Shown here piece by piece: positions 1 to 64,000 of a stretch of 64,000 bases of DNA. The notes beneath the pieces were generated by a model. It worked only from the letters and a program-made list of their open reading frames with translations. It searched no databases and was not told where the DNA came from. Where the stretch lies: contig CAVZJB010000016.1 of the NCBI GenBank assembly GCA_963775425.1, positions 608,001-672,000 of the forward strand, read 5' to 3'. Source of the DNA: an uncultured delta proteobacterium (lineage in GTDB: Bacteria > Myxococcota > UBA727 > VGSZ01). The position numbers and the translations under genes were made by a program. Each line of letters begins with the position of its first letter. Position 1 is the stretch's first letter.

Positions 1-1174
1 GGTCCCACTCCTCCATGGGCCGGCCGACGATGTGGCGTTCGAGGACGTCGACGACGGCGACCTCGAACTGCGCGTAGTTGACGTCGGTGCCTGGCTTGCC
101 GATCTGGTACCAGATGCGCGCGACGCCCTCGAGGTCCTCGCTCATCAACGAGAACAGCACGTCGACGAGGCGCTCACGGTTCTGGCGCGAGAGGCGGCCG
201 ACCATCCCGAAGTCGATGAGGCCGAGCCGCCCGTCACTCTCGAGGAACACGTTGCCGGGGTGCAGGTCGCCGTGGAAGAAGCCGTCGCGAAACAGCATCT
301 GGTAGGCGGCGTCGAGATAGTTGTGGGCGACGCTCCTGCGGGTGGCCTCGTCGGCGATGGCGGTGAGCTTCTTGCCGTGGATGCGCTCCATGGTGAGCAC
401 CGTCCCCGACGAGACCTCGGGGAACACACGCGGGATGTGGATGTGCGGCTTGTCCCGGAAGTTCTTCTCGAAGCGCTCGATGTTCGCGAGCTCCACCACG
501 AAGTCGAGCTCCCGTCCGAGGCTGGCGGCGAACTCGCGCACCATGCCCTGCAGATCGAAGGCCTCCACCTCGGGGAACACGTCCTTCACCTGCTGTGCGA
601 AGAACCGGAGCAGCGACAGATCCGCTTCGATGACCGGGCGCAGGCCGGGGCGCTGCACCTTCACGACGACGTCGGTGCCGTCCTTGAGGACTGCGCCGTG
701 CACCTGCGCGATGGACGCCGACGCGATGGGCTCCTCGTCGAACGAGCGAAACAGCGTCGCCGGCGACGCCCCCAACGCGAGCTCCACCTGCGACTCGATC
801 TCCGGCCAGGGCACGGCGGTGACGTGGTCCTGCAGCTCCTGCAAGCGGGCGACGTAGCGCTCGGGGATGAGGTCCGGGCGCGTGGAGAGGATCTGCCCGA
901 ACTTGATGAACGTGGGCCCGAGGTCCTCGAGGAGCGAGACGAGGCGGCCGGCGACGTCGGCGCCGGGCTCGTCGGTGGCCGTCTCGCCCGAGAGCACCTC
1001 CTCGCGGGCGGCCTCGAGGCGGGCCGCCGCGCCGCCGTCGTTTCGCGCGAGGAGGGCGCCGAAGCCGTGTCGCGCGAGCACGGTCGCTATCTGGCGGGCG
1101 CGGCGCGCGTCCTTGACCACGACGCCGAGCGAGCGCGTCGTCGAATAGATGGTCCGGATGAGGGAGCGCGCCAC
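1..1174 (-). CDS. ABC1/AarF/UbiB family atypical kinase (3' end runs off the window)
   Basis: Manual translation from GTG 1174: KFGQILSTRPDL, PIASASIAQVH, VVVKVQRP, FFHGDLHPGN, IDFGMVG motifs. Absent from the ORF track because no stop falls in the window. Confidence 0.9.
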   Translation of the reverse strand, partial: MARSLIRTIYSTTRSLGVVVKDARRARQIATVLARHGFGALLARNDGGAAARLEAAREEVLSGETATDEPGADVAGRLVSLLEDLGPTFIKFGQILSTRPDLIPERYVARLQELQDHVTAVPWPEIESQVELALGASPATLFRSFDEEPIASASIAQVHGAVLKDGTDVVVKVQRPGLRPVIEADLSLLRFFAQQVKDVFPEVEAFDLQGMVREFAASLGRELDFVVELANIERFEKNFRDKPHIHIPRVFPEVSSGTVLTMERIHGKKLTAIADEATRRSVAHNYLDAAYQMLFRDGFFHGDLHPGNVFLESDGRLGLIDFGMVGRLSRQNRERLVDVLFSLMSEDLEGVARIWYQIGKPGTDVNYAQFEVAVVDVLERHIVGRPMEEWD

Positions 1175-1261
1175 CCGCGTCGTCTAGCGGAAACGAGGCG
1201 TCCGCGCAGCCCCGGCCCCGAGCAATCGTCGACCGGTGCGCGGCCGCGGCGGACCGTCGCG

Positions 1262-1783
1262 TCAGTCGTCGGTGGAGGACATCAGGGTGCGCTCGCTCGT
1301 CATCAGCGGGCCGCCCTCGCCCGTCGTCACGGGGACGCCGGGGAAGTCGTCTTCCATCATCTGCTGCAGGTTCTCCTCGGAGCGCTTGAGCGCGAGCTTG
1401 ACGAGGACCTCGCGGATCTTCGGATAGTCCTTGAGGATGCCCTGGACGCGAGGGCCGTCGAAGCGCAGCGCGCGCGTGGCAGCGAGGCAGATGACGCTGG
1501 CGGAGCGGGCCTCTCCGAGGAGCGCCGCGATCTCGCCGAAGAAGCCGCCGCTGCCGAGCCGCGCCACCTCGCGCGTGGCGTCGATGCCGCCGATGCGCAC
1601 GGACAGGGAGCCCTCGAGCACGAGGAAGAACGCGTCGCCGAACTCGCCCTCTTTGACGACGCAGTGGCCCGCGGGGAAGTGCTCCTCGGCCGCGACGGCG
1701 ACGAGGCGCTTCTGCCCTCCTTCGTCGAGCAGGCCGAAGAGCTTCGAGTGGTTCTTCAGCGCCTCGGGCCGCAGGTCCGCCAT
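1262..1783 (-). CDS. Stand-alone cyclic nucleotide-binding domain protein
   Basis: VVKEGEFGDAFFLVLEG, FFGEIAALLGEARSASV cNMP signature; start re-picked at ATG 1783. Confidence 0.85.
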   Translation of the reverse strand: MADLRPEALKNHSKLFGLLDEGGQKRLVAVAAEEHFPAGHCVVKEGEFGDAFFLVLEGSLSVRIGGIDATREVARLGSGGFFGEIAALLGEARSASVICLAATRALRFDGPRVQGILKDYPKIREVLVKLALKRSEENLQQMMEDDFPGVPVTTGEGGPLMTSERTLMSSTDD

Positions 1784-1879
1784 GCCATACCATGCCGTCA
1801 AACGCCCACAGTCGTCTAGCTGTGCAACAACACGGCGCGCCCTTGGCGCCTCGCTTCGCTCGCGTGCCAAGCTGCGCCC

Positions 1880-2452
1880 ATGCCCGTGCTCCGCCCTCCA
1901 CACGGCGCCGGCCTCGCCGCCCTCGCCCTCGCGCTCTCGTCGACGGCTTGCACCTACATCGTCGTCGAGGACGAGCTCCACGCGCCCCTGCCCTGCGCCG
2001 CCGCCGAGGACTGCGCGTCGGGCTTCGCCTGCGTCGACGGCGCCTGCGCCGCCGCCGACGAGGCCGACGCCCCGCCACCGCCGGGCGTCGACGTCGGCAA
2101 GGCGGGCGGGACCGTGGCGGGCGTCGACGACGTCACGGTCACGTTTCCGCCGGACGCCCTGAGCGACGAGGTCCACGTCATCATCGAGCGGGCGTCGGCC
2201 ACCAACGTCCCGGTCGGTGTCGACGAGCGCTCCGGCTTCTACGCGGTGAGCCCCGACGCCTCCGTCGACGGCGCCAGCATCGCCCTCCCCGTCGACGGCG
2301 GCTGCGCCGGCTGCGCGGTGTTCCGTCGGCCCGACGGGGCCGGGGCGCCCTGGACCGCGCTCGATCCCGGCCCGCCCGCCGACGGCAAGGTGAGCGGCGT
2401 CCTCACCACGCTCGCCGGGGTGTACGTGGCGGGCGTCGAGGTGACGCCGTGA
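1880..2452 (+). CDS. Lipoprotein with 4-Cys N-terminal module and ZU5-like beta domain
   Basis: Signal peptide ending STAC; CAAAEDCASGFACVDGAC; GGTV..VTFPPDAL ZU5-like pattern. Confidence 0.65.
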   Translation: MPVLRPPHGAGLAALALALSSTACTYIVVEDELHAPLPCAAAEDCASGFACVDGACAAADEADAPPPPGVDVGKAGGTVAGVDDVTVTFPPDALSDEVHVIIERASATNVPVGVDERSGFYAVSPDASVDGASIALPVDGGCAGCAVFRRPDGAGAPWTALDPGPPADGKVSGVLTTLAGVYVAGVEVTP

Positions 2453-4563
2453 CCCGCGCGCGTCTCATCGCCGGCGCGCTCACCTTGGGGGCGCTCACGG
2501 CCGGCTGCTTCCCTGCCACGACCGTGGCACCGCCGGAGCCGCCGGGGCTCGCCGTCGTCGAGAGCCCGACGGCGTCGGCGCAACAGCTCCTGCGCGGCAC
2601 CAAGCCGGCCTCCACCGCCGTCGACGTCGACGGCGCCGAGGTCGCGCCGCTCGACGAAGCCACCACGTGGACGGCGCTCGTCGACCTCGTCGAGGGCACC
2701 AACAACATCACGGTCACCACGCGCGACGCGCTCGGGCAGAGCTCGACGCCAAACGTCGTCACCATCATCCTGGACACCGAGCCGCCGGACGCGCCGGTCA
2801 TCGGCGTGCCGGACATCTCCGTGCTCCCGCTGCGCACGCTCGACGCCACGCTCGAGATCACGGGCGCCGTCGTGAACCCGTCGGATCGCCTCGTCGTCGA
2901 CGGCGCCGTCGTCGCGACGAGCGGCGCGGGCTTCACCATCGAGGTGCCCCTGCCCGTCATCGGACGAAACGAGATCCGGCTCGCCGCGCGCGACATCGCG
3001 GGCAACGAGAGCGACGTGGTCGAGATCCCCGTCCTCCGCGTGGAGGACGCGGACCCGCCCGTCCTCAACGTCGCTTCGCCCGCGGACGGTGACGCGCCGC
3101 TCGTCCTCGACGCGATCACCGTGAGCGGGAGCGTCGCCGACGCCGACCTCGCCATCGGCGGCCCCGTCACCGTCACCGTCTGCGCCGACGACGGCGCCGG
3201 CGCCTGCGTCTGCACCGACGACAGCGGCGGCTGCACCCCCCCCGTCGTCGCCGGCGTGGACGCCCCGGTGGGTGACACGGCGACGTTCAGTGCCACCATC
3301 GACGACGTCGCCGCGCTCGCTCCGGGCGCGCCCGACGACGCCGTGCTGCCCTTGCTCGTCACGGCCGTCGACGAGTGGGGCAACGCCGTCTCGGTCGGCC
3401 GCGCCGTGCTGCGCGCGCAGGGGCCCGGCACCCTCGCGGGCTCCGCCGGCGCCGAGGTGGTCGCCGTGGCCGCCGGCGGCGCGCCGTTCGACGCGGCCGC
3501 GGCGTTCCTCGTCCCCGACGGGGGCGGCACGGGCACGCTCGAGCTCGCCGTCGACGACGGCGGCGGCTACAGCCCCGTCGTCGACGCCGCGGCGTTCGGC
3601 GCGGGCGTCCCGCTGTCCGTCGGCGCCGTGGCCCTCGCGCGCGACCCGCGCGCCGCGAGCCCCGCGGTGGTCCACGTCGCTTGGGCCGACCACCTCGCGC
3701 ACGCCGTCGTCTATCGCCAGCACGGCAGCGCCCCCGGCGGGGGCGCGCTCGGCGCGGAGGAGACCGTCGCCGGCGGCGGCGTCACGCCCGTCGACGCGGA
3801 GTCCGTGTCGCTCGCGCTCCTCGACGACGGCGCGCCCGTGGTCGCCTTCGTCGACGACGTGGGCGCGGTCCAGGTCGCGCGCCGCGCGGCCGCCGGCGCG
3901 TGGGATCCCGCCGTCACCGTGAGCGACGCCGTCACCGCCGCGGCGTCCCCCCCGGGCGCGCAGCACGTCGGCCTCGCCGCGACGCCGGGCACCCACACGG
4001 TGACCGTGGTCTGGCAGGAGACCACCGATCGCGACGGCGACGGCAACGACGACGCGGACATCGTCGCCGTCCGCTTCGATCTCGACGGCGCGCCGGGCGC
4101 GCCCGCGCTCGTCTCCGGCGACAGCGGCGCCTTCGTCGACGGCGCCTCCACCGCGCCGTGCATCGCGGCGCTCACCGGCGGCGCCGCGGCCGTCGGCTGG
4201 ATCGACGAGGGCGCCGGCGCCGCGCGCGCGGTCGTCGCCACCGTCGACGACGCCTTCTTCGCCGCGCCCGCGGCGCACGAGCCCGTCGTCGTCGCCGGCG
4301 CCGGCGCCACCACCGGCCTCGCGCTCGCCGCGGACCCCGGCGGCTCCGCCGGCGACGCCGTCGCCGTCCTCGTCGACGACGACGTCGACGGCCTGCTGCT
4401 TCGCTTCGCCGCGCCATCCGCTCTCGACGGGCCCGCGGGCGCGCCGCGCGTGGTCGGCCCCGTCGCGGCGCTGTCGCCGGCGATCGCGCTCGCGGGCGCC
4501 GTCGCCCACGTCGCGTACGTGGACGGCGGCGACGTGCGCGTCCTGCCCAGGGAGCTGCCGTGA
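2449..4563 (+). CDS. Large lipoprotein with Ig-like repeats and probable beta-propeller C-terminus
   Basis: GTG overlapping the upstream TGA; lipobox TAGC; repeated LVEGTNNITVTTRDALG / GRNEIRLAARDIAGN / AVDEWGN Ig-like motifs. Confidence 0.7.
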   Translation: MTRARLIAGALTLGALTAGCFPATTVAPPEPPGLAVVESPTASAQQLLRGTKPASTAVDVDGAEVAPLDEATTWTALVDLVEGTNNITVTTRDALGQSSTPNVVTIILDTEPPDAPVIGVPDISVLPLRTLDATLEITGAVVNPSDRLVVDGAVVATSGAGFTIEVPLPVIGRNEIRLAARDIAGNESDVVEIPVLRVEDADPPVLNVASPADGDAPLVLDAITVSGSVADADLAIGGPVTVTVCADDGAGACVCTDDSGGCTPPVVAGVDAPVGDTATFSATIDDVAALAPGAPDDAVLPLLVTAVDEWGNAVSVGRAVLRAQGPGTLAGSAGAEVVAVAAGGAPFDAAAAFLVPDGGGTGTLELAVDDGGGYSPVVDAAAFGAGVPLSVGAVALARDPRAASPAVVHVAWADHLAHAVVYRQHGSAPGGGALGAEETVAGGGVTPVDAESVSLALLDDGAPVVAFVDDVGAVQVARRAAAGAWDPAVTVSDAVTAAASPPGAQHVGLAATPGTHTVTVVWQETTDRDGDGNDDADIVAVRFDLDGAPGAPALVSGDSGAFVDGASTAPCIAALTGGAAAVGWIDEGAGAARAVVATVDDAFFAAPAAHEPVVVAGAGATTGLALAADPGGSAGDAVAVLVDDDVDGLLLRFAAPSALDGPAGAPRVVGPVAALSPAIALAGAVAHVAYVDGGDVRVLPRELP

Positions 4564-5915
4564 TGCATCGGACCTCCGCGCCCGCCGCGATGAGCGTCGT
4601 CTGCTTGTTGGCGGTGTCGCTCGCGGGCGCGCATGCCGGCGCCATCGAGCCCGGCGGGCGCTGCTCGCTCAAGGCGCCGCTCACCGTCACCATCTACCGC
4701 CGCGCCGGGAGCATCGAGGACACCCTCGAGCGCGGCTCCGACGTGGAGCTCATCTCGGTGAGCGACACCGGCATCGCCCGCGTGCGCGCCGGCGACGTCA
4801 AGGCGAACGTCGCGTTCGCCGACCTCGACAGCGCCTGCAGCGGGACCCTGCGGATGTGCACGCTGCGCAGCCCGGTGCTGATGTACGAGCAGAACCGCAG
4901 CGACAGCAAGTCGTGGCGCATCAAGACCGGCGCCGACGTCAACATCCTCAAGGAGGGCAAGACGTGGGCGGCGGTGCGCACCGCCAATCTCGTCGGCTTC
5001 GTGAAGAGCGGCGACATGAACCGCGCCTGCCAGCTCCGCAACGCCGCCGCCGGCGCGACGGCCCCGGGCTCCTCCGACAACGGCGGCGGCGGCACAGGCG
5101 AGTACGTCGAACGCGGCGACGGGCCAGGGATCCTGCTGTTGCCGTTCGACCTCGAGGGGGGCGCGCCGGCGACCACCGCGGCGGCGCTCTTCAATCTGCT
5201 CTTTCAGCGGGTCGGCTATTACCGCCCTGACTCCGGCCGGGCCGGCGTCGACGAAAAGCGCAAGCCCACGCCCCTTCACGAGCAGATCGCGGCCGCGGCC
5301 CGACGCGCGCAAGGCGCCGGCATGGCGTACGCGCTCATCGGCCGCTTCTCGCTTGCGCCCGCCGCGCCCGGACAGGCCGTCGAGGGAAAGGGCGTCCTCG
5401 AGCTCGCCGTCGTCGACGCCAAGAGCGCCAAGGTGCTGAAGGGCGTGCGGCTCACGGGGCCCACCACCCAGGCAGCCGATCCCTGGCCGGAGCGCGCGCT
5501 CGCTGCGCTCCTCGCCGTGCTCGCGCCGGCCCCGGGCTCCAAGATCCCCGTGCCGCCGGGCAAGAGCACCGTCGAGGTCGCGCCCGCGTCGCCGGGGACG
5601 CCGGCCGCGCCGCGCCCGCGCACCGAGGTCGAGACGCGCCCCGACGCGCCGTGGTTCGCCAACGGCTGGGGCTACCTGCTGTTCGGCGGCGCCGTCGCCG
5701 CCGGCGTCGGCAGCGGCTTCGCGGGCGTCCTCGCCAACGACGACAACGACCGCGCCAACGCCGCCGTGCAGACCGACCTCGCGCGCAACGACCACCGAAA
5801 CACCGCGCTCGCCGAGGCCATCACCGCCGACTCCCTCGGGGTGGTGGCCGCCGGCGCCGTCATCGCGACCGTCGTGGTGTTCGCCACGCGCGCGGGGCTC
5901 GACGACGGCCCCTGA
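4563..5915 (+). CDS. Exported protein with two SH3-like repeats, an alpha/beta domain and a C-terminal hydrophobic helix pair
   Basis: ATG overlapping the upstream stop; signal peptide AHAGA; WAAVRTANLVGFVK SH3b-like; two Gly/Ala-rich hydrophobic segments at the C-terminus. Confidence 0.65.
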   Translation: MHRTSAPAAMSVVCLLAVSLAGAHAGAIEPGGRCSLKAPLTVTIYRRAGSIEDTLERGSDVELISVSDTGIARVRAGDVKANVAFADLDSACSGTLRMCTLRSPVLMYEQNRSDSKSWRIKTGADVNILKEGKTWAAVRTANLVGFVKSGDMNRACQLRNAAAGATAPGSSDNGGGGTGEYVERGDGPGILLLPFDLEGGAPATTAAALFNLLFQRVGYYRPDSGRAGVDEKRKPTPLHEQIAAAARRAQGAGMAYALIGRFSLAPAAPGQAVEGKGVLELAVVDAKSAKVLKGVRLTGPTTQAADPWPERALAALLAVLAPAPGSKIPVPPGKSTVEVAPASPGTPAAPRPRTEVETRPDAPWFANGWGYLLFGGAVAAGVGSGFAGVLANDDNDRANAAVQTDLARNDHRNTALAEAITADSLGVVAAGAVIATVVVFATRAGLDDGP

Positions 5916-5942
5916 GGGTCGCGCGCGGCGACCCTCGGGGCC
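5907..5942. terminator. GC-rich hairpin between convergent genes
   Basis: GGCCCCTGAGGGTCGC-N5-GCGACCCTCGGGGCC; no U-tract. Confidence 0.5.
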
Positions 5943-5951
5943 GTCGCGCGC

Positions 5952-6968
5952 TCAACGCGTGAGCACGAACTGCGTCACCGCGTAGGGGTGCGCGGGGTCG
6001 TTGCCCGGGAGCGTGTCGTCGGTGGGCGGGGCGTCGCCGCCGGGCTGGGTCTGGTCGCCCGGCTGCGTCTGGTCCCCGGGCTGCGTGTCGTCGCCCGGCT
6101 GCGGCTGGTCGCCCGGCTGGGTCTGGTCGCCCGGCTGCGTGTCGTCGCCCGGCTGCGTGTCGTCGCCCGGCTGGGTCTGGTCGCCCGGCTGCGTGTCGTC
6201 GCCGGGGGTGCCGGTGTCGCCGCCGCACCCGGGGAGGTCGCCGTCGCCGTCGCCGTCGTCGTCGGGGAGGTCGACGCTGCCGTCGCCGTTGTCGTCGCCG
6301 GGGAGCGGCTCGCAGTTGCCGTTGTTGTCGGCGAAGGTGGCGCCGAGCGTGACGACGAGCGCCTGCGGGTTGTCCGGATCCTGCTCGGTGTCGACGCTGA
6401 CGTCGCACGGCTCCTCGTCGTAGTCGGTGTACGCGAACGCGTCGTAGGCGACGCCGCTGTCGGGGCCCTCGCAGCCGAGGCCGAGGATGTCCGCGCCGTT
6501 GGCGTGGCCGCCCACCTCGATGCGCTTACCCACGCCCGGGCGGAGGAAGGCGCCGTTGTTTCCGTTTTGCACGGCGAGCTGAAGCATCACGCGGATGCCG
6601 TCGCTGCGCAGGGCGTAGACGTTGACCTCGGTGTAGTAGCCGTCGTCGTAGACGGACGCGAGGTCGGTGGGCGCGTCGACCCCGATGGGCCCGACGTGGC
6701 CCTTGATGTGTCCCGCGGCGACGCCGCGGAACAGGAGCGTGTCGTCCCACGGCGGGAGCTGCGGCTGCACCGTGTTGTTCCCGGGGTCGCCGGGATCGGT
6801 CTTGGGATCGTCGGCGCTCGAGTGCGACGGCGTGTCCGCCGGATCGGAGACGCGCGAGCCGTCCAACGATCCGGGGACGTTGATGGTGTCGCCTGAGCCG
6901 ACGCCGTTGATGCAGGCGGCCGACGCCAGGGCCACCGCGAGGAGAGAGATGCCGGGAACGTGCCTCAT
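5952..6968 (-). CDS. Lipoprotein with PGD(D/Q)TQ repeat tract
   Basis: ATG 6968 with GGAGG upstream; lipobox SAAC; about 9 hexapeptide repeats. Confidence 0.75.
   Translation of the reverse strand: MRHVPGISLLAVALASAACINGVGSGDTINVPGSLDGSRVSDPADTPSHSSADDPKTDPGDPGNNTVQPQLPPWDDTLLFRGVAAGHIKGHVGPIGVDAPTDLASVYDDGYYTEVNVYALRSDGIRVMLQLAVQNGNNGAFLRPGVGKRIEVGGHANGADILGLGCEGPDSGVAYDAFAYTDYDEEPCDVSVDTEQDPDNPQALVVTLGATFADNNGNCEPLPGDDNGDGSVDLPDDDGDGDGDLPGCGGDTGTPGDDTQPGDQTQPGDDTQPGDDTQPGDQTQPGDQPQPGDDTQPGDQTQPGDQTQPGGDAPPTDDTLPGNDPAHPYAVTQFVLTR
6040..6205 (-). repeat. 18-bp coding tandem repeat (PGDDTQ/PGDQTQ, about 9 copies)
   Basis: Direct reading of CCCGGCTG(C/G)GT... units. Confidence 0.9.
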
Positions 6969-7088
6969 GTGTGTTTCGTCCTCCCGCGCCCTTCGTAGCG
7001 CGGGGGTGCCTCCCTCCATCATCGGTCGATCCTCAAAGCGCATCGGTCGCTCGACAACGAGCGCGCGTCAGCCGGGCGCAGTCATCGG

Positions 7089-8240
7089 TCAACGGACCCA
7101 GAGGTCCATGTGCACGACCTCCATGTCCTCGTTGTCCGAGCCCTCGGTGAACATCAACCGGATCTCGACGGGCACCGACGCGTCGTGGACGGCCCCGGTG
7201 TCGACGAGGAACGACGGCGCCGACTCGGGCGCGCCCACGCAGCTCGCGTCGCCGAGGTCCTGGCCGTCGAAGAGCGTGTCGGTCTCGTCGAAGAACCGCG
7301 TGCCGGTGTCCTGCGGGTCCACCGACTCCGCCGGCTCCTCGCACAGGTAGTTGCTGCCCACGAAGGCGGGCGGTGAGGCGGCGATGCTGCCCACGCATGG
7401 GCAGGAGCAGGCGTCGTTCGCGAAGACGTCGGTGCAGCCGTGCGCGAAGGTGTAGACGTGCTCGCGCGGGTCGCCGACGAGGATGCCCATGCCGTCGACG
7501 AACGACAAATCGATGCTGCCCTGATCGTCGCGGAACGCGTCGGCGCCGCCAAAGCCGAACGCGCGCACGACGCCGCGCATCTCGCGCCACGCATACGGCG
7601 GCGGGAAGAACGCCGACGCCTGCGACGCGCCGCCGGCGTCGGGCCGTCGGCAGCCCCGCGACGACGCGACCCAGCCGGAGGGACACGGCTGCCCCTCGTC
7701 GAAGCGAAGCAGCAAGCCCCAGCCGCCGCCGTCGGTCTGCATGTCGCACTCCACCGCGCCGCCGGCGAGCGTGTACACACCGCTCGTCGCCGCGGGATCG
7801 GCCTCGAGCACCTCGAGGCACGTAGCGGGCGGCGCGCCGGTGCCCGCGTCGTCAACGTTGCCCGCGTCGTCGACGGCGCCCGCGTCCTCGACGGTGCCCG
7901 CGTCGTCGACGTTGCCCGCGTCCTCGACCGTGCCCGCGTCGTCGACGTTGCCCGCGTCGTCGACGTTGCCCGCGTCGTCGACGGTGCCCGCGTCCTCGAC
8001 GGAGCCGGCGTCGTCGACGGTGCCGGCGTCGTCGTTGACGGGGGCGCCGGCGTCGGCGGCGAGCGTGGGCGCCGGCCGGACGCGGCAGATCCCGTCGGAG
8101 CAGGTCTCGCCCTGGGAGCAGTCGGTGAGCGCGGCGCACGCCCGCGCGAAGTCCGCGTCGACGGAGCACGCGCCGGCGGCGGCCGCGGCGCCGAGCGCGG
8201 CGACGCATGCGACTCGACGGAGCCACGCGGCGGGCATCAT
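7089..8240 (-). CDS. Lipoprotein: 4-Cys module, DDAG linker, fibrinogen-like C-terminal domain
   Basis: Lipobox AGAC; CAALTDCSQGETCSDGIC; TCLEVL..SGVYTL..VECDMQTDGGGW fibrinogen-related motif. Confidence 0.8.
   Translation of the reverse strand: MMPAAWLRRVACVAALGAAAAAGACSVDADFARACAALTDCSQGETCSDGICRVRPAPTLAADAGAPVNDDAGTVDDAGSVEDAGTVDDAGNVDDAGNVDDAGTVEDAGNVDDAGTVEDAGAVDDAGNVDDAGTGAPPATCLEVLEADPAATSGVYTLAGGAVECDMQTDGGGWGLLLRFDEGQPCPSGWVASSRGCRRPDAGGASQASAFFPPPYAWREMRGVVRAFGFGGADAFRDDQGSIDLSFVDGMGILVGDPREHVYTFAHGCTDVFANDACSCPCVGSIAASPPAFVGSNYLCEEPAESVDPQDTGTRFFDETDTLFDGQDLGDASCVGAPESAPSFLVDTGAVHDASVPVEIRLMFTEGSDNEDMEVVHMDLWVR
7843..8035 (-). repeat. 18-bp coding tandem repeat ((D/E)DAG(T/N/S)V, about 11 copies)
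   Basis: Direct reading. Confidence 0.9.
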
Positions 8241-8281
8241 CCTCGACGATAGCGCGCCCGCGCATCACATGCGGCGGACGG

Positions 8282-9271
8282 TCAGGGGCAGGCGCAGCTC
8301 GTGCCGGGGGAACAGACGGCGCTCGCGCCGTCGCACGAGAGCGCACACGAGGCCGCGTCGGCGGCGCAGGTGAGCGCACACGGCGACGCGGTGCATGTGA
8401 GCGTGCAGGTGGAGCCGGTGGAGCAAGCCAGGGCGACGGTGGCGGTAGCGCCCTGGGGCTCGACCTTGCACTGCGCAGCGTTCTGGCAGGTGAAGTCGCT
8501 CTGGGCGCTGCCGCCGTCGCTGAGCGCAAAGCGGCACGTCGAGGCGTCGCACGTGCCGATGAACACCGGCGATCCGTGGAGCGTGTTGTCGCAGGAGGCG
8601 CCGGTGTCGCAGTCGACGCGCGAGTCGGTCGAGCCGAGGCTGAGGTCGGCGCGGCACGTCGCCGCGCTGCAGACGAGGGACGGCTGCGTGCCGCCGGTCT
8701 GCAGCGTCGTGCATACGCTCCCGGCGTCGCAGCGGAGGTCGCACCCGCCGTCGCAGACCATCATGCAGGTGCCGCAGCCGGCGTTGCAGGACTCATTGCC
8801 GGCGGTGCAGCACGGGGAGCACGTCGTCGCGCAGTCGTCCGGACAGGCCCCGCCGCACGCCGCCGTCCCGTCGTAGGCGCCGATGCAGACGCCGCCGGGC
8901 TCGAGCGTGTCGCGCTGCGTGCACGCGAACCCGTCGTCGCAGTCCCCTTCCCCTTCCCCTTCCCCTTCCCCTTCGCCTTCGCCTTCGCCTTCGCCTTCGC
9001 CTTCGCCTTCGCCTTCGCCTTCGCCTTGGCCGGAGCCGGCGTCGGCCCCGGCGTCGACGGGGGGGCCGGGACCGGCATCGACGGCGCGGGGCGAGCCGGC
9101 ATCGATGCGCGCGGGGAGCGAGCAGCGGCCGGCGGAGCAGACCTCACCCGCGGCGCAATCGCCGTCGCCGGCGCACACGCGGAGGAACCCGGGATCGCCC
9201 CCACAGGCGGCGACGCCAAGGAGCGCTCCGAGGAGGGCGCCGAGGACGATCAGGTCGACGCACGCGCGCAT
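8282..9271 (-). CDS. Lipoprotein: 4-Cys module, (GE)n linker, very Cys-rich C-terminal domain
   Basis: Lipobox VAAC; CAGDGDCAAGEVCSAGRC; (GE)13; repeated CxxxC motifs. Confidence 0.75.
   Translation of the reverse strand: MRACVDLIVLGALLGALLGVAACGGDPGFLRVCAGDGDCAAGEVCSAGRCSLPARIDAGSPRAVDAGPGPPVDAGADAGSGQGEGEGEGEGEGEGEGEGEGEGEGEGEGDCDDGFACTQRDTLEPGGVCIGAYDGTAACGGACPDDCATTCSPCCTAGNESCNAGCGTCMMVCDGGCDLRCDAGSVCTTLQTGGTQPSLVCSAATCRADLSLGSTDSRVDCDTGASCDNTLHGSPVFIGTCDASTCRFALSDGGSAQSDFTCQNAAQCKVEPQGATATVALACSTGSTCTLTCTASPCALTCAADAASCALSCDGASAVCSPGTSCACP
8944..9026 (-). repeat. 6-bp repeat GG(C/G)GAA encoding (GE)n
   Basis: Direct reading of cttcgc/cttccc units. Confidence 0.95.
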
Positions 9272-9312
9272 CCCTCACTGTAGCGCGCCCGAACGAAGGG
9301 CATCGCGGGCGG

Positions 9313-9969
9313 TCAGCCGCCGACGGGGACGACGGCGCCGGTGACGATGTGGTTGTCCGGTGACGCGAGCCAGACGATGGTGGCGGCGATGTCGGCGGGG
9401 CTCGCCCACAGCGACCGGTCGGCGCCGGGCATGGCGGCGCGGTTCGCGGGCGTGTCGATCGTGGTCGGGGCCACCGCGTTCACGAGGACCTCCGCCGAAC
9501 GAAGCTCCGCGGCCGCGGCGCGCGTCAAGGCGATCACCGCGGCCTTCGACGCCGCATAGAGCGCCAACTGCGCCGGCGCCGCCTCGGCCGCGTGCGAGGC
9601 AACGTTCACGATGCGCCCGGCGCGCCCGCGCATCTGGCGCGCAGCTTCGCGTGTGCAGAGGAACGCGCTCGTGAAGTTGATGTCGAGCATGCGCCGCGCG
9701 TCGTCGACGGTGGCGTCGACGAGCGCGCCCATGGCGAAGCCGCCGACCACGTGCACCGACGCCCACAGCGGCGGCAGCGCCGCGTAGAGCGCGCGCACGG
9801 CGGCGTCGTCGGTGACGTCGACGCGGGGGAGCTTCTGCACCCCCGCGGGCACGGCGTTTCGGGCGGGCGCGTGCACGACGGCGCCGGCGGCGCCGAAGGC
9901 CGCGACGACGGCGCTCCCGAGCGCGCCGTCGGCGCCGGTGACGAGGACGTGGCGGTTCGCGAGAGCCAT
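9313..9969 (-). CDS. Short-chain dehydrogenase/reductase (SDR)
   Basis: VLVTGADGALG, IVNVAS, YAASK, VNAVAP motifs. Confidence 0.92.
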   Translation of the reverse strand: MALANRHVLVTGADGALGSAVVAAFGAAGAVVHAPARNAVPAGVQKLPRVDVTDDAAVRALYAALPPLWASVHVVGGFAMGALVDATVDDARRMLDINFTSAFLCTREAARQMRGRAGRIVNVASHAAEAAPAQLALYAASKAAVIALTRAAAAELRSAEVLVNAVAPTTIDTPANRAAMPGADRSLWASPADIAATIVWLASPDNHIVTGAVVPVGG

Positions 9970-9988
9970 GCGCGATGGTACCGCCGCG

Positions 9989-10050
9989 TCGACGCGCTGT
10001 CCTCGACGCGCTGTCCTCGACGCGCTGTCCTCGACGCGCTGTCCTCGACG
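9989..10050. repeat. Non-coding 14-bp tandem repeat TCGACGCGCTGTCC x4.4
   Basis: Four perfect copies plus TCGACG, starting 20 bp upstream of the SDR start. Confidence 0.95.
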
Positions 10051-10085
10051 GCACCGCGAGGCCCCGTGCGTGGCCGGTCTTCGGC

Positions 10086-10122
10086 AAAAAAGAAGCGCGC
10101 CCCGGGGACACCGGGGCGCGCT
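10086..10122 (-). terminator. Intrinsic terminator downstream of rpoC
   Basis: 12-bp stem AGCGCGCCCCGG-GGACA-CCGGGGCGCGCT followed on the minus strand by TCTTTTTT. Confidence 0.85.
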
Positions 10123-10159
10123 CGAGGCGGCGCTGAGCCGCCGTCGGGTGCGTTGAGGC

Positions 10160-14347
<4,188 letters not shown>

Positions 14348-14390
14348 GTGTTGCCCTCAGTGGAATCGGAGAAAGGGTGTGCGGAAGGGG

Positions 14391-14834
14391 TCAGGCGAGG
14401 CCGACGTCCGTGTGGACGTCGCCGGCGAAGAGAAGGACGCCGTGCTCGGGGTCGTCGGGGACCGCGACGAGCATGCCGCGCGTACCGAGCCAGCCGTGGC
14501 GCCCGGCGGCGAGCGGGACGGCGTGGATGCGGTGGTAGCCGGGCTCCACGAGCAGGTTCAGCACCTCACCGGTCTCCGCCACCTCGAAGGCGTCGAAGTC
14601 CGTGGTGTGCTTCACGTGCGACTCGAGGAGCGCGGCGTCGGGCGCCACGCGCGAGTAGACGACCCAGCGCTGCCCCGCGCGGGCACCGCCGCGCTCCGTG
14701 GGGAGAGCGACGGTGACGCGGAACTTGCGCGAGAGCCGCGCCTCGTCGTCAGCGAGGAACGACGAGGCCGCCTCGAAGTCGACGCCGGCGAAGGCGTGAC
14801 CGATGGAAGCGAAGACGTCTCGGATGCTGTTCAT
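14391..14834 (-). CDS. Hypothetical 147-aa protein between rpoB and rpoC
   Basis: ATG with GAGG 7 nt upstream, genome-like GC3-rich codons, fills the gap without overlaps; family not recognised. Confidence 0.7.
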   Translation of the reverse strand: MNSIRDVFASIGHAFAGVDFEAASSFLADDEARLSRKFRVTVALPTERGGARAGQRWVVYSRVAPDAALLESHVKHTTDFDAFEVAETGEVLNLLVEPGYHRIHAVPLAAGRHGWLGTRGMLVAVPDDPEHGVLLFAGDVHTDVGLA

Positions 14835-14865
14835 GATGAATCCTCGTCGTGCGATGTCGCCCGGC

Positions 14866-14920
14866 GCCGGCCGCGAGGCGGGGGACGAGCCGGCCGCGAG
14901 GCGGGGGACGAGCCCCCGCC
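14866..14920. repeat. Perfect 23-bp tandem duplication plus complementary arm
   Basis: GCCGGCCGCGAGGCGGGGGACGA x2 (14866-14911), then CCCCCGCC, which can pair with either copy. Confidence 0.9.
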
Positions 14921-14934
14921 CGACGGCGTGGCGT

Positions 14935-19065
<4,131 letters not shown>

Positions 19066-19153
19066 TCGGATGGACCCTCGGTGATGACGCCCCCCACCCG
19101 TGCGTGGCACGGAGCAAAGGGCATGGCACGGATTGTGGAAACCGACGTGTCGC

Positions 19154-19182
19154 GGCTTAAGAGATCACAGGTCCGGTGTCAA
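19154..19182 (-). promoter_or_regulatory. Candidate sigma70 promoter of rpoB
   Basis: Perfect TTGACA at 19182-19177; weak -10 (TTAAGC/TAAGCC) 16-17 nt downstream; AT-rich upstream tract. Confidence 0.5.
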
Positions 19183-19378
19183 GTGCTCGCGGTCGCAGCG
19201 GATCCATAAGAAAAACCACCACTTGACGCTTCGCGTCCGGACGCCGTCCGACCGGCAGCGCGGGCGCTTCTCCCTCGGGACACGCGCGCTCCTCGACGGT
19301 GCCGCGGCGGCTCGAGCGACCTCGCGCCCGGCGCTGCGCGCGTTGGCAGCAAAGCGGAGGGCGGGCTATTGAGCCTCG

Positions 19379-21811
19379 ATGCAGGCTGGCGCTCTCGCGT
19401 TGATCGTCGGCGGCGCCGAACGCCAGGCGAGCCTGGTCCTGGCGCTCGAGCGCCGCGGCATCGGGGCCGTCGCCGTCGAGGACACCGTCGCCGCCATGGC
19501 CGCCCTCGGCCGCGCGAGATTCCGCGCCCTCATCGTGCTCGGCAACGACAAGTCCGCGGCCCTGCCCTTGCGCGTGCTGTGTCGGGTGGCCCGGCACCGG
19601 CACGCGGGCATCGGCGTCGTCGTCATGCGCGGCCCCGCGGCCGTCGTCGTCGACGAGGACCCGGAGTCGCGCCTCGAAGAGGTCCCGCTCGACGCCACGG
19701 ACGACGAGATCGCCGCCCGCGCCGTCGACGTCATGCCCGTGGACGACGCGGACGCCTCCTTCGACGACGTCACGAGCCCCGATCTCCCCTTGCCCGGCAC
19801 GGCGGCCCCGCTCCTCGAGGGCACGCTCGCCGGGAGCGCCGGCGCCGGCATCCTCGCCGGCATCTTCGCGCAGGAGCTCACGGGCCGCCTCACCGTCGCC
19901 GACGGCGAGGCGCGCGGCGTCCTCTACTTCGCCGCCGGCGAGCCCGTCGCCGTCGACGAGGACGAGGAGCCCACCGCGCGCCACACCGGCACCCCCGGCG
20001 AGGTCCTGCACGCGCACCGCGCCAAGGTGCGCCGGCGTGTGGTCGACTTCATCGAGCAGGACACCGGCGCCTTCAATTTCGTCGAGGACCGGAGCTTCCT
20101 CGACGTCAGGCTGCTCTCCAAGGTGAGCCCCTTCGGCCTCATCCTCGACGCGCGCAGGAAGAGCACCACGCCCGCGAGCCTCCTCGATCTGCACGCGCAG
20201 ATGGCGGGGCGCTACATGGCCGCCGGCGTCGGCCTCGACCGCGCCGACGCACGCCTGCGCCAGTTCACCCGCGACAAGAGCATCGCCGAGGCGCTCCGCG
20301 GCGACGGCGTCACCGTCGAGCATTTCCTCGCCGACGTCGGCCTCGACCCGCTCATGGGCACCCTCGTCGTGCTCACCCTCGCCGAGGCCCGCCTCGTCAC
20401 CCTCAGCGACGACGCGCCGCCGCGCACGGCCACCATCTCGCTCGGGGAGATCCGGGCAGCGCCGAACCCGTTCGTGCTCGGCGAGCAGAACTCCGCGCTC
20501 GTCGACAACACCCTGCCCGAGGCCATGGCGCTGCGCGAGCAGGTCGACCGCCTCTACGTCGAGCTCAAGCCCGCCCGCGATCCGTACGCCGTGCTCGGCG
20601 TCGCCGCCGGCGCGTCCGCCGCCGACGTCGACGCCGCGTACCGGCGGCGCATGGCCGCCCTCAACGTGGACGCCGACGCCGACACCGGCGTCCTCGCGCG
20701 CCTCGACGAGCTGCGCCGCAAGGTGGACCAGGCGCGCGCCACGCTCGTCGAGGAGGAGCGGCCGGCGGCGGCCAGGCTCGAGCAGCTCGGCCGCTACGAG
20801 GTGCTCGGTCCGCTCGGCGTCGGCGGCATGGCCGAGGTCTTCCTCGGCAGGCGCGTGGGCCCCGGCGACGTCGAGACGCGCGTGGTCATCAAGCGCATCC
20901 ACAAGGAGCTGTCGCGCAGCCCACGGATCGTGCGCATGTTCCTCGAGGAGGCGCGCATCGCCGCGTCGCTGGCGCACCCGAACGTCGTGCAGATCTACGA
21001 CCTCGGCGAGAGCAACGGCGAGTACTACCTCGTGATGGAGCTCGTCGACGGGCCCAACCTCGACAGCCTCCTGCAGGACGCCCGGCGCGCGGGCATCTCC
21101 GTGCCGATCGACATCGCGGCGTACGTCGTGGGCGAGGTGTGCGCGGCGTTGAAGGCGGCGCACACGCACCTCGACGAGACCGGGCGCCCGGTGCCGATCA
21201 TCCACCGCGACGTCAGCACCCACAACGTGCTCCTGTCGAGCGGTGGGCAGGTGAAGCTCGCGGACTTCGGCGTCGCCAAGAGCGCCGACGCGCTCGACAA
21301 GACCATCCCCGGCATGCTCAAGGGCAAGGCGCACTACCTCGCGCCCGAGTACATCCGCGGCGCCCCCGCCGACGCCCGCACCGACGTGTTCGCGGCCGGC
21401 ATCGTCCTGTACCAGTGCCTCACCGGCGAGCACCCCTTCGAGCGCGCCACCGCCAATCAGGCCATGAACGCCATCCTCACCATGGCCTGCCCGCCGGTGG
21501 GTCTCAGCCGCGGCGACGTGCCGCGCGCCCTCGAGCAGATCGTCGCGCGCGCCACCGCCCACGACGTGCGCGAGCGCTTCCAGTCCGCGCACGCGCTCCA
21601 CCTCGCGCTCGACTCCTTCTGCGCGGCCACCGGCATGATGGGCGGCGCCACGCACCTCGCGCGCTTCGTGAGCAGCGTCCTCGCGGCGCGGCCGTCGTCG
21701 TCGGAGCCGGCGGAGGTGAGGAGCCCGACGCCGATGCCCTCGCCCGCGGACACCGCGCCCGGCTTCGAGGATCAGACGCTCGAGCTCACCTGGCCGTTCG
21801 CCAAGCCGTGA
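19379..21811 (+). CDS. Multidomain Ser/Thr protein kinase (degenerate receiver, DUF4388-like, J-like, C-terminal kinase)
   Basis: GVGGMAEVF, VVIKRI, IIHRDVSTHNV, VKLADFG, YLAPE; DPYAVLGV..AAYRR J-like helices. Confidence 0.88.
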   Translation: MQAGALALIVGGAERQASLVLALERRGIGAVAVEDTVAAMAALGRARFRALIVLGNDKSAALPLRVLCRVARHRHAGIGVVVMRGPAAVVVDEDPESRLEEVPLDATDDEIAARAVDVMPVDDADASFDDVTSPDLPLPGTAAPLLEGTLAGSAGAGILAGIFAQELTGRLTVADGEARGVLYFAAGEPVAVDEDEEPTARHTGTPGEVLHAHRAKVRRRVVDFIEQDTGAFNFVEDRSFLDVRLLSKVSPFGLILDARRKSTTPASLLDLHAQMAGRYMAAGVGLDRADARLRQFTRDKSIAEALRGDGVTVEHFLADVGLDPLMGTLVVLTLAEARLVTLSDDAPPRTATISLGEIRAAPNPFVLGEQNSALVDNTLPEAMALREQVDRLYVELKPARDPYAVLGVAAGASAADVDAAYRRRMAALNVDADADTGVLARLDELRRKVDQARATLVEEERPAAARLEQLGRYEVLGPLGVGGMAEVFLGRRVGPGDVETRVVIKRIHKELSRSPRIVRMFLEEARIAASLAHPNVVQIYDLGESNGEYYLVMELVDGPNLDSLLQDARRAGISVPIDIAAYVVGEVCAALKAAHTHLDETGRPVPIIHRDVSTHNVLLSSGGQVKLADFGVAKSADALDKTIPGMLKGKAHYLAPEYIRGAPADARTDVFAAGIVLYQCLTGEHPFERATANQAMNAILTMACPPVGLSRGDVPRALEQIVARATAHDVRERFQSAHALHLALDSFCAATGMMGGATHLARFVSSVLAARPSSSEPAEVRSPTPMPSPADTAPGFEDQTLELTWPFAKP

Positions 21812-21820
21812 GCCGAGGGC

Positions 21821-24274
21821 TCACGCGACGTTCCAGCGCGCGACGGGGGTGGCGAAGCCTCGCTCGACGACCTCGACCGTGAAACCGCCGGCGAGCGGCG
21901 GCAGGGGCACGGTCACGTCGACGACGGCGGGCAGCTCCCGGCCGGCGGCGCGCTCGGCCTCGGTGCACCAGGTGTCGAGGTGCACCGTGACGACGCGCGC
22001 GGCGGCGTCGACGGTGACGGAGTGCGCGATGTGCCACGGGCGGTCCGGGACGGTCCCGCGGATGTGGAGGGCGCCCCTGTCGACGTCGAGCATGCCACGC
22101 AGGGAGCGGCGCCAATCCCAGGGCCCGCCGGGCCAATCCTCGACGACGACGCCGGTCGCCGCGCGGGACGGCGGGCGCGAAGCGGACGCGAGCGGCGCGG
22201 TCGACGGCGTGGCCGGCCACGGCGGGGGCGCCGGCGTAAAGTCGCGGCGCGGCTCCGCCCACGGCGGCGGCGGCGCGCCCGGCGGCGGCGCCAGGTAGGT
22301 GCGGAGCATGTCCTGCCACCCCGGCAGCTCGGTCGACGGGTAGCCGTTTTCGAGCGGCGACAGCGGCGCGTACGCCGACAGGCCGCGCGCGTTGGTGGTG
22401 CGCCCCACCCGGGCGCTCGTGGCCGCGTAGCTCGACGCGGCGAGCGCGTGCAGGAGCGCGAACGCCGCCGCGCGCAGCGGCCCGTCGGGGAACGCCCCGG
22501 CGATGCGATCCGCGAAGTCACCGAGGTCCATCTGCAGCGTGCCCCCGAAGCGCAGCGTCTCGAGGTAGATGGACCGCAGGGCCGGGTTGCCCGAGAAGCC
22601 GCCGGCGTCGACGACGGCGCGGGCGAGATCCTCGACGCCGGTGCGCACTGCGGCGAGCGCGTCGAGGCGCGTGGCCGACATCGTGATGTTCCTGGCGCCG
22701 CCGCCGGCGTAGGTGTCGACGATGCTGCGAGCGACGTCGCCGGCCTCGAGCGCTCCCCCGTCGCGGGCGAGCGCGGCCAGGCGCTCGAGGAGCGCGGCGT
22801 ACGGCCAGCCCGTGCTCGGCTCCACCTCTTCGCTGCCGACGAGCCACGACGCGCCCAGGCGCTCGCCGACGGAGGCGACCTCGGCGCTGGCCATGAGGCA
22901 CGCGTCGAACGCGATGATGTCGAGCGAGAGCCCCTCGAGCGCGGTGGTGAGATCGCCGCGCGCCACGCGCAGCAAGGTGCCGCTGGTGTCGTCGATGCCG
23001 GCCATGTCCCACGCGCGGCCGTGGTCCCACACGTCGAGGAGGAAGTGCTCCGACGGGAACGCCTGCTGCACGTACTGCACGGCCGCCCGCAGGACGCGCG
23101 GATCGCCCATGTCCAGCTCGCCGTCGCCCGCCGCGAGGAGCCGGCCGAGGGAGGAGGCCGGATCGACGTCGAGGGTCTTCAGGCTGCCCTTCTCGACGAA
23201 GACGAGGCGGCTTTTGTCCGCGCGCCCGTCGACGAGCGCGAGCACGTTCATCTGGCCGGGCAGCGACCCGACGCGCGCCATCTCGGCGAGGTCGGCCTTG
23301 CCCGCGCCGTCGAGGTTGTTGTCGGCGTTCAGGTAGACGAAGAACGTCCACGGCGCGCGGGGGACGCTCCCGAGGAGCGCCGGCGGCAGCGGCGGCGGGG
23401 CTGCGGCGTTTCCGCGCCACCGCGCGAAGGCCGCGGCGACGTCGGCGGCGTCGACGCCGGTGCCGCGCACGAACGGGTCGGCGCCGCGGCGGAGCGCCAG
23501 GCGGGACAGCGGCGACAGGTCTGTGAGCCCCGGGCTCCCCTCGATGAACACGTCGCCGACGGCGCGCAGCGACGACAGCGCCGACAGGTCCGTGAGCGCG
23601 CGGTTGTCGTGAAGGCTCAGGAACATGTCGAGCTGCGTGATGCCCTCGAGCCCGGCGAGCCCCGTGACGGGGAGCCGGTTGAGCTGGAGCCCGGCGGCGT
23701 CGCGCAGCCGCAGCCCGCGCAGGGTGGTGAGCGCGGGGAGATCGCCGATGACGACGAAGCCCGCGCGCGCGACGCCGAGGCCGTCGAGGCGCGCGAGCTT
23801 CGGGCACTCCTCGATGCGCACCGAGCCGTCGACGCGCGTGAGCCCGGCGAGCGGCAGCGCCGCCACGGACAACCCGTGCACCATCAGGTCGCCCGACACG
23901 CGCTCGAGCGGCGGCGAGAGCGCCGCGAGGTCGGCCTCGTCGATGTCCGGCGCGCACAGCGTGAGGTCGCCGTCGATGGACCGGACGCCCGCGAGCTGCC
24001 GCAGGTCGGCGCGCGAGCGGACGACGACGTTCTTCATCAGGACGGGCGGCAGGAGCGCGTCCGCCTTGGACGCGCGCAGGACCGACAGCGGGGTGCCGTT
24101 TGGCCCGTCGCCGGCGCCGACGGCGGCGCCCGCGACGGCGGCGCCCGCGCCCGCGCCGCCGCCCCAGGCGTCGAGCGGCGCCTCCCCGCCTTTGTCGCCG
24201 TCCGGGACGACCCGCTCGCGCACGTCGGCGATGCGCGGGGCGGTGGGGCTGCCGGGGACGCGAACGACGGGCAC
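21821..24274 (-). CDS. Clostripain-family (C11) cysteine peptidase with N-terminal L-domain/LRR repeats
   Basis: WTFFVYLNADNNL, WDHGRAW, IIAFDACLM, VGSEE; LxxLxxV(D/S)GxL repeats. Confidence 0.85.
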   Translation of the reverse strand: MPVVRVPGSPTAPRIADVRERVVPDGDKGGEAPLDAWGGGAGAGAAVAGAAVGAGDGPNGTPLSVLRASKADALLPPVLMKNVVVRSRADLRQLAGVRSIDGDLTLCAPDIDEADLAALSPPLERVSGDLMVHGLSVAALPLAGLTRVDGSVRIEECPKLARLDGLGVARAGFVVIGDLPALTTLRGLRLRDAAGLQLNRLPVTGLAGLEGITQLDMFLSLHDNRALTDLSALSSLRAVGDVFIEGSPGLTDLSPLSRLALRRGADPFVRGTGVDAADVAAAFARWRGNAAAPPPLPPALLGSVPRAPWTFFVYLNADNNLDGAGKADLAEMARVGSLPGQMNVLALVDGRADKSRLVFVEKGSLKTLDVDPASSLGRLLAAGDGELDMGDPRVLRAAVQYVQQAFPSEHFLLDVWDHGRAWDMAGIDDTSGTLLRVARGDLTTALEGLSLDIIAFDACLMASAEVASVGERLGASWLVGSEEVEPSTGWPYAALLERLAALARDGGALEAGDVARSIVDTYAGGGARNITMSATRLDALAAVRTGVEDLARAVVDAGGFSGNPALRSIYLETLRFGGTLQMDLGDFADRIAGAFPDGPLRAAAFALLHALAASSYAATSARVGRTTNARGLSAYAPLSPLENGYPSTELPGWQDMLRTYLAPPPGAPPPPWAEPRRDFTPAPPPWPATPSTAPLASASRPPSRAATGVVVEDWPGGPWDWRRSLRGMLDVDRGALHIRGTVPDRPWHIAHSVTVDAAARVVTVHLDTWCTEAERAAGRELPAVVDVTVPLPPLAGGFTVEVVERGFATPVARWNVA

Positions 24275-24283
24275 GCGGCGAGC

Positions 24284-24847
24284 CTAGGGGATGCCCGCCG
24301 GGGCGTCCTCGGCAAGGGAGCGGAGGCGTGACGCCAGGCGCTCCCAGGTGTCCTCGAGGGCCTCGCTGATGACCTTGGTGTCGGCGATGGCGGGCATGAA
24401 GTTCACGTCGCCCCGCCAGCGCGGCATCGCGTGCCAGTGCAGGTGCTCGGCGATGCCGGCGCCGCCGGCCTCGCCCATGTTCATGCCGAGGTTCATGCCC
24501 GCGGGCTCGTACGCCTCCCGCAGCGCCGCCACCGTCTCCTTCAACAGCGCCTGCAGCCCGTGGAAGACGTCGTCGGGGAGGCTCTCGAGCCGATCGGTGT
24601 GGGTGCGCGGCACGACCATCACGTGGCCGTTGGTGTACGGGTACTTGTTGAGGATGACGAACGCGTGCGCCCGCGAGGTCACCACGAGCCGCCGCCGATC
24701 CCAGTCGCGGCGGGAGGTGCCGTCGGCGGGCGCGGCCCCGGCGGCGAGCGGGTAGTCGCAGAAGATGCAGCCCGACGGCCGCGGGATGTCGTCCTTGGCC
24801 TGGCCCTGCAAGAAAGCCAGGCGCCAGGGTGCGTACATGCGATCCAC
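24284..24847 (-). CDS. HIT family nucleotide hydrolase
   Basis: YAPWR, CIFC, LNKYPYTNGHVMVVP, GAGIAEHLHWH; GTG start. Confidence 0.92.
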   Translation of the reverse strand: MDRMYAPWRLAFLQGQAKDDIPRPSGCIFCDYPLAAGAAPADGTSRRDWDRRRLVVTSRAHAFVILNKYPYTNGHVMVVPRTHTDRLESLPDDVFHGLQALLKETVAALREAYEPAGMNLGMNMGEAGGAGIAEHLHWHAMPRWRGDVNFMPAIADTKVISEALEDTWERLASRLRSLAEDAPAGIP

Positions 24848-24849
24848 GA

Positions 24850-25185
24850 TCAGCCCTTGGCGGCGTCGGGGACGGGAGCGGGCGCGGGCGCCGCGGCGTC
24901 GTTCACCGCGAGGTTCACGCGATCCTTCAGCTCCTTGCCGCAGGTGAAGAAGGGCACCCACTTCTGCGGCACCTGCACCTTGGCGCCCGTGCGCGGGTTG
25001 CGTCCCTCGCGCGCCCGGCGCGGCTTGGCGATGAAGCTGCCGAAGCCGCGGATCTCGATGCGGTCGTGCCGCGCGAGCGCCGCCCGCATGCTGTCGAAGA
25101 TGGTGTCGACGACAATCTCCACGTCCCGCTTCGACATGTCCGGCACCTGCCGGGAGACCTCTTCGATGAGCTCGGACTTCGTCAC
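24850..25185 (-). CDS. ihfB: Integration host factor subunit beta
   Basis: MTKSELIE, RIEIRGFGSF, GRNPRTG, VPFFTCGKELK. Confidence 0.9.
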   Translation of the reverse strand: MTKSELIEEVSRQVPDMSKRDVEIVVDTIFDSMRAALARHDRIEIRGFGSFIAKPRRAREGRNPRTGAKVQVPQKWVPFFTCGKELKDRVNLAVNDAAAPAPAPVPDAAKG

Positions 25186-25236
25186 CTTCCCTGGTTAGCG
25201 CGGGCGGCGGGTATCGTGCAAGTGCGCGTTTGCACG

Positions 25237-26937
25237 TCAGAAAACGCGGCGCACCTCGGCCCCGAGGTAGTAGTGGCGGAGGATTTCCCGGTAGCCGTAG
25301 CCGGCCTCGGCCATGCCGATGGCGCCCTGCTGGCACATGCCCGCCCCGTGGCCGAAGCCGGCGCCCTCGAGGGTCACGCCGGTGAGGGCGCCGCCGGCGT
25401 CGCGCTCCTCGTCGATGACGAACAGGCCCGAGCGCAGGTGGGAGAGCCGCCGGCGGACCGGGAGCTCCCGCAGCACCCGGGCCTTGCCCCGGCTGCCCTC
25501 CACCAGGAGGGAGCGCAGTCGGCCGCCCGCGCCGCGCTCGTCGATGGAGATGCGCTGCACCTCGCCGACGCCGAGGTCGGCGAAGGCGGCGTCGAGCTCC
25601 TCCCGGGTGAAGTGTCGGGTCCAGCGCCACGCGTCGCCCTTCTGGTTGAACGAGGAGCGGCCGCAGAACGCCGCCGACCGCGGCAGCTTCAAGAACGCGC
25701 GCACCGCGGCCTCGCTCCTGAGGTCCACTGGGACCTGGTGGACGGCGCGCACGGCGAACGCGGAGGAGAGCACGGCGTCGTGGGCGCCGGGGGCGTCGGC
25801 GCGGCCGATGAGCGCGCGCTGCGGGGGCCGGTCCCAGACGACGTCCGCGGCCTCGGTGTGGCCGCCGCAGCAAGCGGAGTAGACGCTGTCGACGAGCTCT
25901 CCGCCCGAGAAGCACAGCTCGCCGCGGGTGGCGAGGGCGGCCTCGGTGGCGCGCGGGGCTTCGGCGCTGACGCCTTTGTAGACCTGGCAGTGCTGCTCGC
26001 TGCACACGAGCTCGGGATCCGCGAAGTGCCGCCGGCCGATCTTGGCGAACAGCTCTCCGCGCGCCGTCACCGCCTGGGCCTTGAGGGCCTCGAGCGGCGC
26101 GGACGCGAACATCTCCGAGGGCAGGACGCCGGCGACGAGCTGGTCCTCGTCGACGAGGTTCACCACCGCGAGCGTGCCCTTCTTGTCGGGGAGGACCACC
26201 ACCTCGCCGCGCAGGACGCGGTCGGCGTAGCCGTGCTCGGCGTAGCCGACGCCGTGCTCGACGTCGTGGACGGTGAGGACGCCGCCGTCTTTCGCGGTGA
26301 TGCGCGCGGCGGGGCCGCGCAGGCCCGCGGCGCGCACGCCCCCGGTGGGGAGCTTCACCAGGCGCTCGATGGGCGCCGGGCGCGCGCCGAGCTTCTCGAG
26401 CGCGGCCACGTCGGAGCTCCGGGTGACGACGAGGACGGCGCGGTTGTCGACGACGGTGCCCTTGACGCCGTAGACGCCGCCGACCTCCATGAGCTCGACG
26501 TCGACGCCCTTGTCCTTCCAGCGGGCCGCGGCCTCGTGCTTCTCGGCGCGCGCGTCGCCCTCGAGGGTCTCGAGGACGAGGACCTTCTCGACCACCGCGG
26601 GGGCGCCGCCGGACTTCTCGACGACGACCTTGTCGCCCCCGGCGAGCTCACGCCGGTTGTCGCCGACCACGACCACGAGCCCGCCGGCGGCCTCGACGAC
26701 GACGTCGCGCGCGCCCTGCATGAGCCCGACCGGCACCAGCGGCCGCCCGTCGGGCGCGAACAGCAGCCGGTGGCTGTACAGATCGACGACGATGCCGCCG
26801 GTGGCCTCGGCCCGCGCCCCGCCCGCGAGCCCCGTGACCGCAGGGAGCGCCGTGACCGCGGTGAGCGCCGTGACCGCGGTGAGCGCCGGCGCGAGCAGCG
26901 GCCGCCGCCCCCGCGCTCGTCGTCGTGGAGCGCTCAC
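25237..26937 (-). CDS. SpoIID/LytB domain protein
   Basis: LPSEM..APLEALKAQAVTAR, CQVYKG, YSACCGGHTE, GFGHGAGMCQQGA; GTG overlapping the thrC stop (start uncertain). Confidence 0.9.
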   Translation of the reverse strand: MSAPRRRARGRRPLLAPALTAVTALTAVTALPAVTGLAGGARAEATGGIVVDLYSHRLLFAPDGRPLVPVGLMQGARDVVVEAAGGLVVVVGDNRRELAGGDKVVVEKSGGAPAVVEKVLVLETLEGDARAEKHEAAARWKDKGVDVELMEVGGVYGVKGTVVDNRAVLVVTRSSDVAALEKLGARPAPIERLVKLPTGGVRAAGLRGPAARITAKDGGVLTVHDVEHGVGYAEHGYADRVLRGEVVVLPDKKGTLAVVNLVDEDQLVAGVLPSEMFASAPLEALKAQAVTARGELFAKIGRRHFADPELVCSEQHCQVYKGVSAEAPRATEAALATRGELCFSGGELVDSVYSACCGGHTEAADVVWDRPPQRALIGRADAPGAHDAVLSSAFAVRAVHQVPVDLRSEAAVRAFLKLPRSAAFCGRSSFNQKGDAWRWTRHFTREELDAAFADLGVGEVQRISIDERGAGGRLRSLLVEGSRGKARVLRELPVRRRLSHLRSGLFVIDEERDAGGALTGVTLEGAGFGHGAGMCQQGAIGMAEAGYGYREILRHYYLGAEVRRVF

Positions 26938-28232
26938 CGCGCGCCCCGGGCGAGCGCGGCCACGACGGCGTCGACGCTCGCATCCACGAGCACCGGCTTG
27001 TTGTCTTCGACGCGCGCCTTGGCCTCGGTGAATTTCAAGCCGTTGGCCGTGCTCACGACGACGACCTCGTCGCGCTTCTTGATGAAGCCGCTGCCCCGGA
27101 GCTGGCGCACGCCCGCGTAGGCGGCGCCGGTCTGGGGGCACGACAACAAGCCCGTCCGATCGAGCGCGCGCATGGCGTCGACGAGCTCCGCCTCGCTGCA
27201 CGAGGTCGTCGTCCCGCCGGTCTCCGACAGCGCGATGCGCGCCCGCGGGAAGCTCACCGGGTCGCCGATGCGGATGGCGGTGGCGAGCGTGTCCCCGGCG
27301 ACCACCGGATCGAGCCGCGCGTAGCCCGACGCGCGCGCGCGGTGGAGCGGATCCGCCGCCGCCACCTGCGCCGCCACCAGACGCGGCAGCCGATCGATGA
27401 CGCCGGCGGCCCGGAGCACCGAGAAGCCGCGCCAGGCGGCGTAGACGTTCCCGAGGTTTCCGCTCGGCACCACGACGACGTCGGGCGCGCGCCAGCCGAG
27501 GTCGCGCGTGATCTCGAAGGCCACCGTCATCTGCCCGAGCAGCCGCAGCGGGTTCTTGGAGTTCGCCAGGAACATCCCCGGGCGGCGGCCGACGCCGGCG
27601 ACCACGCGCATGCACGCGTCGAAGTCGCCGTCTATCTCGAGCACCCGCGCGCCGTGCGCGAGCGGCTGCACGAGCTGCGCGGGGCTCACCTTCCCCTTCG
27701 GCAGCAAGACGACGACGGGGATCTTTGCGCGGGCGCCGTAGGCGGCGAGCGCGGCGGAGGTGTCGCCGGTGGAGGCGCACACGAGCGCTTCGACCTTCTT
27801 TTTGCGCGAGACGGCGCGGGCGGCGCTCACGAGCACCGTCATCCCGAGGTCCTTGAACGACCCCGTCGGCTGCTGCCCGCACTGCTTCACCCGAAGGTTC
27901 TTTTCGACGTCGACGAGGGGGCTGCGCCCTTCCCCGAGCGTGACGATGTCGCGGGCCGCCAGCTCCGGCAGCACCCAGTCCTTCCACATCCACACGCCCG
28001 AGGTCGCGGTCTTCGAGCGCTCGTCGAACAGCGCCCGCCAGCGCGCCCCCCCGCGCGCGCCCCGGGACGTCGACGCCGCGCGGCGGGTCTTTTTGGCAGG
28101 CGCCGCGTCGTCGACGAACGGGCCCACCGCCGCCACCTCGAGCAGGCCGCCGCACGCGGGGCACTCGGGGTGGCCCGAGAGCGCCGCCACGGCGGTGCCG
28201 CACTCGAGGCAGCGGAACGAGGCGCGGCTCAT
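26934..28232 (-). CDS. thrC: Threonine synthase
   Basis: N-terminal CxxC pair, TLGEG, PTGSFKDLGM, CASTGDTSAA, PSGNLGN, TANGLKF. Confidence 0.93.
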   Translation of the reverse strand: MSRASFRCLECGTAVAALSGHPECPACGGLLEVAAVGPFVDDAAPAKKTRRAASTSRGARGGARWRALFDERSKTATSGVWMWKDWVLPELAARDIVTLGEGRSPLVDVEKNLRVKQCGQQPTGSFKDLGMTVLVSAARAVSRKKKVEALVCASTGDTSAALAAYGARAKIPVVVLLPKGKVSPAQLVQPLAHGARVLEIDGDFDACMRVVAGVGRRPGMFLANSKNPLRLLGQMTVAFEITRDLGWRAPDVVVVPSGNLGNVYAAWRGFSVLRAAGVIDRLPRLVAAQVAAADPLHRARASGYARLDPVVAGDTLATAIRIGDPVSFPRARIALSETGGTTTSCSEAELVDAMRALDRTGLLSCPQTGAAYAGVRQLRGSGFIKKRDEVVVVSTANGLKFTEAKARVEDNKPVLVDASVDAVVAALARGAR

Positions 28233-29809
28233 GTCGTCATCCGGAAGCGGCCGTCGAGGGGGACGAAGGCGTCGGCGGCGCGGATGAGGGCGTCGTCGGT
28301 GGACGCGCGAAACGCCGCGACCTCCACGCGCTTGCGCTCGCGCTTGAGCCGCTGCACGAGGGGGATGAAGTCACCGTCGCCCGAGCACAGCACCACGACG
28401 TCGACGTCGTCGAGCTGATCGAGGATCTCCATGGCGATGCCCATGTCCCAGTCGGCCTTGCGGGATCCGTCGCTGCGCTCCTTGGGCCGCTTCTCGCGCA
28501 CGTCGTAGCCCGCCTCCCGGAGCGACTTCACGAAGCCCTGGTGCAGCCCCTCGTCGCCGTCCTTGACGACGAACGCCACCGCGCTCGCCTTGTTGCGCTT
28601 GTCGAGGACCTCGTCGAGGAGCGCGCGGTAGTCGAGCTTGCTGCCGAAGTCGCGGCGCGCGCTGGCCGAGAGGTTGGCGGCGTCCACGAACACCCCCACG
28701 CGCGCGGCGTCTCCGGCCGCGCCGCCCTCCACGGCGCCCGCGGGCGCACCGCCGTCGGCCGCCGCGAGCTGCCTGCGGGCCGCCTTCAGCTCCTCGCGCA
28801 ACCCCGCGATGCGCTCCTGGGCCGCAGCTTCGCGGCCCGCGATCAGGCGGAGCTGCTCCTCGAGCTCCTCGCGGGCGCGCTGCCAGCCGCGGGCCGCGTC
28901 GTCGTGCGCGCGCGCGTGGGCCGCGAGCTCCTCCTCGAGCTCGGCCAGCCGCGCCGCGCGCTCCGCCCTCGCTTCGAGGGAGCGGTTCTTCTCCTTCATG
29001 CGCTCGAGCTCCTCGAGCGTCGACGACAGCCGCGCCGGCTGGCTCTGCTCGAGCGCCGCGCGCACCGACTCCAGCTCGGCGCGCAGCTTGTCCCGCTCGG
29101 CCTCGACGCTGCGGCGTAGCTCCTCCTCCTCCCGCAGCGCGCGCTCGCGCTGGCCGAGGCGCACCATGAGCTCGCTGCGCTCACGCTCGGCGGACTCCTT
29201 CACGCCGACCGCCGCTTTCAGCTCCCGCTGCTGCTGCTCGAGCGCCTTTTCGTACGTGGTCAGCCGCTCTTCGACGCCGCCCCCGGGCGCGCCGTCGCCG
29301 GCGTCGGCGGAGGCGGCCGCGGCGTGGGCGTCGGCGGCCTTCTGCACCTGCGCGAAGGCCTCGGTGAGCACCTTGTCGGCGGCCTTCTTGTGGGCCTCGC
29401 GCCCGTCGCGCAACAGCGCCCACACGATGCGCGCGCGCTCGCGGCGAAAGTCGAGCGCGCGGTAGGTGGCGAGGCGCTCGTCGACGTGGGCCTCGTCGAT
29501 GGAGGCCACGATGTGCCGCTCCTTGTGGCAGCCGCGGTCGAGCTCCTTCATGAGCGCGAAGGCGATGTCCGCGTTTCTGTGGAAGGCGTCGGCGAGCCGC
29601 CCGACCAGCTCCGCGCGCGGCATCTGCCCCGGGCGCGGCGCCGCCCCGCGCATCTGCTTTTGCAGGACCTCCTCGAGGGACTTGCGATCGAGCGCGCCCT
29701 CGAGGACGAGGATGGTGCGCGGCGCGTCCAGCGCGCGCTTGAGATCTTCCCAGAGCTGCTTTTGCGGCGCGGAGCCGGCCTTGGGCAGCGGCGGGGGCGC
29801 GTGGCTCAT
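28229..29809 (-). CDS. Coiled-coil protein with C-terminal NYN (LabA/DUF88) domain
   Basis: VFVDAANL, KADWDMGIAM, LCSGDGDF, RVEVAAF, ADAFVPL; long heptad region. Confidence 0.85.
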   Translation of the reverse strand: MSHAPPPLPKAGSAPQKQLWEDLKRALDAPRTILVLEGALDRKSLEEVLQKQMRGAAPRPGQMPRAELVGRLADAFHRNADIAFALMKELDRGCHKERHIVASIDEAHVDERLATYRALDFRRERARIVWALLRDGREAHKKAADKVLTEAFAQVQKAADAHAAAASADAGDGAPGGGVEERLTTYEKALEQQQRELKAAVGVKESAERERSELMVRLGQRERALREEEELRRSVEAERDKLRAELESVRAALEQSQPARLSSTLEELERMKEKNRSLEARAERAARLAELEEELAAHARAHDDAARGWQRAREELEEQLRLIAGREAAAQERIAGLREELKAARRQLAAADGGAPAGAVEGGAAGDAARVGVFVDAANLSASARRDFGSKLDYRALLDEVLDKRNKASAVAFVVKDGDEGLHQGFVKSLREAGYDVREKRPKERSDGSRKADWDMGIAMEILDQLDDVDVVVLCSGDGDFIPLVQRLKRERKRVEVAAFRASTDDALIRAADAFVPLDGRFRMTT

Positions 29810-30093
29810 CGCCGCCCCGCGCTCGTCGTCGACGCCGACCCCGGGCACCGGCTGAGGGCCGGGTCCTGCGGATCGGCGACGCGGCACACGCCGCTGGGCT
29901 CGACGCAGACGCTGCCCTCGTCGCACTCGGCGTCGTCGTTGCAGCGCAGCGCGCACGCGCCTTCGAAGCAGCGGGCGCCGTCGGCGCAGTCGGCGTCGGC
30001 CGCGCAGCAGGGATCGCCGATGGGCAGCACGCAGCCGCCCGCACACAGGAGCGCGACGACGAGCCCCACCCCGACGGCGCGCGCGACGGTCAT
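29806..30093 (-). CDS. Small Cys-rich lipoprotein with two 4-Cys modules
   Basis: Lipobox AGGC; CAADADCADGARCFEGAC and CNDDAECDEGSVC. Confidence 0.7.
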   Translation of the reverse strand: MTVARAVGVGLVVALLCAGGCVLPIGDPCCAADADCADGARCFEGACALRCNDDAECDEGSVCVEPSGVCRVADPQDPALSRCPGSASTTSAGRR

Positions 30094-30097
30094 GGGG

Positions 30098-31931
30098 CTA
30101 CTCGCGGACGGGGAGGGCGCGCAACGCCGCCTTGCCCTCTTTCACGTAGACCTGGAAGCGAACGCTCTTCGCCTTGTGCTTCTCGATGATCTGCTGGCGG
30201 TTCTTCAGAAGCTTGGCCACGAAGCAATCGTAGGTGAGGTCGGTGGTGTCCTCGCCGCACTGCACGCGCGTCTCCACGAACTTGTCGTAGACGTCGCGAT
30301 AGTGCTGCTCGTCGGCGTTGGGCACGTTGGGCCGCGGGGCCGCCGCGGACAGGAGCTCCTGCGGCACCTCGGCGACGACGGTGCGGGCATCGTCCGCGCG
30401 CGCGGGCTGCGGCGGCTGGGCCATGGGCGGCGGGACCGCCTGGTGGCTGCCCGTGCTCGGCTGCGCAGACTGGTTCAACAGCTCCTGCGGCACCTGGAAC
30501 ATCACCGTGGCCTCGGGGCTCATCGACGCCTGCGGGCCGGGGCCGGGCTCCTGCATCTCCGGAGGCGGCTCCGGCTGCGGCGGCGGCTGCGCCGGCTGCG
30601 GCGGCTGCGACGACGGCGGCGGCACACGGAACGCGGCCAGCGGGTCGGCGGCGCCGTCGTCGAAGAGGCCCGAGAGCCCGCTCGGCGGATTCCGCCGGCG
30701 GGGGCGGCGGCGGCCGCGGCGAGGAGGCGGGCGCGCCGAGGGCGTCGAAGTCTCCGAAGGCGGGCGACGCGGCGCTCGGCCCCGAGGGCTCGCGCGCGCC
30801 GTTGGAGGGACCGAGCGAGGGCGTGGGCACGCCCGGCGGGGTGCCCGGCAGCGGCGAGGGGCTCGACAGCGTGCCGAGCGGCGCGCCCGGCCGGCTCGCC
30901 GACGGCATCGTCTGCAGGATCATGTTCACCTGCTTGCCGAGCCGCAGGAACTGCCCCGACAGCGACGCCTCCGGCAGGATGCCCACGCTGTTGCCCTGCG
31001 ACACCTGGCTCAGGTGGTCGACGATGACCTCGATGGGCTTGTTCACCGAGCGCAGCGTCGCGAGGATCAGGACGGTCTGGAGCAGCGCGATCACGAGGGT
31101 GCCGCCGAGGACGAGCACCTGCGCCCACGCGAGCGCGCGGAAGCCCTCGTTGCGGTCGGTGGCGACGAGCACGCTGATGCTGTCCCCGCCGAAGCCGAGC
31201 GGGATGGCGGTGATGTTGTAGCGCCCGTGATCCATCAGGATCGGGAACGCCGCCGGCAGCGGCTTGAGATCGAGGGCGCCCACGGCGCCGCGCAGCTTGA
31301 GCTCCTCGGCCGTGAGGTCCTTCAAGGCGTCGCCGAGCCGCTTGCCGTTGACGGAGAGCAACACCGGCGTCGACAGCCGCTGCGAGAGGCGGTCGGCGAA
31401 GGCGGCGTCGAAGGGCCACCCGAGGAGCACGACGCCGGAGAGGTCGGCGCCGTCGAACACGGGCGCGGCCGCGAGGTGATAGGTCTTTCCCGCGAACACC
31501 TTGATGCCGTCGCGCGCGATGCCCGACGCGGCCTCGGCGAACTCCGGCAGGCCGGACAGCAATCCGTCGAGCTTCACGTCGGCGCCGGCGTGGGCGGCGA
31601 CCGTGCCGTCAGGCTTGACGAGGGCGGCGAAGACGGGCGCGCCCTGGATGCCCGCGCGGCCGAGGAGGACGCCCTCCGCCTCCGGCGTGAGCTCGCCCTT
31701 CTTCATGGCGTCGCGCACGGACTTGTCGACGGTGGCCTTGGTGGCGGCCTCGACCTCTTCGGCCGCCGCCTGCGTCAGCGCACCGTTGACCGCGCTCACC
31801 GACTGGGTGGACATCGCCTCGAACGGGGGCATGACGCGCTCGTACAGGGCGCTCGTCCCGAGGAGCAGGACGAGCACGCCGGCCACCACCAGCACGACGA
31901 CCGTCAGCCAGAGCCGCAGTTGCAATCCCAT
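30098..31931 (-). CDS. MXAN_5187-type membrane protein, split by a single-base frameshift near 30690
   Basis: N-terminal TM/Cache-like/TM/HAMP-like part in one frame; C-terminal HYRDVYDKFVETRVQCGE..VRFQVYVKEGKAALRA domain in another. Confidence 0.75.
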
Positions 31932-31964
31932 GCTCTTCCCTTCGCCCTCCCAGCCGCCCGAAAG

Positions 31965-32747
31965 CTATGGCGTCCCGTCCTCTTTGGGCAAGCCCGAGGG
32001 CGGAACGGCGATCCGCATGGAGGCATCCTTGATGGACACCTCGACGACCTTGAGCGCGGAGACCGTTGCGTCGATGAAAACGAGCCCCTGATCGGGCACC
32101 TGCAGGGGTTGGATGCGCAGGGGCTCCGCCCCGAAGAAGAAGGTAAGCGTGTATTCGCCGCCGGGGATATCGGTGAGGGGGATCTCGTTGCCCTTCAACG
32201 GCAACACCCGCCCCTGATCGAGCACCTTCACCGCCGCCGTCGCATACGGCATCTCGACGGTGGAGAGCGTCCGGTCGCCGGTGCGGAGGTTGGCGTCGGC
32301 GGCGGCGCCGCCGGCGAGCTTGGCGAGCACGGAGCCGCCCTCGTCGACGATGGTGACGGTCTCGGCGTCGTGGTTTTCGATGTGGACGACGCCGGCCCGC
32401 GGCATCACGAGGCTGCCGGGGAGGAAGCGCCGGCCCTCGAAGCGAATCGTGGGGGTGGGCACGTCCTCCTGGCGAATGCCGTCCCCCTCGAGCATCACCA
32501 CGAGCGCCGGGGCGGGCTCGAGCAGCGGCCTGAGCGCCCGGCCCACGGGGCGGCGGACCAGGGCGCTGCCGCGCAGGGCCTTTTCCCGCGCCGGCGACAG
32601 CGCGGCCGGCGACGTCAGCAGCTCCTGGGCGACGACGACGCGGCCGCGGACGCCCTTTTGCTTGTCGAAGGGGACGTCGTCGGCGCGCGCGGCGCCCGCC
32701 AGAAACACGGTGGCGGCAAACAGGGCCGGCAGAAGGGTGCGGATCAT
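31965..32747 (-). CDS. Exported hypothetical protein (cupredoxin-like fold possible)
   Basis: Signal peptide ARA-D; RFLPGSLV..VHIENHD pattern; no complete Cu-ligand set visible. Confidence 0.6.
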   Translation of the reverse strand: MIRTLLPALFAATVFLAGAARADDVPFDKQKGVRGRVVVAQELLTSPAALSPAREKALRGSALVRRPVGRALRPLLEPAPALVVMLEGDGIRQEDVPTPTIRFEGRRFLPGSLVMPRAGVVHIENHDAETVTIVDEGGSVLAKLAGGAAADANLRTGDRTLSTVEMPYATAAVKVLDQGRVLPLKGNEIPLTDIPGGEYTLTFFFGAEPLRIQPLQVPDQGLVFIDATVSALKVVEVSIKDASMRIAVPPSGLPKEDGTP

Positions 32748-32774
32748 GACGGGCTACTCTATAGCGCACCGCCG

Positions 32775-34085
32775 ATGCGTAGCGCGGCCGCCCTCGGAAT
32801 CTTCCTGCTCGGCGCGGCCCTGGTCGGCGCGCTGGTGCTCGGGGACCTCCGCGCCCACCCCGGCCAGGACGCCGTGCTCTTCGCCGTCGCGCTCGCTGCA
32901 TGGGGGCTCGTGTGGCGGGCGGCTGCCGCGGGAGCGCCCGGCCTGCGCCGCCTGCTCCTGTTCGGGCTCCTCGGGGTCCGGGCGCTCGCCCTCGTCGGCG
33001 GGCCCACGCTCTCCGACGACGCCTTCCGCTACGTGCACGAGGGCCGCGCGCAGCGGCTGGGCCTGGCCGTCCCGTATTCGACCCCGCCGTCGGAGATCGT
33101 GCCGCCGCCCGACGACGGCACCACCGCACGGGTGAACCACAAGGACGTGCCCGCGGCGTACCCGCCGGGCGTGGAGCTGGTGCTGCTGGCGACGACGGCG
33201 CTCGGCGACGCCGTGGGGCACCCGCTGTTCCCGCTGCGGCTCTTCTTGTCGCTCGCCGACGCCGCCGTCGTGTTGATCCTCTGGCGGCGGCGCTCCGCGG
33301 CGTTCGCCATCTACGGGGCGCACCCGCTGCCGCTGCTCGAGGTGGCGCTCGGCGCGCACCTCGACGGCCTCGGCGTGTGTGCGCTCTTCGCCGCGCTCAG
33401 CGTCTCTCGTCCGCTGCTGCGCGGCGCGCTCCTCGGGCTCGGCGCGCACGTGAAGCCGGTGGCCCTCCTCGGCCTGTTGGCGTCGACGCGCAAGGACCTC
33501 GCGCGGACGGCGGCGGGGTGCGCCGTGGCGCTGGCGGCGCCGGTGGTGCCGTACGCGATCGTGAAGGCGCCGCTGTTCCGCGGGCTCCTCGAGTACGGGA
33601 CGCGCTGGCGGGCGGCGCCGTTTGTCTATGCGCTCCTCGAGGCGCCGCTGCGGCCGTTGTTCGACGCGCGGGCGGCGCGCGGGATCTACACGCACCTCGA
33701 CGCGTGGTTCCTCCCGCGGCCGGTGCTCGTCGACGCCGGCTTGGTCGCGCGCCTGGCCGCCGGGGCGCTGCTGTGCGTCGCGCTCGTCGTCATCGCGCGC
33801 GCGCGCGCGACGCCCGAGGCCAAGGTGGGCGCGGCGCTGTGCGCGCTGTTCCTGCTCGCGCCGACGGTGCACCCCTGGTACCTCGTCTGGATCGTCCCGT
33901 TCGCGGCGCTGTCGTCGTCGCGGGCGCTCTTGTTCTTCACCGCGGCGGCGCCGGTCCTGTACCAGCCGGTCTTCGCCTACGCCCGCGACGCCGGCTGGCA
34001 CGAGGACGTCTGGCCGCGCCTCCTCATGGTCGCCGCCCTCGCCGCCGGCGCGCTCGTCGACGCCCGACGACGCCTCGAGCCCTGA
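32775..34085 (+). CDS. Membrane GT-C glycosyltransferase (GT87/DUF2029-like)
   Basis: LSDDAFRYVHEGR, RVNH..AYPP, HLD, PTVHPWY; multiple TM segments. Confidence 0.82.
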   Translation: MRSAAALGIFLLGAALVGALVLGDLRAHPGQDAVLFAVALAAWGLVWRAAAAGAPGLRRLLLFGLLGVRALALVGGPTLSDDAFRYVHEGRAQRLGLAVPYSTPPSEIVPPPDDGTTARVNHKDVPAAYPPGVELVLLATTALGDAVGHPLFPLRLFLSLADAAVVLILWRRRSAAFAIYGAHPLPLLEVALGAHLDGLGVCALFAALSVSRPLLRGALLGLGAHVKPVALLGLLASTRKDLARTAAGCAVALAAPVVPYAIVKAPLFRGLLEYGTRWRAAPFVYALLEAPLRPLFDARAARGIYTHLDAWFLPRPVLVDAGLVARLAAGALLCVALVVIARARATPEAKVGAALCALFLLAPTVHPWYLVWIVPFAALSSSRALLFFTAAAPVLYQPVFAYARDAGWHEDVWPRLLMVAALAAGALVDARRRLEP

Positions 34086-35464
34086 CGGCGCGCCCCGGTG
34101 ACGCCGACGAAGACGAGCGCGGCGCCGCACAGCCAGAGAAACGGCGTGCGCGCCGCGTGCCCCGCGCTGCACAGGTGCGCCGCCGCGGCGAGGTGCGCGG
34201 CGCCGACGACGGGCTCGAGCCACGGCGCGCGGCGGCGGCGCACGGGCGCCCCCTTCTTGGGCGTGCGGTGAAACGTGCGATCGCCCGCGTCGAGCGCGCC
34301 GGCGACGGCGGCGGCGCCGATGCGCAGCGAGAGCGCGCAGCACAGCGCCACCGCGCACGCCGCGTCGACGACGGCGCGCCGGCCCCGCCCGCGCAGGCCG
34401 AGCGCGAGCGACAGGAGCGCCGGCAACGCTGCGGCGGCGGGGAACCACGCGTCGCCGGCGAGGGCCGCGGCCGGAGCGGCGGCGACGGCGACGGCGAGCA
34501 GCGTGAAGCACAGGTTCTGGGTGAGCTTGAGCGCGACGTCCGCGCGCGCGAGCGCGCCCTTGGCCGGCCGCCCGAACGCCCGCGCCCGCGCCGTCTGCAG
34601 CGCGCCCTTGGCCCAGCGCTGCTGCTGCGCGATCCACGCGTCGACGTCGTCGGGCAGCTCCGCGGGCACGACGACGTCGGCGGCGTACGCGAAGCGCGCT
34701 CCTCTGCCCCACGCGCGCACCGAGAGGTCGAGGTCCTCCGTGAGGGTGCGCGCGTCCCAGCCGCCGGCGTCGACGATGGCCTGCTTGCGCCACACGCCCG
34801 CGGTTCCGTTGAAGCCGAAGAAGCGGCCTGCGGATGCGCGCCCCCGCTGCTCGACGGCGAAGTGCGCGTCGAGGAGCGCGGCCTGCGCACGGGTGAGGAG
34901 CGAGGCGTCGCGGTTTTCGTGTCCCCAGCGCGCCTGCACCATGTCCGCCCGCGCGAGGAGCGGCACCGTGCGCTCGAGGAAGTCGGGCGCCGGCGCGAAG
35001 TCGGCGTCGAAGATGGCGACGGAGTCGCCCTTGGCGAGCGCCAGCCCGTGCGCGAGCGCGCCCGCCTTGAACCCCTCGCGCGTCTCGCGCCGCACGTGGA
35101 GCACGTCGACGCCGCGGGCGCGCCAGCGGCGGACGGCCGCGGCGACGAGGGCCGTGGTCTCGTCGCTGCTGTCGTCGAGCACCTGCACCTCGACGGGCAC
35201 CCCCGGCGGCCGCAGCGCACACGCCGCGTCGACGACGCGCACGCACACACCGGGCTCGTTGAACAGCGGCACCTGGACGGTCACCGACCCGATGCCGGCC
35301 GGAGCGACGCCGGCCTCGCACGGGTCCGGCCGTCGCGCCCGCGCCAGGTCCACGAGCGTCACGGCGCGCTGCAGGGCCCACGCGGCGAGCGCGGCCAGGG
35401 CGGCGACGACGACCCCGTGCGCGGCGGCTTCGGCCACGAGCAACGCGTGCGCGAGCGGCGTCAG
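33977..35464 (-). CDS. Glycosyltransferase family 2 (cellulose synthase-like)
   Basis: VQVPLFNE, QVLDDS, GFKAGAL, IFDADF, TLTEDLDLS, QQQRWAKG; start uncertain (CTG 35464 or nearby TTG/GTG). Confidence 0.88.
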   Translation of the reverse strand: MTPLAHALLVAEAAAHGVVVAALAALAAWALQRAVTLVDLARARRPDPCEAGVAPAGIGSVTVQVPLFNEPGVCVRVVDAACALRPPGVPVEVQVLDDSSDETTALVAAAVRRWRARGVDVLHVRRETREGFKAGALAHGLALAKGDSVAIFDADFAPAPDFLERTVPLLARADMVQARWGHENRDASLLTRAQAALLDAHFAVEQRGRASAGRFFGFNGTAGVWRKQAIVDAGGWDARTLTEDLDLSVRAWGRGARFAYAADVVVPAELPDDVDAWIAQQQRWAKGALQTARARAFGRPAKGALARADVALKLTQNLCFTLLAVAVAAAPAAALAGDAWFPAAAALPALLSLALGLRGRGRRAVVDAACAVALCCALSLRIGAAAVAGALDAGDRTFHRTPKKGAPVRRRRAPWLEPVVGAAHLAAAAHLCSAGHAARTPFLWLCGAALVFVGVTGARRQGSRRRRASTSAPAARAATMRRRGQTSSCQPASRA

Positions 35465-37083
35465 AGTGCGCAGCCGCGGAGCAGCACCAGGCCCGCCACC
35501 GCCCCGACGAGGAGGGCGCCGGCCGACCAGTACAGCGCCGAGCGCTTGATGAACGGCGCCGCCGTCACCCACGCCGTCACCGCCGACGGCGCGCCCGGGA
35601 AAGAGGGCACCAGGAGCGGGGAGCCCGCCGCGGACCCGTCGCTGTCGAGCATGGCGCGGCGGTTGGTGGTGCCGGTCCCGCGCGCGCGGCCGATGACGGT
35701 GTCCTGCGCCGCCGTGCGCCGCAGCTCCGCCTCGATGGCGCGCAGGTCCTCGTCGAACTGCGCCGCCACCTGGTAGCGCTCGTCGGGGTTTCGCGCGAGC
35801 GCGCGCACGATGCAGCGGTCCACCGAGAGCGGCACGGGCACGCCCCGCTCCGTCGGCAGCGCGAAGCGGCCGAGCGGCAGGTCGCCCGTCAACAGCTCGT
35901 AGAGGATGACGCCGGCGGCGTAGAGGTCCGCGCGCTGGTCGACGCGCTTGGCGTCGGTGCGCTGCTCCGGCGCCATGTAGTTCACGGTGCCCATGGTCAT
36001 CCGGCTCTTGGTGAGGTTCGGATGGGGATCGTTGTTCTCGTCGAGCATCCCCGCGAGCCCGAAGTCCACGAGCACGAGCCGCTCTTCACCGTCCTCGTCG
36101 GGCCGGTGGACGAGGATGTTCTCGGGCTTCAGGTCTCTGTGGATGACGCCGCGGGCGTGCGCCGCCCCGAGACCCTGGATCATCAGGCGCGCGTAGCGCA
36201 GGGCGAGGTCCGGCGACAAAGCGCCCTTGTCGAGCGAGCGCCGCAGCGGCGGCCCCTCGACGAACTCCATGCAGATGTAGTGCGCCACCGAGCCGTCGGG
36301 CTGGCGCGCGGAGCCCGCGTCCATGACGGCGACGACGCCGGGGTGGTTCACCGCGCGCATCGCCGCGCCTTCGCGCTCGAAGCGCTGGATGAAGTCCTGC
36401 CGCGCCGCGAGCTCCGGCGCGAGGATCTTGATGGCGCTCGCGCGCCCCGTGGTGTGGCGCGCGCGGTACACGCGGCCCATGGCGCCTTTGCCGACGAGCT
36501 CGGTGACGTCGTATTCGGGGATGACGGGCAGCGGCTCGGACGGCGGCGGCGGACGCGCGGCCTCCGGCGCGCCCTGTGGCGGGGCCAGCGGCGAGCGCGC
36601 CCGCGGCTCCGCGCCCGCCTTCGCGGGCGGCCCGCCTTCGTGGGACCGGCGCGGCGCCGGCCGGCCGGGGTTGGTGGTGCCGGGCTCGTCGACGAGGACG
36701 CGGGTGTCGACGTGATCGGCGACGGGGGGGAGCGGCCGCGACAGCTCGAACGCGGCCGCGCCATCCGGTCGGCGCTCGGCCGCGGGCGCGTCGGGGCGAT
36801 CGTTGATGGGCGGCGCGTGCGGCAAGGACTCCGGGTCGGTGTCGCTCACCTCGCCCACCTCGGAGGGCTCCGGCGGCATCGACGCGCGGTCGCGGTACCT
36901 CTTGGCGAGCGCCGGGTGGATGCCGAGGCCGTCGACGTCGTCGCGCGTGCGCTTTGCCTCGACGACCGGGACGCGCGCGCGCGCCTTGGGGAAGCGGGTG
37001 TTGCAGCGGTCGCAGCGCAGGGGACCCCCGGGGGCCACCCCGGTGTCGTCCACCATCGCATCACACGCGGGGCAACGTTCCAT
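35461..37083 (-). CDS. Ser/Thr protein kinase with N-terminal Zn-ribbon and C-terminal TM helix
   Basis: CPAC..CDRC; GKGAMGRVY, HRDLKPEN, DFG, YMAPE. Confidence 0.92.
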   Translation of the reverse strand: MERCPACDAMVDDTGVAPGGPLRCDRCNTRFPKARARVPVVEAKRTRDDVDGLGIHPALAKRYRDRASMPPEPSEVGEVSDTDPESLPHAPPINDRPDAPAAERRPDGAAAFELSRPLPPVADHVDTRVLVDEPGTTNPGRPAPRRSHEGGPPAKAGAEPRARSPLAPPQGAPEAARPPPPSEPLPVIPEYDVTELVGKGAMGRVYRARHTTGRASAIKILAPELAARQDFIQRFEREGAAMRAVNHPGVVAVMDAGSARQPDGSVAHYICMEFVEGPPLRRSLDKGALSPDLALRYARLMIQGLGAAHARGVIHRDLKPENILVHRPDEDGEERLVLVDFGLAGMLDENNDPHPNLTKSRMTMGTVNYMAPEQRTDAKRVDQRADLYAAGVILYELLTGDLPLGRFALPTERGVPVPLSVDRCIVRALARNPDERYQVAAQFDEDLRAIEAELRRTAAQDTVIGRARGTGTTNRRAMLDSDGSAAGSPLLVPSFPGAPSAVTAWVTAAPFIKRSALYWSAGALLVGAVAGLVLLRGCAL

Positions 37084-37086
37084 GCG

Positions 37087-39030
37087 CTAGGGCCCCTCGC
37101 GGTCGGCGGGCGTTCTGTCCTGGAAGCTCGGCTCCCGCGGCACTTGCCACACCGGGACCGGCCGCGCGACCCCCTTCACCACCCGCGGCTCCAGCGCCTG
37201 CAGCGCCATCCCCGCGCGGCGGCACACCCGCTCGGTGCCCTCGTCGAGCAGGATCTGGGCGGGCTTGGCCTGGCCGCACAGCCGCGACGACAGGTTCACG
37301 GTGTCGCCGATGACCGTGAAGTCCTGGCGGCGGCGGGCGCCCATGGCGCCCGCGATCACCTTGCCGGTGGCGATGCCGTAGCCGGCCATCAGCGGGGCCT
37401 CGCCGCGGCGGACGCGGGCGGCGTTCACCACGCTCTCGAGCGTCGCCCGCATGCGCGTGGCCGCGCGCACCGCCAGGACGGGGTCGTCGGGGCCGGGCAT
37501 GGGCGTCCCCCAGACCGCCATGAGGCCGTCGCCGATGAACTTGTCGAGGGTGCCGCCCATCTCGAAGACGATCTCCACCATCGCCTCGAAGTACTCGTTG
37601 AGCATCGAGACGACGGCCTCGGGAGCGGCGCCGTCGGAGATGGTGGTGAAGCCGCGGATGTCGCTGAACAGCACCGTGGCCTGGACCTTGTCGCCGGTCT
37701 TGTGGACGTTGAGCTCGTTGCTGACGACCTTCTCGACGAGGGCGGGCGACAGGAAGCGGCTGAGCTCCGCGCGCTGCGCCGCGTCCTCCTCCACCTTGCG
37801 CAGCAGGCGCGCGTTGGCGACGGCGAGCGCGGCAGGCTGCGAGATGGCGCGCAACAGCGCGAGGTCCTTCTCCTCGTACGCGCCCGCCGCCGACGACGAC
37901 GACAGGTGCATCACGCCGAGCACCTCGCCCTGCATCAGGAGCGGCACGCACAGCGCCGAGCGAATCATCTGGCCGACGACGGTCTCGCTGCGCCGCAACT
38001 GGAGGTCTCGCTGCGCGTCCGACGTCAGCAAGCCGCGCCGCGTCTGCACCACGCGCTCGACGATGGCGCGCGGGATGCGCACCTCGTGGCCGCGATCCGC
38101 CCACGACGCGAGCGTCACCAGCTCGTTGCCGCCGCGCGCGGCGAGCGCGGGGTCGCGGAGCATGACGACGATGGTGTCCGCGGGCAGGACGTCGCGGATG
38201 CCCTCGACCATGCGCGCGCCGAGCTGCGCGAGGTCCGTCTCGAGGCCGATGGCGTTGCTGATGTTGTACGCGACGCGCAGGCGCTCGTAGTCGCGCTTGA
38301 GCTGGCGGTCGTCGCGCACGGACTCCGCGGGCCGGAAGTCCGGCTCCATCGGCTGCGCGAACACGCTCTCGTTCTCGTTGGAGATCTCGGGGACGAGCGT
38401 CACGGTGGTGCGCTCGATGCTCTCCTCTTCGGCGGGCCGCCGCGGCGTCGTCGTCAGGGAGATGGAGCGGAACGCGAGCGACGGGTCGCTGCGCTTGGCC
38501 TCATGGATGCTCTCGATGCGCCGCGCGTTCGGATCCGACGGCGGCGGCCGCTTGGGCAGCTCGAGCCGGAAGCGCAGCACGCTGTTGCCGACGACGATGA
38601 CGTCGTTGTCGGCGAGCTTGGCGCGCGCCTGGCGCATGCCGTTGATGAGGGTGCCGTTGGCCGAGCCGAGGTCCTCGAGGATGAAGCCCTCCTTGAGGCG
38701 GCGCACCACGAGGTGGGCCTTGCTGACCTCGGGGTCGAGGAGCTGGATGTCGTTGTCGGTGTGGCGGCCGATGGTGGTGGTCTCGCGCAGGATGCGCGTG
38801 TGGGCGGTGCCGTCGGGCGCGACGTACTCGAGCCGCGCCTGCTCGAGCATGGGGTGCGAGCCGCTGTCGATGGGGTCGCCGGTGGTGGGGCTCGTGCGGA
38901 TGGCGACGGCGGCCTGCTCGAGCTCGGACGGACCGGTGGCCGGATGGTCGACGTCCACGTCGTTGAAGAGCGAGTCGAGCGCCCCCGCCTCCATATTGTC
39001 CGTCGTGGGCCCGACCCTTTTCGTCGCCAT
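37087..39030 (-). CDS. FHA-GAF class III adenylate cyclase
   Basis: IGR..VSKAH..DLGSANGT (FHA); IRSALCVPL (GAF); FSDIRGFT, LDKFIGDGLM, IGDTVNLSSRL. Confidence 0.92.
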   Translation of the reverse strand: MATKRVGPTTDNMEAGALDSLFNDVDVDHPATGPSELEQAAVAIRTSPTTGDPIDSGSHPMLEQARLEYVAPDGTAHTRILRETTTIGRHTDNDIQLLDPEVSKAHLVVRRLKEGFILEDLGSANGTLINGMRQARAKLADNDVIVVGNSVLRFRLELPKRPPPSDPNARRIESIHEAKRSDPSLAFRSISLTTTPRRPAEEESIERTTVTLVPEISNENESVFAQPMEPDFRPAESVRDDRQLKRDYERLRVAYNISNAIGLETDLAQLGARMVEGIRDVLPADTIVVMLRDPALAARGGNELVTLASWADRGHEVRIPRAIVERVVQTRRGLLTSDAQRDLQLRRSETVVGQMIRSALCVPLLMQGEVLGVMHLSSSSAAGAYEEKDLALLRAISQPAALAVANARLLRKVEEDAAQRAELSRFLSPALVEKVVSNELNVHKTGDKVQATVLFSDIRGFTTISDGAAPEAVVSMLNEYFEAMVEIVFEMGGTLDKFIGDGLMAVWGTPMPGPDDPVLAVRAATRMRATLESVVNAARVRRGEAPLMAGYGIATGKVIAGAMGARRRQDFTVIGDTVNLSSRLCGQAKPAQILLDEGTERVCRRAGMALQALEPRVVKGVARPVPVWQVPREPSFQDRTPADREGP

Positions 39031-39117
39031 CCGTCGCCCCGTGGAGCGACAGTGCTACCACCGGCGCCCCAGGCGCACAAACTTGCGACCCCGTGTGTGC
39101 TTGTCACACCGCCGAGG

Positions 39118-39867
39118 CTAGCGGCGCGCGAAGCGGACGTTGCCGCCGCGCTGCTGCTGCATCACCATCGGGTGCTGCTCGAGCTGGAGCGAGTACCAGA
39201 CCTCGCCGTAGCCCTTCATCTTCATCTTCTTGTCGTTCTGCAGGGCGAGCAGGTTCGCGGTGAGGTGCGGGTCCGTCTCGCCGAGGACCTCCTTGCCGCG
39301 CGCGAGGACCTCGATGGCCTTCTTGCTGTCGCCGGCCTTCCAGTGCAGCCAGGCCCACGTGGAGTACAGCAGGCCTTGCTTGGAGGAGTAGCGGGCGACG
39401 CGGTCGAGGAGCTTGTCGACGGCCGCGAGATCCCCGGCCTTCTTGTTCTTCGCCGCCCCGACCTCGCCCGACAGCAGGCACGCGAGCATGAGCTTGGCAT
39501 CCCACATGCGGACGAAAGCCTTGTCGAGGTAGGGCCGCGCCTTTTCGAAGTCCTTCTTCAGGTAGTAGATGGAGCCGATCTGCCCGTCGAGCTGCGACCC
39601 GAGCAGGAAGATCATCTTGGCGTACTTCTTCTTGAGCACCTGGAGCAGCGCCAGCGCGCCGTCGATGTTGCGGTTGGCGAGGAGCGCCTGCAGCCCGCCC
39701 ATCTCTCGCTGGAGCCGGTTGTTCAGCGTGCGCACGAGCAGGAAGTACACGCCGACGCCGACGGCCAACGCGGGCAGGATGGCGCCGATGACCCCGACGA
39801 ACGGGATGAACGACGCCCCCACTCCGACGACGAGCGCGGCGGCGAGGGCATAAAGGACGACGAGCAT
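39118..39867 (-). CDS. Membrane-anchored TPR-like hypothetical protein
   Basis: Two N-terminal TM helices followed by TPR-like helices. Confidence 0.7.
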   Translation of the reverse strand: MLVVLYALAAALVVGVGASFIPFVGVIGAILPALAVGVGVYFLLVRTLNNRLQREMGGLQALLANRNIDGALALLQVLKKKYAKMIFLLGSQLDGQIGSIYYLKKDFEKARPYLDKAFVRMWDAKLMLACLLSGEVGAAKNKKAGDLAAVDKLLDRVARYSSKQGLLYSTWAWLHWKAGDSKKAIEVLARGKEVLGETDPHLTANLLALQNDKKMKMKGYGEVWYSLQLEQHPMVMQQQRGGNVRFARR

Positions 39868-39876
39868 GACGTCGGA

Positions 39877-40560
39877 CTAACGGCTCCCCTCGGCCCTCGC
39901 AATGGAGTCGAGGAACGCCACGCTCTTGAGCGGGGGACCGCCCTGGCGCTTGAGGTGGGCGGCGAACACGCGGCTCACGGTCCGGAGCATCGCGGGGTCT
40001 ACGGCTGGCAGGTCCGACAGCGCCGCCGTGAGCAGGGACGCGGCCGGCGCCCGGGCCTCGTCCGGCAGCTCGTCGGTGTCCCGCAGGTCCGGCAGGTAGC
40101 CCACGAGCAGGAGGAGCTTGAGCTCGAGCGCCCGCAGGAGCACCGGCGACGGGCCGGCGCGCGCGATGCGCAGCAGCGCCTCGAACACGAGGGCGAACGC
40201 CTCGGGGGCCGGCTCGTGCTCGGGGAACATGCGCTCCACGAGCTCGGCGAGGTAGCTGGCGTGCGCCAGCCCGCGCAGGTCGGCGGCGAGCCCGAGCACG
40301 GCCGGCTCGACGTCGAGCTCGCGCATGTCGAACAGGTCGGCGGCGTGGCGCGGGGACAACGCCGCGCGCCCGAGCGACGGCGCGAACAGGCCCGGGAACC
40401 GCTTCTTCGACGCCCGGGCCCCGCGCGCGAACGCGCCGATGCGCCCGCGCTCGCGCGAGAACAGGCGCACCACGAGGTCGGTGTCCCCGTAGGGCACGGC
40501 TGCGGTGATGACGACGTCGTCGAACGAGGCGAACGTGGCGGCGGCGCCGCGCGCCCGCAT
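39877..40560 (-). CDS. recO: DNA repair protein RecO
   Basis: YGDTDLVVRLFSRERGRIGAFARGARASKKRF, ELKLLLLVGYLP, PLKS. Confidence 0.85.
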   Translation of the reverse strand: MRARGAAATFASFDDVVITAAVPYGDTDLVVRLFSRERGRIGAFARGARASKKRFPGLFAPSLGRAALSPRHAADLFDMRELDVEPAVLGLAADLRGLAHASYLAELVERMFPEHEPAPEAFALVFEALLRIARAGPSPVLLRALELKLLLLVGYLPDLRDTDELPDEARAPAASLLTAALSDLPAVDPAMLRTVSRVFAAHLKRQGGPPLKSVAFLDSIARAEGSR

Positions 40561-40565
40561 CGCGC

Positions 40566-41408
40566 TCACTCCCCGGATTGGAGGGCGCGCATCTGCTCGT
40601 CGCACTCCTTGGCCGCGGGCTCCCCGGGGAAGCGCGTCGCGCACTGCTTGAACGCGTCGACGGCGCCGTCTCTCGAGCCGGTGCGCAGGCGCGACTTGCC
40701 GAGCTCGAGGTACGCGGGGGCGAGGAGGCGGGAGCCGGCGGCGGCGCGGAGGCGGTCGCTGTCGCAGCGCGTGAGGAAGTCGGAGAGCACCTTCTGCACG
40801 CGGGTGTCGTCGCCCTTCTGGATCTCCACCTCGGCGAGCTTGACGTAGCAGCCGCACAGGTCGGGCTGCGCCACGAGCGCGCGCTGGAAGTGCTGCGCGG
40901 CCTCGTCCTGGCGCCCGAGCTTGAACAGCGCTTCGCCCATGCCCTGCTCCGCGTAGTACGGCGTCGCGTACAGGAGGTTCGTGCGCGCCTTGTCGAAGTG
41001 CGGGAGCGCCTCCTGCGGGCGGCCCGCGTCGACGAGCACGGCGCCCATCAGGTTCTCCGCCTCGGGGTACTCCTCCTGGCGCTCCTGCTGGCGCAGCGTG
41101 ATCGCGGTCTGCAGGTTCTTGAGCGCCTCGTCGTGGCGGCCGAAGCCGATGAAGTAGACGTACGCGAGCAGGTAGCGCCCGTCCGAGTCCATGGCGCCGC
41201 CCTTCTCCGCCTCGAGCAGCTCCCGCAGCGCCTCGCGGAACTTGCCGTCCTGGGTGGTGCTGTCGCCGGCGGCGCCGGCCTTGTCGGCCTCGTGCACGAG
41301 GGCGAGCGCCACCTCGCGGTGGCCGTCGGCGGCGCGCTTCTCCTCCGCGGAGGGCGTGGCGCAGCCGGCGGCGACGAGGACGGCGAGGAGGAGCGAAGGC
41401 AGGCGCAT
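40566..41408 (-). CDS. tgl: TPR lipoprotein Tgl/PilF-like (type IV pilus secretin pilotin)
   Basis: Lipobox AAGC, TPRs, NLLYATPY motif, paired Cys; located next to recO. Confidence 0.75.
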   Translation of the reverse strand: MRLPSLLLAVLVAAGCATPSAEEKRAADGHREVALALVHEADKAGAAGDSTTQDGKFREALRELLEAEKGGAMDSDGRYLLAYVYFIGFGRHDEALKNLQTAITLRQQERQEEYPEAENLMGAVLVDAGRPQEALPHFDKARTNLLYATPYYAEQGMGEALFKLGRQDEAAQHFQRALVAQPDLCGCYVKLAEVEIQKGDDTRVQKVLSDFLTRCDSDRLRAAAGSRLLAPAYLELGKSRLRTGSRDGAVDAFKQCATRFPGEPAAKECDEQMRALQSGE

Positions 41409-41417
41409 GGCGGCCTT

Positions 41418-41888
41418 CTAGAACGACGACAGGAGCCGCGCCACCAGCAGGCTCTCACTTTGCTGCGACACCCCGGCCATCACCGGCTGGGTCCGGCGGC
41501 GCGGGTGTTGATCGCGGAAGAACGGGAACTGCTCGACCATCTGCGCCTGCACCTCGGGCGGCTGTGCGCGGAAGTTGGTGTTGTCGAGCATGAAGCCCAT
41601 GGACTCCGCGAACTGGATGGCTTCGCTCTCGAGCGCGCCATACTGATCGAACGCCACTTCCGGCGGGTTCGAGATGTAGACAACAGGGATATTGTTATCG
41701 AGGAACAAAAGATAACAAAAAATCCCGTAGCCGCCGGCGGGGGTGGCGACGCCGACCAGGTACGCCTTCGTGGGCTCGGTGCCGAGCTCGGGGATGGAGA
41801 TGTTCGGCGTGTTGATGGACTCGATGACAGCGACGACGCGCTCGGGCCCGATCCCCAGCGACAGCCGGCCCGGCAGATGCGTGAACAT
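41418..41888 (-). CDS. Conserved protein of the type encoded upstream of tgl in myxobacteria
   Basis: ESINTPNISIP and EAIQFAESMGFMLDNTNFR resemble the tgl-associated protein as I recall it. Confidence 0.7.
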   Translation of the reverse strand: MFTHLPGRLSLGIGPERVVAVIESINTPNISIPELGTEPTKAYLVGVATPAGGYGIFCYLLFLDNNIPVVYISNPPEVAFDQYGALESEAIQFAESMGFMLDNTNFRAQPPEVQAQMVEQFPFFRDQHPRRRTQPVMAGVSQQSESLLVARLLSSF

Positions 41889-42479
41889 CTACTTGCCCTC
41901 GATGACGAACTCGTCGGCGAAGTTCTGCGTCTCGGACGCGTCGCGTTTGTACTCCAGGAGAGGGTTGTCAATCATGACATTGTTACCACCCATGTTCCCC
42001 TCACCAATGTATATCTTAATATAGTGTTGTGGGGACGCGCTCTTGCGCTGCTCGCCCATGACCTTGGTGGCGGTGAAGTGGACGGTGTTTTTGCCTTTGT
42101 GCAGGTGGCGCGTGATCTCGGCGACCGTCTGCGCCTGCGGGTCCGACGACGAGAAGCGCTTGATCCACACCGAGTTCACGAACACGTCGATGTCGTACTG
42201 GGCCATGCCCGGCCCCGCGATCTCGCTGACGAGGAAGTAGCGCTTGGTCACCGGGCCCGGCGCCACGGCGGAGGTGGCGGGGCTCGTCTTCGGCGGGACC
42301 GCCTGCACCTCGTAGCCCTTGGCGGCGATGAGCACGTTTCCCTTGTCGTCGATGACGACGGTGACGTTTTCGAACTTCTGGTTCACGACGCCGTCGATGT
42401 TGACGCCGTTCAGAAAGACGCCTTTGGCCGACGCCGTCGTAGCGAACAAGAGCAGGGGCAGCACCAGGTAGGAGCGCAT
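41889..42479 (-). CDS. Exported hypothetical protein
   Basis: Signal peptide ASA; GGAGG RBS; beta-rich sequence. Confidence 0.75.
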   Translation of the reverse strand: MRSYLVLPLLLFATTASAKGVFLNGVNIDGVVNQKFENVTVVIDDKGNVLIAAKGYEVQAVPPKTSPATSAVAPGPVTKRYFLVSEIAGPGMAQYDIDVFVNSVWIKRFSSSDPQAQTVAEITRHLHKGKNTVHFTATKVMGEQRKSASPQHYIKIYIGEGNMGGNNVMIDNPLLEYKRDASETQNFADEFVIEGK

Positions 42480-42584
42480 CGGACCTCCCGGCTGGAAGGA
42501 TGACGAAATCCGCCGCTCGGCGCCAGTTCAGGCCACGGATGTCGTTCCCCTCGCCGGAACACAAACTCGCGCCCGAGGGCACCG

Positions 42585-45338
42585 TTGTGGGATGCTCGCG
42601 TCCGGAGGAACCGGTTGGCCCCGAGGGTTCTCGTCTGTATCGAAGACACCGGCGTCGCGCACGTCGTGGCCGCCCGTCTGATGAAGGACGGCGTGGACGG
42701 CGTCGTCGTCGACAAGCCGACGCGCCTCGTGGAAGAGGCCAAGAAGGGTGTGGCCGCGCTCGCGCTGCAGGACCGCTACCCGTCGGGCGAAGCCGCCACC
42801 TCCATCCTGCGTCAAATCCGCGTCGCGCGCACCGAAGCGGTGCCTGCGGTGGTGCTCCTCACGGGCGACATCCCCCAGGGCGACCGGCTCGTCCTCGAGA
42901 AGCAGTACAAGGTGAAGGAGTTCATCCGCATCGCGGAGAACCCCATCCGCATCGCGCAAGCGGTGGCCACGGCGGCGGGGCACGAGGACTTCGACGTCGT
43001 GCTCCACCCCGATGAAGAGAAGAACGCGTTCGACATCTCCATCGAGAGCGTCGGACCCTCCACGGACTTCGGCGCCGGCGAGGTCGAGTTCGACGACGAC
43101 GACGAGCCGAAGACGGTCGAGGTGAACGCCGCCGAGCTCGCGCGCCTGCGCGGCGACAACGGCGCGCCTCGCACCATCCACGACGAGGCCGCCGCCGACA
43201 TGAAGAACGGCAACACCGCCGCCGCTTCCGGTCGCACCTCCGGCGCGGCCGCCCGCGGCAAGAACGGCCGCGAGCCCATCACCGCGCCCACGTCCACCAA
43301 GGACGGCCCGCACCCGGTGACGCAGGAGGCGGAGTTCGGCGGCGACAACCCCACCTCCGAAGGCCTGCTCGACCTCTCACGCCTGCCCGCCCCCGGCGGC
43401 GAGGCCGACGTCGAGTTCCTGCAGGCGCAACCGACCTCCGTCCAGAACCGCCCGGCGTCACCGTCGCCAATCTCGGTCCTGGCCCCACCTGACGACTCCC
43501 AGAAGAGTGAAAAGCCCAATGCCGGGGCGGCCACCGCGACCGCTCTCGACGAGGGGGACTCCGTGCAAGCTGGTTCGCAAGATTTTCAGAAGGCCCAAAA
43601 CGAGCTGAAGAAGGCGCTGATCGCCGAGCGCAAGCAGCGCGAGGCGGCGCAAAAGCGCGTCGAGGAGCTCGAAGCCAAGCTCGCCAAGGTCGGCGACGTC
43701 GTACCCAAGGTCGCCGGCGGCGTGCCCTCCGAGGGCGTCTTCGAGGACCTTCGCTACCCGGCCCTGCTCGCCCGCTGCCGCGCCGACGCCTTCACCGGCG
43801 CCATCGCGATGCAGTCCGGCGGCGCCACCCGCAACGTGTACTTGAAAGACGGCCTGCCCGTCGCCTTTCACTCGTCGGAGCCCGGCGAGCGCATCGGCAA
43901 GGTCCTCGTCACCCAGGGACGCATCACCGACGCGCAGTACATGCAGGCCACCACGCGCTCCGTCGAGCGGTCCATCAAGCTCACCGACGCCCTCGTCGAG
44001 CTTGGCTGGATGGACGCGGAGACCATCGCCGTCGAGCAGAGAAACCTCGCGCGCGACCAGATCATCCAGAGCTTCGAGCTCGTGCAGGGGCGGTTCACGG
44101 TCCAGACGGGCGCGACCCCCAACCCCGACACGGCCACCTTCGACTTCGGCCCCGGCGAAATCTACGTCCAGGGCTACCGCCGCTACGCGCCCACCAGCGA
44201 GATGATGGCGGCGTACGAGAGCCTCCGCGACAAGTACCTCATCGCCAACGCGCGGCTCGCCTCCTACCGGCCCAAGCTCGGCCTCTCGGGCGAGGACGAG
44301 CGGCTCTTGCGCCTGCTCGGCGAGGCCCTCACCGTCGAGGAGGCCGTCGAGCGCGCCCAGACCAGCGCCGAGGCGTCGGCGCGGTTGCTCTCGGCGCTGC
44401 AGGCCCTCGAGCTCGTCGAGGAGTGGAGCCCCGGCGTCGAGCAGTTCCGCTCGCGCATCCGCATGGAGAAGCAGCGGCACGCCGAGGAGATCAACAACGT
44501 GATGGCCGAGGCGCGCTCGCGCGAGAGCCGCCTGCTCGAGGCCTTCGAGAAGGCGCTCAGCAAGCTCGGCGGCGGCGCGCTGTCGGCGCATATGGACTCG
44601 AGCGGTCCGTCTTCGTCTTCGTCTTCGTCTTCGTCCTCTTCATCGTCCTCGTCGTCGTCCTCGCCGTCCTCCGACAAGGGGAGCGGGTCCCCGTTCGGCG
44701 GCTCGCCCATCGGCGGCTCGTCGGCCTCGCGAAGCCCCACGTCGTCGCCGACGCCAGGCGTCGGCTCGGCGCCGAGCAGCGCGTCCCCCGTGAGCCGCTC
44801 ACCGTCGTCGTCGGGCTCGCCGAGCCCGTTCAGCTCGGTGCACAGCGGCGGCTCTGCGTCGCAGCCCGTCACCGTCGGCACCACGCCGGCGGCGGACGCC
44901 GCACCGCCCACCATCGCGCCGTCGCCGCCGCCGTCGCCGTCGGTGTCCGCGCCGCCGTCGCCCGCGCCGTCGTCGCCGCCGCCCGCGTCGCCGACATCGT
45001 CGCCGCCGGCCGCGGCGTCGTCGGGCAACGGCAAGGCGCGCGACAGCCAGCAGGGCCTGTCGGTGGCCGACCTGAAGTACAAGGAAGGCGTCGAGCAGGC
45101 GGCGCAAAACCGCCTCGACGAGGCCGAGGTCACGCTGCGCGAAGCCGTGCGCCTCGACGCGTCCAAGCCCGAGTACCTGACGTCGCTCGCCCGCGTGCTG
45201 TTGTCCAACCCGCGTTACGAGCGGGCGGGGACCCTGCCCGTCGTCCGCTCGCTCCTCGATCGCGCCGTGCAGATCGCCCCCGACTTCCAGGAAGCCGCGG
45301 ACCTGCACGCCCAGGTGATCAAAGAGATGAGCGCGTAA
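42585..45338 (+). CDS. Degenerate receiver, coiled coil, DUF4388-like domain, Ser/Pro linker, C-terminal TPR
   Basis: RVLVCIED; FTGAIAM..NVYLKDGLP..GERIGKVLV; poly-Ser tract; AVRLDASKPEY TPR. Confidence 0.75.
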   Translation: MWDARVRRNRLAPRVLVCIEDTGVAHVVAARLMKDGVDGVVVDKPTRLVEEAKKGVAALALQDRYPSGEAATSILRQIRVARTEAVPAVVLLTGDIPQGDRLVLEKQYKVKEFIRIAENPIRIAQAVATAAGHEDFDVVLHPDEEKNAFDISIESVGPSTDFGAGEVEFDDDDEPKTVEVNAAELARLRGDNGAPRTIHDEAAADMKNGNTAAASGRTSGAAARGKNGREPITAPTSTKDGPHPVTQEAEFGGDNPTSEGLLDLSRLPAPGGEADVEFLQAQPTSVQNRPASPSPISVLAPPDDSQKSEKPNAGAATATALDEGDSVQAGSQDFQKAQNELKKALIAERKQREAAQKRVEELEAKLAKVGDVVPKVAGGVPSEGVFEDLRYPALLARCRADAFTGAIAMQSGGATRNVYLKDGLPVAFHSSEPGERIGKVLVTQGRITDAQYMQATTRSVERSIKLTDALVELGWMDAETIAVEQRNLARDQIIQSFELVQGRFTVQTGATPNPDTATFDFGPGEIYVQGYRRYAPTSEMMAAYESLRDKYLIANARLASYRPKLGLSGEDERLLRLLGEALTVEEAVERAQTSAEASARLLSALQALELVEEWSPGVEQFRSRIRMEKQRHAEEINNVMAEARSRESRLLEAFEKALSKLGGGALSAHMDSSGPSSSSSSSSSSSSSSSSSSPSSDKGSGSPFGGSPIGGSSASRSPTSSPTPGVGSAPSSASPVSRSPSSSGSPSPFSSVHSGGSASQPVTVGTTPAADAAPPTIAPSPPPSPSVSAPPSPAPSSPPPASPTSSPPAAASSGNGKARDSQQGLSVADLKYKEGVEQAAQNRLDEAEVTLREAVRLDASKPEYLTSLARVLLSNPRYERAGTLPVVRSLLDRAVQIAPDFQEAADLHAQVIKEMSA

Positions 45339-46506
45339 GCGCCGCCGCCAGTCGGTCGAAGCCCTTGTCGATCGTGTCCTCGCTCGCCGCGTAGCTGAGC
45401 CGGAGCGACCCGGGCCCCTCAAACGGGGTGCCCGGCACCAAAGCCACGTGGTGGTCCACGAGGAGCTTCTCCGCGAAGGCGACGTCGTCCTTCACGCGCG
45501 CGCTCACGTCGAGGAAGGCATAGAAGGCGCCCTCCGGCGGGTGCACGAGGACGCCGTCCAGCGCGCGCACGCGCTCGAGCATCAGGCCGCGGCGCCTCTC
45601 GTAGGTCTTGCGCATGCCCTCGACGGCCTCGGTGACCTCGGGCGGCTCGCGCAGCGCGTACGCCGCCGCCGCCTGCGAGACCGCGGCGCAGCAGGTGGTG
45701 CGCTGGGACTGCAGCGTGAGCATGGCGTCGATGAGCGGCTTGGGCCCGGCGGCGACGCCCACCCGCCACCCCGTCATGGCGTACGCCTTGGCCACGCCGC
45801 CCACCCAGAGGGTGCGCTTCCTGGCGTCCTCGCCGAAGGTGACGGGCGAGACGTGGCGAAAGCCGTCGTAGACGAGCCGCTCGTAGATCTCGTCGGAGAT
45901 GACCCAGACGTCCCGGCCCGCGAGCTTTTCGTAGATGCCGCGCAGCACGCTCTCGGGCCACCCCGCCCCCGTGGGGTTGTTGGGCGAGGAGACGATGACG
46001 ACCTTGGTCTTTTCCGTGAGCGCCGCCTCGAAGTCCTCCAGCCGCGGGCGGTAGCCGTCCTCGCGGCGCGTGGGCACGACGACGGGGACGCCGCCCGCGA
46101 GGCGCGCGAGGTCGGCGTAGGTGACCCAGTACGGCGAGAAGAGAACGACCTCGTCGCCCTCGCCGACGAGGGCGTCGAGCGCGAGCATCAAGGCGCCCTT
46201 GGTGCCGATGGTGGACATCACCTCGGCGACGGGGAACTCCACGCCTTGCTCCCGCAGGAGCTTCGCGCGCATGGCCTCGACGAGCTCCTCGCTCCCTCGC
46301 GACGGGGTGTAGGCGTGGGCGGAGCGGCTCTCGAGCGCCTTCACGGCGGCGGCGACGATGCAGGCGGGCGTCTTGAAGTCGGGCTCGCCCGCGGAGAGGT
46401 TGGCGACGTCGACGCCGGAGCGCGCGAGCGCCTTGGCCTTCTGGGCCATGGCCAGCGTGGCCGACGGGCGGACGGCGGACATCCTCTTTGTGTTCAGCGT
46501 GAGCAT
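45319..46506 (-). CDS. PLP-dependent class I/II aminotransferase (aspartate aminotransferase-like)
   Basis: AGEPDF, SPNNPTG, ISDEIYE, AKAYAMTGWRVG. Confidence 0.93.
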   Translation of the reverse strand: MLTLNTKRMSAVRPSATLAMAQKAKALARSGVDVANLSAGEPDFKTPACIVAAAVKALESRSAHAYTPSRGSEELVEAMRAKLLREQGVEFPVAEVMSTIGTKGALMLALDALVGEGDEVVLFSPYWVTYADLARLAGGVPVVVPTRREDGYRPRLEDFEAALTEKTKVVIVSSPNNPTGAGWPESVLRGIYEKLAGRDVWVISDEIYERLVYDGFRHVSPVTFGEDARKRTLWVGGVAKAYAMTGWRVGVAAGPKPLIDAMLTLQSQRTTCCAAVSQAAAAYALREPPEVTEAVEGMRKTYERRRGLMLERVRALDGVLVHPPEGAFYAFLDVSARVKDDVAFAEKLLVDHHVALVPGTPFEGPGSLRLSYAASEDTIDKGFDRLAAALTRSSL

Positions 46507-46508
46507 CT

Positions 46509-47000
46509 TCAACCCTTCGACTTCTTGGCGAACTTCTTTCGGAGCGCTGCGTACACCGGCGCAGGTACCATCTTGCTCACGTCGCCGCCGAAGCTCGCCA
46601 CCTCGCGCACCAGGCGGCTCGACAGGTAGAACGACTCCTCCGACGTCATCATGAAGACCGTCTCCACGTCGGGCGCGAGCTTGCGGTTCATGCTGGCGAG
46701 CTGAAACTCGTACTCGAAGTCGCTCACGGCGCGCAGGCCGCGCAACAACACGTGCACGCCCTTCCTCTTGGCGTAGTCGACGATGAGCCCGTCGAACGTG
46801 TCGATCTCCACGCGGGGCATGGCGCCCAGGCACTCCTTGGCGAGCGCGATGCGCTCGGGCACGGAGAACAGCGGGCTCTTCTGTGGGTTGTTGGCGACGG
46901 CGACGATGACGCGATCGAACGACGCGATGCCGCGCTCGATGATGTCCTCGTGTCCGTTGGTGAGCGGGTCGAAGCTTCCCGGATAGATCGCCGCGGTCAT
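46509..47000 (-). CDS. coaD: Phosphopantetheine adenylyltransferase
   Basis: [35 protein letters not shown]. Confidence 0.97.
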
Positions 47001-47587
47001 GTGCCCGCCTCCTCCGTCTGTGCGCCGCTCCCGTCGCTCTTGACGAGGGTGAGGACGCGGGTATCGCCATAGACGCGATCGCGTACGACGTCGAGCCCGG
47101 CCGGCGCCGGGACGTCGGAGCGCCGGTCCCGCTCGAGCACCAGGGTGCCCCCGGGCGCCAGCGCCGCGAGGAGCGCCGGCAGCAGGGGCGCCACGTCGAA
47201 CGCGTAGGGCGGATCGACGAACGCGACGTCGACGGATCCGCGCATCAGCCCCGCGAGCGCGCGCGCGGCGTCGTTCTTTTCGAAGCGGCAGCGCTCGACC
47301 ACGCCGAGGGACGCGGCGGTGTCCTCGACGACGGCGAGCGTCCGCTTGTCGCACTCGACGAAGACGGCCAGGGCGGCGCCGCGCGACAGCGCCTCGAAGC
47401 CGAGGGCGCCGCTGCCGGCGAACAGGTCGAGCACGCGGGCGCCGTCGAGGGCCGCGCCGAGGGACGACATCACGGCGGCGCGCACCTTGTCCGAGGTCGG
47501 CCGCAGCCGGCCCTTGTCCGCGGCGGGCGGCACCGCGATGCGCCGGCGCGCCAGCAATCCTCCGGTGATGCGCAAGACGCCCGCCAC
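46997..47587 (-). CDS. rsmD: 16S rRNA m2G966 methyltransferase
   Basis: [34 protein letters not shown]; adjacent to coaD. Confidence 0.92.
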
Positions 47588-47595
47588 GGCGACGG

Positions 47596-48456
47596 CTACC
47601 TCTGCAGGCTCTGGGCGAGCGCGTCGAGCAGGCGGCTCGACGCGCCCGCCGCCCCGACGGCCGCGAGCTGGGCGCCGGCCTCGAGCCAGGCGGCCGCCTC
47701 GATGCGCTCGTCGTCGCCGGCGTTTCTCTGCAGGACGCGCTCGAGGCGCCGGTCGATCACCACGCGCAGCGCGGCGTCCTCCGGGCGCGCGGCGACGGTG
47801 TCGTCGACGTCGACCACCAGCAGCGCTCCGCCGAGCTCGTCGTACGGCGCGGCGCCGCGGACGGCGGACAGCGAGAGGCCGGCGTCGTCGATGCGGGCGA
47901 GGATGAGGGCGGCGTCGGCGCTGCCGTCGAGCTCCACCTCGAGCCCGAGGTCCTGCTCCACGAGCGGCGCCGTGACCCGCACCAGCGCCTCCACGTCGCC
48001 CTGCAGCGCCGTCGGCGAAAACGCGATGGCGGTGTAGCCGGCCTCGACGTCGCGGTAGAGGCCCTCGCTCAAGCGATCCACCGAGGCGCCCGGCGGCAAC
48101 GGCTGCGCACGCGCGACAATCACCAGCGGGCGGTCGTAGAGCGCGGCGTCCACGGCGCTCAGGATCTCGTCGACGATGTGCGCGGGCGCAGAAGGCGACA
48201 CCGATCGCGTCGCGGAGGGCACGCTGACGGCCACCACCGCGTCGGCGTGGCGCGCGGCCCGCAGCACGCCCGTGAGCGCAGCCCGCCCGGCCCAGGTGGC
48301 CTCCACGACGACACCCGGCCGGTGCCGCGCGAGCAGCGCCCCCGACACGAGCGCGGCCCGCGACCCGCGCGCGTCGAGACGGGCCCGCGCCGACGACGGC
48401 ACGAACGTGGAGAAGAGCTCACGGCCGTAGCCGGGCAACGGCATGGGACGGGGCAT
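47596..48456 (-). CDS. Class II fructose-bisphosphate aldolase-like protein, apparently lacking metal ligands
   Basis: [36 protein letters not shown] parallel deltaproteobacterial class II Fba. Confidence 0.55.
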
Positions 48457-48537
48457 TAGTGCCTCAGCGCCGGGCTGCGTAGGGGGAACCGGCGCCTCAG
48501 GGGTTCGATCGGGGGCGCGAGATGCTACAGGGGTGAG

Positions 48538-48783
48538 ATGGACGCTCGCGGGCTCATGACCTTCATCATCACCGTCCACGAGCTGGCGGTGGTGCTCGGC
48601 GTCCTCGTCGGCGCCCTGATCGCGGCCCTCGGCTTCCTCCTGTTGCGCAACGTCTCGGCCGGGACGCGCGCGGTCACCGTGCTCGCGTTCGCGTTGGGCT
48701 CGGCGCTCATCACGCTGGCCCTCACGTCCAAGCTCTTCCACGTGAGCGCCCTCGACGTCGAAGTCGTCCGCGTCAGCGAATAG
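48538..48783 (+). CDS. Small membrane protein
   Basis: 81 aa with two hydrophobic helices; typical codon usage. Confidence 0.6.
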   Translation: MDARGLMTFIITVHELAVVLGVLVGALIAALGFLLLRNVSAGTRAVTVLAFALGSALITLALTSKLFHVSALDVEVVRVSE

Positions 48784-48789
48784 CCGCCG

Positions 48790-49641
48790 CTACCCGAAGC
48801 GCAGCGCGCCGTGGTTGGTGAACGGCACGACAAGCTTGCCGCTCTTGAGCTCCGTGCCGAGCTCCCAATTCATGCGCTTGCCCCCGGCGATCTCGGCGAG
48901 GGAGACGCCGAGCTGGGCCAGGCTCACGTGGAAGTCGAGCGGGACGCTCTCGGTCTTCTTGGGCGCTACACGGAGCCCGCGCACGCCCTTGTTGTCGAGC
49001 ACCTTGCGGCCGTCGAGCTTCACGTCGAACTTGAAGCCGTCGATGGGGATGGCGAAGTCCATGTTGTTGTGCAGCGTGGTGTCCACGCGGAAGCCGACGC
49101 CGGACGGGCTCACCGACGTGGGGCTGAAGCCCTTCACGGAGAAATTCGGCACCTTGGGCATGGGCATGGAGCCCTTGAAGCCCACCGGCACGTCGATGCC
49201 TCCGGTCTGGCTGGTGAAGAAGCGCCCCGTCGCCGACAGCTCGTAGGGAACCGCGTTCTTGCCGATGAGGTCGAGGATGGCGGCGGCCGTCTGGCCGAGG
49301 TTGAAGTCGATGTCGAGGTCGGTCTTGGAGCCGGCGCGCGGCTTGAGCACGATGCCCTTGGGCGCCCTGCCCTTGGCGAGCTGGCTGCCGGCGATCTTCA
49401 GGGCGTAGTCGAGCCCGTCGAGCTTGAAGCCGATGGGGTTGGGGTTCGAGATGAGGCAGTTGAACCGCACCGACATCGTCGAGAGCGTCATGCCGAGGAC
49501 GTTCATGCCCCTCACGGAGAGCTTGGGCAGGTACTTCTGGAAGAGGTTCATGAGCGTCGCGCAGCCGGTGCCGGGCAAAAGCACCGCGGACGCGACACCA
49601 AGACGCATCAGCTCACGACGGTTCATCATGCGATCGACCAT
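48790..49641 (-). CDS. Tandem LEA_2 domain lipoprotein with probable Tat signal
   Basis: NRRELM..GTGC; ISNPNPIGFKLDGLDY and a second HNNMDFAIPIDGF repeat. Confidence 0.85.
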   Translation of the reverse strand: MVDRMMNRRELMRLGVASAVLLPGTGCATLMNLFQKYLPKLSVRGMNVLGMTLSTMSVRFNCLISNPNPIGFKLDGLDYALKIAGSQLAKGRAPKGIVLKPRAGSKTDLDIDFNLGQTAAAILDLIGKNAVPYELSATGRFFTSQTGGIDVPVGFKGSMPMPKVPNFSVKGFSPTSVSPSGVGFRVDTTLHNNMDFAIPIDGFKFDVKLDGRKVLDNKGVRGLRVAPKKTESVPLDFHVSLAQLGVSLAEIAGGKRMNWELGTELKSGKLVVPFTNHGALRFG

Positions 49642-50317
49642 ACAACGCCTCCATAAAGCCCGGACCGAGCGACGACGGCGGCGGCACCCCGCCGGCCCGC
49701 TCCGCTCGCGGCGGGACCGGGACGCCGAGGGCGTTCGCGAGCATGCGCATCCCACCGGCGGTGCCGACGGACTCGGGGTGGAATTGGACGGCCTCGATGC
49801 GCGCGGCCGCGTCGCGCATCGCCATCGGCTGGCCGTGGGCGTCGCGCGCGGTGACGCTGAAGCGCGCCGGCACCTCCGCCGCCACCAGCGAGTGGTAGCG
49901 CATCACCCACAGCGGGCTCGGCAGCCCAGCGAGGACGCCCACGCCGTCGTGGGCGATCGCGTCGCGCTTGCCGTGTACGGCGGCGGCGGCGCGGGCGACG
50001 GCGCCGCCGTGCGCGCGCACCAGGGCCTGCATCCCCAGGCACACGCCGAGGAGCGGCACGCGCCCCGACAGCGCGCCCGCGAGCGCCACGAGCTGCGGGA
50101 GATCGCGGGGGCCGCGCGGGCCGGGGCCGATGCACACCAGGTCCCAGGCGCCCGCCACGATCGCGGCCGCGCTGGCCGCGGCGGCGTCGGCGACCTCGAC
50201 GAGCGCGCCGAGCTCCATGAACGCCTGGGCGATGTTCCAGGTGAAGGAGTCGCGGTTGTCGAGGAGCAGCACGCGCGGCACGAAGGAATGGACGGCGCGA
50301 GCCCCTGGGTTGTTCAT
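49613..50317 (-). CDS. Anthranilate/aminodeoxychorismate synthase component II (TrpG/PabA-type amidotransferase)
   Basis: LDNRDSFTWN, GPGP, GVCLGMQ, RYHSL, QFHPES. Confidence 0.9.
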   Translation of the reverse strand: MNNPGARAVHSFVPRVLLLDNRDSFTWNIAQAFMELGALVEVADAAAASAAAIVAGAWDLVCIGPGPRGPRDLPQLVALAGALSGRVPLLGVCLGMQALVRAHGGAVARAAAAVHGKRDAIAHDGVGVLAGLPSPLWVMRYHSLVAAEVPARFSVTARDAHGQPMAMRDAAARIEAVQFHPESVGTAGGMRMLANALGVPVPPRAERAGGVPPPSSLGPGFMEALYGRSHDEPS

Positions 50318-50388
50318 GCGAGACCGTGGTACCACGTGCCTTCGGCCTCGGGCGGGGCGTGTCCTACCCGCGGGCCCGGAGGGCAGCC

Positions 50389-51213
50389 ATGGGAATGAAT
50401 CGCGCGCTGGTCGGCAAGGAGTATTCAAAGCTGGATCCGTTTCCGATCACGGCGGAGGCGGCGCGCGCGTACGCGGAGGCCACCAACACCGCCTGCGGCG
50501 ACATCGCCCCGCCCATGTACGGCGTGGCGTTCACCTTCGCCGCGCTCGGCACGCCCCTGTTCGACCCCGATCTCCACGTCGACATGATGCGCCTGGTCCA
50601 CGGCGACCAGGACATGACGTTCGAAAAGCCGGTGAAGCCGGGCGACGTCATCACCTCCACCTCCCGCATCGTCGACATCGTCGAAAAGACCTCCGGCGAG
50701 ATCGTCACCGTCGGCATCACGGCGAAAAACCAGGACGGCGACGTCGTCCTCGAAGCCAAAAGCGGCCTCTTCGTGCGCGGCCCGCGCAAGAAGGAGAACG
50801 TCGAAGCCGAGCGCAAGGAGCGCGACGCCGAGGAGGCGGCGTGGACGTCGGCGCCGGCGGCGTGGACGGAGACGGAGACGGTGGCGGCCGACCAGAGCAA
50901 GCGCTACGCGGAGGCCTCCGGCGACAGGAACCCCATCCACCTCGAGGAAGACGTCGCCAAGATGGCGGGGCTCCCCGGCGTCATCCTGCACGGCCTGTGC
51001 ACCATGGCCTTCGTGCACAACGCTTGCGTGCGCCGCGCCGGCGGCGACCCCATGAAGATCCGGCGGCTGGCGGTGCGCTTCGCCCGGCCGGTGCTCATGG
51101 GCGACGTGCTCACCATCGAGGCGCGCGGGCCCGAGGGAGGCCCGTGGCAGATCCGCGTCAAGAACCAGAGCGACGTCGTGGTGCTGAAGAACGGCGTAGC
51201 GGAGCTCGCCTGA
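50389..51213 (+). CDS. Double hot-dog MaoC family dehydratase
   Basis: LVHGDQ, YAEASGDRNPIH, ILHGLCT, RFARPV. Confidence 0.9.
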   Translation: MGMNRALVGKEYSKLDPFPITAEAARAYAEATNTACGDIAPPMYGVAFTFAALGTPLFDPDLHVDMMRLVHGDQDMTFEKPVKPGDVITSTSRIVDIVEKTSGEIVTVGITAKNQDGDVVLEAKSGLFVRGPRKKENVEAERKERDAEEAAWTSAPAAWTETETVAADQSKRYAEASGDRNPIHLEEDVAKMAGLPGVILHGLCTMAFVHNACVRRAGGDPMKIRRLAVRFARPVLMGDVLTIEARGPEGGPWQIRVKNQSDVVVLKNGVAELA

Positions 51214-51962
51214 TCCCCGCGCGCCGCCGCCGGCGCGCTCTCCTGGCGGCGGGCCTCGCCGCTTGCGCGCTTGGTGCGTGCAAACCGTCGGCGGCCAAGA
51301 AGCCCCTCGTGTTCACCGATGTGGCGCCGGGGATCTCCCACGCCGTCTTCGACGTGCCGCACAAGTTCTCGGGCCACGCCTTCGACGTCGATCTCGAGAA
51401 GGCGGACCTGCACGTGGTGCCCGCCGCCGGCCGCGCCGCGGTCGACGCACTGGCGCGCGCCTTCCCGCACCACCTCGCCGTCAACGCGAGCTTCTTCGAC
51501 GAGAAGAACGCGGCCATGGGCCGCGTGGTCAGCAACGGCCAGACCCTGGTGAAGGATCGCCGCGCGCCCTGGGGGGCGCTCATCGTCGACGGCAAGCACG
51601 CGCGCGTCGTGCTCGGCAGCGCCCTGCCCGCCGACGGCGGCGGCGGCGACGTCGTCGTGCAAGGCATCCCGCGGCTGGTGGTCGGCGGCGAGGTCCCGAA
51701 GCTCAAGCCGGCCTCGGCGGAGCGCACCGCGGTGTGCGCCGCCGACACGCGGGTGACGTTGGTCGTCGCCACGGAGGCCGACACCGCCACCTTCGCGCGC
51801 TTCCTCGCCCTGCCCCGCAACAAGGGCGGCCTCGGCTGCCGCGACGCCCTCAACCTCGACGGCGGCCCCTCGACGCAGCTCGACGTCGCCCTGCCGGGCC
51901 TCACGCTCTCCGTCAAAGGCGGCTGGGGCGTCCCCAACGCCCTCCTCGCCGTTCCCAGGTAG
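51210..51962 (+). CDS. Phosphodiester glycosidase (NAGPA-like) lipoprotein
   Basis: AVNASFFD, ERTAV, ALNLDGGPST; lipobox LGAC; start codon non-canonical or uncertain. Confidence 0.8.
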   Translation: MIPARRRRRALLAAGLAACALGACKPSAAKKPLVFTDVAPGISHAVFDVPHKFSGHAFDVDLEKADLHVVPAAGRAAVDALARAFPHHLAVNASFFDEKNAAMGRVVSNGQTLVKDRRAPWGALIVDGKHARVVLGSALPADGGGGDVVVQGIPRLVVGGEVPKLKPASAERTAVCAADTRVTLVVATEADTATFARFLALPRNKGGLGCRDALNLDGGPSTQLDVALPGLTLSVKGGWGVPNALLAVPR

Positions 51963-51985
51963 CGCGCGGGCGTCCCCGCCTCGCC

Positions 51986-54034
51986 CTACGCGCCCTTGAA
52001 GCTCGGCCGCCTCACGCCCACCGACGACAGCCCCTCGTACGCGTCCTTCGACGAAAAGATGCGTCGAAGCCCCGCCGTCTCGGCGGCGAGCCCGTCGGCG
52101 AGCGACGTCGTGGCGGCGCCCTTGATCAGCTCGTCGGCGGCGCCGACGGCGAGGGGCGCCTTGAACGACGCCTTCTTCACGCTCTTGCGCAGCCTCTCGT
52201 CGGTGACGCTGGCGAGGCCGCGCAACAGGTCGTAGCTCGACGTCCAGGTGAACGCCTCCCACGCCGCCTCGAAGCCCGCGGGCGCCTTCGTCGGCGGCGC
52301 CGCGTCGCCGTTGCGGGTCTCGCCCGCGAGCGCGCGCTTGCGACAGGCGGCGTCGAGCGCGGCCGCGTCTGCATCCACGACCTCGTCGACAAGGCCGAGC
52401 GCCTGGGCGGTCCTGGCGTCGACGGCCTCGCCCGTGAGCACCAGCCAACGCGCGAGCGGCACGCCGACGCGGCGCGCGGTGCGCTGCGTGCCCCCCAGGC
52501 CGGGGTAGATGCCGATGCCGGTCTCGGGGAAGCCGAGCGATCCCCTGGCGCTCGCGACGATGAAGTCGCACGCGAGCGCGAGCTCGCTGCCGCCGCCGAG
52601 CGAGAGCCCGTGGAGCTTGCACACCACGGGCTTCTTGCTGACGTCGATGCGCCGGAACACGTCCTGGCCGTCGGCGGCGAACTTCACGATGCGGGGGACG
52701 TCGTGGGCCTCGATGCGCTCGACGAAGAACTTGGTGTCGGCGCCGGCGACGAAGGCCTTGCCCCGCCCCTCGATGACGATGCCCTTCACCGCCGGGTCCT
52801 TGTCGAGCTTGTCGAAGCCCGCGGCGAGCTGCGCGACCACGGCCTCGTTGAGCGCGTTCATGGCGTCGGGCCGCTGGAACGTGAGCGTGCCGACGCCGCC
52901 GTCGACGCGGGTGCTGACGAGGCGGATGTCGAAGGCGCGGTCGTTTTCGCCGGCGTCGACGAGGGCGGCCGGCACCTTGAGATCGGGGTAGCGCTTCACG
53001 AGCGCTTGCACGGCGCCGAGCATCCGGCGCGAGCCGAGCTGGTTCATGGCCTCGAAGGGGCCGCGCGGCCAACGCAGGCCCACGCGCGCGCCGAGGTCGC
53101 AGTCTTCGAGCGTGCAGACCTTCTCGTCGAACACGAGGGTGCACGCGATCTGGGCGACGACGCCCCACAAGCGGTCCTCGACCGCCCGCCGGACGCCGGG
53201 GTCGACGCCGGAGGGCGGCGTGCCGAGATCCCACATGCGCTTGTCGGCGACGAGGGGCTTGATGAGCGGGCACGGCGCGTAGAACTTCGAGAGGTTCTCG
53301 CCGAGCGTGGTCGCCGCGTGCAGCGTGATCGGCGGCCCGGTGACGTTCATGAGCTCGAACGGGCCCATGCCCACGCCGAACGCCTCCCTGGCGACGCGCT
53401 CGACGGTGGGGACGTCGGCGACGCCCTCCTCGACGAGCCGCATGGACTCGTTGAGCCACGGGACGAAGAAGCGGTTGACGATGAAGCCGGGGGCGTCGGC
53501 GCTCTCGACGGCGATCTTGCCGCACTGTTCCTGGACGGCCCACGCGCGCGCGAACGCCTCGTCGGACGTGGCCTTGCCGCGGATGACCTCGACGAGGCGG
53601 TTCTTGGCCGGGTGGTAGAAGTAGTGCAGGCCGAGGACGCGGTCCTTGTGCTTGCAGACTTCGGCGACGTCGTCGACGTAGAAGCTCGAGGTGTTGGTGG
53701 CGAGGAGCGTCTTTGGGCCGAGCCGCGCGTCGAGGTCCTTGAACAGGTCCTGTTTGACCTTCTTGTCCTCGAAGACGGCCTCGACGACGAGCTCGGCGCC
53801 CTTGAGCTGGTCGCGATCCGACGTGAACTGCATGCGACCGACGATCCGCTCGGCGTCGTCGGCGCTGAACACCTTGCGGGCCACGCCCTCGGCGAGGGTG
53901 CTCTTCACGCGCTCGCGCCCGCGATCGGCCGAAGCCTGATCCACGTCGACGACGACGACGTCCATCCCCTCGGTGGCGTACTTCTGCGCGATGCCCGCGC
54001 CCATGTTCCCTGCCCCGACGACGCCGATCTTCAT
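51986..54034 (-). CDS. 3-hydroxyacyl-CoA dehydrogenase / enoyl-CoA hydratase fusion (HAD N-terminal)
   Basis: GAGNMG, EAVFED, ATNTSS, GLHYFYH, PGFIVNR; then AFVAGAD, GGGSELALACD, FPETGIGIYPG. Confidence 0.93.
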   Translation of the reverse strand: MKIGVVGAGNMGAGIAQKYATEGMDVVVVDVDQASADRGRERVKSTLAEGVARKVFSADDAERIVGRMQFTSDRDQLKGAELVVEAVFEDKKVKQDLFKDLDARLGPKTLLATNTSSFYVDDVAEVCKHKDRVLGLHYFYHPAKNRLVEVIRGKATSDEAFARAWAVQEQCGKIAVESADAPGFIVNRFFVPWLNESMRLVEEGVADVPTVERVAREAFGVGMGPFELMNVTGPPITLHAATTLGENLSKFYAPCPLIKPLVADKRMWDLGTPPSGVDPGVRRAVEDRLWGVVAQIACTLVFDEKVCTLEDCDLGARVGLRWPRGPFEAMNQLGSRRMLGAVQALVKRYPDLKVPAALVDAGENDRAFDIRLVSTRVDGGVGTLTFQRPDAMNALNEAVVAQLAAGFDKLDKDPAVKGIVIEGRGKAFVAGADTKFFVERIEAHDVPRIVKFAADGQDVFRRIDVSKKPVVCKLHGLSLGGGSELALACDFIVASARGSLGFPETGIGIYPGLGGTQRTARRVGVPLARWLVLTGEAVDARTAQALGLVDEVVDADAAALDAACRKRALAGETRNGDAAPPTKAPAGFEAAWEAFTWTSSYDLLRGLASVTDERLRKSVKKASFKAPLAVGAADELIKGAATTSLADGLAAETAGLRRIFSSKDAYEGLSSVGVRRPSFKGA

Positions 54035-54078
54035 TGTGCGGTCTCCTTGTGCGCGGCTTACACTTCGGGGTCGTGCTC

Positions 54079-54816
54079 GTGAAGCGCCGTGCGCTCCTCG
54101 CCTTCGTCGCGGTCGCCTGCGGACCGGCGCACGCTGCCAGCCTGTTCGTGGCGCCGGTGCCGCCGCCGACCGAGGAGGACGCGCCGGCGGCGAAGGCGCT
54201 GACGAGCGCCGTGGAGACCGCGGTCCTCAAGAAGGTCGTGGAGGCGGACGTGGTGACGCCGAGCGCGCTCGACACCAAGCTCGAGATCGACCTGGTGACC
54301 GCCTGCCGCGGCGACGGAGACGACGCCGCGTGCGTCGTCGACTTCGCCCAGGGGATGGGCGTCGACTACGTGGTGCGGACGACGCTGGCGCGGCTCGGGC
54401 ACACGCGGATCCTCACCATCGCGGTCTACGACGGGCACCGCGCGGCGCTCCTCGGCCAGGCGCAGCGGAAGGCGGAGAGGGCCGAGGACCTCGTCGACGC
54501 CGTCCCCGACGCCGTCGTCGAGGCGGCCAAGGCGGCGGAGCTGCGCGTCGTCGTGGAGCGCGTGAAGGCGCCGCCGTATCTCGCGTATGGCGCGCTCGCC
54601 GGCGGCGCCGTCGTGCTCGCGGGCTCGCTGGCGGCGCACGCCGTCGCCCTCGGCGTCTTCGAGGCCGACTACGAAAAGGCCGCCTACACGCGCGACCAGG
54701 CGCGGGGCTGGGAGCTGGCGCGCCCGTTCGCGTACGGCCTGCCGGTGGCGGGCTACCTGGCCGGCGCCGGCCTCGTCGTCGTCGGCATCGTCGCGTTGTC
54801 CTCGGAGGGCCCGTGA
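54079..54816 (+). CDS. Exported alpha/beta (CsgG/TolB-N-like) protein with C-terminal hydrophobic helix pair
   Basis: Signal peptide AHA; DDAAC..DYVV..RLG..YDG; paralog of 59068-59823. Confidence 0.7.
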   Translation: MKRRALLAFVAVACGPAHAASLFVAPVPPPTEEDAPAAKALTSAVETAVLKKVVEADVVTPSALDTKLEIDLVTACRGDGDDAACVVDFAQGMGVDYVVRTTLARLGHTRILTIAVYDGHRAALLGQAQRKAERAEDLVDAVPDAVVEAAKAAELRVVVERVKAPPYLAYGALAGGAVVLAGSLAAHAVALGVFEADYEKAAYTRDQARGWELARPFAYGLPVAGYLAGAGLVVVGIVALSSEGP

Positions 54817-56138
54817 CGGCGCGCCGGCCTGCGACGACGACGAGCCCCGGCGCGCTACCCCTCGTCGCCGCGATCGTCAGCGCGCTCGCGGGGTGTCCGG
54901 CGCAGCGGCCGTGCCACCAGGACGCGCAGTGCGAGGACGGCCAGACCTGCTCCGTCCCCGGGCGCGGCGGCGTCGGCGTGTGCGTCGCGGCCGAGGGCGA
55001 AGGCGAAGGAGAGGGCGAGGGCGAAGGCGAAGGAGAGGGCGAGGGCGAAGGAGAGGGCGAGCCCGTCCAGGTCCTCGCGGTCGACGTCGGCAACGGCTTC
55101 GCCTGCGCCCTCGACGCCGACGCCGACGTCCAATGCTGGGGCACCGATCTCGACGGGCAGCTCGGGCGCGACCTCGACTTCGGCGCCGAAGACCCCGTCC
55201 CGCACAAGGTCCCGGGCCTGAGCGGCGTCACCAGGCTCGCCGTCGCCCAGGCCCACACGTGCGCCATCGGCAGCCTCGACGGCGGCCCCACCACGGTCGC
55301 CTGCTGGGGCGACGCCACCCAGGGCAACCTCGGCACCACCACCGCCCCGCCCTTCACCGTCGTCGAGCCCAACCTGCCGGTGGCCGCCCTCCGCGGCGCC
55401 GTCGACATCGACGACGACGCCGACAACAACGGCGGCGTCACCTGCGTCGCCGACGACGCAGGCCACGTCACCTGCTTCGGCCCCCGGATGCCCGGCTACG
55501 ACGCCCAAAACGCCATCCCCGTCGCCGTCCCCGCCCTCGACGGCGCCACCCAGGTCTTCGTCAGCCTCGAGGCGCTGTGCGCGCGCACCCCCGGCGGCGT
55601 CGTGTGCACCCAGCTCGGCACCGGCGCCGTCGGCCACTTCGGCTGCACCGACGGGGCCCCGTGCGCGCTCCTCACCGCCGCCGACCGCTTCTCCCTCGAC
55701 CACGACGTCGTCTGCGCCGAGACCGCCACCGACGTGCAGTGCGCCGGGGTCAACACCTACGGCGCCGCGGACCCCGGCGCGCGCAGCGACGACGACATCG
55801 GCTTCACCAGCGTCACCGCGGGCATCGACGTCGCCGTCGGCCTCCAGCACGCCTGCGCCCTCACCATCGACGGCCGCGCCGTCTGCTGGGGCCGCTCCCT
55901 CGAGCTGTCTACCGGCCGCGACGAGAGCGACCTCGCCCTCGAGGACTGCGGCGGCAGCGTCGCCGGCCTCGGCACGCGTTGCCAGGGCGTCCTCGACGTC
56001 CCCGGCGCCGCCGCCCCGCTGCGCTTCTCGAGCCTCGCGGTCCACCGCACGCACACCTGCGCGCGCGAGTCCGACGGCGCCGGCGTCGTCTGCTGGGGCG
56101 ACGGCGACGCCCCCGTCCGCACCACCTTCGTGCACTGA
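54813..56138 (+). CDS. Lipoprotein: 4-Cys module, (GE)n linker, RCC1/BLIP-II propeller
   Basis: Lipobox LAGC; GNGFACAL..VQCWG..GQLG, HTCA, HACAL..AVCWG repeats. Confidence 0.85.
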   Translation: MTARRPATTTSPGALPLVAAIVSALAGCPAQRPCHQDAQCEDGQTCSVPGRGGVGVCVAAEGEGEGEGEGEGEGEGEGEGEGEPVQVLAVDVGNGFACALDADADVQCWGTDLDGQLGRDLDFGAEDPVPHKVPGLSGVTRLAVAQAHTCAIGSLDGGPTTVACWGDATQGNLGTTTAPPFTVVEPNLPVAALRGAVDIDDDADNNGGVTCVADDAGHVTCFGPRMPGYDAQNAIPVAVPALDGATQVFVSLEALCARTPGGVVCTQLGTGAVGHFGCTDGAPCALLTAADRFSLDHDVVCAETATDVQCAGVNTYGAADPGARSDDDIGFTSVTAGIDVAVGLQHACALTIDGRAVCWGRSLELSTGRDESDLALEDCGGSVAGLGTRCQGVLDVPGAAAPLRFSSLAVHRTHTCARESDGAGVVCWGDGDAPVRTTFVH

Positions 56139-56139
56139 A

Positions 56140-56173
56140 CGAAACGAGGGCCCCTCGCGGGGCCCCCGGTTCG
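56140..56173. terminator. Hairpin between convergent genes
   Basis: GGGCCCC-TCGC-GGGGCCC core with imperfect extension. Confidence 0.45.
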
Positions 56174-56199
56174 AGCGCGCGGCGCGCGTGGCGCTGCGT

Positions 56200-56634
56200 T
56201 CAGCCCTCGGGCGACGTCGTCACGCGCGAGGCAACCTGCTGGCGGGCGGCGTCGCGGGCCTGCATCGAGAGGGCGTGCTCGAAGATGGCCTGGCCCTTCA
56301 TCTCGAGCGCCTTGAGCGCCGGCTCGCGGTCCGCCATGGCGTGGCGGTACTTGGAGGCGAACTCGACGTGCATCTCCATCTGGTTCTTCTCCTTGAAGAA
56401 CGAGATCTTGTCGTCGCCAACGTTGATGTACACGCTGCCGTCGTAGGCCCGGACGGTCTTGTGGCCGAGGTCCTGGGCGGCGGCCGTGAGCCAGGGCGTG
56501 ATCTCCGGGGCCTTGGCGGCGCTCACCGGCAACTTGACGCTGGCTTCCTTGTCGCTCGCGGTAGGGCGTGTCATCGCGAAAACGGTACCGGCGCAGGCGA
56601 AGACGATGAGGATGGGGAAGGCGTAGCGGCGCAT
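56200..56634 (-). CDS. Small exported hypothetical protein
   Basis: GGAGG RBS; signal peptide MRRYAFPILIVFACAGTVFA. Confidence 0.7.
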   Translation of the reverse strand: MRRYAFPILIVFACAGTVFAMTRPTASDKEASVKLPVSAAKAPEITPWLTAAAQDLGHKTVRAYDGSVYINVGDDKISFFKEKNQMEMHVEFASKYRHAMADREPALKALEMKGQAIFEHALSMQARDAARQQVASRVTTSPEG

Positions 56635-56661
56635 GGGACCTCCGAAACGTGACCGATGTAA

Positions 56662-56678
56662 AGCAGCGGCTGTGCCAA
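56662..56678 (-). promoter_or_regulatory. Sigma54 (-24/-12) promoter
   Basis: TTGGCACAGCCGCTGCT = GG-N10-GC, 28 nt upstream of the ATG at 56634. Confidence 0.7.
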
Positions 56679-56931
56679 AACTCAATGGGCTGTTTCGACG
56701 CGTCCTGGCGCAAGGTTGCTCCCCCCGGCCGGAGCCTTGTGCACCTCATTGCTCAACTTGCGCACTCACACCGTGCGCTACTTGATCAGGCCAATGACCG
56801 ATGTGGGCCCGCAGCCTCGATCTTGCGACCGGAGGGAGCGGCCCCGACGGAGGTTCCGCCCCCCTCCCGCGGGTGACGAAGCGCACGGCGTCGGCGGATC
56901 TGCCGATGGCGGCGCGGGAGGAGGAGAAACG

Positions 56932-57004
56932 CGTCCCCAGGGGGATTCGAACCCCCGTCACCGCCGTGAAAGGGCGATGTCCTAGGCCTCTAGACGATGG
57001 GGAC
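56932..57004 (-). tRNA. tRNA-Glu (anticodon UUC), CCA not encoded
   Basis: GTCCCCATCGTCTAGAGGCCTAGGACATCGCCCTTTCACGGCGGTGACGGGGGTTCGAATCCCCCTGGGGACG folds into a cloverleaf. Confidence 0.96.
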
Positions 57005-57047
57005 AGACGGCGTCCCCTACCGTGCGCGCTGGCGCATCGCAAGAGAG

Positions 57048-57340
57048 CTACGAGGGCCCCACCACCAGGGCCGCCACCACCGCCCGCAGCTCCTCGAGGT
57101 CGAAGCGCTTGTGCATCCGCGGGTTCTTCACGGTGCTGAGGAACGCGCTGGCGTCGACGATGCGGTTGCGCAGGTCGGGGGCACCCGGGCCCCGTGTCCG
57201 CCACCTCGATCAGCGCCCAGCCGTCGGCGCCGGTGCAGGTGGAGACGCGGATCTCAGCTCCATCGGCCGGCTCTCCTGCTCCCCGGCGCGACGACCGAAC
57301 ACCTTGAGGTCGCGAACGATGTCGCGCACGCCGCGCCCCC
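57048..57340 (-). pseudogene. Collapsed relic of a hybrid sensor histidine kinase
   Basis: Three fragments in three frames: VRDIVRDLKVFGR (HisKA end), EIRVST..LIEVADTGPG (G1 box), APDLRNRIV..FLSTVKNPRMHKRFDLEELRAVV* (receiver end). Confidence 0.75.
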
Positions 57341-57357
57341 CCGGACGCCGCCGGCGC

Positions 57358-58944
57358 TCAGAGGGTCACCCCGGGCGGCACAGGGACGATGAGGTCGACG
57401 CTGCGGTCGCCGGCGTCGCCCCGACCGTCGTTGGGTTGCCAGCCCGTCAGGAAGTCGACGACGCCGAGCGCCCGCCCGAGCGCCGCCGGCGGATCGTCGT
57501 CCGCGGCGAAGTCCACCGGCGACGTCGACAGCCGCAGGGTGCCGTTGTCGTCGTCCCAGATCTCGACGATGCGGAACTGGTGCGGGAAGTCCGCCAACGC
57601 GCTGGTCATGACCTCCCAGAAGGCGTGGCCGGGGTCGCCGCTCGCCGGGTCCACGGCCTGTTGGAGCATGATGCGGTTTCTGTGCGCGTGGCCGACCATG
57701 GAGAAGAGCACGTTGGGGTACGCCGCGAGGACCGCGCGCCAGTCGTCGCCGAGCAGCGCGTCGTCCTCGGCGACGCCGAAGGTGCCGCCGTCCGCGGTGA
57801 GCGACGACACCGCGTGGTGCGACGCGAGCACCACCACGCGCCCGCGCGCCTGGGCGTCGTCGAGCACGGGCAGGACGAAGCGTTCGACGTCGGCGCGCTG
57901 GAGCACGCCCTCGCCGCCGCCGCGCGCGTGGGTGGTGTCGAGCACCATGAACGTGATCGGCGCCCCCGGGACGTCGAACGAGTAGAACGCCTTCCCGCGC
58001 GCGCCCGCGTCGCTGGCGGCGAGCGCCTTGAGGCCGTGCCCGTCGCCGTCGCCGCCGACGAAGTCGAGGAGCGCGGGCCCGTCGAGCAGGCGGCGCTGCG
58101 GGTCCGCGATGATGCCGCCGCCGTCGACGACGACGCCGAGGCCGCCGCCGGAGTAGTCGCGGGTGCCGAACTGCGCCTCGCTGCCGACCGCGATGGCACG
58201 CTGGGTGTCGTCGATGGCGAACGTCCCTTGCACTGTGACGTCGTGGTTGCCGTTCACCCAGAACCACGGCACGTCGAGGCCGGCGGCGGCGAACGGGTCC
58301 TTGCCGTCGTCGGCGCCGGGGTCGATGTCGTCGTCGGCGCCGCTGTCGCACTCGACGCGGCCCGCGCCGTCGAGGATCTGCATCACCCAGCGGACCTCGT
58401 TCTCCTGCGCCGAGTCGCTGTTGTCGCCGCCGAGGAGGAGGAAGTCGACGGGGTCCTCGGCGTCGAGCGCGTTCACCGAGCGAACGGCGGCGTTGAGCAT
58501 GCGGCAGATGAGCGGGTCCTGCGGGCGGATGGCCGACGACACCGACGGCGAGTCGAAGTCGGCGGCGCGCGCCGGGCTCTCGTCGTCCATGAGCTGGATG
58601 TCCGCGAGGTGGACGAAGCGCACCAGGCGATGCGCGTTCGGCCCCGGCGGCGGCGCGTCGCTGCCGTCGACGGTGCGGACCACGACGTCGTCGCCGGGGC
58701 CCTCCGCGAGGGCGCCCTCGTCGTCGTCGAGGTAGGCGGGGAGGTTCTCGGGGAGCGCGGGGTTGGCGCCGCCGCCCGACGGCGCGTGCGCCGGCTGGAG
58801 GCTGCGCTCGCGCGCGGTGGGCGGCGCGGACGCGAGGGGCGGCAGCGGCACGAGCTGCGCAGGCGGCGCCGGCGTCTTCGCGCACGCGGCGAAGACGGCC
58901 GAGACGACGACGACGAACGCACGGGTGACGGGGGCGGACCGCAC
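57358..58944 (-). CDS. Calcineurin-like metallophosphoesterase lipoprotein
   Basis: DIQLMDDESPAR, GGDNSD, NGNHD, SHH, GHAH; lipobox FAAC; GTG start. Confidence 0.85.
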   Translation of the reverse strand: MRSAPVTRAFVVVVSAVFAACAKTPAPPAQLVPLPPLASAPPTARERSLQPAHAPSGGGANPALPENLPAYLDDDEGALAEGPGDDVVVRTVDGSDAPPPGPNAHRLVRFVHLADIQLMDDESPARAADFDSPSVSSAIRPQDPLICRMLNAAVRSVNALDAEDPVDFLLLGGDNSDSAQENEVRWVMQILDGAGRVECDSGADDDIDPGADDGKDPFAAAGLDVPWFWVNGNHDVTVQGTFAIDDTQRAIAVGSEAQFGTRDYSGGGLGVVVDGGGIIADPQRRLLDGPALLDFVGGDGDGHGLKALAASDAGARGKAFYSFDVPGAPITFMVLDTTHARGGGEGVLQRADVERFVLPVLDDAQARGRVVVLASHHAVSSLTADGGTFGVAEDDALLGDDWRAVLAAYPNVLFSMVGHAHRNRIMLQQAVDPASGDPGHAFWEVMTSALADFPHQFRIVEIWDDDNGTLRLSTSPVDFAADDDPPAALGRALGVVDFLTGWQPNDGRGDAGDRSVDLIVPVPPGVTL

Positions 58945-59067
58945 GCGCCGAGTCTGGCACCCCGCGCGACAAAAGGAAGTCCTGAGGAAGGCGGAGGACA
59001 TTGTCCGGGGGCGCACGACGTGAGCGCGCTCATCGACGACCCCGGCCCGTGCGATACCGTCTCGGCC

Positions 59068-59823
59068 GTGCTCGGCGTCGCCCTCGCCCTGGCCGCCTCC
59101 GCCGTCGTCCCCGCGGCGTCCCCCGCCGCGCCGCGCGTCCTCGTGCTCGACCTGCAGCGTGGCAACGGGGTGAACGCGGACGAGACAAAGACCGTCGGCG
59201 AGCTCGTGATCGCCGCGGTGTCGTCGCGCGCGTCCCTGACCGTCATCTCCCACGACGACATCCGCCAGCTCGCCGCGCTCGCCGCCGACAAGGTCGAGAC
59301 GGGCTGCGACGACAACGCCTGCCTGTCGGAGCTCGCCGGGGCGCTCGCCGCCGACTACGTCGTGAGCGGGCGCATCAGCCGGCTCGGCGACATCGTCGTC
59401 ATGCAGCTGTCGTTGTTCGATGGGAACAAGAACGCCGCCGCCGGCCGCGCCACCCGCAAGGTCGGCTCGGTGGGCGCGCTCGCCGACGAAGTCGACCCAG
59501 CGGTCGACGGTCTGCTCCGCGCCGCCGGCCTCGCGGACGACAGCCCGCCCGCGCACCGCGAGCGCGCGGCCACCTCGAGCGGGCCGCGCCCCATGGCGCT
59601 CGCCGGCGACGTCGTGCTCGGCGTCGCCGGCCTCGGCGCGCTGACGGCGGTGGGCGCGGGCGTGGTCGGCGAGCTCTCGCTGGGCCAGCCCGCGACCCTC
59701 ACGTCCGCGCAATACAAGGGCCGGCAGGGCCTGGCGCTCGCCGTCATGGGCGTCGCCGCGGCCGTCGCGGTCGCCGGCGGTGTCGGCGGCGGCGCGCTCG
59801 TCCTCGCGGGAGGCGGAGAATGA
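59068..59823 (+). CDS. Exported alpha/beta (CsgG/TolB-N-like) protein with C-terminal hydrophobic helix pair
   Basis: RVLVLDL, GCDDNACLSELAGALAADYVVSGRISRLG..FDG; paralog of 54079-54816. Confidence 0.75.
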   Translation: MLGVALALAASAVVPAASPAAPRVLVLDLQRGNGVNADETKTVGELVIAAVSSRASLTVISHDDIRQLAALAADKVETGCDDNACLSELAGALAADYVVSGRISRLGDIVVMQLSLFDGNKNAAAGRATRKVGSVGALADEVDPAVDGLLRAAGLADDSPPAHRERAATSSGPRPMALAGDVVLGVAGLGALTAVGAGVVGELSLGQPATLTSAQYKGRQGLALAVMGVAAAVAVAGGVGGGALVLAGGGE

Positions 59824-60527
59824 GAGCGGGTCTTTCGCTCTTGATCGTGGTCACCGGCCTGAGCGGGTGCCGCCTGTTTTCGACGACCATCCCGTGCGTC
59901 GACGACCGCGACTGCCCGAGCGACACCACCTGCCACCACGAGCGCTGCGCGACCGGCGAGGGCGAGGGCGAGGGCGAGGGCGGCGGCGAGGGAGAAGGGG
60001 ACCGGACCCCCTGCACCGCCGACGGCGACTGCGCGCTGTCGCAGGCGTGCGCGAGCGACGTCTGCCTCGATCGATGCAACAGCGACGCGGACTGCGGCGC
60101 CGACGAGCGCTGCGCGGTCTTCGGCTTCATCAACACGGACCTGCTGTGCGCCCCCGGCTGCCGCATCGACGACGCCGGCAACGACAACTGCGGCGCCGGC
60201 GACATCTGCAGCGCGGGCACGCGTCAGTGTGTCAGCGCGCAGCCGTCGCCCCGCGGCCAGGACGGCCTGTGCGCGCGGGACGTCGAGTGCCAGCAGCCGC
60301 TGCGATGCTTCATCCTCGACGGCGAGACGCGCGGCGCCTGCACGGAGACCTGCAGCGACGACCTGTGCTTCGGCGCCGACTTCGAGACCAACAACTGCTG
60401 CGCAACCTCGGGGTTGAACGCCTGCGCCCTCGATTTCTGCACCGAGCAATGCAACGACAACGATTGCCCCAACTGCTGCTTCCTCACGGGCTTCTCCCAG
60501 TGCCTCGGCGGCAACTGCGCCCCGTAG
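59820..60527 (+). CDS. Lipoprotein: 4-Cys module, (GE)n linker, Cys-rich repeats
   Basis: ATG overlapping the upstream TGA; lipobox LSGC; CVDDRDCPSDTTCHHERC. Confidence 0.8.
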   Translation: MRAGLSLLIVVTGLSGCRLFSTTIPCVDDRDCPSDTTCHHERCATGEGEGEGEGGGEGEGDRTPCTADGDCALSQACASDVCLDRCNSDADCGADERCAVFGFINTDLLCAPGCRIDDAGNDNCGAGDICSAGTRQCVSAQPSPRGQDGLCARDVECQQPLRCFILDGETRGACTETCSDDLCFGADFETNNCCATSGLNACALDFCTEQCNDNDCPNCCFLTGFSQCLGGNCAP

Positions 60528-60580
60528 AGCACCGATCAGGTTGCCGCGAGCGTTGGGACGCGGCTCAGCGTGATGGGCGA

Positions 60581-60604
60581 GCGGGGAGCGGGCACGCTCC
60601 CCGC
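60581..60604. terminator. Hairpin between convergent genes
   Basis: GCGGGGAGCG-GGCA-CGCTCCCCGC. Confidence 0.5.
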
Positions 60605-60634
60605 GTACCGCCGGTGACGCGCCCTGCCGCGACG

Positions 60635-60675
60635 CAAAATACACAGCGCGCCCCGGGGGCACCGGGGCGCGCTGT
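60635..60675 (-). terminator. Intrinsic terminator-like hairpin, near-identical to the rpoC terminator
   Basis: ACAGCGCGCCCCGG-GGGCA-CCGGGGCGCGCTGT with TATTTT tail on the minus strand. Confidence 0.7.
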
Positions 60676-60692
60676 CCTCTCGCCGGGTTTCT

Positions 60693-62225
60693 TCAAGCGC
60701 GGCGGCGGCGGCGACGGCAGGCGATGAGGAACATCAAGCACGCCACCGGGACGCCCGCGGGCTTCGCGGCCGCGCAGCCGCCGGCCTCGCCTGCGTCGCT
60801 GCCGGCGTCACTGCCGGCGTCTCCCTGATCGGCGGGGACGTGATGCAGTCCACCGGCCCCGGGGGCGCCGTCGTCGGCCGCGCCCGTGTCGCCGCCGTTC
60901 GCCGGGTCGGTGGCGCCGTCGTCGGCCGCGGGGTCGCTCGCCGCGTCGCCGGCAGGGTCGGTCGACGGGGCGCTGGAGGCGTCGTTCGCGGGGTCGCCGG
61001 CGGGGTCGGTGGCGCTGTCGTTGGAGGGATCGTTTTCCGGGTCGGTCGCCGTGTCGTTCGAGCCCTCCGGCGAGGTCACGGCGCCTTCGCCTTCGCCCTC
61101 GCCCTCGCCGGCCGGCGCCGGGAGCGCGTCGAACGTGGCGTCGATGTGCAGCGCGCCCGAGACGGTGACGGAGGCGGTGTCGCCGTCGACGAGGGTGCCG
61201 TTCACGCGCATCTCGACGAGCTCGTTGCCGGGCGCGGGGACGGCGGCGAAGGTGACCTCAGTGCGGTCGGCGTAGGTGTTCCCCACGGACGGCACCGACG
61301 CGACGATGCTGCCCGCGCCGGTGACGGTCTGCGAGTACAGGAAGCGCGGCGGTGCGAAGGTGTGGAAGTGCTGGATGGCGCCGGCGGTGACCGAGGCGCT
61401 TCCGTCCATCTGGTACGAGAAGCGGAAGTCGTAGTCGGTGTCGGGCAGGAGGTCCTCGAGCTGCTCGTCGACGTTGTTCTCGAACTGGTCGGCGTCGAGG
61501 TGGGCCTGGTCGACGACGGCGAGGTGCTCGTTCGCCGGCGCCACCTCGAGGCGCACCGTGCCCGCGTTGAAGTGCGGGTCGACGTAGCCGTGCACGTGCG
61601 CGACGTAGGAGCCGAGGCCGGTGACCTCGAGGCCCGTGGGGTAGCTGACCGACGGCGGGTTCAAGAACACCGTCACCGGCACCGTGGGGTGAAGCGCGCT
61701 GCGCTGGAAGTCGAAGGCGGCGAAGTCCACGGAGCCGACGAGCTGCCCGGTGGACACCGCGCGGCCGCGCACGGGGATGTCGATCTGGAGCTGCTGCTGG
61801 TCGGGGATCTGCCACAGGCCGCTCGGCGCGTCGAAGATGAGCGTGCCGTCGGCGGCCACCTGCGTCGGCGCCGACGGGCAGGTGCGCTGCGTCATGTGGC
61901 CGGGCGCGCCCATGAAGCACTGGGTGGGCGTGGAGCCGGCGCCGGTGGTGGGCGCGAGCTCGAGGCCGGGCGGCAGCTTGAAGCCGGGGCGCACCGTGAG
62001 CGAGGTGCCGCAGGGCTGCGGGAACGCGAGGACGTTGATGTAGACGTAGAACACGTCGCCCTGCTTGGGCGACTGCGTGCCGGCGGCGTAGGCGGTGCCG
62101 ACGTTGGCGGCGACCACCATGGTCTCCGCGCTCGTGATGACCGAGAAGCAGCCTTCGCTGTCGACGTAGTTGCCTTCGACGAACTGGGTGGCGAGGCCGA
62201 GGGCGAGGAGGGGGGCGATGAACAT
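60693..62225 (-). CDS. Secreted surface protein with Ig/FN3-like domains and MYXO-CTERM-like tail
   Basis: N-terminal signal; LLPDTDYDFRF FN3-like; GEGEGEG and DPA linker; GGCAA..hydrophobic..RRRRRR C-terminus. Confidence 0.8.
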   Translation of the reverse strand: MFIAPLLALGLATQFVEGNYVDSEGCFSVITSAETMVVAANVGTAYAAGTQSPKQGDVFYVYINVLAFPQPCGTSLTVRPGFKLPPGLELAPTTGAGSTPTQCFMGAPGHMTQRTCPSAPTQVAADGTLIFDAPSGLWQIPDQQQLQIDIPVRGRAVSTGQLVGSVDFAAFDFQRSALHPTVPVTVFLNPPSVSYPTGLEVTGLGSYVAHVHGYVDPHFNAGTVRLEVAPANEHLAVVDQAHLDADQFENNVDEQLEDLLPDTDYDFRFSYQMDGSASVTAGAIQHFHTFAPPRFLYSQTVTGAGSIVASVPSVGNTYADRTEVTFAAVPAPGNELVEMRVNGTLVDGDTASVTVSGALHIDATFDALPAPAGEGEGEGEGAVTSPEGSNDTATDPENDPSNDSATDPAGDPANDASSAPSTDPAGDAASDPAADDGATDPANGGDTGAADDGAPGAGGLHHVPADQGDAGSDAGSDAGEAGGCAAAKPAGVPVACLMFLIACRRRRRRA

Positions 62226-62260
62226 GGCGGTGTTCTCCGTTCGGGTGGTGCGCGCAGGAA

Positions 62261-62276
62261 CGCAGGCCCCGTGCCG
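62261..62276 (-). promoter_or_regulatory. Possible sigma54 promoter
   Basis: CGGCACGGGGCCTGCG = GG-N10-GC, 35 nt upstream of ATG 62225; weaker match in GC-rich DNA. Confidence 0.4.
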
Positions 62277-62354
62277 CGCCGCCGCCGCGTCCGGACGCGA
62301 AGCTTCCCCCTCGGCCCCGTTCCAGGGTGAAACGCCGTTCCTCCGGAACGCGGC

Positions 62355-63449
62355 TCAGGCCCAGACGCCGGCCGCCGCTTCGCCCTGCCCGGGCCCGCAC
62401 GGCAGGTCGCGCCCCTCGGCGCGCAGGACGCGGCGCGCCTCGAGCAGGCACCGTGCCGCGTCGGAGCTCGGCTCCACCTGACCGGTGTGGGCGTGCACCG
62501 CGTCGACGACCGCCAGCGGCAAGCCCCACATGCCGAGGAGGTACGCGCCGACCTCCGCGTGACACGCCCCGTAGCGCGCGCGCTCCTCGTCGCAGCTCCG
62601 CTCCCGCCGGAGCCCGCTGTCACCGGGGAACGCGTGCTGCAGCACGAGCCACCCCACCTCCTGCAGGAGCGCCGCCCACGACGCGTCGCGCGCGGTCTCC
62701 CGCGTGCCGGCGAGGGCCCTCCCCACGCGCGCGGCGTCGACGCAGCTCGCCTCCACCTCCGCGATGGCCGCGGCGTTGTTGTCCGAGCGCATGAGGTCGA
62801 ACATCGACGAGCAGAGCAGGAGGCCCCGCGCGAAGTCGAGCCCCAACACCCCGAGCGCCCCCTCGACGTCACAGGACCGCGCCGCGGAGCCGACATAGTC
62901 CGACGTGGCGATCTGAAGGAGCTTCGCGCACATCGCGGGCGAGCGCTCGACGATCTGCGCCAGCGCAGCCGCGGAGAGGGTCGGCTGGCCGATGAGCGTC
63001 GTCAGGCGCTGGTACTCCCTCTCGAGCATCGGGACGCTGCTCAGCCCGCCGACGATGGTGCGGAGGCGCTCGTCGGTGAGCACGCGCCGCTGACGGGCGG
63101 CGCGCTCGATGGTGCGCTCGAGCGTGGCGCCGTCGCAGGGCTTGCTGAGGAACTGGTGCGCCACCATGAACGCCTTGGCCATGGACTCGTTCTCGGAGTG
63201 CCCGCTCAGGATGATGCGGATGATGCCCGGCGCCCGCTCCTTCACCGCCGCCAGCAGCTCGACGCCGCTCATCCCCGGCATGCGCATGTCGCTGATGATG
63301 ATGTCGAAGGGCGCCCGCGCGATCTCGGCGAGGGCGGCGTCGGCGCCGCACGCGAAGACCATGTCCCACTCCGCGCGACGCCGGCGCAGGACGTTCTTGA
63401 GCCCGCGCAGGACCATCTCCTCGTCGTCGACGAACAGCACACGAATCAT
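62355..63449 (-). CDS. Response regulator with HDOD domain
   Basis: VLFVDDE, ISDMRMPGMSG, FLSKP; PAMCAKLLQIA, HAEVGAYLLGMWGLP. Confidence 0.92.
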   Translation of the reverse strand: MIRVLFVDDEEMVLRGLKNVLRRRRAEWDMVFACGADAALAEIARAPFDIIISDMRMPGMSGVELLAAVKERAPGIIRIILSGHSENESMAKAFMVAHQFLSKPCDGATLERTIERAARQRRVLTDERLRTIVGGLSSVPMLEREYQRLTTLIGQPTLSAAALAQIVERSPAMCAKLLQIATSDYVGSAARSCDVEGALGVLGLDFARGLLLCSSMFDLMRSDNNAAAIAEVEASCVDAARVGRALAGTRETARDASWAALLQEVGWLVLQHAFPGDSGLRRERSCDEERARYGACHAEVGAYLLGMWGLPLAVVDAVHAHTGQVEPSSDAARCLLEARRVLRAEGRDLPCGPGQGEAAAGVWA

Positions 63450-64000
63450 GCCGCTCTCCTCTCGATGCTCTGCGCCGGCAAGCGCACGTGGAACGTGGTC
63501 CCCGCTCCCGCGGCGGTCTCGAAGGTGATCGTGCCCCCGTGCTTCTCGACCACGGCCTTGGCGATGGCGAGCCCCTGGCCGGTCCCGCGGCCGACGCTCT
63601 TCGTGGTGAAGAAGGGCTCGAAGATGCGCGGCTGCACGGCGTCGGGGATCCCGGTGCCGGTGTCCGCGATGGAGACGACGACCGCTTCTCCGTCGAACAC
63701 CGTGGACACGCGAATGGTGCCGCGTGGTCGCTCGCCGCCCGGCGCCGCGCTGTCGGCGATGGCGTGGGCGGCGTTCACGAGCAGGTTCAGGAAGACCTGG
63801 TTGATCTCGCCTGCGTTGCACGGGACCAGGGGGACGTCGCCGGCGACGCGCTCGACGTCGGCAACGTACTTGATCTCGTTGTGCGCGATCGTGATGGTGG
63901 AGTCGAGCTCCTCGTTCAGGTCGACGAGCTTGCGCTGTTCGCCGTCGGGGTGAGCGAAGCGCTTCACGGAGCGCACGATCTCGGCGACGCGCTCGAGGCC
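63446..64000 (-). CDS. Sensor histidine kinase (5' part outside the window)
   Basis: NQVFLNLLVNAAHA, DTGTGI, FEPFFTTK, GTGQGLAI. Confidence 0.93.
   Translation of the reverse strand, partial: GLERVAEIVRSVKRFAHPDGEQRKLVDLNEELDSTITIAHNEIKYVADVERVAGDVPLVPCNAGEINQVFLNLLVNAAHAIADSAAPGGERPRGTIRVSTVFDGEAVVVSIADTGTGIPDAVQPRIFEPFFTTKSVGRGTGQGLAIAKAVVEKHGGTITFETAAGAGTTFHVRLPAQSIERRAA

Follow-up and report, generated by a model that had tools for sequence, protein, structure and literature searches.

Within the 64,000 nucleotides of myxococcotal DNA analysed here (the window), a two-gene arrangement occurs twice: a gene for a putatively exported protein, which we call the partner, runs by four nucleotides into a gene for a predicted lipoprotein with a cysteine module and a repeat of Gly and Glu. 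The question raised by this locus is whether the two products of each cassette act together in the cell envelope, or whether the genes are merely inherited and expressed side by side.

Two cassettes in the window

The features of the two cassettes are as follows.

54079..54816, + strand: partner 1, 245 aa; alternative TTG start at 54034
~54139-54543, + strand: partner 1, predicted TolB-N/LpoB-like domain
54304-54333, + strand: partner 1, Cys pair (residues 76/85)
54577-54660 and 54727-54801, + strand: partner 1, two Gly/Ala-rich helices
54813..54816, + strand: GTGA overlap of the partner 1 stop codon with the GTG start of lipoprotein 1
54813..56138, + strand: lipoprotein 1, 441 aa
54894-54983, + strand: lipoprotein 1, lipid Cys and 4-Cys module
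54993-55061, + strand: lipoprotein 1, (EG)n tether, with an RCC1-type propeller as cargo
59068..59823, + strand: partner 2, 251 aa
~59134-59532, + strand: partner 2, predicted TolB-N/LpoB-like domain
59305-59322, + strand: partner 2, Cys pair (residues 80/85)
59593-59670 and 59728-59811, + strand: partner 2, helical hairpin
59820..59823, + strand: ATGA overlap of the partner 2 stop codon with the ATG start of lipoprotein 2
59820..60527, + strand: lipoprotein 2, 235 aa
59868-59948, + strand: lipoprotein 2, lipid Cys and 4-Cys module
59955-59999, + strand: lipoprotein 2, (GE)n tether, with a Cys-rich cargo

All four reading frames lie where the initial annotation had placed them, and the architecture that it described was recovered as well. 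Partners 1 and 2 are paralogous, with 35% identity across 82 aa (E=3e-11), and both show a signal-peptide-like hydrophobic leader at the N-terminus, a Cys pair and two Gly/Ala-rich helices at the C-terminus. The four-nucleotide overlap with the next gene can be read directly at both junctions (ccGTGAcgg at 54813-54816 and gaATGAgag at 59820-59823), and both downstream proteins contain a lipobox Cys followed by four further Cys and a (GE) or (EG) run. A profile of the partner family matches partner 1 with E=2e-32 over profile positions 3-242 and partner 2 with E=1e-68; the start of the latter is uncertain, the database record being 16 residues longer upstream.

Between the two lipoproteins, BLASTP finds no whole-protein similarity (best E 0.64), and the likeness is limited to about 30 residues. 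The lipobox ends in ..LAGC in lipoprotein 1 and in ..LSGC in lipoprotein 2; the cargo of the former is RCC1 according to Pfam (PF13540, 49.7 bits against a cut-off of 22), and the latter has 33 Cys among all its 235 aa. The partners have a gene for fatty-acid oxidation and one for a metallophosphoesterase as neighbours, and no pel genes were seen beside the cassettes.

The partner protein and its family

In the AF2 model of partner 2, pLDDT exceeds 90 over most of residues 21-150, and the best Foldseek matches of the model are PelC (E=1e-6), the TolB N-domain (E=4e-6) and LpoB (E=5e-6), with GNA1162 and CsgG also found. With E<=0.001 as the threshold, the model matches at least 70 PDB chains, and clusters with CsgG/LpoB domains are among the neighbours in the ESM Atlas. 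According to this model, the partner would carry a compact alpha/beta domain, some 130 residues long, that is TolB_N/LpoB/PelC/FlgO-like at the level of fold, in agreement with the CsgG/TolB-N-like fold that had been guessed from the sequence. Proteins known to have this fold serve as platforms for binding other proteins. At the level of sequence, Pfam searches of 22 family members at E<=0.1 returned PF11684 (DUF3280) for nine of them (best 1.5e-6), TolB_N for two, and LpoB (E=0.007) and FlgO for one each; none of these models matches the two window partners themselves. PF03783 (CsgG) matches 0 of the 22, nor is there any match of Slam/T11SS type (DUF560 barrel, TPR) among them, and a search of PDB sequences with the partner profile gave only chance-level matches to Gly-rich repeats. 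Pfam has no model dedicated to the family, and the named members encountered are labelled “hypothetical protein” (orthologs in cultured myxobacteria) or “TolB-like protein” (JGI). As a single query in a word-index homolog search, partner 2 finds 2 matches; run against 1.84 billion cluster representatives, the profile finds 13,157 at E<=1e-10, and 116 of the 151 genomes sampled from the phylum contain matches. The initial annotation knew of no characterised system with this layout, and our literature searches likewise found no published description of the partner-lipoprotein pair.

The C-terminal helices have a mean Kyte-Doolittle hydropathy of 2.0-2.1, and 88% of their residues are A, G, V or L, although the model of the hairpin is of low confidence (pLDDT 47-77). 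The density of K+R is 0.071 in the hairpin loop versus 0.026 in the flanks, and the loop is the richer part in 28 of 30 partner sequences. By the positive-inside rule, this pattern fits an inner-membrane anchor, from which we infer the membrane of the partner. The two modelled helices, their hydrophobicity and their charges all favour the helical membrane anchor that had been suggested at the outset; a pore for export or surface display, suggested along with it, is not supported, the hairpin being strongly hydrophobic and in line with the positive-inside rule. In Myxococcus-like genomes, a relative has the same domain anchored by an OmpA/Ail-like 8-strand barrel, so the membrane of action appears to vary across the family.

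Several known systems resemble the cassette in part. For instance, the LpoB/PBP1B and LpoA/PBP1A systems of E. coli offer a like logic, in that LpoB, which shares the globular fold, is a lipoprotein with a long disordered tether and has a protein anchored in the inner membrane as its counterpart. However, in the present cassettes it is the membrane-anchored partner, instead of the lipoprotein, that bears the LpoB-like domain, penicillin-binding proteins play no part, and the cassette is organised as one operon in at least 32 copies per genome with varied heads. The identification of the partner as LpoB was rejected because partner 2 has no canonical lipobox and its anchor is C-terminal, as against the N-terminal disordered linker of LpoB, an outer-membrane lipoprotein. 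With TolB, the partner has in common the fold of the N-domain, the names given by JGI and a position directly before a lipoprotein gene, since tolB precedes the lipoprotein gene pal. In contrast to TolB proper, it ends in a helical membrane hairpin and has neither the six-bladed PD40 propeller nor tol-pal genes nearby, and in several cassettes a propeller (RCC1, Kelch or FG-GAP) is located on the lipoprotein. PelC, CsgG and GNA1162, the best structural matches, are ring-forming outer-membrane lipoproteins, PelC being a dodecamer located beside PelB, whereas most partners have no lipobox, their leaders mostly ending in Ala-rich sites that lack Cys; they also have no beta-hairpin pore segment and lie outside pel or curli operons. 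CsgG itself was rejected given the absence of Pfam CsgG matches among the 22 members, the helices that follow the domain in the model and the leaders mostly without Cys. Slam/T11SS with its cargo and SusC/SusD are, as here, many-copy pairs in which a conserved partner gene adjoins a variable lipoprotein gene, but their partners are outer-membrane beta-barrels, while ours is an alpha/beta domain plus two hydrophobic helices in about 250 aa.

Partnered and unpartnered lipoproteins

The partner family comprises 68 ORFs in this genome, and its paralogs are strongly diverged (25-35% identity). In counts that are lower bounds, given that the lipobox pattern misses at least the lipoproteins seen by eye at C12:431041, C7:1936, C6:20812 and C8:252310, a lipoprotein is next downstream of 32 of the 68 partners versus 635 of 6244 other genes (odds ratio 7.9, P=2e-14). 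For lipoproteins with the Cys module, the corresponding counts are 21/68 and 117/6244 (odds ratio 23, P=2e-19), and for (GE)>=3 they are 16/68 and 96/6244 (P=2e-14). The adjacency noticed in the two window pairs is thus real, exceeds chance and extends well beyond them. A 4-nt overlap with the next gene is present in 29 of the 68 partners, 23 of which are then followed by a lipoprotein; the PEGA-type partners are all paired (4/4) with lipoproteins that have no knot, as we call the 4-Cys module. Beside the other 36 partners, the lipobox pattern scan detected no lipoprotein.

Across 30 aligned cassette lipoproteins, the four module Cys are invariant (30/30), and the lipobox column holds Cys in 29, with the Cys one residue off in the remaining one. 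By their sequence pattern, these proteins are predicted bacterial lipoproteins (signal peptidase II substrates). The heads vary among RCC1, Kelch, FG-GAP, beta-helix, Ig-like and Cys-rich types, which are predicted to be binding-type domains. The model TIGR04201 (Myxo_Cys_RPT) matches the knot weakly in 5 of 30 at E<=1 (best 2.3e-4), but in our lipoproteins the knot is a single copy right behind the lipid anchor; in a neighbouring lipoprotein at 8282-9271, the same model scores 17.2 bits, below its 25-bit cut-off. Four of the 30 tethers, of (GD)n type, match models of staphylococcal SD-repeat adhesins (ClfA, ClfB and Sdr), which reflects repeat composition only. Pfam TrAA12 matches in the lipoproteins span only the (GE)n run and were dismissed.

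The module and the repeat had been regarded as hallmarks of the system, a view that the genome does not support: 154 of its 172 module lipoproteins have no partner, and (GE)>=4 occurs in 294 ORFs, of which 21 are behind a partner. Both are genome-wide lipoprotein features and not marks of a partner system. Likewise, the initial annotation held that a partner is always followed by a lipobox, the module and (GE)n, which is true of both window pairs but not of the family, in which some partnered lipoproteins lack both the module and (GE)n, and no adjacent lipoprotein was detected for 36 of the 68 partners. Thus, given the numbers of partners and of module lipoproteins that stand alone, the relation is obligate for neither family.

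What distinguishes partnered from unpartnered module lipoproteins is found next to the lipid Cys, where a hydrophobic pair at +3/+4 occurs in 12 of 18 partnered versus 26 of 154 unpartnered proteins (P=2e-5), and R or H at +2 in 6/18 versus 11/154. This signature lends partial support to the earlier idea of recognition through a conserved N-terminus, although co-descent within cassettes could yield the same signal. The distances among partners and among modules are also correlated (Mantel r=0.19-0.42, P=0.0006-0.012), and the cassettes L005 and L022 share 77% identity in the partner and 59% in the module; duplication of whole cassettes could account for this correlation as well as for the N-terminal signature. 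Lys at +2, which PMC3222651 describes as a mark of inner-membrane lipoproteins in M. xanthus, is found in only 1 of 30 cassette lipoproteins, and because of this rarity the lipoprotein may leave the membrane of its partner.

The gene-for-gene pairing is kept across genera and families, as the initial annotation would lead one to expect. In genome G006, 18-19 of 26 partner matches are paired with a lipoprotein; they include a likely ortholog of the first window pair (L059) and a pair that resembles the second in length and type (L026, 235 aa). In G013, 17 of 29 partner genes are paired and the tether is (GD)n instead of (GE)n, and in G062, G135, G127 and G140 the pair is present at 12 of 12 best loci. 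Across at least four GTDB families, the cassettes retain their gene order and 4-nt overlap while tether chemistry and heads have changed.

Possible roles of the pairs

Building on the established gene structure, fold, pairing statistics and conservation of the cassette, we tentatively propose, at somewhat below an even chance, that partner and lipoprotein form an undescribed cell-envelope complex that is stoichiometric for each cognate pair, for which we infer membrane assignment, binding, handle and purpose. Each cassette would be a two-gene operon for such a pair. The first product would be exported, its TolB-N/LpoB/PelC-fold domain lying in the periplasm on a short flexible linker and its C-terminal Gly/Ala-rich hairpin embedded in the inner membrane, the hairpin loop facing the cytoplasm. 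The lipoprotein, translated from the overlapping start codon, would comprise, starting from its lipid anchor, a lipid-proximal peptide (in many cases Cys-x-hydrophobic-hydrophobic), a small two-disulfide knot, a tether of acidic dipeptide repeats and a binding-type head that varies between cassettes. Each partner would then bind its own lipoprotein, most likely through the conserved N-terminal region of the latter, and the tether would act as a spacer that keeps the head off the membrane or allows the pair to bridge the periplasm. A complex prediction for partner residues 20-251 and lipoprotein residues 17-58 (30-row alignments in the same order) scored 0.00 against a mark of 0.32, with the partner chain's own fold uncertain and no controls, and counts neither for nor against binding.

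A partner could also be a transient inner-membrane assembly or sorting factor that grips the lipid-proximal peptide and knot during disulfide formation and then releases the lipoprotein to Lol or withholds it, with no stable complex. We find this unlikely. The apparent inner-membrane anchor and the signature directly beside the lipid Cys would suit such a factor, the rarity of Lys at +2 could mean that retention or release needs something further, and translational coupling would bring both proteins to the same site; however, most knot lipoproteins have no such factor nearby, one-to-one pairing with paralogs this diverged is unusual for a chaperone, and the PEGA-type partners pair with knotless lipoproteins. 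Somewhat less probable still is that the genes are co-expressed and co-duplicated while their products work independently, without contact. Operons of unrelated envelope genes are common and both families are also found alone, but it would then be surprising that order and overlap outlast changes of tether and head in at least four families, that lipoproteins are so enriched behind partners and that partnered lipoproteins bear an N-terminal signature of their own.

The idea of the initial annotation, a candidate surface-display or export system with a helical anchor or pore, would amount to a ring of partners with a helical pore that exports the cognate lipoprotein to the surface, the acidic repeat serving as a display stalk; we consider this slightly less probable again. 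The helices are hydrophobic enough for an inner-membrane stop and their charges agree with one, CsgG is absent from the Pfam matches of the 22 family members at E<=0.1, and, because most (GE)n and knot lipoproteins are without a partner, the partner cannot be a general exporter. Nevertheless, the fold relatives PelC, CsgG and GNA1162 are outer-membrane-associated and two of them, PelC and CsgG, form rings, Gly/Ala-rich helices are suited to tight packing, one relative bears an outer-membrane barrel, and the heads are adhesin-like, with four of the 30 tethers matching SD-repeat adhesin models. Very improbable is a polymorphic toxin-immunity pair, with a lipoprotein toxin and a membrane immunity protein swapped by outer-membrane fusion: the cassettes are numerous and diverged, and PMC12077181 describes numerous SitA lipoprotein toxin loci in myxobacteria, but the heads, of propeller, beta-helix and Ig-like types, match no toxin family, the partner is upstream and apparently periplasmic, and orthologous pairs are conserved between genera instead of polymorphic. 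A link to SitA through DUF2380 was dropped, as DUF2380 is pfam09533 (SitA6) and unrelated to the PF11684 matched here.

Returning to the cognate complex, a more speculative extension, to which we give a low probability, is that Myxococcota choose the fate of lipoproteins in a paralog-specific manner beside Lol. In this scheme, an inner-membrane TolB-N-like receptor would read the Cys-x-hydrophobic-hydrophobic peptide and the knot, and then either hold its own lipoprotein as a trans-envelope strut with the acidic repeat as tether or pass it on for surface display, with tens of cognate pairs per genome. Some Myxococcus-like genomes have a single-copy cassette (L047), and the question is therefore testable in genetically tractable species.

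Should the pairs prove to be complexes, the genomes of soil and marine myxobacteria would each encode tens of envelope proteins of one undescribed architecture, and in these bacteria predation, gliding and multicellular behaviour depend on the cell surface. For studies of how lipoproteins are positioned or exported outside Proteobacteria, both the lipid-proximal signature and the (GE)n or (GD)n tethers also offer concrete handles that can be mutated.

Two gene pairs in the window

In each of two overlapping gene pairs in the window, a partner with a TolB-N/LpoB/PelC-type domain and a helical hairpin precedes a lipoprotein that carries four cysteines after the lipid Cys (the knot), an acidic dipeptide repeat (the tether) and a variable C-terminal head:

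54079-54816, forward strand: P0001, partner of pair 1, 245 aa (ORF)
54813-56138, forward strand: P0002, lipoprotein of pair 1, 441 aa (ORF)
59068-59823, forward strand: P0003, partner of pair 2, 251 aa (ORF)
59820-60527, forward strand: P0004, lipoprotein of pair 2, 235 aa (ORF)

The 4-nt stop/start overlaps reported in the initial annotation were found at both pairs (GTGA in pair 1, ATGA in pair 2), and the paralogy it claimed for the partners was borne out, as P0001 and P0003 are 35% identical over 82 residues (E=3e-11); both start with a hydrophobic leader, contain a pair of Cys and end in two helices rich in Gly and Ala. Both lipoproteins begin with a lipobox, four more Cys and a (GE)/(EG) run, and BLASTP found no whole-protein similarity between them (best E 0.64); the head of P0002 consists of RCC1 repeats recognised by Pfam, and the Cys-rich P0004 contains 33 Cys among its 235 residues. 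The pairs form separate operons about 3 kb apart, and the gap holds two opposite-strand genes, one of which encodes a TIGR03767-type metallophosphoesterase. At 54992-55051, a 24-nt unit occurs in 2.5 copies that are 100% identical, which suggests recent slippage.

Partner fold and probable membrane anchors

An AlphaFold2 model of P0003, built with 22 paralogs, reached pLDDT >90 over most of residues 21-150, where the order is strand, helix, strand, helix, Cys loop, helix, three strands and helix. The CsgG/TolB-N-like fold that had been guessed is backed by Foldseek searches against the PDB, in which PelC (1e-6), TolB (4e-6), LpoB (5e-6) and GNA1162 came first, with CsgG, FlgT and HpaA ranked lower. 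Matches to family models among 22 partners were faint (DUF3280 in nine, TolB_N and PEGA in two each, LpoB and FlgO in one each), and the CsgG family model matched none of the 22. Three of ten representatives looked up bear the JGI name "TolB-like protein".

A Pro/Ala/Thr-rich linker joins the domain to the two helices of the hairpin, which have mean Kyte-Doolittle hydropathies of 2.0 and 2.1, consist to 88% of Ala, Gly, Val or Leu, and are separated by a loop of 19-56 residues. The density of K+R per residue is 0.071 in this loop versus 0.026 in its flanks, and the loop is the richer in 28 of 30 sequences. Because the helices are hydrophobic and K+R are concentrated between them, we infer from sequence that the hairpin is an inner-membrane anchor, with the loop cytoplasmic and the domain and C-terminus periplasmic; the model has low confidence in the hairpin region (pLDDT 47-77). 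The last residue of the partner is Glu in 20 of 30 sequences, which goes with the GAG-TGA or GAA-TGA overlap.

The anchor is swapped within the partner family, being a hairpin, PEGA plus one helix, or a barrel. In Myxococcus-like genomes, the best match has the partner domain followed by eight long strands with an aromatic residue at the end, and Foldseek pairs these strands with Ail, NspA, OmpW, OmpX and the transmembrane domain of OmpA (TM-score by target as high as 0.72). Pfam matched nothing in the barrel-type fusion. A gene for a TPR-like lipoprotein starts 14-17 nt downstream, and 22 of the 31 genomes sampled from the Myxococcus-like family carry the fusion together with this gene at E<=1e-20 (loci L043, L044 and L070-L089). 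The partner domain thus works from the outer membrane too. At two loci of G013, a genome from another family of the same order, two partner-family genes overlap in tandem (L097, L098), and the lipobox-like leader of the second suggests that some members of the family are lipoproteins in their own right.

Distribution of the cassette and specificity of its parts

The initial annotation had suggested counting how often partners adjoin such lipoproteins across the genome, and in the window's own assembly (G000; 8.26 Mb, 18 contigs) they do so more often than other genes. A jackhmmer profile seeded with P0003 matched 68 six-frame ORFs, which we compared with the 6244 other genes of a crude GC3-based gene call, counting as downstream any same-strand gene at -30 to +330 nt with a signal peptide plus lipobox. 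Such a lipoprotein follows 32/68 partners and 635/6244 other genes (OR 7.9, P=2e-14), or 28/68 and 479/6244 in a stricter version. For lipoproteins with >=3 Cys within the following 45 residues, the counts are 21/68 and 117/6244 (OR 23, P=2e-19), and for those with (GE)>=3 they are 16/68 and 96/6244 (OR 20, P=2e-14). The partner counts are lower bounds, since at least four true cases recognised by eye were missed. By architecture, a lipoprotein follows 21/43 hairpin-type partners, 4/4 with PEGA plus one helix and 7/21 of other types; those behind PEGA-type partners are large proteins without the knot, and one of them has 2743 aa.

The pairing is kept beyond this genome. In G006, from a different genus of the same family, a lipoprotein gene follows 18 of the 26 matches at E<=1e-10, all of which were inspected (one doubtful, seven without). 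Both window pairs have likely orthologs among them: L059, whose head is of RCC1 type, and L026, with 235 aa and a Cys-rich head. In G013, where 30 matches represent 29 genes, it follows 17 (one doubtful, 11 without). In a biased sample of the best-scoring loci from four further genomes (G062, G135, G127, G140), a lipoprotein-like gene lies downstream in 12 of 12, often with the knot kept and with Ala/Asp/Pro-rich or Gly/Ser-rich tethers.

Among 1.84 billion cluster representatives, the profile matched 30,625 at E<=1e-3, 13,157 at 1e-10 and 1,423 at 1e-30. The sources of named homologs include Myxococcus xanthus, Pyxidicoccus, Stigmatella, Archangium and Hyalangium, where the proteins are nearly always called "hypothetical protein"; others come from "Deltaproteobacteria bacterium" MAGs, and the ESM Atlas likewise points to Myxococcota. 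A phylum sample gave matches in 116 of 151 genomes (E<=1e-10) and a set of relatives in 20 of 41, including all 10 from the family of the window. Matches number one or two in Myxococcus-like genomes of 9-10 Mb and tens in several uncultured lineages. In contrast to these large-genome relatives, a family of the same GTDB order with very small genomes (0.3-3.4 Mb) had a partner-family match in 0/21 genomes of the relatives set and in 0/18 of the phylum sample.

The knot Cys are invariant in 30/30 aligned cassette lipoproteins from five genomes. Distances between partners track those between knots (Mantel r=0.19 with P=0.012 over all 30, and r=0.42 with P=0.0006 inside G000), which shows that cassettes evolve as units but not that partner and lipoprotein touch. 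Tethers differ by lineage: G000 and G006 have (GE)n, 7 of the 17 G013 cassette lipoproteins (L031, L032, L037, L038, L090, L096, L099) have (GD)n, and those of G062 are Ala/Asp/Pro-rich; in G000, the number of repeat units lies between 4 and 40. Knot and tether had been read as marks of a paired system, which did not hold: only 18 of the 172 G000 lipoproteins with a lipid Cys plus four Cys are partnered, and only 21 of 294 ORFs with (GE)>=4 lie behind a partner. Since most occurrences are unpartnered, both are general lipoprotein features of this genome. The window itself has further genes with such features:

8282-9271, reverse strand: knot lipoprotein without an upstream partner gene; lipid-Cys plus 4-Cys knot, (GE)13 tether, Cys-rich head
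7089-8240, reverse strand: lipoprotein combining a Cys knot with a GGGW domain of fibrinogen-like type (NF040941; 38.1 bits, cut-off 30)
60693-62225, reverse strand: secreted protein of 510 aa; it contains a short (GE) stretch and an extended acidic low-complexity region, and it ends in a Cys-hydrophobic-Arg-rich tail

The (GE)13 tether is a tandem repeat (8946-9031), the knot of the same protein matches TIGR04201 weakly (17.2 bits, cut-off 25), and the gene upstream is ORF 9313-9969 (reverse strand). The tether of the GGGW protein is an 18-nt repeat of 10.9 copies (7838-8034). The secreted protein had no NCBIfam or Pfam match at E<=0.01, and its tail resembles a MYXO-CTERM-type sorting signal.

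Possible roles of the pair

A Pfam scan of 20 cassette lipoproteins identified the head in eight, and the remaining 12 matched nothing in Pfam except the repeat.

Heads of cassette lipoproteins
P0002: RCC1 (Pfam)
L002, L020: Kelch (Pfam)
L020: Ig-like domains (Pfam)
L010: FG-GAP (Pfam)
L007: DUF1565 beta-helix (Pfam)
L017: DUF2341 (Pfam)
P0004: Cys-rich (composition only)

In Myxococcus xanthus, Lys at +2 is reported as a mark of inner-membrane lipoproteins that holds in 8 of 12 cases (PMC3222651). Only 1 of 30 cassette lipoproteins has it, so that, if this rule carries over, they would leave the inner membrane.

We tentatively favour a scheme in which the partner would be a periplasmic adaptor anchored in the inner membrane and would bind its own lipoprotein, most likely through the conserved N-terminal region of the latter, the two forming a stable pair, while the acidic repeat would keep the variable head off the membrane or let the pair span the periplasm. 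Partnered and unpartnered knot lipoproteins differ near the lipid, in having a hydrophobic residue at +3 as well as at +4 (12/18 versus 26/154, P=2e-5), in R or H at +2 (6/18 versus 11/154, P=0.003) and in a Cys-Pro step in the knot (11/18 versus 39/154, P=0.004). These differences would fit a recognition handle, although they are also expected if the partnered lipoproteins are one clade.

That the partner is a transient sorting or folding factor we consider unlikely. It is also improbable that the two products never come into contact. We give rather little credence to the partner being an export pore, and a toxin-immunity pair seems very improbable. Full-text literature searches, which covered main texts, gave no description of the pair, and supplementary gene lists may contain relevant entries. 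As a two-gene module of the envelope, the pair is real, conserved and uncharacterised; the fold of its partner is already known, and the cassette belongs among the protein-lipoprotein pairs of the envelope.
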